From contig CAWEHQ010000014.1 of the NCBI GenBank assembly GCA_963808955.1, positions 52,091-116,090 on the forward strand: 64,000 bases of DNA. The letters run 5' to 3'. This DNA comes from an uncultured Thermoleophilaceae bacterium. Its GTDB lineage: Bacteria; Actinomycetota; Thermoleophilia; Solirubrobacterales; Thermoleophilaceae. Shown here piece by piece: positions 1 to 64,000 of this stretch. Position 1 is the stretch's first letter, and each line of letters opens with the position of its first letter. The notes beneath the pieces are model-generated. The model was not told the origin of the DNA and did no database searches. It saw nothing but the letters and a program-made list of their open reading frames with translations. A program made the position numbers and the translations under genes.

Positions 1-49
1 CGACCTCGAGCTTGGGAAGCTCGCGCTCTACCAGCTGAGCTACGTCCGC
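1..49 (-). tRNA. tRNA-Gly (anticodon CCC), 5' portion only; T-arm and 3' end lie beyond the window start
   Basis: The reverse complement of 1-49 reads GCGGACG-TA-GCTC-AGCTGGTA-GAGC-G-CGAGC-TTCCCAA-GCTCG-AGGTC-G. This gives a canonical acceptor stem, D-arm and anticodon arm with CCC at positions 34-36. Confidence 0.85.
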
Positions 50-106
50 GTGGCGTGAGCAGTCTACTGCCGGTCGGGCAGCCGGCACTACCCTTCGGGG
101 CGGCCC

Positions 107-652
107 GTGAAGCCCCGATCTGCCCTCGCCGGACGCCTCTCACGCGTGGTACTCGTAGCGGCCATGGCGCTGCTCGCCGCGCCCGCTGCCGCGCTCGCGC
201 AGTGTCCTCAGACGAGCCTCGGCGAGATCGAGAGCGAGGTCATGTGCCCGGTCTGCGGCACCCCCCTCTCGCTCGCGACCGAGGCACCGCAGGCGCAGGA
301 GCAGCGCGAGTTCATCACCGAGCGGATCGAGCGCTGCGAGTCGGAGGACGAGATCAAGGCCGCGCTGGTGGCCGAGTTCGGCGAGGGGGTGTTGGCGACC
401 CCGGGCGACGACGGCTTCGACCTCGCCGCGTACGTCCTACCGGGGCTCGCGCTGCTGGCAGGCGCCGGCGGCATCGCGCTAGCGACGGTTCGCTGGCGGC
501 GCGCCCGGGCCGCGGCTCCGGCCACAGAGTCCCCGGACCCCCGGACCGCGGTGGGTCGAGCACCGACTCCGAACGCCTCGCCGCCGATCTCGAGCGTTAC
601 GACCTCTGACGCACCGGCGTGGCGCCAGGTGCCGGCATTCCGGCGGGCGTGA
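107..652 (+). CDS. ccmH: cytochrome c-type biogenesis protein, CcmH/NrfF family
   Basis: Signal-like N-terminus, then VMCPVCGTPLSLATEAPQAQEQREFITERI (the CxxC motif region of CcmH) and a C-terminal TM helix. The tail after about 535 looks out of frame. The 55..609 frame ends in the protein-like DSERLAADLERYDL, so the true stop may be 609 after an indel in a C-run. Confidence 0.75.
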   Translation: MKPRSALAGRLSRVVLVAAMALLAAPAAALAQCPQTSLGEIESEVMCPVCGTPLSLATEAPQAQEQREFITERIERCESEDEIKAALVAEFGEGVLATPGDDGFDLAAYVLPGLALLAGAGGIALATVRWRRARAAAPATESPDPRTAVGRAPTPNASPPISSVTTSDAPAWRQVPAFRRA

Positions 653-830
653 CCACCTCCCGTCGCGTGCCTGGGCGAAATAACAAGAAAGTTGCCTCGC
701 AGGCAAAGCACGCGCGACGGTTTGCCTCCCGGGCAAGTTTCTTGGAGTAGCTCCCAGGCGCGCGGGAGGGATGTAGGGGCGCCGATCGGTGGGGGCGCCG
801 GGGTCGTGGGAGCGCCCGGGTCGCGCAGCG

Positions 831-2522
831 CTACATGCGCTCCGGCGCAGACACCCCGAGCAGGTCCAGTGACCGGGCGATGACCCGGCCCGTCTGCGCG
901 GTGAGCGCCAGACGGAATCCCTCGTCGCCACCCTCCTCGGCGGCGCCCAGCACCCGGCAGTCGCGGTAGAAGGCGGAGAACTCCTGGGCCACCTCGTGGG
1001 AGTAGGTGGTCAGCCGGTGCGGGGCGCGCCGGGCGGCGGCGACCTCGACCTCCGAGGGCAGCTCGAACAGCCGCCTGACGAGCGCGCGCGCCGACGGATG
1101 GAGCTCCTCCGCGCTGTCGGCCAGCTCGTCCGCAGCGGTGGTGCTCGCGCCCTCCTCCACCCCCTTGCGCAGGATGCTCGCGATCCGGGCGTGCGCGTAC
1201 TGCACGTAGTAGACCGGGTTCTCCTGACTCTGCTCGCGCGCCAGCGCGAGGTCCAGGTCGAGCGCCGTGTCGTGGCTTCGCTGCAGCAGGAAGTAGCGAG
1301 CGGCGTCCACGCCCAGGTCGTCGATCAGGTCGTCGAGCGTCACGAACTCGCCCCTCCGCTTCGACATCTGCGCCCGCTCGCCACCCTCGAACAGGTGTAC
1401 GAGCTGCATGATCTGGATCTCGAGCCGGTCCGGGTCGCCGCCCATCGCCTCCCACGCCGCGCGCAGGCGCCCCACGTAGCCGTGGTGGTCGGCGCCGAGC
1501 ACGTCGATCGCCCGCTCGAACCCGCGGTTGAGCTTGTCGCCGTGGTAGCCGATGTCGGACGCGAAGTAGGTGTGCTCGCCGGAGGCACGCCGGACGACGC
1601 GGTCCTTGTCGTCGCCGAAGGCGGTGGTACGGACCCACAGCGCGTCCTCGGACTCGTACAGCTGCGCCCGCTCCCCGAGCTGTTCGATCTCGCGCGCGAG
1701 CGTGCCGCTCTCGTAGAGGGCGCGCTCCGAGAAGAAGCTGTCGAACCGGACCCGGAAGCGCTCGAGCGTCGCGCGCACGTCGGCCAGCATCAGCTCGACC
1801 CCGCTCACGGCCAGCTCCTCGGGCTCGGCCTCGGCCGCTCCCTCGATCCGGTCCGCCAGCTCCGCCACGTACGGCCCCAGGTAACCGTCCTCGGGGGGCT
1901 CCTCGCCGCGCGCGCGGGCCGCGATCGACTGCGCGAACAGCAGCACCTGCGTGCCGTGGTCGTTCACGTAGTACTCGCGCGTGACGTCGTGGCCCGCGAA
2001 CGACAGGATCCGGCAGAGCGAATCCCCGTAGGCGGCGTGGCGACCGCCGGCCACCGTGATCGGTCCGGTGGGGTTGGCGCTGACGAACTCGACCAGCGCC
2101 CGCTCGGGCGTCGCCACCACCCCCGAGCCGTATCGCTCACCGGCAGCGACCAGCTCGGCGAGTCCCTCCCGATACCAGCGGCTCGACATGGACAGGTTGA
2201 GGAACCCGGGGCCGGCCACCTCGACGCTGGCGAGGCCCTCCCCCAGCTCCTCGTGAAGCTTCTCCCCGAGCCGCTCGGCCGCCGTCGGCGGAGATTCGCG
2301 AAGGATCGGCGCCAGCAGCATGCCGGCGTTCGACGAGTAGTCGCCGAAATCCGGGCGCGGCGGCCGCTCGAGCCGCAGCCCGCTGAGCGTGGCATCCCCC
2401 GCCAGGCTGATCGCGGCGGTGCGTAGCGACGCTCGCAGCCGCCCGAGCGGATCGGGGGCCTCGACCGGGGCGTGCGGCGTGGAGGATCTGGGGGTCATCG
2501 CGGCGTCTCGATCATGGCTCAA
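831..2522 (-). CDS. argS: arginine--tRNA ligase
   Basis: 563-aa ORF with FVSANPTGPITVAGGRHAAYGDS, ADHHGYVGRLRAAW, MSKRRGEFVTLDDL and a DALR-type C-terminus ending APERM. An alternative start is the Met at 2498. Confidence 0.93.
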   Translation of the reverse strand: MSHDRDAAMTPRSSTPHAPVEAPDPLGRLRASLRTAAISLAGDATLSGLRLERPPRPDFGDYSSNAGMLLAPILRESPPTAAERLGEKLHEELGEGLASVEVAGPGFLNLSMSSRWYREGLAELVAAGERYGSGVVATPERALVEFVSANPTGPITVAGGRHAAYGDSLCRILSFAGHDVTREYYVNDHGTQVLLFAQSIAARARGEEPPEDGYLGPYVAELADRIEGAAEAEPEELAVSGVELMLADVRATLERFRVRFDSFFSERALYESGTLAREIEQLGERAQLYESEDALWVRTTAFGDDKDRVVRRASGEHTYFASDIGYHGDKLNRGFERAIDVLGADHHGYVGRLRAAWEAMGGDPDRLEIQIMQLVHLFEGGERAQMSKRRGEFVTLDDLIDDLGVDAARYFLLQRSHDTALDLDLALAREQSQENPVYYVQYAHARIASILRKGVEEGASTTAADELADSAEELHPSARALVRRLFELPSEVEVAAARRAPHRLTTYSHEVAQEFSAFYRDCRVLGAAEEGGDEGFRLALTAQTGRVIARSLDLLGVSAPERM

Positions 2523-2545
2523 TCCGTGAACGTCCGGGTGACCCC

Positions 2546-2953
2546 TCAGTAGTGATAGGGCTCTCCGGCCAGGATCTTGTGCGCGCGGTACAGCTGCTCG
2601 AGCAGTACCACGCGCGCGAGCTGATGCGGAAGCGTGATCGGACCGAACGACAGCCGCAGGTCGCAGCGCGTCAGGTCCAGGCCGCGCGGTCCCCCGACCA
2701 CGAAGCAGAGGTCACGCCTCGACATCTGGCGTTCTTCGAGGAAACGGCTCAGGGCCACCGAGTCGAGCGCCCTGCCGCCGGAGTCGAGCAAGCAGATGAA
2801 GGCGTCCGGCGGAATGCGCCGCTCGACCCGCTCGTCCTCGCGGACCTCGACGAGCTCGAGGCGCGCGTGGCGCGCGAGCATCCGCTGATAGTGCTGGACG
2901 TCGTCGGCGAACGGCGGGCGGACGCGCCCGACTGAGAGGACCAGGGTTCGCAT
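2546..2953 (-). CDS. rlmH: 23S rRNA (pseudouridine1915-N3)-methyltransferase RlmH (SPOUT)
   Basis: 135 aa. Has CFVVGGPRGLD and LSFGPITLPHQLARVVLLEQLYRAHKILAGEPYHY, the typical RlmH C-terminus. Confidence 0.88.
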   Translation of the reverse strand: MRTLVLSVGRVRPPFADDVQHYQRMLARHARLELVEVREDERVERRIPPDAFICLLDSGGRALDSVALSRFLEERQMSRRDLCFVVGGPRGLDLTRCDLRLSFGPITLPHQLARVVLLEQLYRAHKILAGEPYHY

Positions 2954-3003
2954 GCACTCGATCCGGGCGCGTCGGGGCGACCGAGGAGTGCGATACTAGA
3001 CGC

Positions 3004-3312
3004 GTGGCAGAGGAGGGTCGCGAGCGGCAGATCAACATCCACACGTCGCCCGAGGTCATGGCCGGCGTGTACGCGAACTTCGCGAACGTCAGCCACTCCG
3101 ACTACGAGTTCACGGTCACCTTCGCCCGCGTCGACCACGAGGTGGACGAGGAGGAGGTGCCGGGGGTCGTCGTCTCCCGCGTCAACCTGTCCGCCAAGTT
3201 CTTCCGCGAGCTGATCGACGCGATGGAGGACCAGTACTCCAAGTGGCGTGCCGCCGAGGGGATCAGGAGCCTCCCCGAGACGGAGGCCGACCGGAAGCGG
3301 CCGAGCGAGTAG
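3004..3312 (+). CDS. DUF3467 domain-containing protein
   Basis: 102 aa with a GTG start. INIHTSPEVMAGVYANFANVSHSDYEFTVTFARVD matches the DUF3467 signature as I recall it. Confidence 0.7.
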   Translation: MAEEGRERQINIHTSPEVMAGVYANFANVSHSDYEFTVTFARVDHEVDEEEVPGVVVSRVNLSAKFFRELIDAMEDQYSKWRAAEGIRSLPETEADRKRPSE

Positions 3313-3318
3313 CCGGAC

Positions 3319-4585
3319 TCACCGCTTCTCGGCCCAGTCGAGGCCCAGGCCGATCCGGTCGACCGTCGTCGGGTGGGTCCCGAACAGCCCGTGCGATCAG
3401 CGCCGGCGGGTCCGGGTCGGAGACGTTGCGCACCGCAAGCCGCCGCTGCAGCCCGATGAAGGCCGCCGGGTCGCTCGGTCAGGTCGAGCGCGTAGGCGTC
3501 GGCGCGCGCCTCCACCTGCGCGCGACAGCCAGTTCGCGGGGATCTGCACTGCGAACGCGACCACCGCCAGCGACAGCGCCAGCGCGGGCAGCGCCGCGGG
3601 TGCGCCCGCGCACCGCGGCATCGCCCGGTCCGGCCGCGAGCGGCGATCATCGCTCGGTGAGCCGCTGCACCAGCCAGCGTCCGAGCGAGCGCCACGATCG
3701 CGAGCCACAGCGAGGCCCCGCGGCAGGTCGCGATACCGGACGTGGCCGAGCTCGTGGGCGACGACCGAGCGGACCTGCTCCTGCGGCAAGTCCTCGATCA
3801 GGTTGTCGTAGAGCACAACCCGCTTGGTCTCGCCCGAGGCCGCCCACGTAGGCGTTGGACGCCGGTCGTGCGGCGGCTGGCGTCGACGCGGTAGACCTCG
3901 CCGACGTCGACGTCCGCCCGCTCGGCCAGCTCGAGCACCGCGGCGCGCAGCTCGCCCTCGGGCAGCGGCTCGAAGCGGTTGAACAGCGGGTCGAGCACGA
4001 TCGGCGACAGGTAGGTGACCAGCACGCCGAAGGCGACGACCGCGGCCGCCGGCCGGCGTCCACCAGCCGCGCGGGAAGCGCCGGATGAGCGCGACCAGCG
4101 ACGAGCCGCGCCAGCGGCGCCGAAGGCGACGCTCGACCGCCGCCGACTTCCCGACGTCCGACAGCCAGCTCGCCCAGGCCTGCGTGGAGAGCCCCACGTC
4201 GACCGCGCGGTCGTCGCCCCGCCGCCCGAACGGCAGCGCCACCACGGTCAGGACGAGCACGATCGAGGCCCCCACGGCCGCCCCGCCGGCCAGCGGCCGG
4301 GCCTCGACGCGGCCGCACAGGCGCGCGAAGGGCCGCGGCGGCCTGAGGCGCCAGGGCCCCCAGCGGCGAGGCCCGACGCAGCCACGCCGCCGAGCGCCAG
4401 AAGCCGCTGCGGCCCGCGGTAGTCCTCGCGCCCGGTCGAGCTGCTCGGCCGCTGAAGTAGGCTCTCGGGTCGACGGCGGCCGGCTCGATGAGCCCTCCGC
4501 GCGGCCGGAGGACGAGCGTCGCGACCCCCGCCGCGGCCACCGCCAGGGCCACCGCCAGCGGCAGCCGAAAGCGATGACCGCCCAT
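3319..4585 (-). pseudogene. M48 family (Ste24/HtpX-like) zinc metallopeptidase, frame-disrupted as sequenced (at least 3 shifts)
   Basis: Pieces lie in three frames: the N-terminal TM region MGGHRFRLPLAVALAVAAAG; LDPLFNRFEPLPEGELRAAVLELAERADVDVGEVYRVDASRRTTG; NAYVGGLG; KRVVLYDNLIEDLPQEQVRSVVAHELGHV (HExxH); VEARADAYALDLTERP; and a hand-translated tail GLQRRLAVRNVSDPDPP...THPTTVDRIGLGLDWAEKR with its stop at 3319. Confidence 0.8.
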
Positions 4586-5380
4586 TCCGAGGACACTGTA
4601 GAGAGCGCCGAGACAGCGCCCGAATGCGATGCGGCGGCACCGCCGCGCCGCGTCGCCCTGCTCTCGGACATCCACGGAAACCTGCCCGCCTTCGAGGCGG
4701 TCCTCGCCGACATCGAGGCCTCGGACGCGGAGCGGACCTGGTGCCTCGGAGACCTGGTCGGCTACGGCGCGCAGCCCGACGAGTGCGTCGCGCTCGCGCG
4801 CGAGCGGTGCGATGTCTGCCTGATCGGAAACCACGACCTCGTGGTGCTCGGCCGAGCTCGACATCGCCGACTTCTCGGCCGGCGCCGCCGCGGCCGCCCG
4901 CTGGACCCGGGACCGACTCGCGTCGGACGCCGCGCGATTTCCTCGGAGACCTCGCCGCCGCAGCGACCGGCGGCGCGGTCGGGCTCTTCCACGCCAGCCC
5001 GCGCGACCCGGTGTGGGAGTACGTGCTCTCGAACGACGCGGCCGACGCGTCGATGGAGCGTCATGGAGGCCCGCATCGGGCGCGTCGGGCACTCGCACGT
5101 CGCCCTCTGCTTCTGCCGCCGCGATGGTGGGCACGCGGCCGGCGAGGTCGCCCCCGCCGGGACCACGGCCGACCTATCGGAGGGCGCGTGGCTGCTCAAC
5201 CCCGGTGCGGTCGGCCAGCCGCGCGACGGCGACCCACGGGCGGCGTGGCTCGTGCTCGACCTCGAGCGTCTGACGGCGACGTGGCGCCGGGTCGATTACC
5301 CGATCGATACGGCCGCCGACGCCATTCGCGAGGCGGGCCTACCCGCCATGCTGGCCGACCGGCTTTACTACGGGCAGTGA
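4574..5380 (+). pseudogene. metallophosphoesterase (YfcE/MJ0936-like), frame-disrupted as sequenced (2 shifts near 4855 and 5045)
   Basis: VALLSDIHGNLPAFEAVLADI, WCLGDLVGYGAQPDECV and CLIGNHDL are in one frame. GLFHASPRDPVWEYV is in a second frame. GHSHVAL...LLNPGAVGQPRDGDPRAAWLVLD is back in the first. The start is uncertain; ATG 4574 is the nearest in-frame Met. Confidence 0.78.
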
Positions 5381-5960
5381 TGATCGCTCCGCGCCTGCGA
5401 CATGTGTCACTTGCCCTCGTCCCCGCGCTCGCGGCGACCGCCGCCGGCTGCGGCGGGGGCGAGGAGTCGGGCGTGCTCTCGAGCCAGACCCGCGCCGACA
5501 CGCTGCTCGAGCTTCTCGACGACGCCGAGCAGCAGTTCGAGGACGGGGAGTGCGACGCGCTCGAGGACGAGACGCTCCCGGCGCTCGAGGAGGAGGTCGT
5601 CGGCGTCTCGAACGAGGTCGACGAGAGCTTCCGCGCCGCGCTCGACGAGGAAACGCAGGCGCTGCAGGACCTTGCGAGCGACTGCCAGCCGGAGGAAGAG
5701 GAGACGACGGTTGCCCCGACGACCGTCCCGCCGGCCACCACGGCCCCGCCGACCGTTACCGAGACGGCTCCACCGACCACGACGGAGGAGGAGACGACGA
5801 CCGAGGAGGCGCCTCCGCCGGAGGAAGAGAGCGACGAGGGGGAGAATTCCGATTCGGGCTCGGGGTCGGGCGGAGTGGTTCCCCCGTCCGGTGAGTCCGG
5901 CGGCACGCCTCCCAGCGGATCCGGGAGCGACGTGGCCGACTCAGGCGAGGGGAGCGGGTC

Positions 5961-5964
<4 letters not shown>
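5380..5964 (+). CDS. lipoprotein with an acidic, Thr/Pro/Glu-rich low-complexity C-terminal half
   Basis: MIAPRLRHVSLALVPALAATAAGCGGGE gives a signal peptide plus a lipobox Cys. The ATG overlaps the upstream stop (gTGATGa), and its stop overlaps the kinase GTG start (GTGA). Confidence 0.7.
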
Positions 5965-7145
<1,181 letters not shown>

Positions 7146-7164
7146 CCGACGGGACGTTCGCCGT

Positions 7165-8361
7165 CTACGCCTGGGAGTACGGGACCTCGCCGCGCTGGAG
7201 GCCGGAATCGAGCTCGTCGAGCGTGCCGGCGCGGATGGCGAGCCGGACCCGCTCGAGCAGCTTGGCCATGAATGTGAGGTTGTGGAGCGTCACGAGCCGC
7301 GCGCCGGTGAGCTCCTTCGACCGCGTCAGGTGGTGGAGGTAGGCGCGGGTGTGGTGCGTGCAAGCGTCGCAGGGGCAACCGACGGCGATCGGCTCGCGGC
7401 TCTCGGCCGATTCCGGGTTCTTGAGGTCCAGCCTGAACCGCGCCTCCGGCGCCGGCACCAGTGCCGTACCGTGGCGGGCCAGACGAGTCGGGGTGGCGCA
7501 GTCGAACGTGTCGATCCCGGCACGAACGCCCATCACGATGTCGTCGGGATCGCCGATCCCGAGGAGGTGCCGCGGACGGTCCTCGGGCAGCGGACCGACC
7601 GACCAGTCCACGACCTCCTTCATCTGCTCCTTGTCCTGCCCCAGCGTGCCCCCGATCGCGATCCCGTCCACGCGCCGTGCCGCCACCGCCTCGGCGGACT
7701 TACGACGGAGATCGTGATGTGTGCCCCCCTGGACGATGCCGAACAGCAGGCGGCGTTCCCGGTCGTGCCGCTCGCGCCAGTCCATGCAGCGGTCGAGCCA
7801 GCGATGTGTGCGCTCCATCGACCGCTCGGTGTAGTCGCGCGACGCGTGGAAGGGTGTGCACTCGTCGAAGGCGAGCGCCACGTCGGTTCCGAGTGCGGCC
7901 TGGACCTCCATCGAGGTCTCGGGGCCCATGAAGCGCTCGGCGCCGTCGACGTACGAGCGGAAGCGGACCCCCTCCTCGTCGATGGCGAGGATCCGGCCCT
8001 CGCTCTGGCGCCTGCCGCCGCGCCGCTTGACCTCCTCCGCCACCGTGCCATGACCCATCGAGAAGACCTGGAAGCCGCCGGAGTCGGTCACGATCGGGCG
8101 CCGCCAGCCCATGAACTCGTGCAGACCGCCGAGCCGCTCGATCCGCGCGTGACCCGGGCGGAGGAACAGGTGGAAGGTGTTGCCGAGCACCATCTCGAAG
8201 CCGATCGCCTCGACCTCGGATGCATGCAGAGACTTGACCGTGGCGGTGGACGCGAGCGGCACGAACGCCGGCGTCCCGACGTCGCCGTGCGCCGTACGCA
8301 GGACGCCCGCGCGGGCCCGGCCCACGCGGGCGTCGATCTCGAAGGCCGGACCCGCCGTCAC
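7165..8361 (-). CDS. tgt: tRNA-guanine transglycosylase (queuine tRNA-ribosyltransferase)
   Basis: 398 aa. Has TPAFVPLASTATVKSL, VTDSGGFQVFS, AFDECTP, GIAIGGTLG and the zinc motif CPCDACTHHTRAYLHHL. Confidence 0.92.
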   Translation of the reverse strand: MTAGPAFEIDARVGRARAGVLRTAHGDVGTPAFVPLASTATVKSLHASEVEAIGFEMVLGNTFHLFLRPGHARIERLGGLHEFMGWRRPIVTDSGGFQVFSMGHGTVAEEVKRRGGRRQSEGRILAIDEEGVRFRSYVDGAERFMGPETSMEVQAALGTDVALAFDECTPFHASRDYTERSMERTHRWLDRCMDWRERHDRERRLLFGIVQGGTHHDLRRKSAEAVAARRVDGIAIGGTLGQDKEQMKEVVDWSVGPLPEDRPRHLLGIGDPDDIVMGVRAGIDTFDCATPTRLARHGTALVPAPEARFRLDLKNPESAESREPIAVGCPCDACTHHTRAYLHHLTRSKELTGARLVTLHNLTFMAKLLERVRLAIRAGTLDELDSGLQRGEVPYSQA

Positions 8362-8387
8362 CGGCAGGCCAGCCTAGTCACGATGAG

Positions 8388-8858
8388 TTACCTCTCGGTG
8401 TTCTCGGTCGCGGTGCCCTCCACCGCAGCCGACCCGCCGGACTGGATTTGGACCCGGCGCGGCTGGCGCTCCTCGGGCTTGGGAATCCGCACCTCGAGCA
8501 CGCCCTTGTCGAAGCTCGCCGCGATCGCGTCCGCGTCCACGCCGTCCGGGAGCGAGAGCGAGCGGCTGAAGCTTCCGAACGAACGCTCCATCCGATACCA
8601 GCCGCGCTCCTTCTGCTCGTGCTCCGCCTCGCGCCTGCCCGAGATGCGCAGCGTGTTGTCGTGCACCTCGATCTGCACGTCCTCCTCGGCCAGGCCGGGA
8701 AGATCGGCCCTGAGCAGGAAGTGGTCCTCGCCCTCGACGAGGTCCATGGCCGGGCTCCAGCGCTGGAGCGCGTTGCCGTTCTCGCCCCCGCCGAGAAGCG
8801 TGTTGAACAGCCGGCTGACCTCCGTCGAGAAGGGGTCCGGCCTCATCAGCAGCGTCAT
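8388..8858 (-). CDS. Hsp20/alpha-crystallin family small heat-shock protein
   Basis: 156 aa. Has WSPAMDLVEGEDHFLLRADLPGLAEEDVQIEV and FSRSLSLPDGVDADAIAASFDKGVLEVRIPK. Confidence 0.9.
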   Translation of the reverse strand: MTLLMRPDPFSTEVSRLFNTLLGGGENGNALQRWSPAMDLVEGEDHFLLRADLPGLAEEDVQIEVHDNTLRISGRREAEHEQKERGWYRMERSFGSFSRSLSLPDGVDADAIAASFDKGVLEVRIPKPEERQPRRVQIQSGGSAAVEGTATENTER

Positions 8859-8935
8859 TTATGTCACCTCCCTATCGTCTCGCGTCGGCCGGCCGTTCGT
8901 GCCGGCTCGAACGTGGCTACTTCCGTCGCCAAGAG

Positions 8936-8970
8936 ATAAAACCTGAGTGGTGAAATATGTCAAGTTTTAT
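8936..8970. promoter_or_regulatory. AT-rich imperfect inverted repeat about 80-110 nt upstream of hsp20 (candidate heat-shock operator or promoter region)
   Basis: ATAAAAC-N21-GTTTTAT lies within the only clearly AT-rich stretch of this neighbourhood. On the hsp20 strand it reads CTTGACA-N9-ACTCAGG, which is reminiscent of the HAIR consensus CTTGAGT-N7-ACTCAAG but not identical to it. Confidence 0.3.
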
Positions 8971-9026
8971 GGGCGATAAGCACCAGACGCAGCGTCGGTA
9001 GGCAGGGCGGCAGCGCGCGGCGATTC

Positions 9027-9631
9027 GTGGCTCCCGACGTCGTGGACCTGGGCTGCGGGAAGGGACAGGCGCTGCTGCTCGCAGCCGGGCTGCCCTTCGG
9101 GAGGGCAATCGGCGTCGAGCTGGTCGAGGACCTCGGCGCACGGCCGCAGCGAACGTCCGGAACGCTTCGCCGCGGCTGAAGGCGCGTAGCGTCGAGACCG
9201 TCACGGCCGACGTCCTCGAATGGCCGGTCCCCGAAGATCTCTCCGTCGTGTTCATGTACTCCCCCGTCACCGGGGATGTCTTCCACGCGACGATGGAGCG
9301 GGTGTTCGCTTCCTTCGATCGCCGGCCGCGGCCGCTGCGCCTCATCTATGCCTTTCCCTGGGAGCACAACTGGTTGATTCGAAGCGGCCGGGTGGTCGTC
9401 GAGGATGTCCGGCCGGCGTGGTGGCCCGCGGAGCCCTGGTGGTGGCGCACGGCCTGGGTGATCGTGACCTACCGCATCATCGAGCGGGGCGCGCCCACGC
9501 CTCCAGCGCCGTCGCTCCCCCGTCGCCTGTTCCGGCCGCAGCGCGCGATCGACCGCTGGCGGGGACCGAACGACCAGCACTTCGCGCTGAAGGTGCCCGA
9601 AGCCATGCTCAAGCAACGGGGACCCGCGTGA
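9027..9631 (+). pseudogene. class I SAM-dependent methyltransferase remnant (N-terminally truncated, one frameshift near 9120)
   Basis: Motif I VVDLGCGKGQALLLAAGLPFGRAIGVELVEDL in one frame continues as ARTAAANVRNAS...VTADVLEWPVPEDLSVVFMYSPV in the 9248..9631 frame. There is an in-frame stop about 30 codons upstream of motif I, so no normal N-terminus is present. Confidence 0.6.
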
Positions 9632-9693
9632 GACCGTCGACCGTCCAGGGGGCGTGGGTCGAGCCGACGAGAGCGGGCAAGTTCGTCGCATTC

Positions 9694-11196
9694 ATGAGCA
9701 ACCTGCGGAGCATGAAGGAGCGGCTCGGGGCCGCAGGGATAGCCGAGCTGATCGCCGCACGAGCCCTCCCGCAGACGCTGGCGTACACGCGGGTGGTAGT
9801 CGCGTTGCACCGCGCACAACGCCCGGTCGGGGTGCCGCGCTCGGATGTCGTGGTGCACCGCGTGGGGCGAGTCGACGCCCGGGTGCGCGACCTCGTCGCT
9901 CGTCTCGCCGCCGCCGAGGAGCCCGGACTACCGGTCCCATCGTCGTCCGGGCTGGAGGAGCGCTTCGCCCGCGGCGAGGAAGCCTGGGTCGGCGAGGTGG
10001 ACGGACGGCCGGTGCACGGGTGGTTCGTCGGGCGCGACGAGTTCCGCTTCGCGGGAGTGGGCTTCCCCCTGAACGACGACGAACGGGAGTCGAACCTCGC
10101 CTTCACCCTGCCCGGTCATCGGGGACGCGGGATCGGCCGGGCGGTGGAGCACGCGGTCTCGGAATCCCTGATCGGGGATGGTGTGACCACGATGTTCGGC
10201 GCGATCCTTGCCTTCAGCCGGCGCCGGCTGGCCGACGAGCTGGGGCGTCCCGGTACCCACCGCATGGCGACCGCGCACACCGTCACCGTGGCCGGCCGGC
10301 GATGGACTCGCATCGATCCGTCCAGCCCGCCCCACGAGCGGTTGCTCGAGCAGCGCGGGCTCCGCACCGGTCGCTGGACCCGCGAGCCGCAGCGCCCCTC
10401 TCTAGCAAGCCGCTGGGATGGCGCCGCCAGCAGCGTCGCCGGTCGACCGTACCTCGACCCCCAGATGGGGCTCGTGAAGCGCCGTGCCCACCTCGACCTG
10501 GTCGATCGATGGCTGCCGGACCTTGGTGAACGGACGGTGCTCAAGACCGATCTGTGGGAAGAGGGGGTCGCCGGCGACGAGCTGCTGTTCACGCTGGCCA
10601 GGCGGGCGCGGTCCACATGCGGGATCGACGTCTCGCCCACGATCGTCGAGGCGGCTTCGCAGGCCGCCGCGCGCGCCGGGGTCGATCCCCGGCTCGTCAG
10701 CGCCGACCTCGGCGAGCTGCCGATCGAGGACGGGGCGGTCGACGCCGTGCTGTCGACGTCCACCATCGATCACCTCGAGGAGTCGGAGCGGCTGGCAGCG
10801 CTCAGGGAGGTTCGGCGTGTCCTTGCGCCGGGCGGGGTCGTCGTGATCACCTGCGACAACGCGAGCAACGTCGGTGAGCCTCTGCTGCGGCTGGCCGCCC
10901 GGCTCGGATTGGTCCCGTTCCCGCTGGGGCCCGGCGCCACCCTGGACGGCCTGCGTCAGCTGCTTCGCCGCGCCGGCTTCGACGACGGGGAGCACGCCTA
11001 CCTGGTGCACGGGCCGCGCGTCGTGACAACCCTGCTGTCTCGAGCGATGCGGCGTCTGGGAGGGCCCCACGCGGACGACGGCGTGGCGCGGCTCCTCCGG
11101 CTGCTCGATGCCGCCGGCAGCAGGGCACCTCGCAGGATGGCTGCATTCGTGGCGGTCCGGGCGACACTGCCGGAGCGGAACGGTGCGGGCGCATAG
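9694..11196 (+). CDS. fusion protein: N-terminal GNAT-like acyltransferase module (paralog 1) plus C-terminal class I SAM-dependent methyltransferase
   Basis: N-terminus MSNLRSMKERLGAAGIAELIAARALPQTLAY and GNAT motif A PGHRGRGIGRAVEHAV. C-terminal half has TVLKTDLWEEGV, DAVLSTSTIDHLEE and RVLAPGGVVVITCDN (MT11-like). No stop separates the two halves. Confidence 0.7.
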   Translation: MSNLRSMKERLGAAGIAELIAARALPQTLAYTRVVVALHRAQRPVGVPRSDVVVHRVGRVDARVRDLVARLAAAEEPGLPVPSSSGLEERFARGEEAWVGEVDGRPVHGWFVGRDEFRFAGVGFPLNDDERESNLAFTLPGHRGRGIGRAVEHAVSESLIGDGVTTMFGAILAFSRRRLADELGRPGTHRMATAHTVTVAGRRWTRIDPSSPPHERLLEQRGLRTGRWTREPQRPSLASRWDGAASSVAGRPYLDPQMGLVKRRAHLDLVDRWLPDLGERTVLKTDLWEEGVAGDELLFTLARRARSTCGIDVSPTIVEAASQAAARAGVDPRLVSADLGELPIEDGAVDAVLSTSTIDHLEESERLAALREVRRVLAPGGVVVITCDNASNVGEPLLRLAARLGLVPFPLGPGATLDGLRQLLRRAGFDDGEHAYLVHGPRVVTTLLSRAMRRLGGPHADDGVARLLRLLDAAGSRAPRRMAAFVAVRATLPERNGAGA

Positions 11197-12580
11197 GGCA
11201 ACCAGGCGGGAGTCCCTCCTCGCCCGTGCGCGATGGAGCGCCGAGCTCGCGCTCCAAGCTCCCTGGCAGGGACGGTTTCCGTTCAGGTCGCCCGAGGCGA
11301 TCCGGCGTGCGCAGACCCGCCGGGTCAGGAGCGCGGTCGCGCACGCCTACCGGCACGTGCCCTACTACCGCGAGACGATGCGCCGCCTCGACCTTCGACC
11401 GGATGACTTCGGGGACGCCGGCGACCTCGGGAAGCTCCCGATCATCGAGCGGTCGGACCTGCAGCGCGACCCCGAGTACTACGTGTCCCGCGCGCGCCCG
11501 ATCGACTCCTATCTGAGGCTGAGGACCGGCGCCACGTCCGGGCGAGCCGGTGACCGTGTTCTGCGACCCGCCACTCCCTGTCAAGGAGGCGGCGCACGCG
11601 CGAGCGGCGGCGCAACGTGATCATGAAGCTCGCGCGGCGGCGGCTCCGCTACCGCGCGGCGCGGATCCTGATCCCCGACAGCGGTACCGGGGCGGCGGTG
11701 GCGGCGTTCCGACGCCGGAGCCTGGTCCCGACCGCGCTTCGGATCGACGAGCGCTACCTGTCTCTCTTCGACGAGCCGGGCCGCAACGTCGAGCTGATCA
11801 ACGAGATCCGGCCCGACGTGGTCGAGCGCTCCGGGGTCCTACATCGGATGCTGTTCCGCCACGCCCACGAGAGCGGCACCCCCTTTCACGCGCCGAGGGT
11901 CGTGACGTACGGCGCCGATCCGCTCTCCGGCCTCGGCCAGGCGACTGATCACCGAGCGGTTCGGGAGCACCGTGCTCAGCATCTACGGGTCGATGGAGGC
12001 CCCGGCGATCGGCTTCGAGTGCGAGCAGCAGCTCGGGCACCACCTGAACGTCGACCTCTACCCGCTGCGCATCGTGGCCCCCGATGGGCGCACGCTCCCC
12101 GCCGGCGAGAGCGGCGACGTGATCGTCTCGAACCTCCTCAACCGCGGCACGATGCTCCTGAACTACCGCCTCGGCGACATCGCCTCGCTGCTTCCCGGTC
12201 GGTGCCCGTGCGGGCGATCGCTTCCGATGCTGTCCTTCCTCGAGGGCCGCGCCGACGACTGGCTTCGGCTCCCGGGACGGGAGCGCGTCCACCCCCAAAC
12301 CGTCCTCGAGCCGCTCGAGCAGGAAGAAGACGTCTGGCTGTTCCAGATCGTCCAGGAGGACGTCGATCGCTTCCGAGTCGCGGTCGTAGCGGCTCAGGGC
12401 TCTGACCCGGAGCTGCTGCGAACCCGCATCGTGGCCGGGGTGCGCGAGCAGGTCGGCGACGGCGCCACGGTCGAGGTCTCCTTCGTGGACGAGCTGCCGC
12501 GGACCGAGGGGGGCAAGACCCGGAAGATGGTGTCGCTCGCCTCCGGGGAGCGGATGCGTGCGCGGCAAGACGCGTCATGA
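11183..12580 (+). pseudogene. coenzyme F390 synthetase / phenylacetate-CoA ligase (PaaK/CapK) family adenylate-forming enzyme, frame-disrupted as sequenced (3 shifts near 11545, 11612, 11930)
   Basis: HAYRHVPYYRETMRRLDLRPDDFGDAGDLGKLPIIERSDL and TGATSGRAG then (shift) EPVTVFCD form the P-loop. After another shift comes VVTYGADPL, then (shift) LITERFGSTVLSIYGSMEAPAIGFECE, then GDIASLLPGRCPCGRSLPML...LPRTEGGKTRKMV. The start is GTG 11183. The stop overlaps the next ATG (ATGA). Confidence 0.8.
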
Positions 12581-13350
12581 GGCCGGCCCGGCCGGCCGGC
12601 TTTCTCCGCAACCTTCGCCGGGTCCACCGGCGCGCCGGTGTGGGCGGGGTGGCGGAGCTGCTGGCCGCCCGAGCGCTCCCGCGCACCCTCTCGTATCAGC
12701 GCGCCACGATCACCGTCGTGCCGGCCCGGGGGCGAATCGACCCTGAGCTCGATGCTCGTGTCGTTCGATCGCTCGACCCCGAAGTCGAGCGGTTCCACGC
12801 GGCTCTTGGGCGGTCACGAGAGCCCGAGGTACCGGCTTTCTCGCCGGCGGACCTGCGCGAGCGATTCGCCGCGGGCCACGAGCTGTGGCTCTTCTACCGC
12901 GACGAAGCGATCGCCCACTCGCGCTGGATCGTGCGGGACAGGCTGATGGTCGCGGGCGTCCCGGTGCCGTTGCTTCCCGGCGAGACGGCCACGGAGGCCG
13001 TAGTGACCGTTCCCGGCCTTCGCACCCGTGGGCTGGACGCCGCCGCTCGAGAGCACGTGCGAGGAGTGCTCGAGGGTCAGGGGGTCACGGCCGTGCTCGG
13101 GTCGTACAACGGCTTCAACCGCTGGTTCATCGAGTCGTCGCTGCGCCGGGTCACCGGCATGCGGCGCGTCGCCACCGTGCACGTGGTGTCGATACTCGGT
13201 CGACGACTGCTTCGGGCGGTTCCCGCATCGGCGTCGGGTGCTGACGTGGTGAAGCGTCGCGGGCTCGTCACCGACAGCTGGATCCGCGTCATCGACGGGC
13301 AAATCTGGTCCGGCGAGAGCCGGGCACGACCAGCTCGAGCGCCCGCCGGC
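12577..13350 (+). CDS. GNAT-like acyltransferase module, paralog 2 (no in-frame stop before paralog 3)
   Basis: MRPARPAGFLRNLRRVHRRAGVGGVAELLAARALPRTLSY aligns with the N-termini of paralogs 1 and 3. Motif A-like VPGLRTRGLDAAAREHV is present, followed by GSYNGFNRWFIESSL. The frame stays open into 13351. Confidence 0.6.
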
Positions 13351-14077
13351 ATGCGCCGCGCCTCCGGCTTCCTGCGAACGCTCCGTCGGGTCCACCGCGC
13401 GGGTCGGCGCCGCAGGACTCGTCGAGCTGGTCGTCGCTCGGACGCTGCCGGACAGCCTGTCCTACGCGCGCGCCATGATCGTCGCCACGCAGCTCGCGGC
13501 CATGCCTCGAGCGGAGCGCCCTCCCCGAGCGGATCTCCGGGCCCGGCGCGTTCGCTCGGCCGACCCGGCGATCGAGGCCTTCTTCGCCCGGCTGGCCGCG
13601 ACTGGGGAGCCCGAGGTCCCGCAGTTCTCCTCCCAGGAGCTCGAGCGCCGCTTCTCGGAAGGTCAGGAGCTGTGGGTGTTCGAGGTCGACGGGCAGATCG
13701 CCCACGCCAGGTGGATCGTCCCCGGACATCGGAACTTCCCGGGGGGATCGCTTCCGCTGCGCGACGATGAGCGCGCGAGCGAGGGGCTGGTTACGGCGGC
13801 GGAGTTTCGCGGGCGTGGTCTCGCCTGGGCGGCTCGCGAGCACCTCTGGGCGGTGCTCGGGAAGGAGGGCATCAAGACGATCTACTCCGCCCCGTCCGGC
13901 TTCAACCGAGAGTTCCTCGCCGCCACGCTGCGCACCAGCGGAGCGGAGCACGTGGCCACCACCCACCTGGTGGCGGTCGCGCGTCGCCGCTGGCTTCGGA
14001 CCACCCCGGGGTCGCCGTCCCAGGCCGAGCTGCTCGACCGTCGCGGCGTCCCGCATGGTCGCTGGGTGGCCCGCTAG
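13351..14077 (+). pseudogene. GNAT-like acyltransferase module, paralog 3 (one frameshift near 13395; possibly the second domain of a 12577..14077 tandem-domain protein)
   Basis: MRRASGFLRTLRRVHRA then (shift) GAAGLVELVVARTLPDSLSYARAMIV...ELWVFEVDGQIAHARWIV...AAEFRGRGLAWAAREHL...APSGFNREFLAATL...RRGVPHGRWVAR, with the stop at 14077. Confidence 0.6.
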
Positions 14078-15624
14078 ACGATCAGCGACCGCCCGGTCAT
14101 CTCGCCGGGCTGCTCGATCCCGAGCAGCGCGAGGACGGTGGGAGCCACGTCCGCCAGGACTCCCCCCTCGGCGAGCCCGTCGACGTGCGCGGTGACGACG
14201 AGCGGCACCGGGTTCTTCGAGTGCGCGGTGTCCGGATCGCCGTCGGCGTCGAGCATCTGGTCGGCGTTGCCGTGGTCGGCGGTAACGAGGCATGCGCCGC
14301 CCGCCCCGTGCACGGTCTCGACGACCTGCCCGAGGCAGCGGTCCACCTCTTCGACGGCCCTCACCGCGGCCGAGATGTCCCCGGTGTGGCCGACCATGTC
14401 GGGGTTCGCGAAATTGATGATGCCGAAGCCGAACCCGTCCCCCGACCAGGCGTCGGCGAACGCGTCTGCCGCTTCGCGCGCGCTCATCTCGGGCTTGTGG
14501 TCGTAGGTGGGCACGTCGCGGGGCGAGTCCACGAGGCGGCGCTCCTCGCCGCGGTGGGCGTCCTCCTCACCCCCGTTGAAGAAGTACGTCACGTGCGCGT
14601 ACTTCTCGGTCTCGGCCACGTGGAGCTGTCGCACGCCGCCGTCGGCGAGGACCGAGGCGAGCGTGATCGCCGGCGGCGCCGGTGCGAACGCCACCGGGTA
14701 CGGCCAGTCCTCGTGGTATTCGGTGAGCGTGGTGAGGCTCACGCGCGGTGGTTCGCCGTCCTCGTCGCGATCGAATTCGTCGAAGTCCGGCTCTCCGAGG
14801 GCGCGCGTCAGCTGGCGCGCGCGGTCGGGCCGGAAGTTAATCATCACCACCGCGTCACCCGCGCGGATTCGCGCCTCGTCGTCAACGATCGTCGGCTGCA
14901 CGAATTCATCCGTCTCGCCGCGCTCGTACGAGGCGCGGACGGCGGCCTCGCCCGTGGCCGCGAGAGGCACTTCGGAGCGGCCGGCGACGATCGCGTCGTA
15001 GGCCAGCTTGGTCCGGTCCCAGCGGCCGTCACGGTCCATCGCGTAGTAGCGACCGCTGACCGTGCCCACCCGTCCACCGAGGTCCGCGAGCCAGCGCTCC
15101 GCTTCGGCCACGTGCCCCGCGCCCGAGTCCGGGGCGGTGTCGCGGCCGTCGGTGAACGCGTGAAGCACGATGTCCCCCACCCCGCTGTCCGCGGCCAGCT
15201 CGGCGGCAGCGCGGATGTGCTCGATGCTCGAGTGGACTCCGCCATCGGAGACGAGGCCCAGGAGATGTAGTCGCCCCGCCGCACGACCCGCCGCACAGGC
15301 CTCCTTCAGCGCGGCGCTGTCGGCGAACGAGCCGTCGGCCACGGCCTCGTCGATGCGCGTCAGGTCCTGCGGCACGACCGCGCCGGCCCCGAGGTTGAGG
15401 TGTCCCACCTCCGAGTTGCCCATCTGGCCCTCGGGCAGGCCGACCGCCGCACCGCTGGTCTCGAGCGTCGTGCGCGCGCACCCGGACCAAAGCTCGTGGA
15501 ACACCGGCGTCTCCGCCAGCTCCACCGCGTTGCCCGGCCCCGGTGGAGCGAGGCCCCACCCGTCGAGCACGACCAGGCACACCGCCGGGACCGGCGGCTC
15601 GCCCGGCCCGCCGGGAAGGCTCAT
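14074..15624 (-). CDS. gpmI: 2,3-bisphosphoglycerate-independent phosphoglycerate mutase
   Basis: MSLPGGPGEPPVPAVCLVVLDGWGLA, GQMGNSEVGHLNLGAG, HLLGLVSDGGVHS and TADHGNADQM. The ATG at 15624 overlaps the tpiA stop (ATGA). Confidence 0.92.
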   Translation of the reverse strand: MSLPGGPGEPPVPAVCLVVLDGWGLAPPGPGNAVELAETPVFHELWSGCARTTLETSGAAVGLPEGQMGNSEVGHLNLGAGAVVPQDLTRIDEAVADGSFADSAALKEACAAGRAAGRLHLLGLVSDGGVHSSIEHIRAAAELAADSGVGDIVLHAFTDGRDTAPDSGAGHVAEAERWLADLGGRVGTVSGRYYAMDRDGRWDRTKLAYDAIVAGRSEVPLAATGEAAVRASYERGETDEFVQPTIVDDEARIRAGDAVVMINFRPDRARQLTRALGEPDFDEFDRDEDGEPPRVSLTTLTEYHEDWPYPVAFAPAPPAITLASVLADGGVRQLHVAETEKYAHVTYFFNGGEEDAHRGEERRLVDSPRDVPTYDHKPEMSAREAADAFADAWSGDGFGFGIINFANPDMVGHTGDISAAVRAVEEVDRCLGQVVETVHGAGGACLVTADHGNADQMLDADGDPDTAHSKNPVPLVVTAHVDGLAEGGVLADVAPTVLALLGIEQPGEMTGRSLIV

Positions 15625-16402
15625 CGCGCGTCTCTGGCGGCGCGAGCGATCGCCGCCAGGCTGTCCGGCTCGAGGCTCGCCCCGCCCACCAGCGCCCCGT
15701 CCACGTTCTCCTGGACGAGGATCGCGGCGGCGTTGTCCGCGCTGACGCTGCCGCCGTACAGGATCCGCACCGCCTCGGCAGCGGCGCTCGAGCGGTCTCC
15801 CACCAGCGCGCGGATGAACGCGATCGCCTCCTCCGCCTGCTCCTCGGTCGCCACGCGCCCGGTGCCGATCGCCCACACCGGCTCGTAGGCGATCACCACG
15901 CCCGCGAGGTCGTCCTCGGACAGGTCCTCGAGCGCTTCCCGAACCTGCAGGCGGAGGCGGCGCTGCGTCTCGCCGGAGTCGCGCTCCTCCTCCGACTCGC
16001 CCACGCACAGGATCGGACGGAGCCCCGCGTTGAGCGCAGCGGGCACCTTCTCCCGCAGCGCGCGGTCGGTCTCCGCGTACTCGCGCCGCCGTTCGGAGTG
16101 TCCGAGCACCACGCCGTCAGCTCCCAGCTCGACGAGCATCGGCGCGGAGATCTCGCCGGTGTACGCGCCCGCCGGCTCCTGATGCATGTTCTGGGCCGCC
16201 ACCAGCAGCCGACGGTCCCCGCCCCCTCCTCCGCGGCCGCGATCGTCGCCGCAAGCACGGTGAACGGAACGCAGACCCCCACCTCCACCTGGTCCGGCTC
16301 CGGCAGGAGCGGCAGGAGCTCGGACACGTATGCGGTGGCCTCGGCTCCGGTCTTGTGCATCTTCCAGTTGCCCGCCACGAGCGGGCGGCGCTCAGGCGTC
16401 AT
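15621..16402 (-). pseudogene. tpiA: triosephosphate isomerase, single frameshift as sequenced (junction about 16203-16226 in C/G runs)
   Basis: The N-terminal piece MTPERRPLVAGNWKMHKTGAEA...VPFTVLAATIAAAEEGAG lies in the 15893..16456 frame. The C-terminal piece AAQNMHQEPAGAYTGEISAPML...GHSERR...CVGE...AYEPVWAIGTG...ILYGGSV lies in the 15621..16202 frame. Confidence 0.9.
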
Positions 16403-17618
16403 CGAGCGCCTCGACCCCGGGCAGCTCGCGCCCCTCGAGGAGCTCGAGTGCCGCACCCCCGCCGGTGGAGAGATGGTCGACGCGCTCGGCGAGGCCGAAC
16501 TGCGCCAGCGCCGCCGCAGAGTCGCCGCCGCCGACCACCGTGGTTCCGCCCGCGCGAGCCACCGCCTCGGCCACGCCGCGCGTACCGGCGGCGAACGGAT
16601 CGAGCTCGAAGGCTCCCATCGGCCCGTTCCAGAGCACGGTGGCCGCCGACTCGATCTCGCGCGCGTACGCGTCGACCGTCCGCGGCCCCACGTCCAGCCC
16701 CATCCAGCCGTCGGGGACGTCCAAACCGTCCAGCGGGCGCCGCTCGGCGCCGGCGTCGAAGCGATCCCCGAGCACCAGGTCGAGCGGCAGCAGCAGGCGG
16801 CAGCCGTCCGCGCCGCCGGCGCGGTCGAGCAGGCGGCGCGCCAACTCCACGCCCTCGTCCTCCACCAGCGAGTCGCCCGTCGGTCGGCCCTGGGCGCGGA
16901 GGAAGCTGAAGCACATCGCGCCGCCGATCAGGATCGCGTCGGCGCGATCCATGAAGCGCTCGATCAGGCGGATCTTGTCGGTGACCTTGGCGCCACCGAG
17001 CACCACGACCAGCGGGTGCGCGGGCGCCTCGGCCACGCCGCGCAGCACCGTGACCTCCCGCTCGAGCAGCGGACCCGCCACCGCCGGCAGATGCTCGGCG
17101 ACCCCGACCGTGGACGCGTGCGCGCGGTGGGCGGCCCCGAATGCGTCGTTCACGAAGGCGTCCGCGAGGTCGGCAAGCTCGCGCGCGAGCTGAGGATCGT
17201 TGCGGGTCTCGCCCAGCTCCCAGCGCGTGTTCTCGAGGACGAGCACCTCGCCCGGCTCGAGCCGGTCCACCCCGCGCCGCACCTCGGGTCCGACCACCTC
17301 CGGCGCCTGGTGGACGCGTGCGCCCAGCAGCTCGGAGAGCCGCTCCGAGACCGGCCGCAGGGAGGTCTCGGGGTCGCGCACCTTCGGGCGCCCGAGGTGC
17401 GAGCAGACCACGGTCCGGGCCCCGCGCGAACGGAGGTCCTCGAGGGCGGGCACCGCGGCGCGGATGCGGGCATCGTCGGTGACGCGCCGATCTGCCAGCG
17501 GGACGTTGAGGTCACACCGGACGAGCACGGGCTGGCCATCGACCGCGACGAGGTCGCGCAGCGTTCGCTTGCCGAGCGTCACGCCGCCCGGCTGGCTCGT
17601 CGCTTCCACCGGCGCCAT
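16392..17618 (-). CDS. pgk: phosphoglycerate kinase
   Basis: VLVRCDLNVPL, VVCSHLGRPK, FVNDAFGAAHRAHAS, GGAKVTDKI and WNGPMGAFE. The start is chosen at MAPVEATS (17618). The longer track ORF has an Arg/Pro-rich artefactual extension. Confidence 0.9.
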   Translation of the reverse strand: MAPVEATSQPGGVTLGKRTLRDLVAVDGQPVLVRCDLNVPLADRRVTDDARIRAAVPALEDLRSRGARTVVCSHLGRPKVRDPETSLRPVSERLSELLGARVHQAPEVVGPEVRRGVDRLEPGEVLVLENTRWELGETRNDPQLARELADLADAFVNDAFGAAHRAHASTVGVAEHLPAVAGPLLEREVTVLRGVAEAPAHPLVVVLGGAKVTDKIRLIERFMDRADAILIGGAMCFSFLRAQGRPTGDSLVEDEGVELARRLLDRAGGADGCRLLLPLDLVLGDRFDAGAERRPLDGLDVPDGWMGLDVGPRTVDAYAREIESAATVLWNGPMGAFELDPFAAGTRGVAEAVARAGGTTVVGGGDSAAALAQFGLAERVDHLSTGGGAALELLEGRELPGVEALDDA

Positions 17619-17626
17619 CCGGTGCG

Positions 17627-18742
<1,116 letters not shown>

Positions 18743-19642
18743 TCAGGGAGCCCGCGGCGGCTTCTGCACGTCGCGATGCACGACGTCGATCAGGTAGTCG
18801 CCGCGCTCGCCGTAGAGGCGCGCGAGACGCTCCGCGACCACCACCGAGCGGTGGCGACCTCCGGTGCAGCCGATGCCGATCGTGAGATGTGCCTTGCCCT
18901 CCCGGACGTAGGCGGGCAGCAGGTAGTCGAGGAGCGGCAGCAGGCGCTCGTAGAACTCGTCGACGCCGTCTGAGCTCTCGACGTAGTCGATCACCGGCCG
19001 GTCGAGCCCGGTCAGGTCGCGGAGCTCCGCCTCGTAGTGGGGGTTCGGCAGGAAGCGGACGTCGAACGCCAGGTCCGCGTCGCGCGGGGCGCCGTGCTTG
19101 AAGCCGTACGTCAGGAAGGTGATCGCCAGCCTTCCCCTCGCCTCGCGCGGGAGCATCTTGTCCGCCACCACCTGGCGCAGACGCGCCGCGGAGAGGTCGG
19201 TGGTCTCGATCGAGACGTAGGCGCGTTCACGCAGTGGCTCGAGCAGCGCCCGCTCCGCCCGGATGCCCGACACGAGCTGCCCGCTCGGCGCGAGCGGGTG
19301 GCGGCGACGAGTCTCCTTGTAGCGATCCACGAGCACCTCCTCCGAGGCCTCGAGGAACAGCAGGCGGTGCGGCGTGCCGCGCCGGGTCAGCTCGTCGAGC
19401 ACCTTCGGGATGCCGCCGAAGTACTCGCCCCCGCGGGCGTCGCAAACCACGGCCGCCCGCTCAACCTTGCTGCCCTCGTGACGGAATAGGTCGGCGAGCG
19501 AGCTGATCATCTCCGGCGGCAGGTTGTCGACGCAGAAGTAGCCCGCGTCCTCGAAGCAGGCCATGGCCTGCGACTTCCCGGCACCCGAGAAGCCGGTGAT
19601 GACCACGAAGTCCTGGAGACGGTGCTCGAGCGCGGACATCAA
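18743..19642 (-). CDS. rapZ: RNase adapter / nucleotide-binding protein RapZ (YvcJ family)
   Basis: VVITGFSGAGKSQAMACFEDAGYFCVDNLPPEM, DVRFLPNPHY and IGCTGGRHRSVVVAE. Confidence 0.9.
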   Translation of the reverse strand: MMSALEHRLQDFVVITGFSGAGKSQAMACFEDAGYFCVDNLPPEMISSLADLFRHEGSKVERAAVVCDARGGEYFGGIPKVLDELTRRGTPHRLLFLEASEEVLVDRYKETRRRHPLAPSGQLVSGIRAERALLEPLRERAYVSIETTDLSAARLRQVVADKMLPREARGRLAITFLTYGFKHGAPRDADLAFDVRFLPNPHYEAELRDLTGLDRPVIDYVESSDGVDEFYERLLPLLDYLLPAYVREGKAHLTIGIGCTGGRHRSVVVAERLARLYGERGDYLIDVVHRDVQKPPRAP

Positions 19643-19668
19643 CGAGTCCGAGTGTGGTCAGTTCCTCT

Positions 19669-19768
19669 AGATGGCAGCGGGCGGATGGCAGATGGCCGGG
19701 CGTGGGGTAGACCTCGACAGTGGCGCATGGGGCCACGGTCTGCCATCTGCCATCTGCCATCTGCCATC
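19669..19768. repeat. heptanucleotide tandem repeat (TGCCATC)x4 at 19741-19768, with complementary copies at 19669-19677 and 19685-19697 (long hairpin between uvrC stop and rapZ start)
   Basis: The array is read directly as ctgccatctgccatctgccatctgccatc. Upstream, agatggcag...atggcagatggcc is its reverse complement. Confidence 0.85.
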
Positions 19769-19772
19769 TCCT

Positions 19773-21686
19773 TCACTCCGCCCGATGCACCTGCCCGTGG
19801 ATGTCCCTCGCCACCTTCCCCGGCAAGCCGGGCACGGCCTCGAGCTCCTCCCGGCTTGCCGAGAGGAAGCGCTCCGGAGAGCCGAAGTGGGTCAGGATCC
19901 GTCGCTTGCGCGCCGGCCCCACCCCGGGGAGCTCGTCCAGCACCGACCGCGTCATCGCGCGATCGCGGCGGCCGCGATGAAACTCGATCGCGAACCGGTG
20001 TGCCTCGTCGCGCACGCGCTGGAGGAGCTGCAGCGCCGGTGAGTCGTGGGGTAGCCGCAGTGGCTCCGATGCGCCGGGCGTGAACACCTCCTCGATCCGC
20101 TTCGCGAGGCTCACCACCGCGACGCCGAGGTCACGGAACGGCTCGAGCTCGTGCAATCCGGAGGAAAGCTGGCCCTTGCCGCCGTCGAGCACGATCAGCG
20201 CCGGGGCTGCCGCGAAGCTCGCGTCGTAGCTGCGCTCGTGCGGTGAGCGCTCGCGCTGCGCCGTGTACTGAGCCATTCGTCGGGAGAGCACCTCGCCCAT
20301 TGCGGCCACGTCATCCTGAGCGACGTCGCGGACCCCGAAGCGCCGGTAGTCGGATTTCTTGGGAGCGCCGCCCTCGAACACGACCATCGAGGCAACGGTG
20401 TGGGTCTCGCGAAGGTTCGAGATGTCGAAGCACTCGATCCGCATCGGAATCGTGTCGAGGCCGAGCGCCTGCTGCAGGCCGTCGAGTGCGTCGACGCGCT
20501 GCACTCGGCGCCGCTCCGAGCGGAGCCGGTCCTGGTCGAGGGCGAGCTGCGCGTTGCGCTGCGCCAACTCGAATATCCGGCGCTTGTCGCCCCGCTCGGC
20601 GCGGCGGACCTCGACCGGAGCGCCACGACGCTCGGCCAGGGCCTCGGCGAGCGCGTCGGTGCGGCCGAGGGCCGAGGGCACGATCACCTGGGGCGGTATC
20701 GCCGGCGAGGTCGCGTAGTACTGGAGCACGAATTCCTCGCTGACCTCGCCCTCGTCGCGGGCGGCCCGGTTCTCGAGGTAGAAGCTGTGGCGGTCGGCGA
20801 GCACGCCGTCACGCACCTGGAACACCTGGGCGTTCGCATCGGTTCCGTCGACCGCCACGGCCACGGCGTCGAGCGTGCCCACCGCCTCGTTCGAGATCCG
20901 CTGCCGCTCGAGCAGTGACCGGACGGCGCGCAGCCGGTTGCGGAAGTGCGCCGCGCGCTCGAACTCCTGCTCCTCGGCGGCGCTCCGCATCTCCTGCTCC
21001 AGATCGCGCTCCACCTGGCGGTAGCGACCGGACAGGAAACCGACGATCGCGTCGATGTTCTCGCGGTACTCCTTGCGCGACACGTAGCCGACGCACGGCG
21101 CCTGGCAGCGCTTGATGAAGTAGTCGAGGCAGGGGCTCCCCGAGGCACGGCCGGGCTCCGGCCCGTCGCATGTCCGGTACTGGAACACCTTGCCGAGGAG
21201 GTCGAGCGTCTCGCGAACCCGCTTTGCGCTCGAGAAGGGGCCGAAGTAGGCGCGTCCGCGACGGTGCCGCTCGCGGGTGAAGTAGACCCGCGGGAAGTCC
21301 TCGTCCAGCGAGATCCCGATGTACGGATAGGACTTGTCGTCGCGGAGCCGCACGTTGAACTGCGGTCGGTGCCGCTTGATGAAGTTCTGCTCGGCGAGCA
21401 GCGCCTCGGCCTCCGTCTCAGTGGCAACGAAGTCGATGCTCTCGACCTCGTCGAGCATGTCCTGGAGCCCGCGGGTGGAGGGATTCGAGAAGTGCGACGC
21501 GACGCGCTTTCGGATCGAGTTCGCCTTGCCCACGTAGAGGACCCGGCGGCGCCGCCCCCGGAAGAGGTAGACGCCGGGCACGTCTGGGAGGGAGCGCCGC
21601 TGCTCGGCGAGGCGCTCGGCACGGGTGGCGCCGTCGCGCCGGGGCGCGCCGTTTCGCCGCTGGTCCTGTGTCGGGCTCTTCGCCAT
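19773..21686 (-). CDS. uvrC: excinuclease ABC subunit C
   Basis: 637 aa. Has the GIY-YIG motif GVYLFRGRRRRVLYVGKANSIRKRV, the UvrBC-interaction and endonuclease regions, and a C-terminal (HhH)2 region ELPGVGPARKRRIL. Confidence 0.93.
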   Translation of the reverse strand: MAKSPTQDQRRNGAPRRDGATRAERLAEQRRSLPDVPGVYLFRGRRRRVLYVGKANSIRKRVASHFSNPSTRGLQDMLDEVESIDFVATETEAEALLAEQNFIKRHRPQFNVRLRDDKSYPYIGISLDEDFPRVYFTRERHRRGRAYFGPFSSAKRVRETLDLLGKVFQYRTCDGPEPGRASGSPCLDYFIKRCQAPCVGYVSRKEYRENIDAIVGFLSGRYRQVERDLEQEMRSAAEEQEFERAAHFRNRLRAVRSLLERQRISNEAVGTLDAVAVAVDGTDANAQVFQVRDGVLADRHSFYLENRAARDEGEVSEEFVLQYYATSPAIPPQVIVPSALGRTDALAEALAERRGAPVEVRRAERGDKRRIFELAQRNAQLALDQDRLRSERRRVQRVDALDGLQQALGLDTIPMRIECFDISNLRETHTVASMVVFEGGAPKKSDYRRFGVRDVAQDDVAAMGEVLSRRMAQYTAQRERSPHERSYDASFAAAPALIVLDGGKGQLSSGLHELEPFRDLGVAVVSLAKRIEEVFTPGASEPLRLPHDSPALQLLQRVRDEAHRFAIEFHRGRRDRAMTRSVLDELPGVGPARKRRILTHFGSPERFLSASREELEAVPGLPGKVARDIHGQVHRAE

Positions 21687-21781
21687 CGCTCACCGGTTAT
21701 AGCTAGCGGCCTCGCTGGCCCGGGTCTGGGGACGCCGCGGATGCGCCCTTCGCGCACTTCAACCGGATATACCTACCGCCC

Positions 21782-22002
21782 ATGTTCCGCTGGCTGGGGG
21801 CGAGCTTCCTCACGATCCTTGCGCTGGTGGCATTCTGGTGGTGGTGGCGATCCCGCTGTTGTTCGTCTACCGCTCGCAGTGCCCCGACGGCGGCGAGCTG
21901 TCGACCGCCTACAGCTTCGTGCCCCCCTGGGACGACCCCGACCGGGAGTGCCGCAACCACCAGCGCGGCTTCGAGGTGGTCACGGACGAAATCGGGCTGT
22001 AG
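21782..22002 (+). pseudogene. small hypothetical membrane protein, probable frameshift near 21845
   Basis: MFRWLGASFLTILALVAF in one frame continues plausibly as VVVAIPLLFVYRSQCPDGGELSTAYSFVPPWDDPDRECRNHQRGFEVVTDEIGL, with its stop at 22000-22002, in another frame. No family was recognised. Confidence 0.3.
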
Positions 22003-22102
22003 CCGCCCGCAGCTCCGGCGGCTCGCTCCCTCCGAATCGCGTTCGATGGCACTCTTCCCCGCTATAGCGAGGGAACTGCACAGTGAACGCCCGGGCGCGT
22101 CG

Positions 22103-22195
22103 CTACTCCAGCATCGCACCCCGCGGATTGTGCGTGTAGCCGTAGTGCCAGGGCTCCGATGCGTGATTGCCTAGCGACTGCGAGCTACTCCCGCT
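22103..22195 (-). repeat. repeat copy R0: remnant of the 3' end of a VanY/M15B-type peptidase gene (encodes ...SEPWHYGYTHNPRGAMLE-stop)
   Basis: Core cgtagtgccagggctcc is at 22141-22157. By hand count, 22128-22157 matches 30468-30497 of the intact gene at 26 of 30 positions. Only about 30 codons are open upstream. Confidence 0.7.
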
Positions 22196-22228
22196 GGGTA
22201 GTCAGAGGGTTGCGGCGCTGCACTCGCA

Positions 22229-22693
22229 TCAGCTGACCGGATCGCAGCCAGCGGCGGCTTGTGCCGCCTTCATCTGCTCCTCGTCGGGCATCGGATGGTC
22301 TGCTGGCGGGAGGGTGCGGGTCGGGGCCGGATCGCTAGTCGCTCTGACCAGATCCTCGAACCCGCCGGGGGTGAGGGCAAAGAGCATTCGGGAGCCGGCC
22401 TCGCCAACCTCGTAGCCGTGTGGTACGTCACGCGGCCCGAACACGAAGTCGCCGGCGCTCGCCTCAATCGTCCGGCCGCCGATTTCGAACGTCACCTCGC
22501 CCTCGAGCACCCAGAATGCCTCGTCCTCGCGGTGATGGACGTGCATTGGCGCTTTGACCCGAGGGGGATCGGTGACATCAAGAACGGTCAGACTCCCGCC
22601 GGTGTCCGCCGCAGTAGCCTTGATTATGGCCAGCGCGCCGAGCCACCAGCGCGCCTCTCCTTCGTTGCTTCTGACTGCCAGTGCATCCGCCAT
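22229..22693 (-). CDS. cupin domain-containing protein
   Basis: 154 aa. APMHVHHREDEAFWVLEGEVTFEIGGRTIEASAGDFVFGPRDVPHGY contains the two cupin His-containing motifs. Confidence 0.85.
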   Translation of the reverse strand: MADALAVRSNEGEARWWLGALAIIKATAADTGGSLTVLDVTDPPRVKAPMHVHHREDEAFWVLEGEVTFEIGGRTIEASAGDFVFGPRDVPHGYEVGEAGSRMLFALTPGGFEDLVRATSDPAPTRTLPPADHPMPDEEQMKAAQAAAGCDPVS

Positions 22694-22898
22694 GGGTGGT
22701 CCTTCCTTTCATCAGGTCATCGATCCTCAGAAGCCAGCATGGCGTAACGCCGCGGGTTGCCGCTTCTCGCGCGGAGCGGCAGCGGACGCTGAAAGTCCTC
22801 CACGAGGAGGCTCGATAGCTGATCGAGGGCCAGGGGCGAGGTTCACCGCCCGCGGCCCCGGCTAAGTGACCTGCGGCAACTGTGAGCGGGTGCACTCA

Positions 22899-23045
22899 CG
22901 CGTAGGTCAAAGCGGCGGGGATGCGCTCGATGTCCGGCGGCTAAGGGGCGCTGCCGGCCTCGGTCGTGCGTCGCCGCTGGCGAAATAGCGTTAGCCCAAC
23001 CCGTAGTGCCATCGCTCCCAGCCTCGGGCAGGCGTTTCGGAGGCG
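22899..23045. repeat. repeat copy R1 (cassette-boundary-like element)
   Basis: 22899-23019 aligns without gaps to 23532-23652 at 110 of 121 positions (hand alignment). It contains a dead copy of the last 13 codons of the SnoaL-like gene (the AAG codon in R2 is TAG here, then VKAAGMRSMSGG-stop). On the other strand it has the ERWHYGLG-stop remnant (core 23002-23018). Confidence 0.8.
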
Positions 23046-23103
23046 CCGGCCAGGTCGACTTTGAAGCCGTGGACCGGGGTAGGCTGGCCGAGGTGTCCCC
23101 GAC

Positions 23104-23577
23104 ATGAACAAGAAAGAGATGCAACGCCTCTTCGAGAAGCACCGCGAGGCAGAGGGGGCCAGAGACCTCGACGCGATCTTGGAGACGTTCATCGAGGAAT
23201 GCTTTTTGGAAACGGTGGCGCTGGGCCTGCGCAGCGAAGGCCGGGCGGCGGCGCGAGCGGCGTACGAGGGGTACTTCACGGCCTTTCCGGACCTGACGCC
23301 TGAGGACCACGAGGTAGTGGTCGGGGACGACGTCGTCGTCGCGTGGGGACACCTGCGTGGCACGAGCGGAGGAGACTGGCTTGGCGTTCCTCCATCCGGA
23401 GTCTCGTTCTCTGTCCCCTTCGTGAACGTAGCGCCGTTCAAGGATGGGCTGATGGCCGGGGAGAGCATCTATTTCGACCTTGCCACGCTCTGTGAGCAGG
23501 CGGCCCTGCCGCTTGACCAGGTTCGAGCTGGCGCGAAGGTCAGAGCGGCGGAGATGCGCTCGATGTCCGGCGGCTAA
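23104..23577 (+). CDS. SnoaL-like / ester cyclase family protein (NTF2-like fold)
   Basis: 157 aa. EAEGARDLDAILETFIEECFLETVALG...GRAAARAAYEGYFTAFPDLTPE...VVAWGHLRGTSGGDWLGVPPSGVSFSVPFVNVAPFKDGLMAGESIYFD. The last 45 nt lie inside repeat R2. Confidence 0.8.
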   Translation: MNKKEMQRLFEKHREAEGARDLDAILETFIEECFLETVALGLRSEGRAAARAAYEGYFTAFPDLTPEDHEVVVGDDVVVAWGHLRGTSGGDWLGVPPSGVSFSVPFVNVAPFKDGLMAGESIYFDLATLCEQAALPLDQVRAGAKVRAAEMRSMSGG

Positions 23578-23702
23578 GCGGCGCTGCCAGCCTCGGTCGT
23601 GCGTCGCCGCGGGCGAAATAGGGTAAGCGCAACCCGTAGTGCCACGGCTCCCGAGCGGCGGCACTGGCGGTCCGCAGGCCAGCGGGCAATACTTCGGAGG
23701 CG
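23532..23702. repeat. repeat copy R2 (cassette-boundary-like element)
   Basis: See R1. The minus strand encodes the remnant ...AAREPWHYGLRLPYF... (core 23635-23651). The shared tail motif ttcggaggcg is at 23693-23702. Confidence 0.8.
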
Positions 23703-23776
23703 ATGTCGAACGGAATCCAGCAGCTTTCGCGGCGCGCGACACGCTCGCCTCGATCGCTGGCGAAGGAGGGTGGCAA

Positions 23777-24208
23777 GTGGCCCATGACCCTGATCTGCCG
23801 CTTGAGGAGTACCACCGGGCAGGGCGGGAACTCACGAACGGGAACCCGGACGTCTACAAGGCCCTCTACTCCCGCCGTGACGATGTGACCCTTGCCAATC
23901 CATTCGGTCCGCCCGTCCGTGGTTGGGACGCGGTGTCTTCGACACTGGACCGCGCCGCTAAGCACTATCGGGATGGCGAGGTTGTGGGATTCGAGAACGT
24001 GTCCACTGTCATCAGTCCGGACCTCGCCTACACCCTCGAGATCGAGAGCTACCGGGCCCGCGTCGCCGGGGCCGAGGAACTCGCCCCCGTGTCGATTCGG
24101 GTCACCACCGGCTTTCGGCGCGAAGGTGGCGCCTGGAAGGTCGTACACAGGCACGCCGACCCAATCACCGGGCACCGTCCGGGCGACTCCGTAGTTCAGA
24201 CCGACTAA
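23777..24208 (+). CDS. NTF2-like (DUF4440/SnoaL-like) domain protein
   Basis: The track ORF is 23639..24208. I prefer GTG 23777, which lies 7 nt after gaaggaggg (an SD-like sequence), because the upstream part lies in repeat R2. Sequence: NPDVYKALYSRRDDVTLANPFGPPVRGWDAV...YTLEIESYRARVAG...VTTGFRREGGAWKVVHRHAD. Confidence 0.7.
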   Translation: MAHDPDLPLEEYHRAGRELTNGNPDVYKALYSRRDDVTLANPFGPPVRGWDAVSSTLDRAAKHYRDGEVVGFENVSTVISPDLAYTLEIESYRARVAGAEELAPVSIRVTTGFRREGGAWKVVHRHADPITGHRPGDSVVQTD

Positions 24209-24228
24209 ACGCGCAGCCCCGACACGTT

Positions 24229-24295
24229 CGGCGGAAAGTGGGCTAACGAAGCTCGTAGTGCCAGGGCTCCGACGCCTGGCGAGCGCGAGCTTCTG
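24229..24295. repeat. repeat copy R3: shorter, more diverged copy of the same element (encodes SEPWHYELR-stop on the minus strand)
   Basis: Core cgtagtgccagggctcc at 24254-24270 is identical to the R0 core. The flanks are alignable to R0 and R1 at lower identity. Confidence 0.65.
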
Positions 24296-24387
24296 GCTTC
24301 GCGCATTGGGTGACTAGCACGTCAAGGGGCGCCGACGCCACTCCCTTGTATCGATAGCGAGCTGCGGGTCAGAACGCTCGAAGGCAC

Positions 24388-24841
24388 GTTAGGTGCCGGG
24401 TGGCGCCGGCGTTAGGCCGTGCCGGCGCATGACCTCCGGCCACCTTGGCCATGTCGGGCGGTGCCCCAGGAGTCGACGACCAGCCGTCGTGAATCTCACG
24501 GAAATAGTCCGGCGACATGACCGCGGCTAGCTATTGCAAGGAACTTGCGTCTTCGGTCGCGCGGTTGTCGAAACCATGGACCGCTCCGCGAGGTACGCAG
24601 AAGGCTTCGCCGGGGTGAATATCGAGCGTCCGACCGTCAACCGTCCAAGTCGTGGCCCCTTCGAGCCCGTAGATCGTCTGCTCGAAGGCGTCGTGACTGT
24701 GCGGCGCCGGCATCTTGCTGTTGGCCGAGAACGAGCGCACGGATCGAGGACGCTCACGCTTCCGTTCGAATCGGCGGCCTCAACGAGGAAGCGCACGCTG
24801 AGGGCGCCGACTTGAATCATCTCCCCCGGTGCTGAAGCCAT
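24388..24841 (-). pseudogene. cupin domain protein, decayed (two frameshifts plus one in-frame TAG at 24531-24533)
   Basis: MASAPGEMIQVGALSVRFLVEAADSNGSVSVL, then (shift) RSFSANSKMPAPHSHDAFEQTIYGLEGATTWTVDGRTLDIHPGEAFCVPRGAVHGFDN...SSLQ-TAG-LAAVMSPDYFREI...PPDMAKVA, then (shift) EVMRRHGLTPAPPGT-stop. Confidence 0.65.
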
Positions 24842-25401
24842 TCCCGTCTCCGACGCGTCGCTGTCTCAGAAGTCTCGCGGGGAGAAACGTACCTCGTCAA
24901 CCAGTTCTCACTGGCCTCGAGGATTTCGCTCTGCTGTCGCTTCCGTGTGAAACCGCCACTCAGGATGCCCACCGGGCTGGCTAGCACGTATTGCGTGTAC
25001 GACGTCGTCGTAGATGCTCGGCCCCCGGCGACGAGCCCTAGGTCTTCCGGGATGTCGTTCGCGCCCTAGCCGTTCTTTGGCGGGGACGCCGTCGCCGGCC
25101 CCGACTCGCCTGATTCGCCTCCTCGGAAGCTGGGCTACCGCCGCTTGGCCGGAGTCACGGCTCGCACCTCGACGCTCTCGTCCCCCCGGTCGCCGCGACA
25201 GTCGTCTTGATGCGGAGCCCAGCGATGCCATGGCTACCCTTCCTCGAGCGGGAATCCGTCCCGGAGGTGATCCGCCGAGAGCGCAGCGCTTGCCGCTCGC
25301 CCTTTGCGGGCGTCTCGCCCTTTGACCACCGACACGGGCGCTTGCGCTGCCGAGGACCGACGGTTAGGGTCGCAGTGGCAACTCACCCTGGGGGTGGTCT
25401 C

Positions 25402-25680
25402 ATGCACGTTGTGATTAAGCACCGGATCAAGGATCCGGAGCAGTTCTTCGCGGGCGATGCTGAGGAGGTCGCGAAGGGCGGACCGCCTGGCGTACGGGGG
25501 CGCCAGTTCCTCGTCAGCCAGGACAAGTCGGCAGCCGTCTGCCTCTGGGAGGCCGATTCGGTCGAGAACCTCCGCAACTACATGGACGGACTCACCGGGG
25601 AGTCTGCCGAAAACACGTACTTCGAGGTCGATGAGGAGATCTCGATGGGTCTACCGGAGGCGGCTAGGGCGAGCGCCTAG
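25402..25680 (+). CDS. hypothetical small protein (92 aa)
   Basis: MHVVIKHRIKDPEQFFAGDAEEVAKGGPPGVRGRQFLVSQDKSAAVCLWEADSVENLRNYMDGLTGESAENTYFEVDEEISMGLPE has protein-like composition. No family was recognised. Confidence 0.45.
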   Translation: MHVVIKHRIKDPEQFFAGDAEEVAKGGPPGVRGRQFLVSQDKSAAVCLWEADSVENLRNYMDGLTGESAENTYFEVDEEISMGLPEAARASA

Positions 25681-25689
25681 GTGTAGCTC

Positions 25690-25900
25690 CTAACCACCTT
25701 CGTCAGTAAGACATCCGGGCCCCCTTGGAGGCTGAGAGCTGCGAAGCCACTCAGTCCCAAGGAGGACACCGGATGAAGCTCCACGGTAACGCCCGCACCT
25801 GTCCGAACAGCCGCAGGCTCCTAGCCGAGTGGGTCTCTGAGCAGGGCTGGTCGGTGACGGCGGCGGCCGAGGCCGCCGGCGTCAGCGAGCGCACGGCGTG
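25690..25900 (+). mobile_element. IS481-family insertion sequence fragment (left end plus the first ~43 codons of the transposase)
   Basis: SD-like ggagg then ATG 25773. MKLHGNARTCPNSRRLLAEWVSEQGWSVTAAAEAAGVSERTAW is the HTH N-terminus typical of IS481-family transposases. The reading frame loses similarity at about 25895, where the opposite-strand sheath sequence begins. No DDE domain is present. Confidence 0.7.
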
Positions 25901-26122
25901 GGCGAGGAAGGCGCCCTCCATGAAGGGTCCGTTGCCGGGCGTGGTCGGGTCGCCGTAGACCTTCCTGAACTGCCACCACTGCGAAACCGGGACCGGGGTG
26001 TTCACGGGTCCGCCAGGGGCCAGGCCTACGAACGCGGCGACCGAAGTCCCCACCCCCTCGATTGGTTTCGAGCCAGATGTGACTTCCTCTAGGTATATCC
26101 CGGGACTTAGGTAAGTCGGCAT
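25892..26122 (-). pseudogene. contractile tail sheath protein (phage / extracellular contractile injection system type), N-terminal ~77 codons only
   Basis: MPTYLSPGIYLEEVTSGSKPIEGVGTSVAAFVGLAPGGPVNTPVPVSQWWQFRKVYGDP...FLAHAV is the highly conserved sheath N-terminus. It is truncated by the IS481 fragment. Confidence 0.75.
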
Positions 26123-26136
26123 AGCTCCCGAAGCGG

Positions 26137-26988
26137 CTACGCGATGTCGCCAACCCGCCTGCCCCAGCAGGCATGCACCAACTCCCGCAGGAACCAGACC
26201 GTGGGATCGGCGAGCGCGGTGGTTATCACCTCGAGCTCGCGCTCATCCGACTCGTCGCCGCCGCCAAGCTCGTTCATGACCTCCAGGGTCACGGCGAACC
26301 ATCTCGCCCAGGGTGAGCCTCCGCGCACCATCTCCGTGGTCGCCTCATGGCGAATGTTCTGAAGACCGTAGCGCTCAAACAGTGGCGGCAGCTTCTGCCC
26401 AAACGCCTTGTCGTAACCGCGAGAAGTAAACCAACCGCCGTCTCGCCAGGCGCGCCGGTAGCCGTCATAGAGCGGGTGCGCAGGATCGACTGGAGCGGCT
26501 GTCCCCCACTCGGCGTCCTCGTCGATCAGCCAGCCACCTGGGCGCAGGCACTTCGTCATTTGGCTGATCGCCGCCCCTTGCCTGCCTACGAGATGAAACA
26601 GCATGAAGCGCGAGCAGACGAGATCGAACGAACCCGGGCGCAGCACTTCGAGCGGGTCCTCGAGGATGTTGTGGCCGAGCACCTCGAGGTTCGGATGGTC
26701 GAGCCGCTGCAGGTAACGGGTGTCTATGTCGGTCGCGACCACTTGGCCGGCCGGACCGACTTGGTCGGCCAACCACATCGCCATCGAGCCTCGCCCCGCG
26801 CCGACCTCCAGACACCTCCAGCCCCGCTGAACCAGTGCCCGTCGCCGGCGCGACACCGGATCGAAGAGCTGCTCGAGAAGACTTAGCCGCTCATCTTCGG
26901 CCGCCTCTCGGCCCGCGGCCTCAAGGCGATAGCCAGGTCCGGTCTCAAGGGACTCCGCACCTTGAGCGGTGGGCCGCGGCTCCGCCAC
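26137..26988 (-). CDS. class I SAM-dependent methyltransferase
   Basis: 283 aa. Motif I is CLEVGAGRGSMAMWLADQVGPAGQVVATDID, with FDLVCSRFMLFHL and LRPGGWLIDED. Confidence 0.85.
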   Translation of the reverse strand: MAEPRPTAQGAESLETGPGYRLEAAGREAAEDERLSLLEQLFDPVSRRRRALVQRGWRCLEVGAGRGSMAMWLADQVGPAGQVVATDIDTRYLQRLDHPNLEVLGHNILEDPLEVLRPGSFDLVCSRFMLFHLVGRQGAAISQMTKCLRPGGWLIDEDAEWGTAAPVDPAHPLYDGYRRAWRDGGWFTSRGYDKAFGQKLPPLFERYGLQNIRHEATTEMVRGGSPWARWFAVTLEVMNELGGGDESDERELEVITTALADPTVWFLRELVHACWGRRVGDIA

Positions 26989-27137
26989 GGTGACAACGTA
27001 GCTTCGGGGGCCGGGCCGAGCAAGCGAGTTCTGGCGGAGTGCCGCTTGCCTGTAAGCGACAACTCTGTCGCCCGAGCGGTTTGAGGCTCAGGTCCCTGGC
27101 GCTAGCTTCTGCGCGTCGCGCAAAGCAGGAGCGGGGT

Positions 27138-27680
27138 TTAGCTCGACGGCACCGTGACGTCGATCACGACCTCGATGGTGTCGCGCACCTTCAGCGCGCC
27201 CATCAGCCCACGGTAGGGCTTGATCCCCCACTCGCTCTGGGTCACCGGCAGCGTCCCGCCGATCCGGCCGTCCGCCGCCATGTCGAGCTCGAAGCTAGTC
27301 GACCGCGTCGTGCCGGCGAGGTCGAGTTCGCCGCGGACGGTCAGTGCACCGTCGGCTAGGTCGACCACGCTCGAGCGGAAGACGATCGGCTGTCCCCGCA
27401 GGATCTTCTCGTCGATGGTCTTGCGGATGTCGGCACGGTCCTTATCCGTGAGCGGCCTGACCCCGCGCAACCCCTCGCGCACCCGCAACGACCGTGGGTC
27501 GGCGTTGACCCGAACGGCGGACAGCGTGCCATCCTCGCCGACCTCAGCGGTCGCCTCCCAACGCTCGACATCGATGATCAGGTCATGGCCGACCTTCTGG
27601 GCCACGCCCTCCCGGTACGTGCGCACCTGCAACATCCCCTTGTGACCGCCGACCGTGTGGGCGCCAGCTCGTAGCGGCAC
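27138..27680 (-). CDS. YceI family protein
   Basis: 180 aa. GHDLIIDVERWEATAEV...TVRGELDLAGTTRSTSFELD...LPVTQSEWGIKPYRGLMGALKVRDTIEVVIDV. Confidence 0.75.
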   Translation of the reverse strand: MPLRAGAHTVGGHKGMLQVRTYREGVAQKVGHDLIIDVERWEATAEVGEDGTLSAVRVNADPRSLRVREGLRGVRPLTDKDRADIRKTIDEKILRGQPIVFRSSVVDLADGALTVRGELDLAGTTRSTSFELDMAADGRIGGTLPVTQSEWGIKPYRGLMGALKVRDTIEVVIDVTVPSS

Positions 27681-27855
27681 AGGCGCGACCCTATCGTTCG
27701 CAACGCTGCGCGAAGCTGTGGTACTCCACGCGCAAATGCGGAGTGGGCACGATGCCGCCCTCGCCAGTCCGTAGCACTCGGGCCAACCGCAACCGCGGGG
27801 TCACACTGACCTACTCCAGCAGTTCCGCCGCGCGTGAGGGATCTACGTGCATGCG

Positions 27856-29172
27856 TCACGCGCGCGCTTCGGCGAGGCGCTCGATCTCGTAGTTGAGAGT
27901 CAGGAACCGCTGGCCGGCAAGGTAGAAGCTGTGGTCGGTCTTCAGCTCGCCGTCGGCCACGTAGACGAAGATTTGTTCCTGGAAATAGAGCAGCTTGAGG
28001 ACGGTCAGGGCGTCTCGCTCGCTGTCGACGGAGCTCAGGTAGTGGCCCGGGAACTCGAGCTCGGTGCGCGAGGTCAGAATGAAGTCGTGCTCGCGAGCGT
28101 TGCTGGGCAGGAGGGTGGCGGTGAAGTTGGCGCTCGGGATCGGGAAGCCGACGCTCACGTAGCCGCGCTCCTGGTGCCTGAAGCTCGTGTATATGCCGAC
28201 GTAAATCGGCTTGCCCGAGTCTGCGAACGTCCGGATCCAGCCGCGGATGTCGATCTCCTCGTCGCCGTCCAGGGTGATCGTGTCGATCGTGCTGACCATC
28301 CCCCGCTGGGCCTCCTCGATGTTGGACGGGATCGCCGCCTGGCCGAGCGGCTCCGCGACCACGAGCTTGAAGAGCTCGTATCCGGGTTTCATCCAGCGCC
28401 GCCACTCCGGAATGATCGAGAGCCGGAAGCGGCTGGTGTGCTCGTAGAACTCGCGGATCAGCGGGTGCACTTGGCTCGCGTCGAAGGTCGGCCCCTCCAG
28501 GCTGTCGAGTGAGGCCAGGATGCCGACGTCCGGCGGGTTGCGGCGGAAGGTGCCGCCGCGGGCCTGCGCGAGCTGCTCGACGTAGTCGGCGCCGACGTAC
28601 CTCGAGCGCGCTTCGAATGGGACGACGTAGCGCAGCTCCGACGCCGGGACCTCCTCGGCCATCACTCGCACCAGTTCGCGCCCGCGGTAAGCGACCGCAG
28701 CGACCACGCGGTAGGTGAGCGTCACGGCTGCTGCGACAAGCGCCGGTTCGAGACCATCGTCGAGAGCCTGGAACAAAACACCCAGGACGGCGCCGAGCAG
28801 GAACCCGAGGAGCGCCTTGCCGGGGCGCAGGCCGAGCAGGCCGATGAGCGCGCCGCTGATGACCGCGGTGACGAGGGGCTGGTCGGGGCCGTAGATCAGG
28901 CCGAGCAGCCAGCCGAACAGGGCCATCAGCAGGACGCTGCTGAGGATGCGGTACCAGAGCGGCTTCGGCTCGGCGGGCCCCCGCCTAATGCTCGTGATCA
29001 CCTCTGCCGGCGCGTACAGCGCGGCGCCGATCAGAGCGCCGAGCCCGGCTCCAAGCCCGTCGATCGCGTCGCCGAGCACGGCGCCGGATGCGGCGCCGAG
29101 GGCCGCGCCCCAGACCAGCCCGTCGCGAATCCGCCCGGAGCGGCTCCTTCTGCGTCGGTCCGGTTGCGCCAT
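27856..29172 (-). CDS. hypothetical membrane protein: Gly-zipper-rich TM N-terminal third plus a ~270-aa soluble C-terminal domain of unknown function
   Basis: The start is chosen at MAQPDRRRRS (29172). TM region: GLVWGAALGAASGAVLGDAIDGLGAGLGALIGAAL...LLGFLLGAVLGVLF. C-terminal domain: FYEHTSRFRLSIIPEWRRWMKPGYELF...GWIRTFADSGKPIYVGIYTSFRH. I did not confidently recognise this domain. Confidence 0.55.
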   Translation of the reverse strand: MAQPDRRRRSRSGRIRDGLVWGAALGAASGAVLGDAIDGLGAGLGALIGAALYAPAEVITSIRRGPAEPKPLWYRILSSVLLMALFGWLLGLIYGPDQPLVTAVISGALIGLLGLRPGKALLGFLLGAVLGVLFQALDDGLEPALVAAAVTLTYRVVAAVAYRGRELVRVMAEEVPASELRYVVPFEARSRYVGADYVEQLAQARGGTFRRNPPDVGILASLDSLEGPTFDASQVHPLIREFYEHTSRFRLSIIPEWRRWMKPGYELFKLVVAEPLGQAAIPSNIEEAQRGMVSTIDTITLDGDEEIDIRGWIRTFADSGKPIYVGIYTSFRHQERGYVSVGFPIPSANFTATLLPSNAREHDFILTSRTELEFPGHYLSSVDSERDALTVLKLLYFQEQIFVYVADGELKTDHSFYLAGQRFLTLNYEIERLAEARA

Positions 29173-29444
29173 CCGCGCAGTATCGCTCCGGTCGTGTGGC
29201 CGGCGCCTGGTCTCGTAGGATCGGTTGATGGAGGCCAGGGACCTGGCGGTCGGCTTGGCTGGCGGAAGGATCGTCATCGGCGTCGTGTCGCTTCTGGTGC
29301 CTGGAGTTGTGGGCCGCGCGATGATGGGCCCTGACGTGGCCTCGGGCGGGGCGCGCCTCTTCCTCCGCGTGGTCGCTGACGCCGGTCGTCGAACACCGGC
29401 AGCCGAGGAACACGCCGCCTGCGGCGTCGGATTACCATCGCTGC

Positions 29445-29891
29445 ATGGCGGTGCCCTCGGAAGGTCTCGAGCTGGAGCTCGAGCGCACGCTTCCGGCGTC
29501 TCCTCCGGTCGTGTTCGCGGCGTTTACCGACCCGAACGAGTTGGCAAAGTGGTGGGGACCGGAAGGCTTCAGTGTCCCGAGTGTCGAGTTCAACCCTCGC
29601 GTCGGAGCGATCTACCGGATCGAGATGCAGCCGCCGGAGGGCAGCTCTTTCCACCTCACAGGCGAGGTCCAGGAAGTCGACCCCCCTTCTCGGCTTGCGT
29701 TCACGTTTGCGTGGGAGCCGCCCGACCCGGATGACGTCAAGACGCTCGTCGACCTGTCGTTTCGGGATTTCGGAGGCTCTACGGGAGTCGCCTTCACGCA
29801 AGGGCCGTTCAGAACTGAGGAACGCCGCACGCTCCACCAGGGCGGCTGGAGCGACAGCTTCGACAAGCTCGAACGTCTCCTCTCCGCTTAG
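29445..29891 (+). CDS. SRPBCC family protein (Aha1/AHSA1-like START fold)
   Basis: 148 aa. LELERTLPASPPVVFAAFTDPNELAKWWGPEGF...RLAFTFAW...HQGGWSDSFDKLERLL. Confidence 0.85.
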   Translation: MAVPSEGLELELERTLPASPPVVFAAFTDPNELAKWWGPEGFSVPSVEFNPRVGAIYRIEMQPPEGSSFHLTGEVQEVDPPSRLAFTFAWEPPDPDDVKTLVDLSFRDFGGSTGVAFTQGPFRTEERRTLHQGGWSDSFDKLERLLSA

Positions 29892-29971
29892 CGGTCGGCC
29901 AGCCCGGTCGGGATCGAGGCAGGTCTGGCACCGGACGTCTGGAAGTGCGTCGAGACGGCTTTGCGGAGCCG

Positions 29972-31327
29972 CTACTCCACCAGCCGCACCTCGAAGTCGA
30001 GCGCCCCCGCCAGCCCCTCCGCTCCGATCAGGCTGAGGATCTTCGCGACGTAGGCCTGCGTCTCCGGGTAGGGCGGGATGCAGCCGCAGGCCGCGACGGC
30101 GCCCTCGCCGGCGTTGTAGGCGGCGAGCGCCAGCGGCACCGAGGCAAAGCGGCGCAGCAGGTCGTGCATCAGGTGGGCCTGCGCGTCGATCGCCTGCTCG
30201 GGGTCGAAGGGGTTGCCGAGACCGTAGGCGGCGGCGGTGCCCGGCATGAACTGGGCGATGCCCTGCGCGCCGGCCGGCGACACCGCCCTCGGGTTGAAGC
30301 CGGACTCGGCATAGAGCTGGGCCGAGATCAGCGCAGCCGACACTTTCCAGCGCCGGGCGGCCGCGACGATCGCCGGCCGGTACTGCGCCGGGACGAACGA
30401 CGGGACCGCGCTCGACCCGCCGCTGTGCACGCCGTCGCGGCCGAAGCCGACCGACGAGCTGCCCGGGTTGTGCGTATAGCCGTAATGCCACGGTTCCCAG
30501 CTGTACCTCTGGATGAAGCCGAAGCGCTCGGCGTTGCGCGCGAGCCAGCCGTACGCCGAGGCCGGGCCCAGGTCGAGCTCCGTGCCGTACCGGTGGAGGC
30601 TCGTGCCGGGGCGCGCCACCATCTTCGGGTCGGGGTTCTGCGCGAACAACCGCGCCTGCTCGGAGTCGGACCGGAACGCGCTTGTGATCGTCAGCGAGAT
30701 TCCGTCCTTGCGGGCCGCCGCCTCCATGCGGTCGAACGCCTGGGCGACGTCCGGGCGCATCGGCTCGCCCTGGCGGTATGCGAACGGGCCGTCGTACTCG
30801 CCGCCCGCACCGGCGAGGTCCGTCGTCACCAGAGGGACGAGCTCGGCCTTTGCCCGGCCCCTGACGCGCACGCTTCTCCGGGCCGCCCCGTCCGAGCCGC
30901 GGCCGCCGAGCCGAAGCTCCTGCTCTCCCCGCACCACCGTGCGAACGAGGAGCGGTCCGAGGCCGTCGCCGCCCGAGAAGTGAACGTCGCCGGCGGACAG
31001 ACCGAACCCGTTCCTCCGCGCCGCCCGGATCGCCGCGGCGCGGGCCCTGTCCACGTACTCGTCGCGGCTCAGGTGGCGGGGATTCGGTACGCCGGGGCGG
31101 AGGTAGGCCGGCTCGAGCAGCCTCGGGTAGGCATCGCGCATGGCATGCGCCGCCGAGACCGCGGCGAGGTCGGCCGCGCGCTGGTGGCGCCCCTTCCCGC
31201 CAAGCCCCTGTCCGAACGCCGCGAGGACCAGCGCCCCGGCGATCAACACGGCGGCCAGCCCGACCAGCAGCACCACGGCCTGCCCCGACTCGCCTCGCGC
31301 CCTGAACGCGGCCCGGCGCGTCACCAC
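29972..31327 (-). CDS. three-domain protein: TadG/TadE-G-like N-terminal membrane anchor plus VanY/M15B D-Ala-D-Ala carboxypeptidase plus SLT lytic transglycosylase
   Basis: The GTG start at 31327/31324 overlaps the upstream stop. N-terminus: GESGQAVVLLVGLAAVLIAGALVL...HQRAADLAAVSAAHA (Tad pilus-assembly N-terminal pattern). Middle: TSAFRSDSEQARLF, SLHRYGTELDL, WEPWHYGY (M15B zinc and catalytic motifs). C-terminus: ISAQLYAESGFNPRAVSPAGAQGIAQFMPGTA...LAAYNAGEGAV (SLT). Confidence 0.8.
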   Translation of the reverse strand: MVTRRAAFRARGESGQAVVLLVGLAAVLIAGALVLAAFGQGLGGKGRHQRAADLAAVSAAHAMRDAYPRLLEPAYLRPGVPNPRHLSRDEYVDRARAAAIRAARRNGFGLSAGDVHFSGGDGLGPLLVRTVVRGEQELRLGGRGSDGAARRSVRVRGRAKAELVPLVTTDLAGAGGEYDGPFAYRQGEPMRPDVAQAFDRMEAAARKDGISLTITSAFRSDSEQARLFAQNPDPKMVARPGTSLHRYGTELDLGPASAYGWLARNAERFGFIQRYSWEPWHYGYTHNPGSSSVGFGRDGVHSGGSSAVPSFVPAQYRPAIVAAARRWKVSAALISAQLYAESGFNPRAVSPAGAQGIAQFMPGTAAAYGLGNPFDPEQAIDAQAHLMHDLLRRFASVPLALAAYNAGEGAVAACGCIPPYPETQAYVAKILSLIGAEGLAGALDFEVRLVE

Positions 31328-32049
31328 TCGCTCCTCACCACCGCGCACGGCTCGGCGACCTGACCCAGACCGTCGCCGAGCACTCCCGAGCCGCGACCGG
31401 CGAGCGCTAAACGAGCCCCCAGAGCGGAGCGGCCGAGCACCGCCGCCGCTCGCCCCTCCCACCGCTCGAGATCGCCGCTCGCATCGGCGCGGTTGAGAGC
31501 CACGAGCGGCGACGGTCCGATCCGTCCGAGCGAAGCCGCCACGGCATCCGCAAGCGCCGGCTCGGCGGCCGGCGTCGCAACGACGACCACGTGGTCCGCC
31601 AGCGACACCGCCACGCCGGCCGGCTCGCCGTGGCCCACGTCAATTACGAGCGGCGCCAGATGCCGGACCCGGTCGGCGAGCGGTCCCGGCTCGCCGTCCT
31701 CCACCAGGCAGAGCCGCCCCGCGGCCCGAACTCGCTCCCCCGCTCCCGGCCCCACCGCCCTGGCGAGCGTCCGGGCCTGCCAGACGCCCGGCGCAAGCGG
31801 TCCCCGGCCCCAAGCGCCCGCCACCAACGCGGCGCCAGCAGGATCCCGATGAGCGAGCCCGCTCGCCAGCCCGCGAGCGACCGTGGTCGTGCCACACCGG
31901 CTCGCGAGCCCCACGACCGCCACCACCGGGCGCAGTGTGATCGCGGTTGGCCGTGCGACCTCCTCCACCGGCTCGAGCAGGAAGGCACCGACCCTCGCGA
32001 GCGCGGCGGCCGCCAGCCGGCGACCGGGCGAGGTTGCGGTCACGCTCAT
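31321..32049 (-). CDS. CpaE/ParA-like protein with a degenerate Walker A motif (actinobacterial Tad-neighbourhood type)
   Basis: The start is at MSVTATSPG (32049, an ATGA overlap with the upstream stop). VVAVVGLASRCGTTTVARGLASGLA sits where MinD/CpaE proteins carry GGxGKT, and no Lys is present. VVVVATPAAEPAL and LVALNRAD resemble the CpaE layout. Confidence 0.55.
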   Translation of the reverse strand: MSVTATSPGRRLAAAALARVGAFLLEPVEEVARPTAITLRPVVAVVGLASRCGTTTVARGLASGLAHRDPAGAALVAGAWGRGPLAPGVWQARTLARAVGPGAGERVRAAGRLCLVEDGEPGPLADRVRHLAPLVIDVGHGEPAGVAVSLADHVVVVATPAAEPALADAVAASLGRIGPSPLVALNRADASGDLERWEGRAAAVLGRSALGARLALAGRGSGVLGDGLGQVAEPCAVVRSEW

Positions 32050-32411
32050 CGGCGTGGCGCCCTGACCGCGGCGGTCGAGCTGACCTCGAGCCGCTCCGCG
32101 AGCGCCTCCAGCGGTGAGGGCGGCCGAAGCGAGACCTCGACCAGGCCGCCGTCGACCGCCACCTCCATCCCGGCGCGCGACCAGCCCGGGAGCGCCTCGC
32201 GCGCGGCGTCCTCGGCCTCGCCGCCGCCGGCGAGCGAGAGCGCACCGGCCTCGGCGGCGTTCCCGGCCAGGACCGCTGCGTACCCGACTGCGAGCGCCTG
32301 GAAGAGGAACAGGCCGAGGACGACGAGCACGGGCAGCGCGCCAAGCAACTCGACGCTCGCCTGCCCGCATCCTCCCGCCGGCGCCGAGACTCCGCACGGC
32401 GGCCTGGTCAC
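32046..32411 (-). CDS. TadE-like pseudopilin family protein
   Basis: The GTG start at 32411 overlaps the upstream stop. GGCGQASVELLGALPVLVVLGLFLFQALAVGYAAVLAGNAAEAGA is the TadE N-terminal signature. Confidence 0.7.
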   Translation of the reverse strand: MTRPPCGVSAPAGGCGQASVELLGALPVLVVLGLFLFQALAVGYAAVLAGNAAEAGALSLAGGGEAEDAAREALPGWSRAGMEVAVDGGLVEVSLRPPSPLEALAERLEVSSTAAVRAPRR

Positions 32412-32746
32412 GACTCCGCCTCGAGATGCGCGCTGGCCGAGACCGGGATCGGCGTCTGCCACCGGTGGAGGACGAACGGAACGAGCACACTGACCTCGAC
32501 ATGGCCGGTGTCCTCGTTCACCTCCATCCCACGCTCCAGCCCGTCGGGCAGGGCGCTTCGCGCCGCCTGCTCGGCGTCGTCCCCCACGGCCTCGGCCCGG
32601 GCCGCGACGCGCGCGGCGTTGGCGCACGTCCAGAGCGTGTGGCCCGCCAGGGCAAGCTGCCACACCACGAGCCCGACCAGCAGGACGAACGGGAGGACCG
32701 CCACCATCTCGACCGACGCCTGCGCTCGTTCCGACCCTGCCCGCAT
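32408..32746 (-). CDS. TadE-like pseudopilin family protein
   Basis: MRAGSERAQASVEMVAVLPFVLLVGLVVWQLALAGHTLWTCANAARVAARA has the ERxQASVE motif followed by a hydrophobic helix. Confidence 0.75.
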   Translation of the reverse strand: MRAGSERAQASVEMVAVLPFVLLVGLVVWQLALAGHTLWTCANAARVAARAEAVGDDAEQAARSALPDGLERGMEVNEDTGHVEVSVLVPFVLHRWQTPIPVSASAHLEAES

Positions 32747-32793
32747 GCCGCCTGACGCTGGCGCGAGCGGGCGCGCGGCTCAACGCGCGCGCG

Positions 32794-33307
32794 TCAACTA
32801 CGGGCTAACGGAACGTGAAAACCCCGGGCGTCTAGGGGTCGAGCGGCAGCCGCAGGAGCAGCAGCCGAGCGCCGCTCCGCGGTCTCGGCGGAGAATCCCA
32901 ACCCCCCGTAGAGCGCCAGCGCGGCGTGGTTGTCGGACGCCGCATCGAGGTCGACGCGGCGACAGCCGCGTCCCCGCGCGCGGTCGATGGCTGCCTCCAC
33001 GAGCGCGCGACCTACGCCGCCGGCCACGCGCCCGATCCGTGACGAAAAGGTCCTCGAGCCAGCAGTCCTCGGCGGAGTGCCACAGCCCGTAGCGATAGCG
33101 GAGCTGGCACACCCCCTCGGGCCGGCCGTCGGGGTCGCCCGCTCCGAGCAGGTACTCGGTCGCCGGATCGGCGATCAGGCGGTCGACGCTTCCGCGAAGG
33201 TCGGCGTCCGCCGGCGCGGTCCGGCCCTGCCAGTCGCGAAACTCTGCCATCAGGTCGGCTACCGCAGGCGCGTCGGCCGGGGCGGCCCGCCAGACCCGAG
33301 CCGTCAC
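32794..33307 (-). pseudogene. GNAT family N-acetyltransferase, one frameshift near 33030
   Basis: VTARVWRAAPADAPAVADLMAEF...CQLRYRYGLWHSAEDCWLEDLFV, then (shift) AGGVGRALVEAAIDRARGRGCRRVDLDAASDNHAALALYGGLGFS. Confidence 0.8.
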
Positions 33308-33323
33308 ACGGCGCCGGACGCAG

Positions 33324-33680
33324 TCATCCGTACCTGCGTGACTGCATGTAGACCCAGTAGACGCCGTACGAGCAGAGCCCCAGCAGGGCCAGCCAGGCAA
33401 GGACGCCGGGGGGGCCGGCGTCGAAGAGGCGCTCGCTCGCCGTGAACGTAAGGAAAGCCAGGCCGATCGACCCGAAGAGAATCAGCCGGGTGCGTGGCTC
33501 GAGGCTGTCGATCGTGAAGCGATGGTCGCGGTAGAGCCGGTAGCCGAGGAACGCGATCGCCACCAGGAACGCGATCAGGAGCGCCGCCAGGAGCCCGTCG
33601 AGCGCCGGCCCGCCCCCGGGTATCACCGTGATCGCCAGGGCGACCAGTAGCACGATCCCGAACTTGAGCAGCGTGGTCAC
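33324..33680 (-). CDS. hypothetical integral membrane protein (4 predicted TM helices)
   Basis: 118 aa. MTTLLKFGIVLLVALAITVIPGG...LLAALLIAFLVAIAFLGYRLY...ILFGSIGLAFLTF...VLAWLALLGLCSYGVYWVY. Confidence 0.6.
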   Translation of the reverse strand: MTTLLKFGIVLLVALAITVIPGGGPALDGLLAALLIAFLVAIAFLGYRLYRDHRFTIDSLEPRTRLILFGSIGLAFLTFTASERLFDAGPPGVLAWLALLGLCSYGVYWVYMQSRRYG

Positions 33681-33722
33681 GAAGTCCAGGTTACGCGTGG
33701 AGGGACTGGCCGGGGTCCTCGA

Positions 33723-34541
33723 CTACGAGATGACCCCGGCCGCCGCGAGAACGATCACCACTGTCCCCAGGACCACGCGGTAGACCACGAAGATCTTCGT
33801 GGTGTGGGTGACGAGGAAGCGCAGCAGGAAGGCGATCGCCGCGTAGCCGGCGACGAAGGCCATGAGCGTGGCGACCACCAGCGCGACGGCCCCTGTGTCG
33901 TCGGGCTCCTCGAGCAGGCTCACGAGCTGGAACAGGCCCGACAGCACCACGGCCGGGATAGAGAGCAGGAACGAGAAGCGCGCGGCGGTCTCCCGCTCGA
34001 GCCCGAGGAACAGCCCGGCAGTGATCGTCGCACCGGACCGCGACACGCCGGGGATCAGCGCGAGCGCCTGGGCGAACCCGACCACGATCGCGTCGCGACG
34101 GTTCACGCGTTCGAGCCCGCGCGTGCGCGAGCCCACCTGCTCCGCCGCCAGCAGGATCAGGCCGAGCACGATCAGCGCGCCGCCGATCAGGTAGAGGTCG
34201 CGCGCGCCGGTCTCGATCTGATCCTCGAATGCCAGGCCGAAGATCGAGATCGGGATCGTGGCGACGATCAGGTACCAACCCATGCGCGCGTCGAGCTCCG
34301 ACCGGAGCCGCGGCTCGCGAAGGCTGCGAACCCACGTGCGCGCGATCCGGATCAGGTCGGTCCGGAAGTAGATGACCACCGCGAGCATCGTGCCGAGCTG
34401 GGTGATCGCAGTGAAGGCGGCGCCCGGGTCCGGCCAACCCGCGAAGGCGGGCACCACGCGCAGGTGCGCGGTGCTCGAGATCGGCAGGAACTCGGTGAGC
34501 CCCTGCACGACCCCGAGAACGATCGCCTCGAGGATCGACAC
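33723..34541 (-). CDS. uppP: undecaprenyl-diphosphate phosphatase
   Basis: MSILEAIVLGVVQGLTEFLPISSTAHL and GVSRSGATITAGL are the BacA/UppP signatures. Confidence 0.92.
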   Translation of the reverse strand: MSILEAIVLGVVQGLTEFLPISSTAHLRVVPAFAGWPDPGAAFTAITQLGTMLAVVIYFRTDLIRIARTWVRSLREPRLRSELDARMGWYLIVATIPISIFGLAFEDQIETGARDLYLIGGALIVLGLILLAAEQVGSRTRGLERVNRRDAIVVGFAQALALIPGVSRSGATITAGLFLGLERETAARFSFLLSIPAVVLSGLFQLVSLLEEPDDTGAVALVVATLMAFVAGYAAIAFLLRFLVTHTTKIFVVYRVVLGTVVIVLAAAGVIS

Positions 34542-34669
34542 GGCCGCGGAACCCTAGAAGGTCCACCCCACGGCTCCGTACCCACTGGCGCCCGCGCGGC
34601 GCCGGGGTTACGCTGGATGCGATCGCCCCAGGAAGGCGAGCGCAGCCTGGCCTACATGGAGGAGGAGCC

Positions 34670-35215
34670 ATGTCGAGAACCGTCCGCACAGCTTTGTTGG
34701 TGGTGGCCGTCGCCGCCGGAGTCGGAGTCCTGGCGCTGCCCGCCGGGGCGGCCCCTACGGCGTTGGAGGCCCGCATGAACGGCGACAAGGAGGTGCCCGG
34801 GCCGGGCGATCCCAACGGTCGCGGAGTCGCGGAGGTCACCGTGAATCCGGCGCGCAGGCGGGTCTGCTTCGACATCGAGTTCAGGCGGATCCAGGATCCG
34901 GTCGCGGGCCACATACACAGGGGCTCCAGTGACGTGGCCGGCCCCATCAAGGTCCTGCTGTTCGAGGATTCCCAGGGCGTCGACTCGCCCGTCGACGGCT
35001 GCGTTGGAGACCTGAGGCGAAGACTGCTCCGCAAGATCAAGAACAACCCGCGGGGCTGGTACGTGAACCTGCACAACGGGGAGTACCCCGACGGCGCGAT
35101 CAGGGGCCAGCTGCGCGTCGATAACGGCCGTGGCGGCGGAGGCGGCGGACGGGGGCGGCGGAAACGGAGGCGGCGGAGGCCCCTACTGAGAGCCCGCACC
35201 GGACACGCCCTCTAG
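34670..35215 (+). CDS. CHRD domain-containing secreted protein with a Gly/Arg-rich tail
   Basis: Signal peptide, then LEARMNGDKEVPGPGDPNGRGVAEVTV...VCFDIEF...VAGHIHRGSSDVAGPI...WYVNLHNGEYPDGAIRGQL. Confidence 0.85.
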   Translation: MSRTVRTALLVVAVAAGVGVLALPAGAAPTALEARMNGDKEVPGPGDPNGRGVAEVTVNPARRRVCFDIEFRRIQDPVAGHIHRGSSDVAGPIKVLLFEDSQGVDSPVDGCVGDLRRRLLRKIKNNPRGWYVNLHNGEYPDGAIRGQLRVDNGRGGGGGGRGRRKRRRRRPLLRARTGHAL

Positions 35216-35216
35216 C

Positions 35217-35711
35217 TCAATTGCCGTGCTCCTCGAAGCGACGCCGCGAGGCGTCGATCTCCTCGATGGCGTCCTCGCGCGAGTACCAGCCGTCAACCGT
35301 GACCTTCTTCTGCTCCAGGTCCTTGTAGACCGAGAAGAAGTGCTCGATCTCGTCCTTTAGCTGGTTCGGGATGTCCTCGAGCCGCTCCAGTGAGTTCCAC
35401 GCCGGGTCCTGGAGCGGGACGCAGAGCACCTTGTCGTCCACGCCCTTGTCGTCCTCCATCTTGAAGAGCGCGATCGGCTTGACGTCGATCACGCAGCCGG
35501 GGAACGTGGGCTCCGACACGCAGACCATCGCGTCGAGCGGGTCGCCGTCCTCCGCCAGGGTGCGGGGAACGAAGCCGTAGTCGGTCGGATAGACCATCGA
35601 GGAGAAGAGGAAGCGGTCCAGCTTCAGCACCTGCTCCTCGGTGTCGAACTCGTACTTGTTGCGGCTCCCCTTGGGAATCTCGACGTAGCAGGACAGTTGC
35701 TCGTCAGCCAT
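35217..35711 (-). CDS. ppa: inorganic diphosphatase (family I)
   Basis: YVEIPKGSRNKYEFD, YPTDYGFVPRTLAEDGDPLDAMV, and FKMEDDKGVDDKVLCV. Confidence 0.95.
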   Translation of the reverse strand: MADEQLSCYVEIPKGSRNKYEFDTEEQVLKLDRFLFSSMVYPTDYGFVPRTLAEDGDPLDAMVCVSEPTFPGCVIDVKPIALFKMEDDKGVDDKVLCVPLQDPAWNSLERLEDIPNQLKDEIEHFFSVYKDLEQKKVTVDGWYSREDAIEEIDASRRRFEEHGN

Positions 35712-35746
35712 CGGCCGAGCTTACTGCGGATAGAATTCAGTGCTCG

Positions 35747-36016
35747 ATGCGCTCTCGACTGACGACGCTCTCGCTCGCCGTCGGCACTTGGCTGCTGCTC
35801 CTCGCGCCGGTGGCGATCGCACAGGAGGAGGACGTCCCCGACAACGGCGAGGGCTTCCTGGGCGAGGTCGACGACAGGATCGTCACCTTCTTCTCGCTCG
35901 GCGTGATCCTCTTCTTCGTGATCGTGATCGTCGTCGGCACCCTCATCCAGCAGCGGCTCGAGCGGCGCAAGGACGAGCAGAAGGCCGCGCGGGTCCGCCA
36001 GCGCATCGGTTGGTAG
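35747..36016 (+). CDS. hypothetical small membrane protein (signal peptide plus one TM helix)
   Basis: MRSRLTTLSLAVGTWLLLLAPVAIAQEE...IVTFFSLGVILFFVIVIVVGTLI followed by a basic tail. Confidence 0.5.
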   Translation: MRSRLTTLSLAVGTWLLLLAPVAIAQEEDVPDNGEGFLGEVDDRIVTFFSLGVILFFVIVIVVGTLIQQRLERRKDEQKAARVRQRIGW

Positions 36017-36820
36017 CGGCCGCCGGGGACGCCGACGAGGCGGGGGCTGCGGGAGGTCCGCCCGTCACCTACGAGCGCCGTGGCGCGGCTGCGATCCTCA
36101 CGATCGACCGTCCCGACCGGCGCAACGCGGTGGACGGCCCGACGGCGGAGCTCCTCGGCGAGGGCTACGAGCGCTTCGAGGCCGACGACGAGGCGCGCGC
36201 GCTGGTGCTCACCGGCGCCGGCGACGTCGCCTTCTGCGCCGGCGCGGACCTCAAGGCGATCGAGTCGTTCGGACCGCGTCTCGAGCTGCCCGAGGGCCCG
36301 CTCGGCTTCACCCGCCGAACGGCGTCGAAGCCCACGATCGCGGCGATCTCCGGCTGGTGCCTCGCGGGCGGGCTGGAGCTCGCCCTGTGGTGCGATCTGA
36401 GGATCGCCGCGGAGGGATCCACGCTCGGGTTCCCGGAACGGCGCTTCGGCGTGCCGCTGATCGACGGCGGGACCCAGCGGCTGCCCCGAATCGTGGGCCT
36501 GGGCCGCGCGCTCGACATCATCCTCACCGGCCGCATGGTGCCCGTCGACCGAGGCGCAGGAGATCGGGCTCGTGAACGAGGTCACGCGCCCCGGAGCTCA
36601 CCTCGAGCGCGCGCTCGAGATCGTCGAGGCGCTGGCGGGCTTTCCCCAGGACACGATGCTCGCCGACCGCCGGGCGGCGATCGAGGGAAGCGGCATGACG
36701 CTGGAGGAGGGCCTCGCCCTCGAGGCCCAGAGCGGCCGCACCACGCTCGCGACGGCCTGGCGCGGCGCCGGCCGGTTCGCCGCGGGCGAGGGCCGCGGCG
36801 GCGAGGGCGCCGGCGCCTAG
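36010..36820 (+). pseudogene. enoyl-CoA hydratase/isomerase (crotonase) family protein, one frameshift near 36548
   Basis: AAILTIDRPDRRNAVD, LTGAGDVAFCAGADLK, AAISGWCLAGGLELALWCDLRIA and ILTGRMV, then (shift) EAQEIGLVNEVTRPGAHLERALEIVEALAGFP. The start is uncertain (TTG 36010). Confidence 0.8.
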
Positions 36821-37704
36821 ATCCGGAACACCGGCACGAGCCGCTTCTCGTGCTCGGCGTCGATGCTCGCGACCACCTCGACGTGGTCCTCGAGGCCGGA
36901 GCCACGCAGCTTGGTGGCGAGCAGCTCGTCGACCTGGAAGATGCCGGCCGAGTTGTTCATCGCGACCTCGATCAGGACGGCGCGGTCCTCGCCGGCCTCG
37001 ATCCGCACCTCGTCGATCGCGGCGGCCGACAGCGAATGGATGTTGGTCCGGCCGCCCTCGAACGGGACCCGGGAGCGGCCCTCGGCCATGTCCAGCGCGT
37101 CGGCGACCCTGACCACGCCGGCCTCGATCGTGAAGGGGTCACCGCGGCGACGGTGGCCGATGATCGCGTGCATCGCCTCCGCCACGATCACCGATCGCTC
37201 CGGCTCGTCGTAGCAGTCGGCGAGCAGCTCGCCGAGCTTGTCGGCGGCCATGAACAGGCTGTAGGACTCATGGTCGGTGCGGTGGACGGTCATGCCCACG
37301 CAATGCAGCAGGGCGGCGGCCGCGACCACCACCTCGGCGTCGTGCGGCCGCATGCCGTGGTCGCGGACCACCGCCGGCTCGACTCCCCGTCGCACCAGCA
37401 GCCGCAGGATGCGGAGCGCGATGTTCACGACGATCTGGATGTGGACCCACGAGTGGTCCGACATCCCCAGGCGGTTGGCGTTCACGTGCTGCATGTGCCA
37501 CCACGCCCTGAGCTGGTCATCGGCGTTGGCGGCCTCGAGCAGCGCCTCGAGGCGGCGGTTGCCACGGGTTGGCGCGGTGATGCGCACGCCGCTGACCGCT
37601 TCGCTCGGCGGTACGTGTCCGGCCACCGGTGAGGGGGGCTGCGACGTGGTGGGGCCCTCCTCGGCCACGGCGAGCAGCTTGTCATAGTTCATAGTCCCGG
37701 TCAT
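36817..37704 (-). CDS. HD domain-containing phosphohydrolase-like protein
   Basis: 295 aa. MSDHSWVHIQIVVNIALRIL, ALLHCVGMTVHRTDHE, and HAIIGHRR. Confidence 0.6.
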   Translation of the reverse strand: MTGTMNYDKLLAVAEEGPTTSQPPSPVAGHVPPSEAVSGVRITAPTRGNRRLEALLEAANADDQLRAWWHMQHVNANRLGMSDHSWVHIQIVVNIALRILRLLVRRGVEPAVVRDHGMRPHDAEVVVAAAALLHCVGMTVHRTDHESYSLFMAADKLGELLADCYDEPERSVIVAEAMHAIIGHRRRGDPFTIEAGVVRVADALDMAEGRSRVPFEGGRTNIHSLSAAAIDEVRIEAGEDRAVLIEVAMNNSAGIFQVDELLATKLRGSGLEDHVEVVASIDAEHEKRLVPVFRI

Positions 37705-38626
37705 GGCGATTCCGGGCGCTCAGGGCGCGGGCGGCGCGCTGGCGACCGCGGAGCCAGCCATCCGCGTGGACGACCTCCGCAAGAGCTACGGCGAGGTGGA
37801 GGCCGTGCGCGGCGTGTCATTCCAGGTCGCGCCGGGCGAGGTATTCGGGCTCCTCGGTCCGAACGGAGCCGGCAAGACCACCACCGTCGAGATCCTCGAG
37901 GGCTACCGCCACCGCTCCGCCGGCGAGGTGACGGTGCTGGGTCACGATCCCGCCGAGCGGGAGCGAACGCTCCAGCAGCGGGTCGGGATCGTCCTCCAGG
38001 AGGCCGGCTTCTATCCGCGGGTGACTGTGGACGAGGCCGTGCGCCACTTCGCCTCCCTGTACGACCGTCCGCGCGACCCTGCCGAGACCATCGGACTCGT
38101 GGGACTGGAGGGTCGGGAGCGCATCAGGACCGCCGAGTTGTCGGGTGGGCAGCGCCGCCGCCTCGACCTGGCGCTCGCCCTTGTGGGCGATCCGGAGCTC
38201 CTCTTCCTGGACGAGCCCACGACCGGCTTCGACCCGGCGGCCCGCCGTGCCGCCTGGGACGTGGTCCGCCGCCTGGGCGAGCTCGGCAAGACCGTGCTCC
38301 TCACGACGCACTACCTCGACGAGGCGCAGGCGCTCGCGGACCGCGTGGCGATCGTCAAGGACGGGCGGATCGTCGCCGAGGGTCCACCTGGCGAGCTCGC
38401 CGGCGGCGGCCGCTACCTGGTGGCGTACGAGTCGAGGGGTCGCAGGGTCCACCACGAGACCGACGACCCCACTGACCTCCTCAATCGACTCACCTCGGAC
38501 GCGATCGGCCGGGGAGAGCGGCTCGAGGGCCTCAGCGTGACGCGACCCTCGCTCGAGGAGGTCTATCTCGAGCTGACGCTCGAGGACGACCGTCGCGGCG
38601 AGCAGTCGGAGGGCAGCGCCCGATGA
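37703..38626 (+). CDS. ABC transporter ATP-binding protein (DrrA/ABC-2 exporter type)
   Basis: GLLGPNGAGKTTT (Walker A), LSGGQRRRLDLA (signature) and LLFLDEPTTGFD (Walker B). Confidence 0.92.
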   Translation: MAIPGAQGAGGALATAEPAIRVDDLRKSYGEVEAVRGVSFQVAPGEVFGLLGPNGAGKTTTVEILEGYRHRSAGEVTVLGHDPAERERTLQQRVGIVLQEAGFYPRVTVDEAVRHFASLYDRPRDPAETIGLVGLEGRERIRTAELSGGQRRRLDLALALVGDPELLFLDEPTTGFDPAARRAAWDVVRRLGELGKTVLLTTHYLDEAQALADRVAIVKDGRIVAEGPPGELAGGGRYLVAYESRGRRVHHETDDPTDLLNRLTSDAIGRGERLEGLSVTRPSLEEVYLELTLEDDRRGEQSEGSAR

Positions 38627-39357
38627 GCTACGCGGCCGTCCTCTGGCGCCAGCTCCGCTTCGAGCGCAGGCTCTTCTGGCGCAACCCGAGCGCGGCGTTC
38701 TTCAACTTCCTGCTTCCGCTCCTCTTCCTGTTCCTGGTCGCCTCGGTCTACGCCGACGATCCGGAGCTGCTGGACGTCCTGATCCCCGGGATCGCCGGAC
38801 TGGCGATCGTGGCCACGACGTTCAGCTCACTGGCCTTCAACATCACGTTCCTCAGGGAGCAGGGGATTCTCAAGCGGATGCGCGGAACGCCGATGCCCAC
38901 GCCGCTCTATCTGGGCGGCCTGCTGGGCTCGGTGGTGCTCAACGCCGTGCTCCAGGTGATCCTGGTGGTGACGATCGGCAACGTGGTCTACGGCGTGTCG
39001 TGGCCCGAGGACCCGCTGTCGCTCGCGGTGTTCACGGTGGCGGGCGTCACCGCGTTCGCAGCACTCGGAATCGCGCTCTCGCAGGCGATCCCCAACGTCG
39101 ACTCGGCGGCCGCCTACGTGAACGTCGTATTCCTCCCACTGATCTTCATCTCGGGCGTCTTCTACTCGGCCGAGTCGCTCCCGCCGGTCCTCGAGGGTGT
39201 CGCGGACGCGCTGCCGCTCAAGCACGTCATCGACGGCCTGTCCGGCGCGATCGTCACGGGCGCGGGCGTGGCGGACAACGTCGCGGCGCTCGCCGTGGTG
39301 GGCGCGTGGGCCGCGGTCGGAATCTTCTTGGCGGTGCGGTTCTTCCGCTGGGAATAG
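38623..39357 (+). CDS. ABC-2 type transporter permease
   Basis: 244 aa with six hydrophobic segments, translationally coupled to the ATPase gene (ATGA overlap). FFNFLLPLLFLFLV...GILKRMRGTP matches the ABC-2 family pattern. Confidence 0.85.
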   Translation: MSYAAVLWRQLRFERRLFWRNPSAAFFNFLLPLLFLFLVASVYADDPELLDVLIPGIAGLAIVATTFSSLAFNITFLREQGILKRMRGTPMPTPLYLGGLLGSVVLNAVLQVILVVTIGNVVYGVSWPEDPLSLAVFTVAGVTAFAALGIALSQAIPNVDSAAAYVNVVFLPLIFISGVFYSAESLPPVLEGVADALPLKHVIDGLSGAIVTGAGVADNVAALAVVGAWAAVGIFLAVRFFRWE

Positions 39358-39371
39358 GGAGCGCGGCGAGC

Positions 39372-40382
39372 CTAGCCGCCCTCGTCCTGCCGGGCGGCTG
39401 TCCGGGACTCCTCCGTCGCACCGTCGCCGCTGGCGCGGGGCGCGCCGGAGCGCCCGTTTCCGCGCAGCATCGTGCCGATCGCCCCGAGGATCTGATCGGT
39501 CAGCTCCGAGCCCTCCGAGGGGATCAGCGGCGTGGCCGTCACCCGGACCACCACCTCGTCGTCGTCGATCTCCTCGAGCGCGATCTCCGGTCGCTTGCGG
39601 GTCTTGACCTCGACCTCCTCCTCGAGCAGGCGCTGAAGGTCGCTCGGCCGCGCGTCGACCGGCAGGCGCGCCCGGAGCTCCACCGAGTCCGGCTCCTTCA
39701 GCGGGACGATCCCCACGCTGATCACCACGTTGTTCGGCACCATGACCGTGTCCGCGCCGCGCTGGAAGGTCGTGTAGAGGAGGCCGAGCGAGGACACCAC
39801 GCCCTCGACCTCGCCGGCGAGCATCCCGCCCTGAAGCCGGACGCGCTCGCCGACCCGGAAGGGACGCGCGCTCAGGAGCAGCATGCCGGCGAAGACGTTT
39901 CCGATCGTCTGCTGCGCCGCGAGGCCGATCACCACCGCCGTGACCGCGCCTCCGACCGCGAGCGTCTCGGGCTTGAGCCCGGCCAGGCGGAGGGCGACCA
40001 GCAGCGTGAGGCCGATCGCGGCGAGCCGGATCAGGAAACCGACCGTGCCCGCTGTGCCGGGGTCGAGCCGGCGGAAGAGCCACGGCCTGGCCGCCCGCCC
40101 GATCGCCCGCGCAAATGCCCAACCGAGCACCATGAGGACCACGACCGCCACCACGCGGACGGCCACGTCGTTCCCGAACAGCTCGCTGCGCTGGCTGTAG
40201 AGCACAAGCACCGCCGCGATCAGCGGCAGGATCAGGATCGCGTCGCGGCGGGCCCGCCTGGTCTCCGCGGGGTCGACCTGGGCGTCGAGGCCGGCCTCGC
40301 GCCAGTAGTGCGTCTTCGTGTCGGGCATCCACGCCCGGGGGTCTCGGGGCGGCCGTGGGGGCATGGCGCCTAGGAGTATCAA
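39372..40382 (-). CDS. mechanosensitive ion channel family protein (MscS-like)
   Basis: TM helices, then IGNVFAGMLLLSARPFRVGERVRL...GEVEGVVSSLGLLYTTF...VMVPNNVV. Confidence 0.88.
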   Translation of the reverse strand: MILLGAMPPRPPRDPRAWMPDTKTHYWREAGLDAQVDPAETRRARRDAILILPLIAAVLVLYSQRSELFGNDVAVRVVAVVVLMVLGWAFARAIGRAARPWLFRRLDPGTAGTVGFLIRLAAIGLTLLVALRLAGLKPETLAVGGAVTAVVIGLAAQQTIGNVFAGMLLLSARPFRVGERVRLQGGMLAGEVEGVVSSLGLLYTTFQRGADTVMVPNNVVISVGIVPLKEPDSVELRARLPVDARPSDLQRLLEEEVEVKTRKRPEIALEEIDDDEVVVRVTATPLIPSEGSELTDQILGAIGTMLRGNGRSGAPRASGDGATEESRTAARQDEGG

Positions 40383-40406
40383 ACGAGAGTTAGACGGCGC
40401 AGCCGC

Positions 40407-41096
40407 TCATAGCCGCAGCGACGGCCCGTGCGCCCGCAGCCAGCGCTCGTGCGCGCGGTAGCGGGGCGACCGCGAGGCGAGCAGGCGCCAGAATCGCGGC
40501 GAATGGTCGAGCACGGCGAGGTGCGCGACCTCGTGCTCGATCACGTAGTCGAAGATCTCCTCCGGCGCGAGGAGGAGGCGCCAGTTGAAGCTCATGGCGC
40601 CCGACGACGAGCAGCTGGCCCAGCGCGTCCGCTGCGAGCGGATCGACAGGCGGCGGTAGCCCGTGCCCACCCGCGCCACGGCCGCGTCGAGCCGCAGCGT
40701 CACCTCCAGCCGGGCCTGCCTGCGGTACCAGCGCTCCAGAGCGTCGCGCACCGCTTCCACTCCCGGCTCGCTCACCTTCACCGTGAGCACGCGGCCGCGC
40801 AGCGCAACGTGAGGCCTGACCCGCCCGGGCTCGACGCGGATCCGCAGCGTCAGCTCGTCCCCCAGGTAGGGGACGAAGCCGCCGTCCTCGAGTAGCGGGG
40901 CCGGCCGCATGCGCTCCGCCTCGCGCAACCGACGAAGCGTGCGCTCGATCCAGGTCCGCTTCTCGCGCAGGAGCGGCTCGGCGCGGCGCACGGACATGCG
41001 CCGCGGAACCACAAGCTCCACCCCGTCCGGGGTCACCACCACGCGGGCGTGCCGTGCGCGGTCCGAGCGCCGCACCGTGTAGGGAATCTCGCTCAC
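40407..41096 (-). CDS. YgjP-like M48-superfamily metallohydrolase (DUF45)
   Basis: The start is at GTG 41096 (VSEIPYTVRRSDRARHARVVV). RWASCSSSGAMSFNWRL and YVIEHEVAHLAVLDHSPRFW (HExxH). Confidence 0.8.
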   Translation of the reverse strand: MSEIPYTVRRSDRARHARVVVTPDGVELVVPRRMSVRRAEPLLREKRTWIERTLRRLREAERMRPAPLLEDGGFVPYLGDELTLRIRVEPGRVRPHVALRGRVLTVKVSEPGVEAVRDALERWYRRQARLEVTLRLDAAVARVGTGYRRLSIRSQRTRWASCSSSGAMSFNWRLLLAPEEIFDYVIEHEVAHLAVLDHSPRFWRLLASRSPRYRAHERWLRAHGPSLRL

Positions 41097-41220
41097 GCCG
41101 ACCGACGATAGGAGGCGGGGCGGAGGGAGCCGCGGCCTCCAGCGGCCGTTTCGCTGGGTCCGCCCGGTGGGTCGACCACGCCCACCGAGAGTGATCCGGA
41201 GAACTGAGCAGTGGCCCGAA

Positions 41221-42627
41221 TCACTTCGAAGAGGACTGGCCCTCTCGCCCGCCGGCGATCGCCTCGTCGTACACACGCGCCACCCCCTCGGCGAGCGCAG
41301 GCCACGAGTAGCTGGCGCGGGCGGTCTCGTAGGCCGCGCGGCCGCGGCGCTCGCGCTCGTCGTCCGAGCCCACCGCCTCCACGAGCGCCTCCGCCATCGC
41401 GGCCTCGTCGTCCGCCGGCACGAGCCAGCCGGTCTCGCCGTCGTCCACGATCGTCGCAGGGCCGTGCGCGTCGACCGCGATCGCCGGCAGGCCGCAGGCC
41501 ATCCCCTCGACGATCACCTGCCCGAACTGCTCGTGCACCGAGGGCAGCACCGTCACGTCGGCCGCGTTCAGGCCGTCCGGGAGGTCCTCGTGCCCGCGCC
41601 AGCCGGCCAGGAAGACGTCGCTCACACCGGTCTCGCGGATCACCGCGGCGGGGTGCTCCCCTTCCCACTCCCCGGGGTAGCCGCCGAGGAGCACGAGCGG
41701 GGACCGCCGCGGGAACCGGTCCCGCGCGCGGGCGTATGCTCGGATGAGTAGCGGCAGCCGCTTGACCTCCGTGTAGCGCCCCACGTAGACGAGCGCGGGT
41801 CCGTCGCGAAACGCGTCGAGCTGATCCTCGCCGTAGCGCACGCTTCCCACCTCGCCCGACTCGTCCCAGCCCTGGGGGTCGTCGACGAGCCAGCGCCGCC
41901 ACAGCGCGATTCGCTCCTCGCCGACGATCGGGCGGCGGTCGAAGGCTTTCGGGTCGAACCCGTTGGGCGACCAGACCACGCGATCCGGGTCCACTCCCAG
42001 CACGTCCGGTACCCGGCGCACGGCGTCGGGCGACAGGACCAGCAGGCGCTCGCAGCGCCGGGCCCAGCCGCGCAGCCGTTCCGCCCACGCCGCCGCGTGG
42101 GTCCACTCGGGGGGCGGGCCCGCGTCGATGTCCCGCAGCATCAGGAGCTCGGTGCCATGGAGGTGGCCCACGACCGGCATCCCGGGCAACGAGCGCCGGG
42201 CGGCCTCGTTGATCGGCGTCAGGTGATGGAGGTGGAGGACGTCGGCGCCGCGGGCGTTCGCCGCCCGCAGCTCACGCTCCCAGGCCGCGACCAGCCGCTC
42301 GAAGCCGGGGTCGTCGACGCGCGCGAAGACGCGGTCGGGGGCGTCGGCACGATCCTCGTACGACGGGTGGAACGGAGGATCGGCGGCCAGCGGGTCGGGG
42401 GCGGTCGCCGACTCCGTGTAGTCGACGGACTGGATCCGCAGGCCCGAGAAGAACGTCTCGGCGTTGGACGGCGCGCCCGGGGGACCCAGCGATCCGGTGA
42501 CGATGTCCACGTCCCATCCGGCATCGGGCAGCGACCGTGCGAGGTAGCGGGCCACCTGCGACGAGCCGCCGCGGGGGAAGAAGAGGAGGCCCATCAGCGC
42601 GCGGCGGGCGTCCCTGCCAGTCGTCAT
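41221..42627 (-). CDS. glycosyltransferase family 4 (GT-B fold)
   Basis: The start is at MTTGRDA (42627). LFFPRGGSSQVARYL, LHLHHLTP, VYVGRYTEVKRL, and LPSVHEQFGQVIVEGMACGLP (the EX7E region). Confidence 0.8.
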   Translation of the reverse strand: MTTGRDARRALMGLLFFPRGGSSQVARYLARSLPDAGWDVDIVTGSLGPPGAPSNAETFFSGLRIQSVDYTESATAPDPLAADPPFHPSYEDRADAPDRVFARVDDPGFERLVAAWERELRAANARGADVLHLHHLTPINEAARRSLPGMPVVGHLHGTELLMLRDIDAGPPPEWTHAAAWAERLRGWARRCERLLVLSPDAVRRVPDVLGVDPDRVVWSPNGFDPKAFDRRPIVGEERIALWRRWLVDDPQGWDESGEVGSVRYGEDQLDAFRDGPALVYVGRYTEVKRLPLLIRAYARARDRFPRRSPLVLLGGYPGEWEGEHPAAVIRETGVSDVFLAGWRGHEDLPDGLNAADVTVLPSVHEQFGQVIVEGMACGLPAIAVDAHGPATIVDDGETGWLVPADDEAAMAEALVEAVGSDDERERRGRAAYETARASYSWPALAEGVARVYDEAIAGGREGQSSSK

Positions 42628-42700
42628 GCCCGGGCAAGCTAACCGCGGCGGGGGATGGGGCCCGTCCTGCCGCCGCAGCCGGTCGGGCATCATTCGTGGC

Positions 42701-43141
42701 ATGGCGCCCCGGCTCGTGGGGATCAACCACGTCGCGGTCGAGGTCGACGACCTCGACGAGGCGCTCGCCTTCTACGGCCGCGTGTTCGAGTTCGAGCTGC
42801 GCGGGCGGGTGCCCGGCATGGCGTTCGTCGACATGGGCGACCAGTTCCTCGCAGTGTCGGAGCCCAGATCACAGGCGCCGGACGGAGCTCGCCACATCGG
42901 ACTGGTGGTCGACGACAAGGCTGCGGCGCGGCGCGCGCTCGAGGAGGCCGGCGCGGAGATCCTCCCCGGTCGCGGGCTGGACTTCCGCGACCCGTGGGGA
43001 AACCACTTCCAGGTGGTCGAGTACGGAGAGATCCAGTTCAGCAAGGCGCCAGGGGTGCTGCGCGGGATGGACCTGGACTCGCTCGACAAGACGGACGCGG
43101 CACTCGAAGAGCTGCGCCGGAAGGGACTCGACCCGGACTAG
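42701..43141 (+). CDS. VOC (glyoxalase/bleomycin resistance/dioxygenase) family protein
   Basis: INHVAVEVDDLDEALAFYGRVFEFEL...HIGLVVDD...FRDPWGNHFQVVEY. Confidence 0.85.
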   Translation: MAPRLVGINHVAVEVDDLDEALAFYGRVFEFELRGRVPGMAFVDMGDQFLAVSEPRSQAPDGARHIGLVVDDKAAARRALEEAGAEILPGRGLDFRDPWGNHFQVVEYGEIQFSKAPGVLRGMDLDSLDKTDAALEELRRKGLDPD

Positions 43142-43153
43142 ATCCGGTCGCTC

Positions 43154-43971
43154 TCAGATGATCGTCGGGACCGAGCCGCCGTCCACGGACCAGGCGGCAC
43201 CCGCCACGTTCGAGGCGCGCTCCGAGCAGAGGAACACGATCACCGCGGCGATCTCCGCGTCGGTTCCAAGCCGCCCCGTGGGCACCTTGCCGCGGGCGGC
43301 CTCGAGCGCCTCCTCGCGTGACACTCCGCGCGCCTTGGCGCTCTGGTCGGCGAGCCCGCCGGGGGCCATCCAGAGACCGGTCTCGGTCGGTCCCGGCGCC
43401 ACGGCGTTCACGAGCACGCCCCGCGACGCGTAGGAGTCGGCGAATGCGCGCGACAGCGACAGCTGAGCCGCCTTGCCGACCGTGTACGCGACGTTCGTGA
43501 GCGACGGCCGCTTGCCCGACGAGGATGAGATGTTCACGATCCGTCCACCCCCCCGTTCGGCCATTCGGGGCGCCGCCGCCCGCATCAGCCGTAGCGAAGC
43601 CATCACGTTGAGCTCCCAGTGGTCCTGGAAGTCCTGGTCGGTGAGCTCCTCGAGCGGACGCACGCTGCTCGTGCCCGCCCCGGCCACCGCCGCCCATGGC
43701 TCCCCGAGCCGCGCGACGCACGTTTGCACGAGCCGATCTCCCGCATCGGGAGCCGTCACGTCGAGCGCCAGATGCTCGACCTCCGCCGCGTTGCCGGCTC
43801 GTTCGGCCTGCGTCCGCGCGGCCGACGCGGCATCGCGGAGGTCCTCCTCGCCGCGCGCTGCCATGCAGCACGTGGGCGCCCTCGGCGACGAGCATGAGGG
43901 CGGTCGCCCGCCCGATGCCGCGGCTCGCCCCGGTCACGATGCAGGGCCTTCCGGCGAGTCCCAGGTCCATG
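43154..43971 (-). pseudogene. SDR family oxidoreductase, one frameshift near 43865
   Basis: MDLGLAGRPCIVTGASRGIGRATALMLVAEGAHV, then (shift) ARGEEDL...NISSSSGKRPSLTNVAYTVGKAAQLSL (YxxxK)...VNAVAPGPT. Confidence 0.85.
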
Positions 43972-44031
43972 CCGCAATGATGCCCATGTGGCGTGCCGGG
44001 GGCGCGCCGAACCCGACCGAGGAGCCGGCCG

Positions 44032-44494
44032 ATGAAGTCGCACACCGTCTACAGGACCTTCAACACCGATCAGCGACGCGAGTTCGTGCGGATAACCGAG
44101 GACGTGGCGGAGGCGGTGCGCGCGGCCGGCATCGCCGAGGGAATGGTGCTCGTTTCGGCCATGCACATCACCGCCGGGGTGTGGGTGAACGACGACGAGC
44201 CCGGCATCCAGGCCGACGCACTCGAGTGGCTCGACAAGGTGGCGCCGCCGAGCTGGCGGCCTGCCGGCCAACGACGTGGCCCGGGAGCTACTGCCCGAGG
44301 GGGGCGACTACCGCCACCACCGCGGCGGCGAGGACAACGGCGACGCCCACCTCAAGAACCTGCTCGTCCACCACCAGGTGATCGTGCCGGTCACCGAAGG
44401 CTCACTCGACCTGGGGCCCTGGCAGGCGATCTTCTACACCGAGTTCGACGGCGGCCGCCCGAAGCGCCTGGTGATCAAGGTGATGGGCGAGTAG
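44032..44494 (+). pseudogene. YjbQ family (secondary thiamine-phosphate synthase, UPF0047) protein, one frameshift near 44265
   Basis: [42 protein letters not shown], then (shift) [64 protein letters not shown]. Confidence 0.85.
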
Positions 44495-44566
44495 CGACGG
44501 CGTCGCGTAACGCGGCGTTGGCGGCGCCGTTGCACCCGTCACGGCGAGAACGGCGGAGGGCGGACT

Positions 44567-46168
44567 TCAGTCCAGGTGCTCGTAGGCCGGAAGCGTCAGG
44601 AACTCCACGAACTGGTCGGACAGCGCCACGGCCTCGAACAGGCTCCGCGACTCCTCGGGCCGGCCCTCGCTGAAGAAGAACTCGTCGCCCACCTCGGCGC
44701 GGATCTTCTCCAGCTCGTCGGTGGCGAGCTCGCGCACGAGCTCGCGGGTGACGGTGCGGCCGTCTTCCAGCTCCGCTCCGTGCCGGATCCACTGCCAGAC
44801 CTGCGAGCGCGCGATCTCGGCGGTCGCGGCGTCCTCCATCATGTTGTGGATCGCGGCCGCGCCGTTGCCGCGCAGCCACGAGGAGATGTACTGGATGCCG
44901 ACGTTCACGTCGTTGCGGAGGCCGTCCTCGGTGAGGTCGCCCGGGGTGGCCGGCACGGCGAGCAGCTCGTCCGCGCCGACGGACACGTCGTCGCGCTGGC
45001 GGTCGACCTGGTTGGGCCGGTCGCCGAGCACGGCGTCGAACTCCTCGAGCGCGACCGGAACCAGGTCCGGGTGCGCGACCCAGGTGCCGTCGAAGCCGTC
45101 GCCGGCCTCGCGCGACTTGTCGTCGCGGACACTCGCGATCGCCTTGTCGTTGATCTCGGGCGTCCGTCGGCTCGGGATGAACGCCGCCATCCCGCCCATC
45201 GCGTGCGCGCCACGACGGTGGCACGTCCTCACCAGGAGCTCGGTGTACGCGCGCATGAACGGCACGGTCATCGTCACTGCGGAGCGATCCGGCAGCACGA
45301 AGTCCGCCCGCTCCCGGAAGCGCTTGATCGCGGAGAAGATGTAGTCCCAGCGCCCGGCGTTGAGCCCGGCGGAGTGGTCGCGCAGCTCGTACAGGATCTC
45401 GTCCATCTCGAACGCCGCCGGCAGCGTCTCGATCAGCACCGTGGCGCGCGCGGTCCCGCGCTCCACGCCCAGCGCGTCCTCGGCGAGGCTGAAGGCGTCC
45501 TTCCACATCCGCGCCTCGAGGTGGCTCTCCATCTTGGGCAGGTAGAAGTAGGGACCTGATCCGCGCTCGAGGAGCTCGCGGGCGTTGCGGTGGAAGTACA
45601 GGGCGAAGTCCGCCAGCCCGCCCGCCACCGGATGCCCGTTGATGACGATGTGCTTCTCGAGCAGGTGCCAGCCGCGCGGCCGCACGAGCAGGGTGGCGGT
45701 CTCCTCCTCGAGGCGGTACTGCTTGCCCTCGTCGGATTCGAACTCGATCGTCCGGCGGATCGCGTCGGCCAGGTTCACCTGCCCGCCGATCATGTTTCGC
45801 CACGTGGGCGAGTTCGAGTCCTCGAAGTCGGCCATGAAGCCGCTGGCGCCGGAGTTGAGCGCATTGATCACCATCTTGCGGTCGGTCGGGCCGGTGATCT
45901 CGACCCGGCGGTCGCTCAGTGCCGGCGGCGGCGCAGCGACCATCCAGTCGCCCTCGCGGATCTCTCGCGTGGCGGCGAGGAAGTCGAGCGTGCCGCCCGC
46001 GTCGAGCTCCGCCTGGCGCGCCTGACGCGCCTGGAGCAGCTCGCGCCGACGCTGCTCGAGCTCACGGTGGAGCGTCGCGAGCAGCTCGAGCGCCGGCGCC
46101 GTCAGGATCTCCTCGTAGCGCTCCTCCAGCGGCCCGCGGACCTCCACGCCGGCGACGTCAACGGCCAT
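44567..46168 (-). CDS. aceB: malate synthase A
   Basis: 533 aa. [58 protein letters not shown], and [12 protein letters not shown]. Confidence 0.93.
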
Positions 46169-47474
46169 TCGCGCCTCCTTCGATCGACATTCTCAAGAGC
46201 TCCACCGGGTGGTAGACGGGTAGCGCTCGTCCTGCGCGCTCGAGATGCGCCGTGAGCTGGAGCGTGCAGCCCGGGTTACCGGCAGCGATCGCGTCCGCGC
46301 CGGTGTCGAGCAGGTTGGCGGCCTTACGCCGGCCGAGCTCGTCGGCTGCTTCGGGCTTGACGAGGTTGTAGATCCCGGCGGAGCCGCAGCAGATCTCCCA
46401 CTCGGCCGGCTCCAGCACCTCCAGTCCGGGCACCACAGCGAGCAACTCGCGCGGCTGACGACGGACGCCCTGGGCGTGGGCCAGATGGCAGGCGTCGTGG
46501 TAGGCGACCTTCATTTCGACCGGCGCTCGGCCCGCCATCGGCTCGTGCTCGGCGAGCAGCTCGGTCACGTCGCGTGCCCTTGCCCCGAGCGCCGCCGCGC
46601 GCTCGCGCCAAGCGGGCTCCTCGCGAAGCAGATGCTCGTAGTCCTTGATCGCCGAGCCGCAGCCGGCGGCGTTCACCACCACGTGGTCGTAGCGCTCGAA
46701 GGCGGCGATCGTGGCCTTGGCCAGCTTCACCGCCCCGTCCTGCTCGCCCGCGTGGAGCTGCAGTGCGCCGCAGCAGCGCGGGGTGCGTGGCGCGTGGACC
46801 TCGAATCCCTCGGCGGCGAGGACCGCCACGGTGGCCTCGTTCACGTCTCCGAAGAAGACCCGCTGCACGCATCCCTGTAGGAAGCCGACCCGGCCGCGGC
46901 GAGGCCCCTTGGCCGGCGTAACGGCGGGCAGGCGCCGCACGGCGGCGCGGGCACCGACATCAGGCGCCAGCTGCTCGAACGTGCGCAGCGTGGGAAAGCG
47001 ATCCAGCAGGCGGCTTCGAGACACGGCGCCCGCGAGACCGGACCGCCGGTAAGCCGCCAGGACCGGCGCGGAGGCGCGAAGCCGCGCCGGATGCGGGAAC
47101 GTCTCGAACAGCAGCCTGCGCAGCAGCCGCTCGCGCCGCGAGCGCGGGTGCTTCTGTTCGACCTGGGCGCGGGTGTCCTCGATCAGCTTGTCGTACTGCA
47201 CCCCGGAGGGGCACGCCGTGACGCACGCCATGCAGCCGAGGCAGTTGTCGAAGTGGTCGACCATCGTCGGCGTGAGCTCGCTTCCCTCCTCATGGCCGAG
47301 CCGCATCAGCACGATCCGACCGCGCGGCGAGTCCATCTCCTCGCCCCAAAGCGCGTAGGTAGGGCAGGTCGGAAGGCAGAAGCCGCAGTGCACGCAGTCG
47401 CCGATCAGGTCGAGCTCGGGCGGCATGCGGTCGTCCCACGCGCGGTCAGGTTCGGTGGGCGTGCCCGTGGACAC
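46158..47474 (-). CDS. glcF: glycolate oxidase iron-sulfur subunit GlcF ((Fe-S)-binding protein with two CCG domains)
   Basis: [14 protein letters not shown] and [15 protein letters not shown] are the two 4Fe-4S motifs. [10 protein letters not shown] and CCGSAGIYN are the CCG motifs. Confidence 0.9.
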
Positions 47475-47641
47475 CGCTAGATGATTGATTCTGCGGCCAC
47501 GCGGGTCTGGGGGCGATTCTGGCCGGCCGGGTCAAGGACGCAGCGTCCGTGGCATGCACGAGTGCACGCGAGGACGCGAGGACGACGAGCCGGACGAGCC
47601 AGAATCGCCATCCAGGCGGGTGGGGTCGCGGGATCAGTCAT

Positions 47642-48811
47642 CTATATGCCTCCGACGAACACGCCCGGGTTGCAGACGCCCTCGGGATCGAAGCGGGCCT
47701 TGAGCCGCCGCGATGAGGGTCAGCCGGCCGCCCTCGGGCTCGCCCCACACGTCCAGTGCACCGCGGACGGCCTCCGGGGCGTCGAGCACCACACACGGAT
47801 ACGGCTCCAGGGTCCGGCGCAGGTCCAAGATCGAGTCAGCAAGGGATTCGGGGTCGTCGCCCGGCAGCGTCAGCCAGCAGAGGGCATGGGCGGCTCGCCC
47901 CACGACGCCGGCGCCGGCTCGATCGGCGGCGCGCAGCACGTCTCCGAGCCCCGTCTGGAGCGCCGACACCTTGACCACCGCTCCCCGGCTCGAGCGCTGG
48001 CGACGCCGCTGCTCCGCCCACAGCGCTTCATCCTCCTCGACGAACGACGTCGCAACGTCGGCACGCGCCTCGTCCACAAGATGCATCGCCGACGTGGCCT
48101 GGTCCTGCGCCGCGGCGCCACCGAAGCGGGCAAGCACCGCGCCTTGGCCGTCGGACCAGCGCAGGTCGAGGCACTCCGTCTCGAGCGGCGAGTGCGCGAG
48201 CGTGGATGCCGCTACTCCGAGCGCATCGATGTCGTTGCTCTCGGCGACCGCCGTTGCGTTCGCGTCCGGCAGCGGGTGCAGGCGCACAGAGACCTGCGCG
48301 ATCAGCCCAAGCGTGCCGAACGCACCCGTGAAGAGCTTCGCCAGGTCGTAGCCGGCCACGTTCTTGATCACCTTGCCGCCGGAACGCGCCACGCTCCCGT
48401 CGGCGAGCGCCAGCGACGCGCCGACGATCAGGTCGCGCGGCGCCCCGTAGCGATGGCGCAGCGGTCCCGCGTCGGCCGTGGCGAAGACCCCGCCGACGGT
48501 GGCCGAATCGCCCTCTCCAAGCGGCGGGTCGAGCGCGAGCATCTGCCCCGCCCCGGCGAACGTCCGCTGCGCCTCGGTCAGGGTCACGCCGCTTTCGAGC
48601 ACGGCGGTGAAGTCACCCTCGTTGTGCTCCACGACTCGCACGGGCCCTCCGTGGAGAGCTCCACCTCGGGCGCTGCGCCGGGATTGCCCCATGGCTTCGT
48701 GCCGGCGCCGGCGATGCGGACGGCCCGTTCGGCGCTCGCCGCCGCCTTCATGACGGACGCCGCCTCCTGGCCGGATGCCGGTGCCTCGCGTCTGAGGCTC
48801 GCGATGGCCAC
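47642..48811 (-). pseudogene. glcE: glycolate oxidase FAD-binding subunit GlcE, frame-disrupted as sequenced (shifts near 48650 and 47715)
   Basis: RAVRIAGAGTKPWG (48584..48811 frame), then VEHNEGDFTAVLESGVTLTEAQ...GGKVIKNVAGYDLAKLFTGAFGTLG (47634..49421 frame), then a hand-translated tail RRLKARFDPEGVCNPGVFVGGI-stop at 47642. Confidence 0.82.
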
Positions 48812-50370
48812 TAGAATCGCTCGGCGAGGCCGGCCCGCTCGAGCGGATGCTGGCGGTAGGGCCCGGGACCTCGCCGCACAGGCGCGGAGTGGGCATGACC
48901 TTGCCGGGGTTGGCGAGCCCCGGCGGGTCCAAGGCGCATCGAAGCTTCTGGAACGCCTCCAGGTCCGGCTCCTCGAACATCCGCTTCATGTAGCGCTTCT
49001 TGTCGAAGCCGACGCCGTGCTCGCCGGTGATCGAGCCGCCGGCGTCGACGCACACCTGCAGGATCTCGGCCGAGAGCTCCTCGGCACGCTCGGCGTTCTC
49101 GTCGCCCTCGTAGCAGACAAGCGGGTGCAGGTTGCCGTCGCCGGCGTGGAACACGTTCGCCACCGGCATGTCGTACTCATCGGCCAGGGAGGCGATCTGG
49201 CCCATCACCTCCGGGAGCTTCGTGCGCGGGATCACGCCGTCCTGGACGTAGTAGTTCGGTCGCCACCCGGCCCATCGCCGCGAACGCCGCCTTGCGCGCT
49301 TTCCACATCGTCTGGCGCTCGGCCTCCGACTGCGCGACGCGCACCTCGTTCGCCCCGGAGCTCTCGCAGCGGCGCACGACGTCGTCGAATCGGGCCTCGC
49401 ATTCGGCCTTCGAGCCGTCAAGCTCGATGATCAGTGCCGCGCCCGCGTCCTCGGGGAAGCCGGCGCCGGTGGCGGCCTCCGATGCTCTGATCGCGAGCGG
49501 GTCCATCATCTCGATCGCACCGGGGACCACGCCCGCCGACACGATCTCCGAGACGGCCGACCCGGCGTCGGCGGTCGAGTCGAAGAACGCCACCATCGTC
49601 TTGACGGCCTCGGGCGAGGGGGTGATGCGGACCGTGATCTTGGTCGCGATGCCGAGCGTGCCCTCGGACCCGACGAACGCCCCGAGCAGGTCGTAGCCGG
49701 GTCGCTCGAGCTCCTTGCCCCCGAGCTGCACCACCTCGCCGTCCGAGAGCACGACCTCGAGGCCCGTGACGTAGTTGGTCGTGAACCCGTACTTGAAGCA
49801 GTGCGCGCCGCCGCTGTTCTCGGCCACGTTGCCGCCGATCGAGCAGACGATCTGGCTCGAGGGGTCGGGCGGGTAGAAGTGGCCGGCGGCCGCCACCGCC
49901 TGCGAGACCTCGACGTTTGTGACACCGGGCTCGACCGTCATGCGCTGGTTCGCCACGTCCACGTCGAGCACGCGACGCATGCGCGAAACGGCGATCAGCA
50001 CGCCGTTCTCGACGGGCAGGGCGCCGCCCGAGAGGCCCGATCCGGCGCCGCGGGCAACCCACGGGACCTCGGCCTCGTAGCACGCGCGGACGATCGCGCG
50101 TACCTCGTCCGCCTCGACGGGAAGCACCACCGCCGCGGGCGTGACCTTGTACTGGAGCAGCCCATCCGACTCGTAGGTCCTGGTCTGGTGGGGATGCGTG
50201 TAGACGTGCTCGCGGCCCGCGATCCCTCGCAGACGCTCCACGAGCCGAGCCATGACCGCCGGCTCGACCGCGCGCTCGCCGGCCTCGCGCCCATCCTCCG
50301 CCGCCTGGCCCGGCCCCACCAGGGCCGCGTCCTGATCGCCCGCGACGTTCTTGTGGTCCGTGCTGCTCAC
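48811..50370 (-). pseudogene. glcD: glycolate oxidase subunit GlcD (FAD-linked oxidase), frame-disrupted as sequenced (shifts near 49255 and 48855)
   Basis: VVLPVEADEVRAIVRACYEAEVPWVARGAGSGLSGGALP, CSIGGNVAENSGGAHCFKYG (49177..50370 frame), then NYYVQDGVIPRTKL...HAGDGNLHP...GSITGEHGVG...NPGKV (second frame), and a tail ending ERF-stop at 48811 (third frame). Confidence 0.85.
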
Positions 50371-50418
50371 CTACGCGAGTTGTACCCCGTCGGCGCCAAC
50401 CTCAACGGCCGCGCCGTC

Positions 50419-50579
50419 AGAACCTGTCTCAAGACCGATCGTGGTCGGAGAGCCCCGTCTCCCGGATGCCATGGGCCGCACGCGAGCGGAGTCGATGCTG
50501 AGCATCGGCGAGCGAGCGGGTGGGCGCGTGGCGCCGGGAGACGGGGCTATACGGTCGCGAGAGTCTTGAGACAGGTTCT
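50419..50579. repeat. 161-bp nested imperfect palindrome between lctP stop and glcD start (candidate structured RNA, intercistronic terminator or MITE-like element)
   Basis: Perfect complementary arms: 50419-50435 with 50563-50579 (17 nt) and 50451-50465 with 50534-50548 (15 nt). The central hairpin cgatgc-tga-gcatcg is at 50493-50507. Spacers on the two sides are 15 vs 14 nt and 27 vs 26 nt. Confidence 0.8.
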
Positions 50580-52252
50580 CAGGGAGTCGGCCCGACGACC
50601 ATCCACTCCAGCACCGGCGTCGACTGGAGGTAGACGATCGCCCCCATCAGCAGCACCAGCAGGATGCTCCACTTCAGGACGCGACGGAAGATGTCGCCCT
50701 CCTGCCCCGCCATCCCCACGGCCGCGGCGCCGATCGCCAGGTTCTGCGGCGAGATCATCTTGCCGAGCACCCCGCCCGAGCTGTTCGCCGCCGCCATCAG
50801 CGTCGGGGACAGGCCCGCGTCGTTCGCTGCGGTGACCTGGAGCGCGCCGAAGAGCGAGTTCGAGGAGGTGTCCGAGCCCGTGACCGCGACGCCCAGCCAA
50901 CCGATGATCGACGAGAGGAAGGCGAAAAACGCGCCCGCGCCGGCCGCCCACAGGCCGAGCGTGATCGTCTGGCCCGACGTGTTCATGACGAACGCAAGCG
51001 CCAGCACGGCGGCAACGGTGAGGATCGCCCACTTGAGCTGGTCGAGCGACTCCGCGTAGGTCCTGAGAGCACGGCCGATGCCGACACGCAGGATCGGCAG
51101 CGTGAGGAGCCCCGAGATCAGCAGCAGGGTCCCCGCCGCGGAGAACCAGTTCAGCTCGTAGGTCGAGTCGAAGGGCTCGCCCTCCGAGGTGATGACCTCC
51201 AGACCCGGCCACGCGAACGAGGTGGTGAGGCTCTCGAGCGCGTCCTTGATCGCCGGTATCTGAGCAACCGCGAAGACGGCGATGATCACCGCGTAGGGGG
51301 CGTACGCGCCGATCACGTCGCGCGCGCTGTCGGAGCCCTCCCGTTGGCGCCGGACCTCTCCCTCGTGCGTCGGATCGTGCCGGTCCGCTCCCGCGACCGC
51401 GGGCCGATCGGGGCCGTCAGACTCCCCGAGCAGCGGCTCGGAAGGCCGCCACACCTGCAGGAACGCGACCAGCGCGCCCGCCGACAGCAGCGAGGCCACG
51501 ATGTCGGTCAGCTCCACCGAGATGTAGTTCGAGCAGACGAACTGTCCGATAGCGAAGGTGACCCCGGTGACCACCGCGGCGGGCCACGCCTGGCGCACAC
51601 CGCGCATGCCGTCGACCATCCCGATCAGGATCACCGGCACGATCAGCGCGAGCAGCGGTGTCTGCCGCCCGACCATCGCGCCGAGGTCCTCCTTCGGCAG
51701 CCCGGTGATCTCCGCCAGCGTCACGATCGGGATCGCGATCGCGCCGAACGCGACCGGCGCGGTGTTAGCCACCAGCGCCACCGCCGCCCCGAGCAGCGGT
51801 CGGAACCCGAGCGCCATCAGCATCACCGCGGTGATCGCGACCGGTGTGCCGAAGCCGGCGAGCGCCTCGAGGAGCGCGCCGAACGAGAACGCGATGATGA
51901 CCGCCTGGACGCGCTGATCGTCACTCACCTTCGAGAAGGTCCGGCGCAGCACCTGGAAGTGACCGGTCTTGACCGTCAGGTTGTAGATCCAGATCGCGTT
52001 GATGACGATCCACATGATCGGAAACAGCCCGAACGCAGCCCCGAATGCGGCCGCGTCGACGGCCTGCCCGAAAGGCATCGAATAGACGGCGAGCGCGACC
52101 ACCACACCGGTAACAAGGGCGATCAGGGATGCCCACTGGGCCGGCATCCGCACCACCCCCAAGAGAACGAACAGGGTGATCAGCGGCAGCGCGGCGAAGA
52201 TCGAGGTGAGCCCGAGCGAGCCACCGACGGGGTCAAGTACCTGCTCGTACAC
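50579..52252 (-). CDS. L-lactate/glycolate permease (LctP family)
   Basis: 557 aa and polytopic. LPLITLFVLLGVVRMPAQWASL, FGLFPIMWIVINAIWIYNLTVKTG, and GVAVTGSDTSSNSLFGALQ. Confidence 0.92.
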   Translation of the reverse strand: MYEQVLDPVGGSLGLTSIFAALPLITLFVLLGVVRMPAQWASLIALVTGVVVALAVYSMPFGQAVDAAAFGAAFGLFPIMWIVINAIWIYNLTVKTGHFQVLRRTFSKVSDDQRVQAVIIAFSFGALLEALAGFGTPVAITAVMLMALGFRPLLGAAVALVANTAPVAFGAIAIPIVTLAEITGLPKEDLGAMVGRQTPLLALIVPVILIGMVDGMRGVRQAWPAAVVTGVTFAIGQFVCSNYISVELTDIVASLLSAGALVAFLQVWRPSEPLLGESDGPDRPAVAGADRHDPTHEGEVRRQREGSDSARDVIGAYAPYAVIIAVFAVAQIPAIKDALESLTTSFAWPGLEVITSEGEPFDSTYELNWFSAAGTLLLISGLLTLPILRVGIGRALRTYAESLDQLKWAILTVAAVLALAFVMNTSGQTITLGLWAAGAGAFFAFLSSIIGWLGVAVTGSDTSSNSLFGALQVTAANDAGLSPTLMAAANSSGGVLGKMISPQNLAIGAAAVGMAGQEGDIFRRVLKWSILLVLLMGAIVYLQSTPVLEWMVVGPTP

Positions 52253-52387
52253 AGCCCCTCCCTCCGTAGGGCGGGCGGCGCCCTGCCGGGCCCCGGCCCA
52301 GAATTTGTGCGGAAGCTAGCCTGATTTGGCGATGATGATGCCCAGGGCGCTGGAACCGAAACTCCGGACGACGTCAGTCATCTAGCG

Positions 52388-53133
52388 GTGCGCGCCGCCA
52401 TCTTCATCACCTGCCTTGCGGACACGCTCTACCCGCAGACCGGGCGGGCGACCGTCGACCTGCTCGAGCGGCTCGGCCACGAGGTGTACTTCCCTGAGGA
52501 GCAGACCTGCTGTGGCCAGATGCACTTCAACTCAGGCTACGCGCGTGAGGCCGCGCCGCTCGTGCGCCGGTTCGTTCAGATCTTCGACGACGCGGAGGCG
52601 GTGGTCTGCCCATCCGGCTCGTGTGTGGGGATGGTCCGCGAGGGCTATGCGCGCCTCGCCGCCGACACCGGCGACGCCGGACTCGCCGCGGCCGTCTCCG
52701 AGCTCGCTCCGCGCGTCCACGAGCTGTCGGAGCTCCTCGTGCATCGGCTGGGCGATGGAGGACGTGGGCGCGTACTTCCCGCACCGGGTGACCTACCACC
52801 CGACCTGCCACTCGCTGCGCGCGCTCAGGGTGGGGGACGCGCCGCTGCGCCTGCTGCGGTCGGTCAAGGGGATCGACCTGGTCGACGCTGCCGGACGCCG
52901 AGGAGTGCTGTGGCTTCGGCGGCACGTTCGCGGTCAAGAACGCCGACACGTCCACGGCGATCCTGGCCGACAAGCTTCGCTGCGTCCTCGACACGCGCGC
53001 CGAGGTCTGCACCGCACTCGACAATTCGTGCCTGATGCACATCGGGGGCGCGCTCGCGCGCCAGCGCACCGGCGTGCGCACGCTCCATCTCGCCGAGATC
53101 CTGGCGTCGACCGAGGAGGCGCCGGCGCCGTGA
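52388..53133 (+). pseudogene. lutA: lactate utilization protein A (LutA; (Fe-S) oxidoreductase with CCG domains), frame-disrupted as sequenced (shifts near 52750 and 52885)
   Basis: [51 protein letters not shown], then (shift) [13 protein letters not shown]...GIDLVD, then (shift) [22 protein letters not shown]...CLMHIGG. Confidence 0.85.
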
Positions 53134-54589
53134 GCACCGCCGCGCGGCGCACCCCGTTCCCGCAGGCTGCACGCCCGGCGCTCGCGGACGCGCAGCTGCG
53201 GCGCAACCTCGGGCACGCCACGCGCACGATCCGCGCCAAGCGGGCCGGCGTCGTCGAGGAGCTGCCCGACTGGGAGACGCTGCGCGAAGCGGGGCGGGCG
53301 CTCAAGGAGCGCACGCTCCGCCACCTTGACGACTACCTCGAGCAGTTCGAGGCGGCCGTGCAGGCGGCCGGAGGCCACGTCCACTGGGCGCGCGACGCAG
53401 GCGAGGCGAACCGCATCGTCGCCGGGCTTGCGCAGCGACCATGGTGCCGACGAGGTCGTGAAGGTGAAGTCGCTCGACCTCCGACGAGGTCGAGCTCAAC
53501 GACGCGCTTGCGGCGGCGGGGTACGCGCGGTGGAGACCGACCTGGCCGAGCTGATCGTGCAGCTCGCGGACGATCGTCAGTCGCACATCCTGGTGCCGGC
53601 GATCCACCTGGGCCGAGCGGAGATCCGCGAGCTGTTCCTGCGCGAGCTCGACCTGGACGAGCTCTCCGACGATCCCGCGGAGATCGCGGAGGCGGCACGG
53701 CTGCACCTGCGGCGCGCCTTCCTACGCGCCAAGGTCGGGTTCAGCGGCGCGAACTTCGGCGTCGCAGAGACGGGCACGGTCTGCGTCGTCGAGTCGGAGG
53801 GGAACGGCCGAATGTGCCTCACGCTGCCGCCGGTGCTGATCACGTTGATGGGGATCGAGAAGGTCGTGCCGAGCTGGCGCGATCTGGAGGTCTTCCTGCA
53901 GCTGCTGCCGCGATCCTCGACCGGCGAGCGGATGAACCCCTACACCTCGCTCTGGACCGGCACCACCGACGACGACGGCCCGCAGGAGTTCCACGTGATC
54001 CTGCTGGACAACGGCCGAAGCGACGTGCTGGCGGACGCGGTCGGGCGCCAGACGCTGGGGTGCATTCGCTGCAGCGCCTGCCTCGAACGTCTGCCCCGTC
54101 TACGACCCGCACCGGCGGACATGCATACCGCTCGGTCTACCCGGGCCCGATCGGCGCCATCCTGACCCCGCAGCTGGCAGGCCTCGACGAGGCGGGATCG
54201 CTCCCGTTCGCATCGAGTCTGTGCGGGGCGTGCTACGAGGTGTGTCCGGTCAAGATCGACATTCCCGCGCGTGCTGGTCCACCTTCGCGAGCAGGTCGTC
54301 GAGCGGCGACCTTCCGGGGTGGGCGGACGGCTCCGGGGCCCTCGCCGACCCCGAGCGCGCGGCGATGAGGACGATGGCGTGGTTGTTCTCGGATCGAGGC
54401 CGCTACGAGCGTGCCCAGAGAGCGGGGCGGCTCGGGCAGCTGCCGCTGGTACGCCGCCGGGGCAGGATCGAGCGACTGCCCGGTCCGCTCTCGGGCTGGA
54501 CCACCTCGCGCGACCTACCTGCTGTGCCCGAGCAGAGCTTCCGCGACTGGTGGCGGAAGCGAGCGGACGGCCGCGAGGACGCCGCGTGA
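53130..54589 (+). pseudogene. lutB: lactate utilization protein B (LutB; iron-sulfur cluster-binding), heavily frame-disrupted as sequenced (at least 7 shifts)
   Basis: Conserved blocks are scattered over all three frames: [16 protein letters not shown]; [12 protein letters not shown]; [16 protein letters not shown]; [26 protein letters not shown]; [25 protein letters not shown]; CIRCSACL / NVCPVYD / [21 protein letters not shown]; [15 protein letters not shown]; and the tail ...FRDWWRKR ending at 54589. Confidence 0.85.
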
Positions 54590-55236
54590 GCGCTGCTCGC
54601 GACGCCGTCCTGGCGCGGGTGCGCGCCGCCCTCGAGGACGTCCCCGCCGCCGAGCGGTCGAGCGACGTCGCGGTCGAGCGCGGCTACCGGCGCGAGCTCG
54701 ACCCGACTGCGGGGGACGCCGGCGACCTGTTCCGCCGACGCGTGGCCGACTACCGCGCGAGCGTGAGCGGTGTTCCGCGCGCGGACGTGCCGCGGGCGGT
54801 GGATGAGGCGTGCTCCGGGCGCGGGATTCGGAGCCTGGTCGTACCGGCTGGCTTTCCGCCGGCCTTGCTGCCCGCCGCGGTGGAGGCGATCCCTGACGAC
54901 GACCTCTCGTACGAGCGCCTCGACGAGATCGGTGCGGTGATCACGACCTGCGCGGTGGGCATCGCCGAGACCGGCACCATCGTGCTCGACGGCGGCGAGG
55001 GTCAGGGGCGGCGGGCGCTGTCGCTGATTCCCGACCTCCACGTGTGCGTGGTCGAGGCCGACCGGATCGTCGGCACGGTGCCGGAAGCGATGCGCCGGCT
55101 CGAGCCGGCCGTGCGCGACCACGGCTCGCCGCTGACGTTCGTGTCGGGGCCCTCCGCGACCTCCGACATCGAGCTCGATCGGGTGGAGGGCGTCCACGGC
55201 CCCCGTGACCTCGTCGTGATCGTCGCCGATGCCTGA
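54586..55236 (+). CDS. lutC: lactate utilization protein C (LutC; LUD domain)
   Basis: The GTG start overlaps the lutB stop (GTGA). AVITTCAVGIAETGTIVLDGGEGQGRRALSLIPDLHVCVV...TFVSGPSATSDIE. Confidence 0.85.
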   Translation: MSAARDAVLARVRAALEDVPAAERSSDVAVERGYRRELDPTAGDAGDLFRRRVADYRASVSGVPRADVPRAVDEACSGRGIRSLVVPAGFPPALLPAAVEAIPDDDLSYERLDEIGAVITTCAVGIAETGTIVLDGGEGQGRRALSLIPDLHVCVVEADRIVGTVPEAMRRLEPAVRDHGSPLTFVSGPSATSDIELDRVEGVHGPRDLVVIVADA

Positions 55237-56089
55237 CGCGGTGGCTCGCACGATCGCCCTGATCTCGAGCCCCGGCGCGGGTCGCGGCTACAAGGCGGAC
55301 TCGCTGAGCGAGCGCCTGCGGGCGTATGGAGCGCAGGTCCTCGTGTTCCGCATCGATCGGCTGGATCCCGTCGCGTCCGCGCAACCGGATCGCCTGGTCG
55401 TGGCCGGCGGGGACGGCAGCATCGGTCCCGCGGCCGATCTGGCACGAACGCTCGACGTACCGCTCGCCGCCGTGCCCGTGGGAACGGCGAACAACTTCGC
55501 GCGCGCGGAGGGGGTGCCGAGCGATGTCGACGCGGCGTGCAAGCTCGCGGCGACCGGCGAGCGGACGCGTGCCGTCGAGCTCGGCCGTGCTGGGGACGTG
55601 CCCTTCGTGAACCTCGCCAGCGCCGGGCTGGCGCCGGTGGCGGCGCAGCGTGCGGTGAAGTTGAAGCGGGCGCTCGGCCCCGCCGCCTACAGCGTCGGCG
55701 CGGCCGTCGCCGCGCTCACCACGGCGCCCATCCCCTGCGAGGTGAGGGCCGCCGGAGAGCGCGCCTTCGCCGGCGAGACGTGGCAGGTGATGGTCGCCTC
55801 GTCCGGAGCGTTCGGCCCCGGGGTGCAGGTCGAGGGCACCGACACGGCGGACGGCGCCCTGGACGCGGTCGTGCTCCGAGCCGGGCCACGCACCGACCTG
55901 ATACGCCGCGGCTGGTGGATGCGCCAGGGCCGGATCGGCACCCAGCCCGGGGCGGTGTGTGCCCGGGCGCCGGTGCTCGAGGTCGACGTCCCAGAGGGAA
56001 CCGCGTTCAACGTCGACGGTGAGGTGCTGGAGCTCGGACCGACGCGCTTCACCGTGGAGCGCGCCGCCTTCCGCCTGGTCGTTCCGTAG
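55229..56089 (+). CDS. diacylglycerol/lipid kinase family protein (YegS/BmrU-like)
   Basis: IALISSPGAGRG, LVVAGGDGSIGPAA, and VPVGTANNFARA. Confidence 0.85.
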   Translation: MPDAVARTIALISSPGAGRGYKADSLSERLRAYGAQVLVFRIDRLDPVASAQPDRLVVAGGDGSIGPAADLARTLDVPLAAVPVGTANNFARAEGVPSDVDAACKLAATGERTRAVELGRAGDVPFVNLASAGLAPVAAQRAVKLKRALGPAAYSVGAAVAALTTAPIPCEVRAAGERAFAGETWQVMVASSGAFGPGVQVEGTDTADGALDAVVLRAGPRTDLIRRGWWMRQGRIGTQPGAVCARAPVLEVDVPEGTAFNVDGEVLELGPTRFTVERAAFRLVVP

Positions 56090-56115
56090 ATACCGGCCCC
56101 CAGGCTGGCCCGCCC

Positions 56116-56739
56116 CTACCGGGCGTCGCTCGCCACGAACTCGTCGGCGTCGGCGGCCTGGTCGGCACCAGCCGTCTGCGCCGCGAGCTCCTCGTGCCGC
56201 CCCTCGGCGAACTCCTCCACGATCTTGTCGCAGAACGCCGGCAGGTCGTCCGGGCGGCGGCTCGACACCAGGCCGTTGTCCACCACGACCTCCTCGTCGA
56301 CCCAGTTCGCGTCGGCGTTCCGGAGGTCGGTCCGCAGGCTCGGGTACGAGGTGATGGTCTTGCCACGCACCACGTCAGCCTCGATCAGCGTCCAGGGACC
56401 GTGGCAGATCACGCCGACCGGCTTGCCGGCCTCGAGGAACTCGCGCGTGAAGCGGACGGCGTCGGCGTCCTGGCGCAGGAAGTCCGGGTTCGCGACGCCG
56501 CCCGGGAGGATCAGGCCGTCGTAGTCCGAGGCCGAGACCTCCGACGCGGCGCGATCGACCTGGAAGGTGTCGCCGTTCTCGAGGTGCTGGTGAGCCTGGA
56601 TCTCGCCCGTCTCGGGCGAGACCAGGTCGGTCTCGGCGCCGGCCGCCTCCACGGCGTCGCGCGGCTGCTCGAGCTCGACCTGCTCGACCCCCTTGGTTGC
56701 GAGGATCGCGATTCGCTTTCCGTTCAAGGTGTCGGCCAT
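56116..56739 (-). CDS. DJ-1/PfpI family type 1 glutamine amidotransferase-like protein
   Basis: KRIAILATKGVEQVEL, YDGLILPGGVANPD, and PVGVICHGPWTL (nucleophile elbow Cys-His). Confidence 0.9.
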   Translation of the reverse strand: MADTLNGKRIAILATKGVEQVELEQPRDAVEAAGAETDLVSPETGEIQAHQHLENGDTFQVDRAASEVSASDYDGLILPGGVANPDFLRQDADAVRFTREFLEAGKPVGVICHGPWTLIEADVVRGKTITSYPSLRTDLRNADANWVDEEVVVDNGLVSSRRPDDLPAFCDKIVEEFAEGRHEELAAQTAGADQAADADEFVASDAR

Positions 56740-56818
56740 CGGTGCCCCTTCGGTCGAAATCTCGGTTCGCCCGAGTGCTACCGCAGCGAGCGTCGGGGTA
56801 AACGACGATCGCCGGCGC

Positions 56819-58199
56819 TCAGCCCGGTTCCGCCGCCAGCACCTCGCGCGCGGCTTCCTCCCCGGACCGAACCGCGCCGTCCATGTAGCCCATCCAGGCC
56901 GTCGCGGTCTCGGCGCCCGCCCAGTGCACCCGGCCGACCGGCCGCCTGAGCGCGGGCCCGTAGTCGGTCCACCCTCCGGTCGGGAAGTAGCCGCCGTAGC
57001 AGCCGCGGCTCCACTCCTCCTCCGCCCAGCTCCGCTCGATGTAGCGCTCCGGCTCCCCCGCGCGCTGGCCGAAGAAGCGAGCGAAGCCGTCCAGGACCGC
57101 GCGCCGGCGCTCCTCAGCCGGACGCGACCCGAGCCGGCGAGCCTCGCGCGCCTCCAGGAAGCCGAGCAGCACGCCGGGCCGGCCGTCGGGCGGCGAGTTG
57201 TCGAATACGACCTTGACCGGCCCCGAGGTGCTGGCGGCCTGACCGTTCAGCCCGACGGTGCGCCAGAAGGGCTCGTCGTAGACCGCCATGCACTTGATCA
57301 CCGTCCCCTGCGGCATGCGCTGGGTGAGCTGGTCGCGCAGGCCCGGGAGCGGCGGGTCGTACGCGATGCGACCGCAGAGGGTGGGTGAGATGGCGACGAT
57401 CGCGTGCCGGGCGCTCACCTCAACGCCATCGTCGGCCGTCAGGCGGACCGCGTCGCCGGTCTGCTCGATGCGCCGCACCGGCGCCTCGAGCCTGACCTCC
57501 GCCGCCAGGCGCTCCGCCACCCGCTCGGCAACAAGCTGCGAGCCGCCCACGAAGCGATCCTGCTGCGCTCCACCGCCGGTGTCGGTGAGCATCTCGAAGG
57601 CGCCCGCCGAGCGGACGTAGAAGAGCACGTGCAGCAGCGAGACGTCCTCCGGGCCTGCGGCCCAGACGCCCTCGATCGAGAGCCTGATCAGGTCCCGTGC
57701 GCCGCGCGTGAACACGTTGCGGCGCATCCACGACCAGAAGCTCTGGGCATCGAGCCGCGCGGCACCCTTCGCCCGCCACGGGGCCTCCACGGGGACCCTG
57801 CGGGCCAGGCGGTTGATCTTCAGCTGCGCCTGCTGCAGGTCGAGCAGGACGGCGCGCCCGAGCGGCGGGATCTCCCCCGAGTAGCGCCGTACGTCACCAC
57901 CCGTCTCGATCAGGTAGTCGCCTTCGTCGTGGGTCGCGAACGTCTCCACGCCGACGGAGCGGGCGAGCGCCAGCATTCGGTCCTGGGTCGGGCCGACCCA
58001 CTGTCCGCCGACCTCGACGACGTTGCCGTCGCCGATGGACTCGTTGAGGACGCGCCCCCCTACCCGGTCGCGGGCCTCCAGCACCTCGACCGACCTGCCG
58101 GCGGCCTCGAGCTCACGCGCCGCGGCGAGCCCGGCGAGCCCCGCGCCCACCACCGCAACGTCTGCTTCGCTTCCGCCCTTCGACCGCTTCGGAGGCATG
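56819..58199 (-). CDS. FAD-dependent flavin monoamine/amine oxidase
   Basis: The start is at MPPKRSKGG (58199). DVAVVGAGLAGLAAARELEAAGRSVEVLEARDRVGGRV (dinucleotide fold) and the C-terminal HWAGAETATAWMGYMDGAVRSG. Confidence 0.88.
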
Positions 58200-58236
58200 C
58201 GGATGCAAGCTATCCGAGTGCCTACACTCCGGGGCG

Positions 58237-59451
58237 ATGCCACGGCCGAATCCCTGGCTCGCGCTGTTCGTCGTCACACGCCTGATCGCGACAGCCGCCG
58301 GGGTCGCGCTGCTGATAGCGCACGACGTGACCGAGAACAACGTCGCACTGGCGGCGGTGGCCGTCGTCTACGGCGGCGGCACGATCGTGGCCGCCGTCGT
58401 GTTCCGGGCGCTGCAGCACAGGCCGGCGGCCTGGGCGATCGACGCCGCCGCGCTGATGGCGTTGATCCTCGCCACCGACACCTTTCGCAGCCCGTTCTAC
58501 CTGCTCGGCCTCACCGCGCTGATCCTGCCCGCCACGGGTCTTCCGGTCAGGCGTGCGTTCGCCTTCGGCTTCGGGTTCGGCACCGCGTACTTCGTGATCG
58601 CCGCCTCCACGGGCGTCAGCTGGAAGACGCTGGAGCAGACGTACAAGCTCGAGAGCTTCGCGACCCACCTGCTGGTGCCGCTGATCATCGTCATCACCCT
58701 CGCCTACGCGGGCGAGATGCTCCGGCGGCTCCAGCACGAGCGGGCTCGGTCGGAGCGGCTGGCGGTGGAGGCGGAGCGGCGGCGGATCGCCTTCGAGCTG
58801 CACGACTCGGCGAAGCAGCGCGTGCACGCCGCGCACCTCATGCTGAGCCAGCACCAGCGCCGCGACGCCGAGAAGGACCCGATGCTCGACCAGGCGCTCT
58901 CGGAGCTCCAGGCCGCGAGCGCCGACATCGACACGAGCCTCACCGAGCTGCGCACGCCGTTGGCCGACGTCGGCCTCCTGGAAGGCGTGCGGAAGCGCGC
59001 GACGGAGCTGGGGGGGCTGAGCGGAATACGCATCGAGGTCACGGGTGAGGTACCGGAGCTTCCGGCCACCACGGCAGCTCACGCCTTCCGGGTGGTCGGA
59101 GAGGCGATGACCAACGCTGTCCGCCACTCGGCCGCAACCCGGGTGCTGGTCGAGCTCTGCGGGCGCGACGGAAGGTTCACGGCCACGGTCTCAGACGATG
59201 GCCGCGGCCTGCCTCGCGAGCTGCGGCCGGGCTCGAACGGGATCCGCTCGATGAAGAGGCGCGCGCGGATGCTCGGCGGGACGCTCGACATCGCCGCCGG
59301 GGCGACGAGGGTCGGAGACGGCAACGGCAGGGCCGGCACGACCGTGCGGCTGGTCGTGCCGCTGGACGGCGTGCCGGGAGCGGGGAACGGGGCGCGCGGT
59401 GACCGTGGCGAGTGGCCCGTACCGAACCGCCAGGAACGGGTCCGGGCATGA
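58237..59451 (+). CDS. membrane sensor histidine kinase (HisKA_3 / NarX-DesK type)
   Basis: Five or six N-terminal TM segments, the H-box RRIAFELHDSAKQRVHAAHL, and the HATPase region EAMTNAVRHSAA...DDGRGL...GIRSMKRRARMLGG. Confidence 0.9.
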   Translation: MPRPNPWLALFVVTRLIATAAGVALLIAHDVTENNVALAAVAVVYGGGTIVAAVVFRALQHRPAAWAIDAAALMALILATDTFRSPFYLLGLTALILPATGLPVRRAFAFGFGFGTAYFVIAASTGVSWKTLEQTYKLESFATHLLVPLIIVITLAYAGEMLRRLQHERARSERLAVEAERRRIAFELHDSAKQRVHAAHLMLSQHQRRDAEKDPMLDQALSELQAASADIDTSLTELRTPLADVGLLEGVRKRATELGGLSGIRIEVTGEVPELPATTAAHAFRVVGEAMTNAVRHSAATRVLVELCGRDGRFTATVSDDGRGLPRELRPGSNGIRSMKRRARMLGGTLDIAAGATRVGDGNGRAGTTVRLVVPLDGVPGAGNGARGDRGEWPVPNRQERVRA

Positions 59452-60060
59452 TCCGCGTACTCCTCGTGGACGACCACCCGGCCCTGCGCGCCGGGCTCTA
59501 CACGGTGCTTCGCGCCGAGCCCGGCATCGTTCCGCAGGCCGCCGTGGCGTCGCCGACGGAGGCGCTCGAGGAGATGGAGCGCGGCCGTCCGGACCTGGTT
59601 CTCCTCGACTACCACCTCCAGGAGGGCGACGGCCTCTCGCTGTGCCATCGCCTGAAGACGAGCCCGGACCCGCCCCATGTCCTGATCTATTCCGCGTACG
59701 CCGACACCCAGCTCACGATCCCCGCGATGGTCGCCGACGCCGATGGCGTGGCGAACAAGGCCGCGCCCGCCGAGGACCTCTTCGACGCCATCAGGACGAT
59801 CTCGAGGGGCGGCTCGCTGCTGCCACCCGTGTCGCGGGAGCTACTCGAGGAGGCCTCGTCACGGCTCGACCCCGACGACCTCCCGATCCTCGGCATGATC
59901 ATGGACCGGACGCAGCGCGACGAGATCGCCGGCGTCCTGGACATCCCGCCCGAGACCCTCCGGCGGCGCATCGAGCGGATGCTGGAGGCGCTCCGGGTGG
60001 AGACGCCGGGCGTGCGCCGTCTAGCTCGCGCCGCCTACGGGATGCGCCGGAGCGGTCAGG
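59448..60060 (+). CDS. response regulator (REC domain plus an atypical HTH output); 3' end uncertain
   Basis: The ATG overlaps the kinase stop. MIRVLLVDDHPALRAGL...PDLVLLDYHLQEGDG...VLIYSAY gives the REC domain. LPILGMIMDRTQRDEIAGVLDIPPETLRRRIERMLEAL gives the HTH. The frame has no stop until 60392, deep inside the convergent cyclase gene. The end given here is therefore an estimate. Confidence 0.75.
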
Positions 60061-61378
60061 CGACCGCGAACAGGCGCCACTCCCCCGGCACGCCGCGCAG
60101 CTCGCGGCTGCCGCGATCCTCGAACTCGAGCCCCGACCCGACCACGAGGTCCTTGACGGTGCCGGACACCAGAACCTCGCCCGCGCCGGCGGCCTGGGAC
60201 ACGCGCGCTGCGATGTGCACGGCCAGCCCGCCCACGTCCTCACCGATCACCTCGGCTTCGCCGGTATGGAGTCCCGCGCGCACCTCGAGCCCGAGCTCAC
60301 CGACGCCCTCGACCACCGCGCGCGTGCAGTGGATGGCTCGCGCCGGACCGTCGAAGGTGGCGAGCACGCCGTCGCCCACCGACTTGACGTAGCGACCGCG
60401 GTGGCGCTCGATCTCGCGCACCACCAGCCGGTCATGCTCGGCCAGTAGCTGTCGCCAGCGGCTGTCACCGAGCTGTGCCGCCCGCCGGGTGGACCCGACG
60501 ATGTCCGTGAACAGCACCGTCGCGAGCACCCGGTCCGCCCCCCGGCGCTGCCGCGTTCCGGTCAGGAACTCCTCGATCTCGTCGATCACCGCCTCGCTGT
60601 CGCCGAACGAAGACAGGCTCTCGGTGCCCGGGAGCTCGAGGTACTGCGCGCCGGGGATGTGGTCGGCGAGGTACCGCGAGTGGAGCGGGTTGATCGCCTG
60701 GTCGTCCTTGCGGTTCATCACGAGGGTCGGGACGCTGATCGTGGGCAGCACCTCGCGGACGTCGTAGCGCTCCATCACCTTCATCAGCTTGCGCGCAGCG
60801 CCCGGGCTGGCCGCGAGCCGCTCGAGCTTGGCAAACCACGCCCGGAATCGAGCGTCGTTGGCCTCCGAAGCCACGATCTCGCGCGGCTTCTCGTCGATCC
60901 CCCAGTCGCGCGTCAGGTCCTCGAGCCACGCCTCGCGCTGCTCGGACGTGTGCGCCCACTCGTACCCCTCGTCGTAGACGATCCGCGCCCAGGCGGTGAA
61001 CAGCATCAGCGCACGCGTCCGCTCGGGGTGGGTGGCGGCGAACATGCACGCCATCGGCCCGCCCTCGAGCTGCGCCAGCAGCGCGGCGCGCTCCGAGCCG
61101 GCCGCATCGAGGACCGCCAGCACGTCGTCCATCTGCTCCTCGAGCGTCGGGGCCTCAGGAACCGGGTCGGACAGCCCGGAGCCGCGGCGGTCGAACAGGA
61201 TTAGCCGCGCGAACGAGCTGATTCGCGTGAAGAAGCGCTCCACCCGCGGCTCTTCCCAGAGGTGCTCGAGCTGCGAGATCCAGGTCGGCACGTACACGAG
61301 GTCGAGCGGGCCGTCGCCCGTGACCGAGTATGCGATGTGGAGGTCGCCACTCTTCGCGTAGCGGGTTGTGGGTCGCAC
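60056..61378 (-). CDS. alpha/beta hydrolase domain fused to a class III adenylate/guanylate cyclase domain
   Basis: LILFDRRGSGLSDP sits in the hydrolase half. VLFTDIVGSTRRAAQLGD...GRYVKSVGDGVLATFDGP...VRAGLHTGEAEV...GLAVHIAARV sits in the cyclase half. It has the same architecture as mycobacterial LipJ-type proteins. Confidence 0.9.
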   Translation of the reverse strand: MRPTTRYAKSGDLHIAYSVTGDGPLDLVYVPTWISQLEHLWEEPRVERFFTRISSFARLILFDRRGSGLSDPVPEAPTLEEQMDDVLAVLDAAGSERAALLAQLEGGPMACMFAATHPERTRALMLFTAWARIVYDEGYEWAHTSEQREAWLEDLTRDWGIDEKPREIVASEANDARFRAWFAKLERLAASPGAARKLMKVMERYDVREVLPTISVPTLVMNRKDDQAINPLHSRYLADHIPGAQYLELPGTESLSSFGDSEAVIDEIEEFLTGTRQRRGADRVLATVLFTDIVGSTRRAAQLGDSRWRQLLAEHDRLVVREIERHRGRYVKSVGDGVLATFDGPARAIHCTRAVVEGVGELGLEVRAGLHTGEAEVIGEDVGGLAVHIAARVSQAAGAGEVLVSGTVKDLVVGSGLEFEDRGSRELRGVPGEWRLFAVA

Positions 61379-61464
61379 GGCAGGGGATTGTCCCGAACCG
61401 CAGGGCTCGGCAACGTTCTCCCGGACGTCGCCGGGCTTGCAAGCGCCCCGCTAGGGGCGCGTGT

Positions 61465-61659
61465 CTACCGCTCGGTGGGCGCCTGGCCCGGGCGCGCTCC
61501 GCGCCGCCCCAGCCTGCGCATCCGCGCGCGCAACCCCTTGCGCGGGCGGGCGTTGGCACGCCGCCACTCGGCGAGGGTCATGCCCTCGGGAATGGAGCAG
61601 TCATCGACCTGGAAATTGCCCGTGAACCGCATCTCCGTCTCGTCTCGTTCCCCTGGCAT
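61465..61659 (-). CDS. hypothetical small basic protein (64 aa)
   Basis: MPGERDETEMRFTGNFQVDDCSIPEGMTLAEWRRANARPRKGLRARMRRL. No family was recognised. Support comes from coding-like composition only. Confidence 0.3.
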   Translation of the reverse strand: MPGERDETEMRFTGNFQVDDCSIPEGMTLAEWRRANARPRKGLRARMRRLGRRGARPGQAPTER

Positions 61660-61866
61660 TTTCGGACTTCCTTCTACGTCGAGCGGCGGACGCCTAGAAG
61701 GCATTCTGCCCCGCCCGGCGTGAAGTTGCACCCGTTCATGTGAACTTTCGACGAAGAAATGCCTGCTCCTCCGCTAAGACTGGCAGATCGGGCGCCAAAT
61801 GCCCGCCCAACGGGGCGTTCCCGCCGTGGCTGCTCTGCGGCCGCGACGCACCCTCTTTGGCGAACT

Positions 61867-61896
61867 GATCCGGATAGGTGATCACCTATCCGGATC
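61867..61896. promoter_or_regulatory. perfect 30-bp palindrome gatccggataggtga|tcacctatccggatc (candidate operator or hairpin)
   Basis: Read directly from the sequence. It abuts the stop codon (61895-61897) of the NAD(P)H-binding gene and lies about 210 nt upstream of the small ORF start at 61659. Confidence 0.5.
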
Positions 61897-62605
61897 ACTT
61901 TGCGAAGGAGGTGCCTTGTCGGGTCCCCGGGCCCCTGGAGCGGGCTGGAGCGGCTAAGCGCAGCGCCTCGAGCGCCTCGAGCGCCTCGCGGATCGGCGTC
62001 TCGCCGGCCAACACCTCGAACGTCTTCCCGATCGTGACGTCGAGCTCGAGGCTGCCAAGCAGCACGGCCGCGGTGTCCTCGCGCGTGATCGCGCCGCGCC
62101 GGCCGACCTCGGCTGCGGCCTCCACGCGGCCGGTGCCCTCGTCGTCGGTGAGGCCGCCCGGGCGGACGATCGTGTAGTCGAGGCCACTCTCCGCGACTGC
62201 CCGGTCGGCGTCGGCCTTGGCCTCCAGGTAGGGACGCATCTGCTCGCCGCCGGAATCGGGGTCGCTTGCCCCCATCGCGCTCAGCATGACGTAGCGGCGC
62301 ACCCCGTCCGCGCGCGCCGCGTCGATCAGCTTCACGGCCCCGCCGAAGTCGACCGTTCGCTTTCGCTCCGGGCCGCTGCCGGGACCGGCGCCCGCCGCGA
62401 ACACGACCGCGTCCGCCCCGGTGGCCCTGCCCACGAGCTCCTCGTTCTCGATGTCGCACACGACCGCCTCGGCCCCGACCGCCTCCAGGTCGGCGGCCTG
62501 GGTGCTGTCTCGAATCACTCCCCGGCCGCGGTGCCCGGCCTCGCCGAGCAGCCTGAGGAGGCGCAGCGCCACCTTGCCGTGTCCACCGACGATCAGGACG
62601 TCCAT
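61895..62605 (-). CDS. NAD(P)H-binding protein (atypical SDR, NmrA/YwnB-like)
   Basis: The start is at MDVLIVGGHGKVALRLLRLL (62605). VVFAAGAGPG, YVMLSAMGA, YLEAKADADRAV, and YTIVRPGGL. Confidence 0.85.
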   Translation of the reverse strand: MDVLIVGGHGKVALRLLRLLGEAGHRGRGVIRDSTQAADLEAVGAEAVVCDIENEELVGRATGADAVVFAAGAGPGSGPERKRTVDFGGAVKLIDAARADGVRRYVMLSAMGASDPDSGGEQMRPYLEAKADADRAVAESGLDYTIVRPGGLTDDEGTGRVEAAAEVGRRGAITREDTAAVLLGSLELDVTIGKTFEVLAGETPIREALEALEALRLAAPARSRGPGTRQGTSFAK

Positions 62606-62684
62606 CCCCCTGGACCTTCCCCGGATCGCCATCTCGTAACACCGAAACCGGCAACCGTCGCGTCGGCGCGCGAGTCGGGTTAAG

Positions 62685-63240
62685 GTGGCAGTAATGGAAG
62701 CCGTCGCTCGCCGCTCCCTGCTCGCCGCGCTCGCGGCGGCGGCTGCGCTCGCGGTCGCCGGGTGCGGAGACGACGACGAGACCGACACGGCTGCCGAGGA
62801 CACGGGCGACACCACGGCCGAGGAGGCGGGCGGCGGATCGACGCTCGAAGTCAGCGCCGTGGACTTCGCCTACGAGCCGTCGGATCCGACCGTGGACCAG
62901 GGGGGTCCGGTCTCGATCGAGCTGACCAACGACGGCGAGGTCGCGCACGCGCTCGAGATCGAGGAGCTCGAGGAGGCGACCGACACGATCGACGCCGGCC
63001 AGTCGACCACGCTCGACGTGGAGCTCGACGAGGGCGACTACACGATCTACTGCCCGGTCGGCGACCACCGCGCGCAGGGCATGGAGGGCACGCTCACCGT
63101 CGGCGGGAGCGGCGGAGGCGGCGCATCAGGCGGGTCGAGCGACGACTCCGCCGGCGAGTCCGAGTCCGAGTCGGAGTCGGAGTCGGAGTCGGAGTCGGAG
63201 GACGACTGCGAGCTCGGGCGGCGGCGCGTACTAGCCGCTA
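62685..63240 (+). CDS. cupredoxin-like (plastocyanin/azurin family) copper-binding lipoprotein with a Gly/Ser and (Ser-Glu)n tail; 3' end uncertain
   Basis: LLAALAAAAALAVAGCGDDD gives the lipobox. FAYEPSDPTV...GEVAHALEI...YTIYCPVGDHRAQGMEGTLTV gives the type-1 copper ligand pattern H...C..H...M. The track ORF runs to 63614 through Arg-rich sequence that I regard as non-coding or out of frame. Confidence 0.75.
63156..63200 (+). repeat. hexanucleotide tandem repeat (GAGTCS)x7.5 encoding (Glu-Ser)n
   Basis: gagtccgagtccgagtcggagtcggagtcggagtcggagtcggag, read directly from the sequence. Confidence 0.9.
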
Positions 63241-63270
63241 GGCCCGTCGTGCTCGCGCCCGGGTGGGGCG

Positions 63271-63498
63271 CTACCAGTCGCCGTGCGTGGTGTCGCGCTC
63301 GTCGCCGACCCAGTAGACGGCGACCTCGTCGACCGGGGCCTCCGATCTCGCCGGCGCGGACGGGGTCGCGGTGCCGCGGGCGCTGTGCTGGCGGCGGCGA
63401 TTCCGGCGCCGCTCGCCCCTGCCGAGCGCCCGGAGCGGAGCAGAGATCGGCGGCCAACCGTTCGAGCCGTCCTGTGTTCTGCGCCTGTGCGTCGACAT
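63271..63498 (-). CDS. hypothetical small basic protein (75 aa)
   Basis: MSTHRRRTQDGSNGWPP...APVDEVAVYWVGDERDTTHGDW. Only the C-terminal third looks protein-like, so support is weak. Confidence 0.25.
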   Translation of the reverse strand: MSTHRRRTQDGSNGWPPISAPLRALGRGERRRNRRRQHSARGTATPSAPARSEAPVDEVAVYWVGDERDTTHGDW

Positions 63499-63562
63499 CG
63501 CGCTTTCTGTCGGAGACCGTGCCGTCCCGGCCATCTTCGACGGCGGCCTGGACGTACCTTTC

Positions 63563-64000
63563 TTATGTCCTCTCGGCGGGTTCCTCCAACGCCTTTAGCG
63601 TGAGGAGCTCGTAGACGACGTTTGCCGCCACGAGCGCGGTGGTCTGGCCGGCGGTGTCGTAGGGCGGGGAGACCTCGACGAGGTCGAAGCCGGTGAAGCG
63701 CATGCCCGCGAGCGCTCGCAGGAACGCGAGCGCCTCGTGCGGAAGGAGCCCGGCGACCTCCGGCGTGCCGGTGCCGGGCGCGAAGGCGGGGTCGATGACG
63801 TCGATGTCGAAGCTCAGGTAGGCGGGGGCATCGCCGACCCGCTCGCGGATCCGGGCCGCGTACGCGGATGGCGAGGTGGCCCGCAGCTCGTCGCAGGACC
63901 AGACCTCGAAGCCGAGGTCGGTGGCCTGGTCGATGTCCTCGGGGCCGTACAGCGGGCCGCGCATCCCGGCGAGGAGCGACCGATCCGGCCGCAGCAGCCC
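63563..64000 (-). CDS. agmatinase/arginase (ureohydrolase) family protein, C-terminal part; N-terminus beyond the window end
   Basis: YLSFDIDVIDPAFAPGTGTPEVAGL and GFDLVEVSPPYD are the ureohydrolase Mn-binding motifs. Confidence 0.88.
   Translation of the reverse strand, partial: GLLRPDRSLLAGMRGPLYGPEDIDQATDLGFEVWSCDELRATSPSAYAARIRERVGDAPAYLSFDIDVIDPAFAPGTGTPEVAGLLPHEALAFLRALAGMRFTGFDLVEVSPPYDTAGQTTALVAANVVYELLTLKALEEPAERT

Follow-up and report, generated by a model that had tools for sequence, protein, structure and literature searches.

Organization of the accessory island beside the TadG-VanY-SLT gene

Four direct copies of a short repeat, interspersed with unrelated small genes, raise the question of whether this repeat represents a site through which gene modules are joined and exchanged, or a residue of past rearrangements. 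The window analyzed here, a 64,000-nt stretch of the genome of an uncultured soil actinobacterium of the Thermoleophilaceae, harbors the repeats in an accessory island, the principal features of which are as follows:

21838 to 22002, plus strand: small54, a conserved small membrane-protein gene by uvrC, the native edge of the locus
22003 to 29971: accessory island of approximately 8 kb, running from the stop of small54 to that of VanY-SLT
22229 to 22693, minus strand: module gene 1, cupin, 154 aa
23104 to 23577, plus strand: module gene 2, SnoaL-like ester cyclase, 157 aa
23777 to 24208, plus strand: module gene 3, SnoaL_3/DUF4440 (NTF2-like), 143 aa
approximately 24388 to 24841, minus strand: module gene 4, cupin, which carries a frameshift in the window; the gene is intact (149 aa) in L001, an independent assembly of the same array
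29445 to 29891, plus strand: AHSA1-family gene at the far island end
29972 to 31462, minus strand: TadG-VanY-SLT gene (Tad, VanY, and SLT domains), native

The island has a GC content of approximately 65%, versus 70 to 77% in its flanks, and a GC3 of 0.74 to 0.79, versus >0.9. None of its genes was found at this locus among 80 relatives, in several of which VanY-SLT directly adjoins small54/uvrC; the N-terminal part of small54 (from 21782) lies in another frame in the window. The remaining island genes encode SCO4226-like, methyltransferase, and YceI products and an unknown 473-aa protein, and the sole trace of a mobile element is an IS481 leucine-zipper/HTH fragment. Recombinase domains were absent among the ORFs tested across the window, in agreement with an initial sequence-only reading that had seen no integrase, and from every related contig. 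That reading had also placed one small gene in each interval between repeats; the gene families and their mixed orientation were confirmed, whereas the fourth gene follows the last repeat rather than lying between two.

A boundary element of approximately 45 nt

The 17-nt core CGTAGTGCCANNGCTCC is present at positions 22141, 23002, 23635, and 24254, in each case on the plus strand and with 0 mismatches, as had been claimed for four same-orientation copies. A fifth match, with 2 mismatches, is located at 30481 within the TadG-VanY-SLT gene, where a relative of the core had indeed been noted. Shuffling put the number expected by chance at 0.20 matches, and 0 of 100 shuffles reached five. The copies are designated R0 to R3:

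22103 to 22165, plus strand: R0, hybrid junction, based on an 11/11-aa match and on nucleotide alignments of its tail and post-core sequence
22899 to 23026, plus strand: R1, comprising a dead SnoaL 3' fragment (22899 to 22945), left arm, core (23002 to 23018), and right arm
23532 to 23659, plus strand: R2, comprising the live SnoaL 3' end, left arm, and core (23635 to 23651)
24229 to 24278, plus strand: R3, mosaic of an R1/R2-type left arm (74% over 42 nt) and an R0-type core and right arm (19 nt exact)
30481 to 30497, minus strand: resident core copy (WEPWHYGY) inside the native TadG-VanY-SLT gene

The repeat family is a boundary element of approximately 45 nt, composed of a left arm (roughly GAAATAGCGTTAGNGCAAYC) and the core, and beyond the island the window yielded no further copies. 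All four window copies have an exact core, while the arms are 60 to 91% alike or unrelated. R1 (22899 to 23019) and R2 (23532 to 23652) share 91% identity across 121 nt in an ungapped alignment, consistent with the near-identity noticed in the initial reading, and the right arm of R1 forms part of the SnoaL unit that follows it. Homologs in other settings preserve the same tail, which shows that the final 13 SnoaL codons in this stretch are genuinely coding; the SnoaL 3' fragment in R1 is therefore a dead one, as had been suggested. Across the array the orientation of the repeat is constant, while that of the genes varies.

When read on the minus strand, the copies encode ASEPWHYGYTHNPRGAMLE followed by a stop (R0), GWERWHYGLG-stop (R1), REPWHYGLRL... 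(R2), and ASEPWHYELR-stop (R3). A stop 2 to 12 codons past the motif was observed in R0, R1, and R3, and in copies C1 and C4 of a second array (see below).

Relation of the element to the resident VanY gene

The sequence-only reading had derived the repeat from the 3' end of a VanY gene. This does not fit the resident gene, in which EPWHY falls between the VanY and SLT domains, with approximately 172 codons still to run to the stop, and is thus mid-gene. The antisense family consensus, (W)EPWHYGLR-stop, resembles the end of some VanY-type ORF, and no ORF with such an end was found beside any array. Beyond the core, a VanY-SLT origin is demonstrable only for R0, the similarity of which is above background; that of R1 to R3 is limited to the 15- to 18-nt WEPWHYG-coding core. 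No support was obtained for deriving the repeat left arm from VanY-SLT, whether from the middle of the gene or from the terminal codons plus UTR.

In R0, a hybrid, a cassette arm and a genuine piece of VanY-SLT meet at the core. The minus strand of R0 reads through a cassette-type arm (..HAS), the core, and EPWHYGYTHNP, of which YGYTHNP had been recognized previously, to RGAMLE-stop. All 11 of 11 residues match VanY-SLT (tblastn, E=5e-5, in very noisy output); after the core, 18/24 nt are as in VanY-SLT, versus a background mean of 7.7, and the tail matches the resident gene end at 20/24, with the last approximately 7 codons and the stop aligning. The resident core-to-stop stretch (30497 to 29972) and R0 (22156 to 22103) both read EPWHYGYTHNP ... 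LVE-stop, decayed in R0, which is some 100 nt away from the stop of small54; in relatives, the native VanY-SLT end falls at this position. On these alignments, we interpret R0 as the VanY-SLT 3' part, from core to stop, in a copy that was displaced and lost internal sequence. Direct repeats of target-gene sequence are present at both island ends. A decayed SLT domain was sought beside R0 by tblastn, which returned nothing beyond the 11-residue match.

Past the core, the GC3 of the resident gene is 0.93 to 0.97, indicating native sequence, and relatives rank in the same order as they do for the pre-core part. As neither GC3 nor ortholog ranking changes across the core, an element-borne substitute for the SLT 3' part was rejected. 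Serial insertion regenerating the target 3' end, the first of the two mechanisms initially envisaged, fails likewise: the resident gene is native and the island begins past its stop. Only synonymous A/T-ending codons (GAA and CAT, with TAT just after) set the resident core apart from that of the repeat, and EPWHYGY is the only 7-codon window of this gene with at least 3 such codons outside the N-terminal low-complexity part. This cluster would be compatible with selection to avoid recombination with the array, an argument that is post hoc and tempered by two other orthologs which likewise use GAA and CAT.

The arrays could also have been produced by short-homology recombination without a dedicated enzyme, where the WEPWHYG-coding stretch would serve as a microhomology patch for host recombination or repair, through Campbell-style circle integration or inter-copy deletion, and the arrays would be by-products of exchange at a VanY-SLT/uvrC hotspot. 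The locus does behave as a hotspot, since the VanY core-to-uvrC distance ranges from 0.57 to 7.3 kb among relatives; moreover, direct core-to-stop gene copies flank the island (R0 being the deleted one), and no recombinase is linked. We nonetheless regard this explanation as improbable, because 15 to 19 nt is far under the usual length for RecA-dependent exchange and because contigs L164, L082, and L015 carry the element, its non-VanY left arm included, with no VanY gene nearby.

Distribution of the element in related contigs

Contig L164 represents a second, independent array in which four element copies are distributed among small genes:

1015 to 1045: C1
1594 to 1630: C2
2073 to 2112: C3
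2745 to 2776: C4

All L164 genes are on the plus strand, with the element 3' of them, whereas 2/4 genes are inverted in the window. The L164 SnoaL gene shares 82% nucleotide identity with its window counterpart, and a truncated AHSA1 copy, whose 3' end and UTR are homologous to the window gene, directly precedes C1; in the window, the AHSA1 gene is 5 kb away. In L082 the element is located upstream of a SnoaL homolog at the same position, such that three different contexts (the window, L082, and L164) place the core approximately 90 to 100 nt ahead of SnoaL. Close SnoaL homologs (83 to 96% aa) have different neighbors each time. One lone copy in L015 is the sole extra in 1.29 Mb comprising 80 related loci, and the known total amounts to two arrays and three single copies (L082, L163, and L015). 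The element was absent near 80 more distant SnoaL loci and from NTF2-like homologs (approximately 82% nt) in three other contexts, and searches of PLSDB plasmids and viral contigs were empty. Exact-match queries with UvrC and AHSA1 likewise returned no record. Separately, contigs with P0002, P0004, and P0006 are present in JGI sample 3300041965, and one of these, of 62.6 kb, has a long run of small genes.

Two comparisons locate breaks at the core. Homology between L163 (95% nt) and the window stops exactly at the R2 core, at 23634/23635. L001 starts directly past the R0 core; compared with the window, it has 3 differences in the 2097 nt to the left of R3 and 56 in the 1025 nt to the right (p=3e-24), the latter differences being indel-rich and possibly in part assembly noise. 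The element family occupies module-boundary positions in two unrelated arrays, and the second proposal of the sequence-only reading, an undescribed cassette-boundary element, gains support from the L164 array, the L082 position, the L163 and L001 breaks, and the R0 hybrid.

Neither a fold nor a regulatory signal is associated with the element, and no recombinase is linked to it. DNA folds of the four repeats on both strands gave z values of -0.72 to +0.65 with no attC-like fold, the RNAalifold consensus of 11 aligned copies contained 0 pairs and no covariation, and Rfam returned no match at E<=1. The 45-nt alignment displayed no inverted arms or dyad symmetry, all copies being direct, and no terminal inverted repeats were found. 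A scan for promoters and terminators gave no signal at the repeats, and the window contains no tRNA genes. A sigma-54-like TGGCAC...TTGC on the minus strand was rejected by eye, its spacing being one base too long and its position antisense to the genes; rpoN is not known from Actinomycetota.

These outputs bear on two further explanations. A cis-acting regulatory, protein-binding, or RNA element common to small stress or accessory genes would account for the constant distance upstream of SnoaL, where its conservation is similar to that of the gene. However, its orientation is fixed to the array rather than to the genes, placing it 3' of cupins and 5' of SnoaL, and the lack of promoter- or terminator-like signals, of any fold, covariation, or Rfam match, and of the element at more distant SnoaL loci renders this function highly improbable. 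A true integron remnant (CALIN) or a dispersed repeat of the REP/MITE type would be in keeping with units of 0.6 to 0.9 kb, each with a single small gene of a typical cassette family, and with the position of the repeat on the 3' side of plus-strand genes in L164. We consider it scarcely credible given the absence of a hairpin on either strand, of consensus pairs, of IntI, and of terminal inverted repeats, and given the single extra copy among related loci, a count that also dispels the concern that the repeat is generic and REP-like.

Proposed role of the core in module exchange

The explanation that we favor, tentatively and at somewhat less than an even chance, is that the repeats represent an att-like recombination site which bounds gene modules and is used by an unlinked recombinase. 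The core would have been copied from the WEPWHYG-coding stretch found in VanY-domain genes, and modules would be joined, exchanged, or lost via recombination at or beside it. The matching stretch within VanY-SLT would act as chromosomal partner, and an event at this partner may have left R0, in which a cassette arm was joined to the displaced VanY-SLT 3' part and the latter was internally deleted afterwards.

One indication is the exact core despite divergent arms: 15/15 positions are identical in four copies whose arms are approximately 60% alike or unrelated, and for R3 versus R2, at approximately 60% arm identity, the chance of such a match is 0.6^15, or about 5e-4. The breakpoints in L163 and L001 likewise fall at the core. 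R0 and R3 share a common right arm and have unrelated left arms, that of R0 being VanY-SLT sequence and its right arm being of the cassette type; these mosaics fit expected recombination products. A recent cupin duplication was rejected as the source of the R0/R3 likeness, as the two cupins are only 34% identical (aa). Further support is provided by the bounding of single small genes in L164, by the element accompanying SnoaL in three contexts, by the fixed repeat orientation with varying gene orientation, by R0 occupying the native gene-end position while retaining EPWHYGYTHNP and the decayed stop, and by the changing neighbors of close SnoaL homologs.

Several observations weigh against the att-like site. 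No recombinase was found in the window or related contigs; without dyad or fold, the element fits no characterized site class; there is no reciprocal junction linking the VanY 5' part through the core to a cassette left arm; and, because the resident gene is intact and native, an additional duplication or circle-integration step is needed. The small number of arrays and single copies, and the NTF2-like and distant SnoaL loci without the element, also count against it, as do the degenerate C2, C3, and L163 copies, which decay would give. Dead SnoaL (R1) and AHSA1 and beta-lactamase (L164) 3' fragments show that deletions which were not site specific also shaped the arrays.

Several of these observations suit the main rival view, that the repeats are functionless, passive relics, whereby one old VanY fragment and adjacent sequence were duplicated locally and cut by deletions and illegitimate joins, the repeats of the window and L164 being common by descent of one island. 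In such a scenario R1/R2 is a plain 121-nt duplication taking in coding sequence, debris is common (the dead gene pieces, the IS481 fragment, and the broken cupin), and the element is scarce and does not extend beyond the closest SnoaL clade. Passive descent does not readily explain the exact core beside dissimilar arms, the copies marking almost all gene boundaries in two arrays whose gene sets differ, the coincidence of homology and divergence breaks with the core, or the common right arm of R0 and R3, and we rate it as unlikely, albeit with appreciable weight. We tentatively infer, rather, that the arrays were built through core recombination by a recombinase encoded elsewhere.

Comparison with known recombination systems

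Integrons are the standard bacterial means to stockpile and shuffle single-gene cassettes. The arrays described here resemble integrons and CALINs in their units of 0.5 to 0.9 kb with one small accessory gene each (cupin, SnoaL, NTF2-like, or AHSA1), in a repeated site of constant orientation, and in the presence of the same gene in different arrays with different neighbors; the lack of a nearby integrase is compatible only with CALIN status. However, the site is approximately 45 nt, lacks the palindromic R''/L''-L'/R' structure and a predicted fold, and partly copies a protein-coding motif, and gene orientation in the window is mixed. The integron-type mechanism to which the locus had been likened is thus not supported in the absence of an attC-like fold and an integrase, and complete integrons are essentially missing from Actinobacteria (PMC9024848).

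The position beside a conserved gene, with internal core copies between sub-units, recalls gene-targeted islands and integrative elements with direct repeats of their target, among them those that grow by tandem accretion, which differ in that no integrase is present here, sub-units are single genes of <1 kb, and the common sequence is mid-gene rather than at a 3' end, with no element-borne end on the resident gene. Serine-integrase attB sites reportedly occur within actinobacterial genes or repeats, as for Bxb1 in groEL1 and phiRv1 in REP13E12. Such sites are double stranded, approximately 40 to 50 bp, without a hairpin, and located inside conserved actinobacterial coding sequence, with conserved flanks around a variable central dinucleotide (NN), all of which is reminiscent of the present element; in contrast, there is here no phage or integrase, and many direct copies, small cargo, and no evident dyad symmetry are observed.

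Orphan toxin-tip/immunity arrays (cdiA, rhs) similarly place short copies of a conserved motif downstream of a large gene, with a different sequence after each. Here, however, a stop follows shortly after the motif, no alternative C-terminal domain is encoded, and the module genes are mostly on the other strand. The Xer/dif (pdif) modules are bounded by 28-bp dif-like sites with two inverted 11-bp arms in alternating orientation, whereas the copies in this study are all direct and show no inverted arms in the 45-nt alignment. REP and MITE sequences differ in copy number, which is low here, both in the window and in the 80 related loci, and in their palindromic stem-loop, which the present element lacks.

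Implications for gene mobility in Thermoleophilia

It is possible, if on balance doubtful, that some Thermoleophilia possess a cassette system for single-gene modules, analogous to integrons and different in mechanism, which would combine an unstructured, double-stranded site of approximately 45 bp, an unlinked recombinase, docking at the conserved coding stretch of TadG-VanY-SLT, and selection on that host gene for synonymous recoding of the site. The repeat may then be a site for swapping gene modules in a phylum essentially without integrons, and, if this is true, an unfolded cassette boundary without a linked integrase would imply that cassette-style gene capture evolved more than once. 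The 45-nt element would furthermore provide a sequence tag to find such arrays in soil metagenomes, and would explain part of the fine-scale mobility of the abundant SnoaL, cupin, and NTF2-type genes of soil actinobacteria. Even without a dedicated enzyme, the locus clearly illustrates how recombination of an accessory island is anchored at a conserved coding motif.

Repeat copies and gene content of the array

The observation, made in the sequence-only reading, that repeats separate small genes in this region was confirmed. A scan of the window for the core pattern CGTAGTGCCANNGCTCC returned four matches without mismatch, at 22141, 23002, 23635 and 24254 (R0 to R3, respectively), all on the plus strand, and a fifth with two mismatches at 30481. 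Chance expectation amounts to a mean of 0.20 matches per shuffle, with five matches reached in 0 of 100 shuffles; when three mismatches were permitted for the core, extra matches in the window appeared at chance level only. R1 (22899-23019) and R2 (23532-23652) share 91% identity over 121 nt without gaps, as had been reported from inspection, while a 42-nt stretch is common to R1, R2 and R3, and R0 and R3 have 19 exact bases in common that extend beyond the core. The minus-strand readings of the four copies are as follows.

Minus-strand readings of the window copies
R0: ASEPWHYGYTHNPRGAMLE, then stop
R1: GWERWHYGLG, then stop
R2: REPWHYGLRL...
R3: ASEPWHYELR, then stop

The small-gene content described earlier (cupin, SnoaL-like, NTF2-like and decayed cupin) was recovered by Pfam.

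Genes of the array and its surroundings
19773-21686, minus strand, UvrC
22229-22693, minus strand, cupin (Pfam)
23104-23577, plus strand, SnoaL-like gene (Pfam)
23777-24208, plus strand, SnoaL_3/DUF4440 gene (Pfam)
about 24388-24841, minus strand, broken cupin (Pfam)
29445-29891, AHSA1 gene, at the other end of the island
29972-31462, minus strand, Tad/VanY/SLT three-domain gene (Pfam), here termed the resident gene

Because the SnoaL tail ...AKARAEE[ML]RS..GG is kept in homologs on unrelated contigs, the last 13 SnoaL codons, which lie within R2, represent real coding sequence, and R1 therefore holds a dead SnoaL 3' fragment, in agreement with the earlier proposal.

The array forms part of an island of approximately 8 kb (22003-29971), which fills the gap from the small54 gene to the stop codon of the resident gene and which has a GC content of about 65% (versus 70-77%) and a GC3 of 0.74-0.79 (versus >0.9); the window outside the island is housekeeping in content. 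The previously noted lack of an integrase was upheld, in that no recombinase domain was found among the window open reading frames (ORFs) tested, and the window contains no tRNA genes. The sole trace of a mobile element is an IS481 leucine-zipper/HTH fragment on the plus strand (25725-25958; Pfam E=1.3e-4). This fragment belongs to overlapping debris on both strands (25725-26122), where it lies opposite a minus-strand ORF (start MPTYLSPGIYLEEV...) that resembles the N terminus of a contractile tail/CIS sheath, with no Pfam match at E<0.01. The island also encodes a 473-amino-acid protein (27856-29277) with a Gly-zipper-like N-terminal membrane region and otherwise no Pfam match.

The uvrC locus in related genomes

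Judged by its UvrC, the window is assigned to the Thermoleophilaceae (Actinomycetota), the closest of 80 related uvrC loci having 87% identity. The relatives carry one core per locus, within the orthologous TadG-VanY-SLT gene and in unchanged orientation to uvrC. The corresponding WEPWHY motif is situated approximately 172 codons ahead of the stop, where the VanY domain ends and the SLT domain has yet to begin, and the description of the repeat as a "VanY-gene 3' end" was consequently not sustained. The VanY-SLT gene directly adjoins uvrC in several relatives (L033, L073, L055, L017 and L078), while in L078, L021, L023 and L075 the small, conserved gene small54 (window 21838-22002) lies between the two and is convergent with VanY-SLT. 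Among the relatives, the VanY core and uvrC lie as little as 0.57 kb and as much as 7.3 kb apart, and the locus is therefore a variable spot; in the 80 relatives, the surroundings of uvrC to a distance of 10 kb contained none of the island genes. Across the Thermoleophilaceae/Solirubrobacterales loci retrieved (L002-L081), the TadG-VanY-SLT fusion beside uvrC is conserved and the gap between the two genes varies from ~50 nt to ~7 kb, which therefore marks this space as a hotspot for accessory DNA.

In the window, small54 appears frameshifted, its N-terminal membrane segment (ATG at 21782, MFRWLGASFLTILALVAF...) being out of frame with 21838-22002, whereas it is one unbroken ORF in L078, L021 and L023; the gene (21782-22002) is a pseudogene, or else its consensus is in error at a GGTGGTGGTGG run. 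Three contigs labelled as Bifidobacterium (breve) metagenome-assembled genomes (L052, L063 and L066) encode a Solirubrobacterales-like uvrC with 54-60% identity to that of the window, accompanied in L052 at least by a TadG-VanY-SLT gene, and are probably mis-binned or mislabelled records.

Occurrence of the element outside the window

The same array, starting just past the R0 core and extending further than the fourth gene, is present in an independent metagenome contig (L001; ENA ERZ25039591), and parts of it occur on two Logan contigs; it is therefore no assembly artefact. Close SnoaL homologs (83-96% amino acid identity) have different neighbors in each contig examined. In L082 (ENA ERZ1758386), a core with one mismatch lies 90 nt upstream of SnoaL, which is the position of R1 in the window, and the left arm is recognizable. 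In L163 (JGI 3300081528; 95% nucleotide identity), the match to the window ends at 23634, the last base before the R2 core, beyond which the 3' end of an ECF sigma-factor gene replaces the window sequence.

A second array was identified on the 2.9-kb contig L164 (NCBI GCA_030155625.1), in which every gene and repeat copy (C1 to C4) faces one direction.

Order of features on L164
beta-lactamase 3' fragment
AHSA1 3' fragment
C1 (1015-1045)
SnoaL
C2 (1594-1630)
70-aa gene
C3 (2073-2112)
61-aa ORF and 94-aa gene
C4 (2745-2776)

The AHSA1 fragment of L164 and its UTR are homologous to the window AHSA1 gene (29445-29891), the UTR continuing into C1 in L164 and into the VanY-SLT stop in the window. 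The two arrays, which have two gene families in common, could descend from one ancestral island.

A profile built from nine copies yielded one further member, a solitary intergenic copy in the related genome L015 (2601-2640); beyond this, it detected only the core part of VanY genes over about 1.6 Mb of fetched loci. A GNAT acetyltransferase gene and an ORF of 84 aa converge on the L015 copy (antisense RWEPWH-stop-G...), which lies 4.8 kb upstream of the VanY-SLT core that L015 itself carries. The element was absent from 80 more distant SnoaL loci (61-79% amino acid identity) and from three NTF2-like loci (~82% nucleotide identity). The sample is small, with two arrays, one degenerate copy and two copies that stand alone. 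The consensus consists of a left arm, GAAATAGCGTTAGNGCAAYC, and then the core, reading antisense as (W)E(P/R)WH(Y/W)G(L)(R/G/H)-stop and then CGCTATTTC. Separately, a 62.6-kb contig of JGI 3300041965 carries a SnoaL homolog (P0004; 88% amino acid identity) amid an extended series of small genes (cupin, SnoaL, epimerase, cupin, RibD_C, SnoaL_2 and numerous ORFs of <130 aa), and may represent a far larger array of this type.

R0 as a junction with VanY-SLT sequence

R0, unlike the other copies, runs on past the core as true VanY-SLT sequence. Its EPWHYGYTHNP is identical to that of the resident protein (tblastn E=5e-5), and its post-core sequence matches the resident gene at 18 of 24 bases, compared with a mean of 7.7 over all element-by-ortholog comparisons and a score of at most 12 for each other copy. 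Furthermore, the R0 tail, CGGGGTGC-GATGCTGGAGTAGCG, aligns at 20 of 24 positions with the terminal codons of the resident gene and its stop (CGAGGTGCGGCTGGTGGAGTAGCG, ...EVRLVE-stop), with an alignment score of 26 against a maximum of 25 among 100 shuffles; the C terminus FEVRLVE-stop is conserved in about 40 VanY-SLT orthologs. The R0 stop lies ~100 nt from that of small54, where relatives have the native gene end (67 nt in L078). As the other side of R0 is an arm in common with R3, R0 is therefore a junction, in which the core connects an arm of the cassette type to what is interpreted as a copy of the core-to-stop segment of the gene, displaced and with an internal deletion. Direct copies of this segment thus flank the island.

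The two halves of the resident gene, before and after its core, are both native, with a GC3 of 0.93-0.97 and L078 as the closest relative of either; no replacement SLT end came with the island. R0 uses the codons that are commonest among orthologs (GAGCCCTGGCACTAC), while the resident gene has GAA, CAT and TAT at the motif (30476-30497), rare A/T-ending synonymous codons where local GC3 is ~0.95; outside the N-terminal low-complexity region, EPWHYGY is its only 7-codon window with at least three such codons. This cluster fits, post hoc, selection to break identity with the array cores, and GAA plus CAT also occur at this motif in two other orthologs.

Proposed recombination at the core and alternative explanations

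The core is exact even between copies with diverged or unrelated arms. The sequence to its right follows the downstream gene, R1, C1 and L082 sharing ...GCTCCCA(G/A)(C/A)C..CG.. upstream of SnoaL, while the left arm follows the upstream gene; both R0 and R3 combine arms in mosaic fashion, and between-contig homology stops at the core in L163. Left of R3, the window and L001 differ at 3 positions in 2097 nt; right of it, 56 differences fall within 1025 nt (P=3e-24). This second set is rich in single-base indels (relative to L001, the window has 27 additional bases and lacks 7, against 22 substitutions), and part of it may stem from errors in the window consensus, perhaps owing to strain mixture, which would itself point to variation beginning at R3. 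Taken as sequence comparisons, the exact core, the arm-gene association, the mosaics, the L163 end and the divergence at R3 suggest recombination at the core or next to it. Within the compared segments (window 24220-25279 and L001 2065-3102), differences set in abruptly at R3, and the fourth gene, a cupin, is intact in L001 (149 aa) and broken in the window; these observations could represent real decay, a strain recombination boundary or local assembly noise.

One simple path would begin with excision of a circle by core-by-core recombination between a VanY-SLT gene and a downstream cassette core, followed by integration of this circle at the core of a naive gene and, finally, by deletion within the displaced, now redundant gene copy. 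This path predicts a foreign SLT part in the resident gene, whereas the SLT part observed is native. That the element is an att-like boundary site used by an unlinked recombinase has, in our estimation, a little less than an even chance. The same events driven by short homology only appear improbable. A rather unlikely explanation is that the repeats are passive relics of duplication and decay, a reading supported by the numerous 3' fragments of genes and by the degeneration of copies in L164 and L163.

The small remaining probability is shared by regulatory-element and integron/REP readings. Simple scans detected no promoter or terminator. The likeness to integron cassettes noted earlier holds for array architecture and fails for mechanism: whichever strand is taken, none of the repeats surpasses its shuffles in folding, as an attC would, the consensus fold of 11 copies has no pairs, and no recombinase domain occurs in the ORFs tested. 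An Rfam search of the repeats gave no match. Complete integrons are absent from Actinobacteria, in which a single In0 and a small number of CALINs have been recorded (Néron et al. 2022, PMC9024848). A REP/MITE identity, whose REP-like form the sequence-only reading had itself raised as a counter-explanation, is contradicted by the non-palindromic sequence, the absence of terminal inverted repeats and the low copy number, and an orphan toxin-tip module by a frame that stops 2-12 codons past the motif.

The repeat is put forward as a candidate cassette boundary of a new kind, with a coding motif as its origin, and the array that it delimits is worth following up.

Follow-up and report, generated by a model that had tools for sequence, protein, structure and literature searches.

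Minor pilins of the TadE, TadF and TadG type form tip complexes; their clusters can lie away from the core genes, and the large TadG-type subunit exposes a modular domain (PMC12075869). Modular pilins are widespread, and a survey of them counts hundreds of architectures, one of which has a peptidase signature. Among them are PilB (pilin and vWA) and PilC (pilin and lectin) of Streptococcus sanguinis, which are T4a-type proteins with the N-methylation motif IPR012902 and ligand-binding modules; a pilin joined to a wall hydrolase, or a TadG architecture, is not discussed in the main text of that survey (PMC8179133). According to a structural study of the Tad pilus from 2025, neither a peptidoglycan hydrolase nor a lytic transglycosylase has been reported with these pili (PMC12307814). 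How do type IV filaments pass through the thick peptidoglycan of single-membrane bacteria? The module described here is a concrete and conserved candidate for an answer. Other envelope machines have wall hydrolases of their own, such as the VirB1-type enzymes, the multi-domain, membrane-anchored hydrolases of conjugation systems in Gram-positive bacteria (PrgK, TcpG and TraG of pIP501), FlgJ, and the lytic transglycosylases BfpH and PilT(R64) of type IVb pili.

The window, that is, the whole stretch of 64,000 nucleotides, comes from an uncultured Thermoleophilaceae bacterium, a soil actinobacterium of the class Thermoleophilia. A sequence-only reading had placed four translationally coupled minus-strand genes in it. 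The open reading frames read from the sequence agree: the module spans 29972-32746, with start/stop overlaps seen directly as GTGA (32408-32411), ATGA (32046-32049) and GTGGTGA (31321-31327). It encodes two TadE-like proteins, a MinD-like protein and a 451-aa fusion protein. As in the KilL/KilM/KilN "Tip" clusters, two small TadE-type prepilins accompany a large Tad-domain protein with a separate C-terminal module, and the set can be distant from the core tad genes (PMC12075869). Unlike in the Kil/TadG clusters, the C-terminal module here is a pair of peptidoglycan hydrolases and not an adhesin or a domain of unknown function, the +5 residue of the large protein is Leu and not Glu, a MinD-like pseudo-ATPase is included, and both the pilus and the heterotrimer are putative. 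PilB and PilC differ from the fusion protein too, in that the pilin module here is Tad-type and carries two wall-degrading enzymes. The fusion protein resembles the machine hydrolases mentioned above in having an N-terminal anchor and two different wall-cutting domains, in being encoded with structural genes, and in the presumed local opening of peptidoglycan; it differs from them in that the anchor is a pilin-like Tad domain, the partner is an M15B peptidase in place of CHAP, LytM or NlpC/P60, and the context is a Tad system. Our preferred reading, held with moderate confidence, is that the module supplies the minor pilins (TadE/F/G type) of a Tad (type IVc) system split between loci, and that its TadG equivalent opens peptidoglycan. 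The operon may be a so far unreported wall-opening part of the Tad pilus.

TadE-like minor prepilin 1 (P0004, 112 aa, 32408..32746, minus strand) scores 25.5 bits with PF07811, above the cut-off of 22.9, and 39.4 bits with NF041390 (TadE_Rv3655c), whose cut-off is 40. Its N-terminus is of the class III type, RA|QASVEM, with Ala at -1 and then a hydrophobic helix. TadE-like minor prepilin 2 (P0003, 121 aa, 32046..32411, minus strand) scores 15.7 bits with PF07811, under the cut-off, and 23.4 bits with NF041390, but it has a canonical G|QASVEL site with Glu at +5 and is about 40% identical to the first. In relatives both TadE genes have the GQAxVE motif, which lies 1.0 and 1.35 kb (approximate values) upstream of the fusion; a pair of TadE genes about 1 kb upstream of it is present in most loci inspected.

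The fusion gene (P0001, 29972..31327, minus strand) joins an N-domain to two enzyme domains, both of which the earlier reading had named and both of which match their models well above cut-off with complete catalytic motifs. The first is a VanY/LdcB-type M15B zinc peptidase domain at residues 190-285 (30473..30760, minus strand; PF02557, E 6.7e-17, 61.9 bits against a cut-off of 25). Its M15B motifs, S243-x-H245...D252 and E278-x-W-H281, contain the zinc ligands H-D-H and the catalytic Glu; they do not vary among 40 homologues, a distant family retains them too, and the domain's best structural matches in Foldseek are LdcB (4jid/4mph, 31% identity) and VanYB. The second is an SLT (GH23) lytic transglycosylase domain at residues 320-412 (30092..30370, minus strand; PF01464, E 3.4e-21, 75.4 bits against a cut-off of 21.3), in which the catalytic Glu-Ser pair E341-S342, GIAQ (356-359) and AYNAG (402-407) are again invariant in the 40 homologues and kept in the distant family; Foldseek matches it to Slt70 and MltF. 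The whole-fusion AlphaFold model is poor over the enzyme domains (mean pLDDT 67), and their assignment rests on the HMM matches and the motifs.

What is the N-terminal part of this protein? The earlier reading called it TadG-type. The protein's own score with the Tad model PF13400 is 16.4 bits, below the cut-off of 22.3, and BLASTP gives no similarity between the fusion protein and classical TadG; but at family level 37 of 40 fusion homologues match PF13400 at E <= 0.01 (best 1.2e-6), and an orthologue from one sampled family (f3) reaches 22.9 bits. The domain (residues ~13-166; 30830..31291, minus strand) has, in order, an Arg-rich cytoplasmic start, an invariant E-x-G|Q, a hydrophobic helix, a QRAADLAA motif and a small beta-sheet. 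At its putative cleavage site the Gly at -1 is invariant and the +5 residue is Leu, not Glu. In the AlphaFold model residues 20-165 have pLDDT 82-96, with helices at 2-70 and 88-105 and strands at 115-118, 127-139 and 150-166, so the predicted shape is pilin-like, a long N-terminal helix and a beta-sheet. The linkers between the three modules (residues ~167-189 and 286-312) are of low confidence and flexible. TIGR03816 gives 27.2 bits with the N-domain. This model and NF041390 for the small proteins are the best NCBIfam matches, both of the Rv3654c-Rv3660c type of actinobacterial Tad-like locus, with all three scores below the curated cut-offs. The Rv3654c-type proteins are small and are not known to have enzyme domains, and in this they differ from the fusion.

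One could ask whether the module is what is left of a decaying tad locus, or a hydrolase with a generic signal anchor that adjoins TadE-like genes by chance. The sub-threshold Tad and second TadE scores in this genome point that way, and so does the damaged gene next door, a GNAT gene split by a frameshift, whose C-terminal piece covers Acetyltransf_1 positions 75-116 (E 8.6e-10). This explanation can hardly be right, however. Orthologues of the fusion protein, full-length and 43-94% identical, are present in six sampled families from two orders of the class, and they retain all the catalytic and Tad motifs; relatives also share the order of the genes and their translational coupling; and the match of the homologues to the Tad model, together with the pilin-like predicted fold, speaks against a generic anchor. 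The conservation data already contradict it, and the module cannot be called a remnant. Database relatives of the fusion protein number at least 7,995, and the module is present in two or more orders of a soil class that is widespread and has some cultivable members. The earlier remark that the three-domain fusion was not recognised as described holds in so far as our literature searches found no published description; yet the architecture is very common among metagenome proteins in public databases, and in some sources its single domains are already annotated.

Where is the rest of the pilus machine? As the earlier reading had noted, no core component is adjacent: tadA, tadB, tadC, flp and a prepilin peptidase are absent from the open reading frames at 27-36 kb around the module, and all genome-wide matches to these families lie on other contigs, so that the module has no genetic linkage to them. 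The same reading called the module an orphan, which is true only locally. The genome has cpaB-tadA-tadB-tadC beside its dcw cluster and an A24 prepilin peptidase, each on a contig other than that of the module, and a motif scan gives an Flp-like candidate with G|QGTVEY; the core and the peptidase fall on contigs C3 and C12 and the candidate on C2. The candidate has no Pfam match, and six-frame searches of the genome with the Pfam Flp_Fap and Tad models returned nothing. A third T2SSE match, on contig C4, was rejected as a second Tad ATPase; it is a PilT-like gene broken over three frames. No further tadE or tadG/Tad-domain gene was found besides those of the module, a soft absence in a genome that is 74% complete. 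The five closed genomes of relatives in the fusion-bearing lineage give the same picture: in these, as in the present genome, the core locus is without tadE and tadG, and the module lies 94 kb to 1.2 Mb from the core. In the sister order, by comparison, there is one contiguous locus, flp-tadE-cpaB-cpaE-tadA-tadB-tadC-tadG, with TadE matches 3-5 kb from tadA and a TadG composed of Tad and vWA. The module would be one of the two halves of a split Tad system, and the lineage as a whole keeps these halves apart. VanY and SLT here take the place of the vWA of the sister-order TadG, and the fusion would be a protein in the TadG position with its adhesin module replaced by two intact wall-cutting enzymes. 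Two limits apply to class-wide counts: shared ancestry confounds the co-occurrence between the module and tadA, and NF041390 is too insensitive for a census of TadE, as it matched 49 of 201 genomes and only one above the cut-off.

The surroundings of the two halves could point to a different role. The usual upstream neighbour of the module is uppP (bacA), a gene of wall-precursor recycling, and the tad core lies directly upstream of mraZ-rsmH-ftsI in the present genome and in all five closed relatives inspected; the parts of the proposed Tad system are stably scattered near cell-wall genes. The four proteins might then form a membrane complex for wall remodelling or division that is independent of any pilus, in which the pilin-like segments serve as anchors and interaction modules and the MinD-like protein directs the hydrolases to their site of action (the septum or the poles, for instance) in cell separation or the turnover of the wall. 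The MinD fold of that protein would suit such a role, and the CpaE-like protein of the mycobacterial locus is described as septum-site-determining. We consider this unlikely, since throughout the lineage the small proteins retain canonical class III sites (G|QAxVE), which make sense only if the cell has a prepilin peptidase and a platform for type IV filaments. Moreover, the core locus is without exactly the gene types that the module supplies, and in the sister order a single classical tad locus contains these very gene types.

The MinD-like protein (P0002, 242 aa, 31321..32049, minus strand) had been described as CpaE/ParA-like. The fold agrees with this: the AlphaFold model (pLDDT 89) of this cytoplasmic protein has a MinD/ParA-type (SIMIBI) fold, and Foldseek matches it to MinD 1hyq, ParA 3ea0, BcsQ and FlhG at E 2e-7 to 1e-5 and TM ~0.55, the best being 1hyq (E 1.9e-7). 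Membership in the family does not follow. Searches of Pfam, NCBIfam and PDB sequences gave no match (the best PDB-sequence profile match, E 0.39, is not meaningful), so that the fold comparison was the only one to place the protein, and the P-loop, GLASRCGTTT, is without the Walker A lysine and reads GLAxRCGTTT across 38 homologues. By its sequence it would be at best an ATPase-dead relative and not a member of the ParA/MinD ATPase family. About 392 database relatives exist, all unnamed. When the family was aligned with the sister-order CpaE by hhalign, only the P-loop aligned (E 0.025); what ties the protein to CpaE is its fold, its position and a few weak matches between profiles (E 0.025, 4e-4 and 1e-3). 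Position here means that the gene is within the module where the core tad locus has no cpaE-like gene, and that in the one genome inspected from another family (f6) the place of cpaE is taken by a MinD-like gene without the lysine, and the module leaves no space for such a gene. The protein is probably a degenerate TadZ/CpaE-type partner. In several genomes of two sampled families (f2 and f3) it forms a single open frame with the fusion protein, so that a folded cytoplasmic domain of ~230 aa (25 kDa) stands ahead of the anchor. A dead MinD-like protein has been fused repeatedly to a pilin-like protein across the membrane. The order of cytoplasmic domain, transmembrane segment and hydrolase in these relatives is typical of a positioned bitopic enzyme, which is a further point for the pilus-independent complex.

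Returning to the split Tad system, we infer a part in the pilus machine, the arrangement of the proteins at the membrane, their processing and the opening of the wall, and the following scenario can be proposed. The two small prepilins, once cut by the A24 peptidase of the genome, would prime the assembly of filaments at the CpaB-TadA-TadB-TadC platform, whose genes are on a different contig. The 451-aa protein would be the TadG equivalent, its pilin-like N-domain joining or docking to the complex, and its two flexibly linked enzymes would act outside the membrane. There the M15B peptidase would trim or cut peptide stems and the lytic transglycosylase would cut glycan strands, so that both together could open peptidoglycan at the point where the filament passes. 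The lysine-less MinD-like protein would stay in the cytoplasm and probably link complex and platform, the part that TadZ/CpaE plays in other systems. The sequence-only reading had proposed a wall-remodelling enzyme for a machine encoded elsewhere, and this part fits the computed evidence, given the conserved module, a tadABC locus without its own tadE and tadG, and the Tad-family N-terminus. Its idea that pseudopilins recruit the hydrolase is not upheld; the hydrolase would itself be the TadG-equivalent, pilin-like subunit, in the position where the sister-order TadG has vWA. Some points count against the scenario. M15B enzymes are mostly carboxypeptidases, which trim stems and do not open cross-links, and both Leu at +5 and a fused cytoplasmic domain before the anchor are unusual for a filament subunit.

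Could the enzymes travel with the filament? If the 451-aa protein were cleaved at G15|Q16, it could be the tip-most filament subunit, a two-enzyme cutting head through the thick wall. We regard this as possible but doubtful. It would imply, on the same tentative footing, that the fused 25-kDa MinD-like domain of relatives is an unprecedentedly long cleavable leader. If true, the fusion would be without precedent both as a wall hydrolase that serves as a subunit of a type IV filament and as one tied to Tad pili. A more aggressive variant is that the same cleaved protein caps the pilus like TadG/KilN and attacks the exposed peptidoglycan of neighbours, or free wall material, in competition, predation or scavenging, and not the wall of its own cell. 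The invariant Gly at -1 with Glu missing at +5 is in line with a tip position, tip-most pseudopilins such as GspK being likewise without Glu5, and the flexible linkers would allow the enzymes to reach outward. There is also a precedent in Myxococcus, where contact-dependent killing is the work of Tad tip complexes whose end modules can be exchanged and whose gene clusters are distant from the core (PMC12075869). Such a weapon is rather unlikely here, because the domain of relatives would again have to be removed as a leader. Each genome, moreover, has a single copy of the fusion, always in the same syntenic position, and neither an immunity-like gene nor any trace of diversification was seen, which fits a housekeeping part better. 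We also know of no predatory lifestyle in this class, and this counts against it as well.

Some observations concern the neighbourhood. The fusion gene shares no DNA with a VanY-derived repeat array at 22-25 kb of the window. The flanks are as first described, the GNAT pseudogene on one side and an SRPBCC/AHSA1 gene (profile match E 9.8e-25) on the other. Beyond the GNAT pseudogene, which in this genome separates it from the gene of TadE-like protein 1, is a gene for a small membrane protein of 118 aa (33324..33680, minus strand) with no match to a Pfam family. In relatives this gene adjoins the TadE genes upstream of the module; tblastn finds it beside them in loci L021, L022, L037-L041 and L043, at 29-61% identity, and the protein may be a further part of the module.

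The module lies in a genome bin of 1.86 Mb in 18 contigs, 74% complete and with 71% G+C, of which the window covers C14:52091-116090. Close relatives of its proteins bear names that assign the bin to Thermoleophilaceae. Four head-to-tail ORFs are called on the minus strand at 32408-32746, 32046-32411, 31321-32049 and 29972-31327, and the start/stop overlaps that join them read GTGA, ATGA and GTGGTGA in the sequence. Because these ORFs are present with overlapping stops and starts, both the coordinates and the translational coupling proposed by the sequence-only reading are correct. The first gene (32408-32746) passes the Pfam TadE cut-off (25.5 bits against 22.9) and falls just short of NCBIfam TadE_Rv3655c (39.4 bits against 40). 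The second (32046-32411) scores lower, with 15.7 and 23.4 bits, and shares about 40% identity with the first. Its class III site is the canonical G|QASVEL, and the class III-type site of the first gene is RA|QASVEM. Upstream of the module are uppP/bacA (33723-34541, minus strand), a CHRD-domain protein (34670-35215, plus strand; E 5e-22) and an inorganic pyrophosphatase (35217-35711, minus strand). Synteny of uppP and the pyrophosphatase with the module is kept in relatives. Note that a GNAT acetyltransferase gene split by a frameshift (32794-33320, minus strand), whose C-terminal piece covers Acetyltransf_1 positions 75-116, sits between the gene of a 118-aa membrane protein and the first TadE gene. 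It is an insertion in this genome, because relatives have only about 90 nt there, and an assembly error could account for the frameshift.

Is the N-terminus of the 451-aa fusion protein (29972-31327, minus strand) really of Tad type? The protein itself scores under the cut-off of Pfam Tad (PF13400) with 16.4 bits, and for TIGR03816 (the Rv3654c family), where the cut-off is 51, it reaches 27.2 bits. PF13400 matches at E <= 0.01 in 37 of 40 homologues, the best at 1.2e-6, and one orthologue from another family attains the cut-off; thus the N-terminus can be assigned to the Tad type at the family level on sequence grounds. Residues E13, G15, Q16, L20, Q49 and D53 are invariant, in a pattern of ExG|Q with the Tad-type motif QRAADLAA after it. 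AlphaFold models residues 20-165 with confidence (pLDDT 82-96), as a helix of 70 residues, another helix and a sheet of three strands; as modelled, this is a pilin shape. Low-confidence linkers follow this domain, ahead of both enzyme domains. The enzyme domains match at E 3.4e-21 for SLT and 6.7e-17 for VanY, and their Foldseek neighbours are Slt70/MltF and LdcB/VanYB, respectively. Across the 40 homologues, the M15B zinc ligands and catalytic Glu (S243xH245...D252, E278xWH281) and the SLT motifs E341-S342, GIAQ and AYNAG are invariant, and the motifs of both domains are also found in the orthologues furthest away, which are 45-50% identical. At its end the SLT domain carries a C-x-C motif (CGCIP, residues 412-416, window 30080-30092) that is invariant within the order of the present genome and missing from f6-family orthologues; it could be a disulfide or metal site. 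There is also a 273-bp copy of the VanY core (window 30504-30776) on another contig (C18:27852-28124) at 94.9% identity, with a stop codon inside. A serine-recombinase-like gene is close by, and the contig ends 2 kb away. The copy may reflect strain variation, mis-binning or duplication of a fragment.

The third gene product (242 aa; 31321-32049, minus strand) had no match in Pfam, NCBIfam and PDB-sequence searches, and its roughly 392 database relatives are all without a name. Foldseek on its AlphaFold model (pLDDT 89, built from 38 homologues) finds MinD, ParA, BcsQ and FlhG at E 2e-7 to 1e-5, so the label CpaE/ParA-like given in the sequence-only reading holds for the fold, but by sequence the protein falls outside the CpaE/ParA family. 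The family P-loop, GLAxRCGTTT, has no lysine, and the protein is predicted to be, most likely, ATPase-dead.

At least 7,995 entries of a large protein database are relatives of the fusion. Each of the best 120 is full-length, with 62-94% identity and VanY plus SLT; Tad is also called in about a quarter, and in some JGI records the three domains are already all named. A sample of 200 genomes from the class gave full-length matches in families f1-f6, which fall in two orders, and SLT-domain matches only in f7-f10. The conserved order is the small 118-aa membrane protein, TadE, TadE, the MinD-like gene and the fusion, often with uppP and the pyrophosphatase ahead. Of the 21 loci scored, most of those with flanks long enough have two GQAxVE motifs upstream of the fusion, at distances of about 1.0 and 1.35 kb. 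The module might be a remnant or a chance neighbour, yet this is contradicted by its conservation and is very improbable. A single open frame of about 670-710 aa spans the MinD-like region together with the fusion in several f2 and f3 genomes (L039 8007-10133, plus strand; L040 9081-11090, minus strand; also L026, L029, L031, L032, L034 and L043). In the L040 protein the Tad domain is internal (residues 231-277), with VanY (407-502) and SLT (540-631) behind it. Fusion residues 1-185 alone have 465 relatives among 1.84 billion cluster representatives, many of them 600-667 aa long with the domain starting near residue 200-250. The open frame shared by the MinD-like region and the fusion supports a physical partnership across the membrane, with the MinD-like part predicted inside and the enzymes outside.

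Where is the rest of the Tad machine? In the same genome a core locus (contig C3:62-69 kb, L018) encodes a response regulator, a histidine kinase, CpaB (SAF+RcpC), TadA (T2SSE, E 2.4e-64), TadB and TadC. An A24 prepilin peptidase gene adjoins aroE on contig C12. A candidate Flp-type pilin of 76 aa (contig C2:73907-74137, plus strand), directly upstream of a murI-like gene, is proposed by motif only, with the leader ...RSGLG|QGTVEYVALILLVAL..., a G|QGTVEY site and a hydrophobic helix, and without a Pfam match. Beyond the genes of the module, this genome yielded neither a further TadE-type gene nor a further Tad-domain gene, an absence that is soft because the bin is 74% complete. Separately, type IVa pilus genes (PilB/PilT/PilC/PilD-like, C3:140-152 kb) and a PilT-like ATPase gene (C4:85.5-87.7 kb) are broken across several frames, and are either pseudogenes or local indel errors of the assembly. 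In five of five closed genomes (f1, f2, f3, f5 and f6; L053-L057) the core locus adjoins mraZ without tadE and tadG, and the module is 94 kb to 1.2 Mb away. The Tad core lies immediately upstream of mraZ-rsmH-ftsI in the present genome (contig C3) and in these relatives of five families, a position beside the division/cell-wall cluster that looks fixed across the class. The dcw and uppP neighbourhoods, together with the MinD fold of the third protein, would also suit a wall or division complex independent of any pilus, which we consider unlikely.

A sister order shows a different arrangement. One of its genomes, of family f8, has a contiguous locus of flp, tadE, cpaB, cpaE (AAA_31/CbiA/ParA), tadA, tadB, tadC and tadG, its TadG combining Tad (49.7 bits) with vWA, and TadE matches lie 3-5 kb from tadA in f8, f9 and f12. 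We infer that the contiguous arrangement probably came first, and that in the present lineage the minor-pilin part would then have moved off and the vWA module of TadG been replaced by VanY and SLT. In the one f6 genome inspected, a MinD-like gene of 243 aa stands at the cpaE position between cpaB and tadA (L057 7164-7895, plus strand), with the P-loop GACGGCGTS, again without lysine, and no Pfam match; the module of the same genome leaves no space for one. The order of the present genome has the MinD-like gene in the module and lacks it in the core locus. Profile comparisons of the third-protein family are weak and in register with both the f6 protein (hhalign E 1e-3, 121 columns) and the fused f3 N-terminus (E 4e-4). 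This complementary placement of the MinD-like gene is the best evidence here that module and core work together. Counts of module and tadA co-occurrence are confounded by common ancestry.

What might the module do? Filaments are primed by tip complexes of TadE/F/G-type pilins, in which the large TadG/KilN-type subunit displays a modular end domain, and TadE/F/G-type clusters can sit apart from the core locus (PMC12075869). Pilins of modular build are common (PMC8179133), and a 2025 paper states that no report links a wall hydrolase to Tad pili (PMC12307814). We therefore lean to the view that the operon products would be the minor-pilin set of a Tad system with genes split over the chromosome, in which the fusion, as the TadG equivalent, would deliver its peptidase and its lytic transglycosylase to the site of filament passage through the wall. 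The parts are of known kinds, namely TadE/F/G sets, modular pilins and machine-dedicated wall hydrolases; for their combination no description was found in literature searches. The fusion has an invariant Gly at -1 and lacks Glu at +5, as in tip pseudopilins, which would favour a place at the filament tip; the cytoplasmic domain fused on in relatives favours the base. If prepilin peptidase still cuts the one-frame proteins at the Tad domain, it would remove a leader of about 230 aa. A tip-displayed enzyme pair might be directed at other cells, which seems rather improbable.
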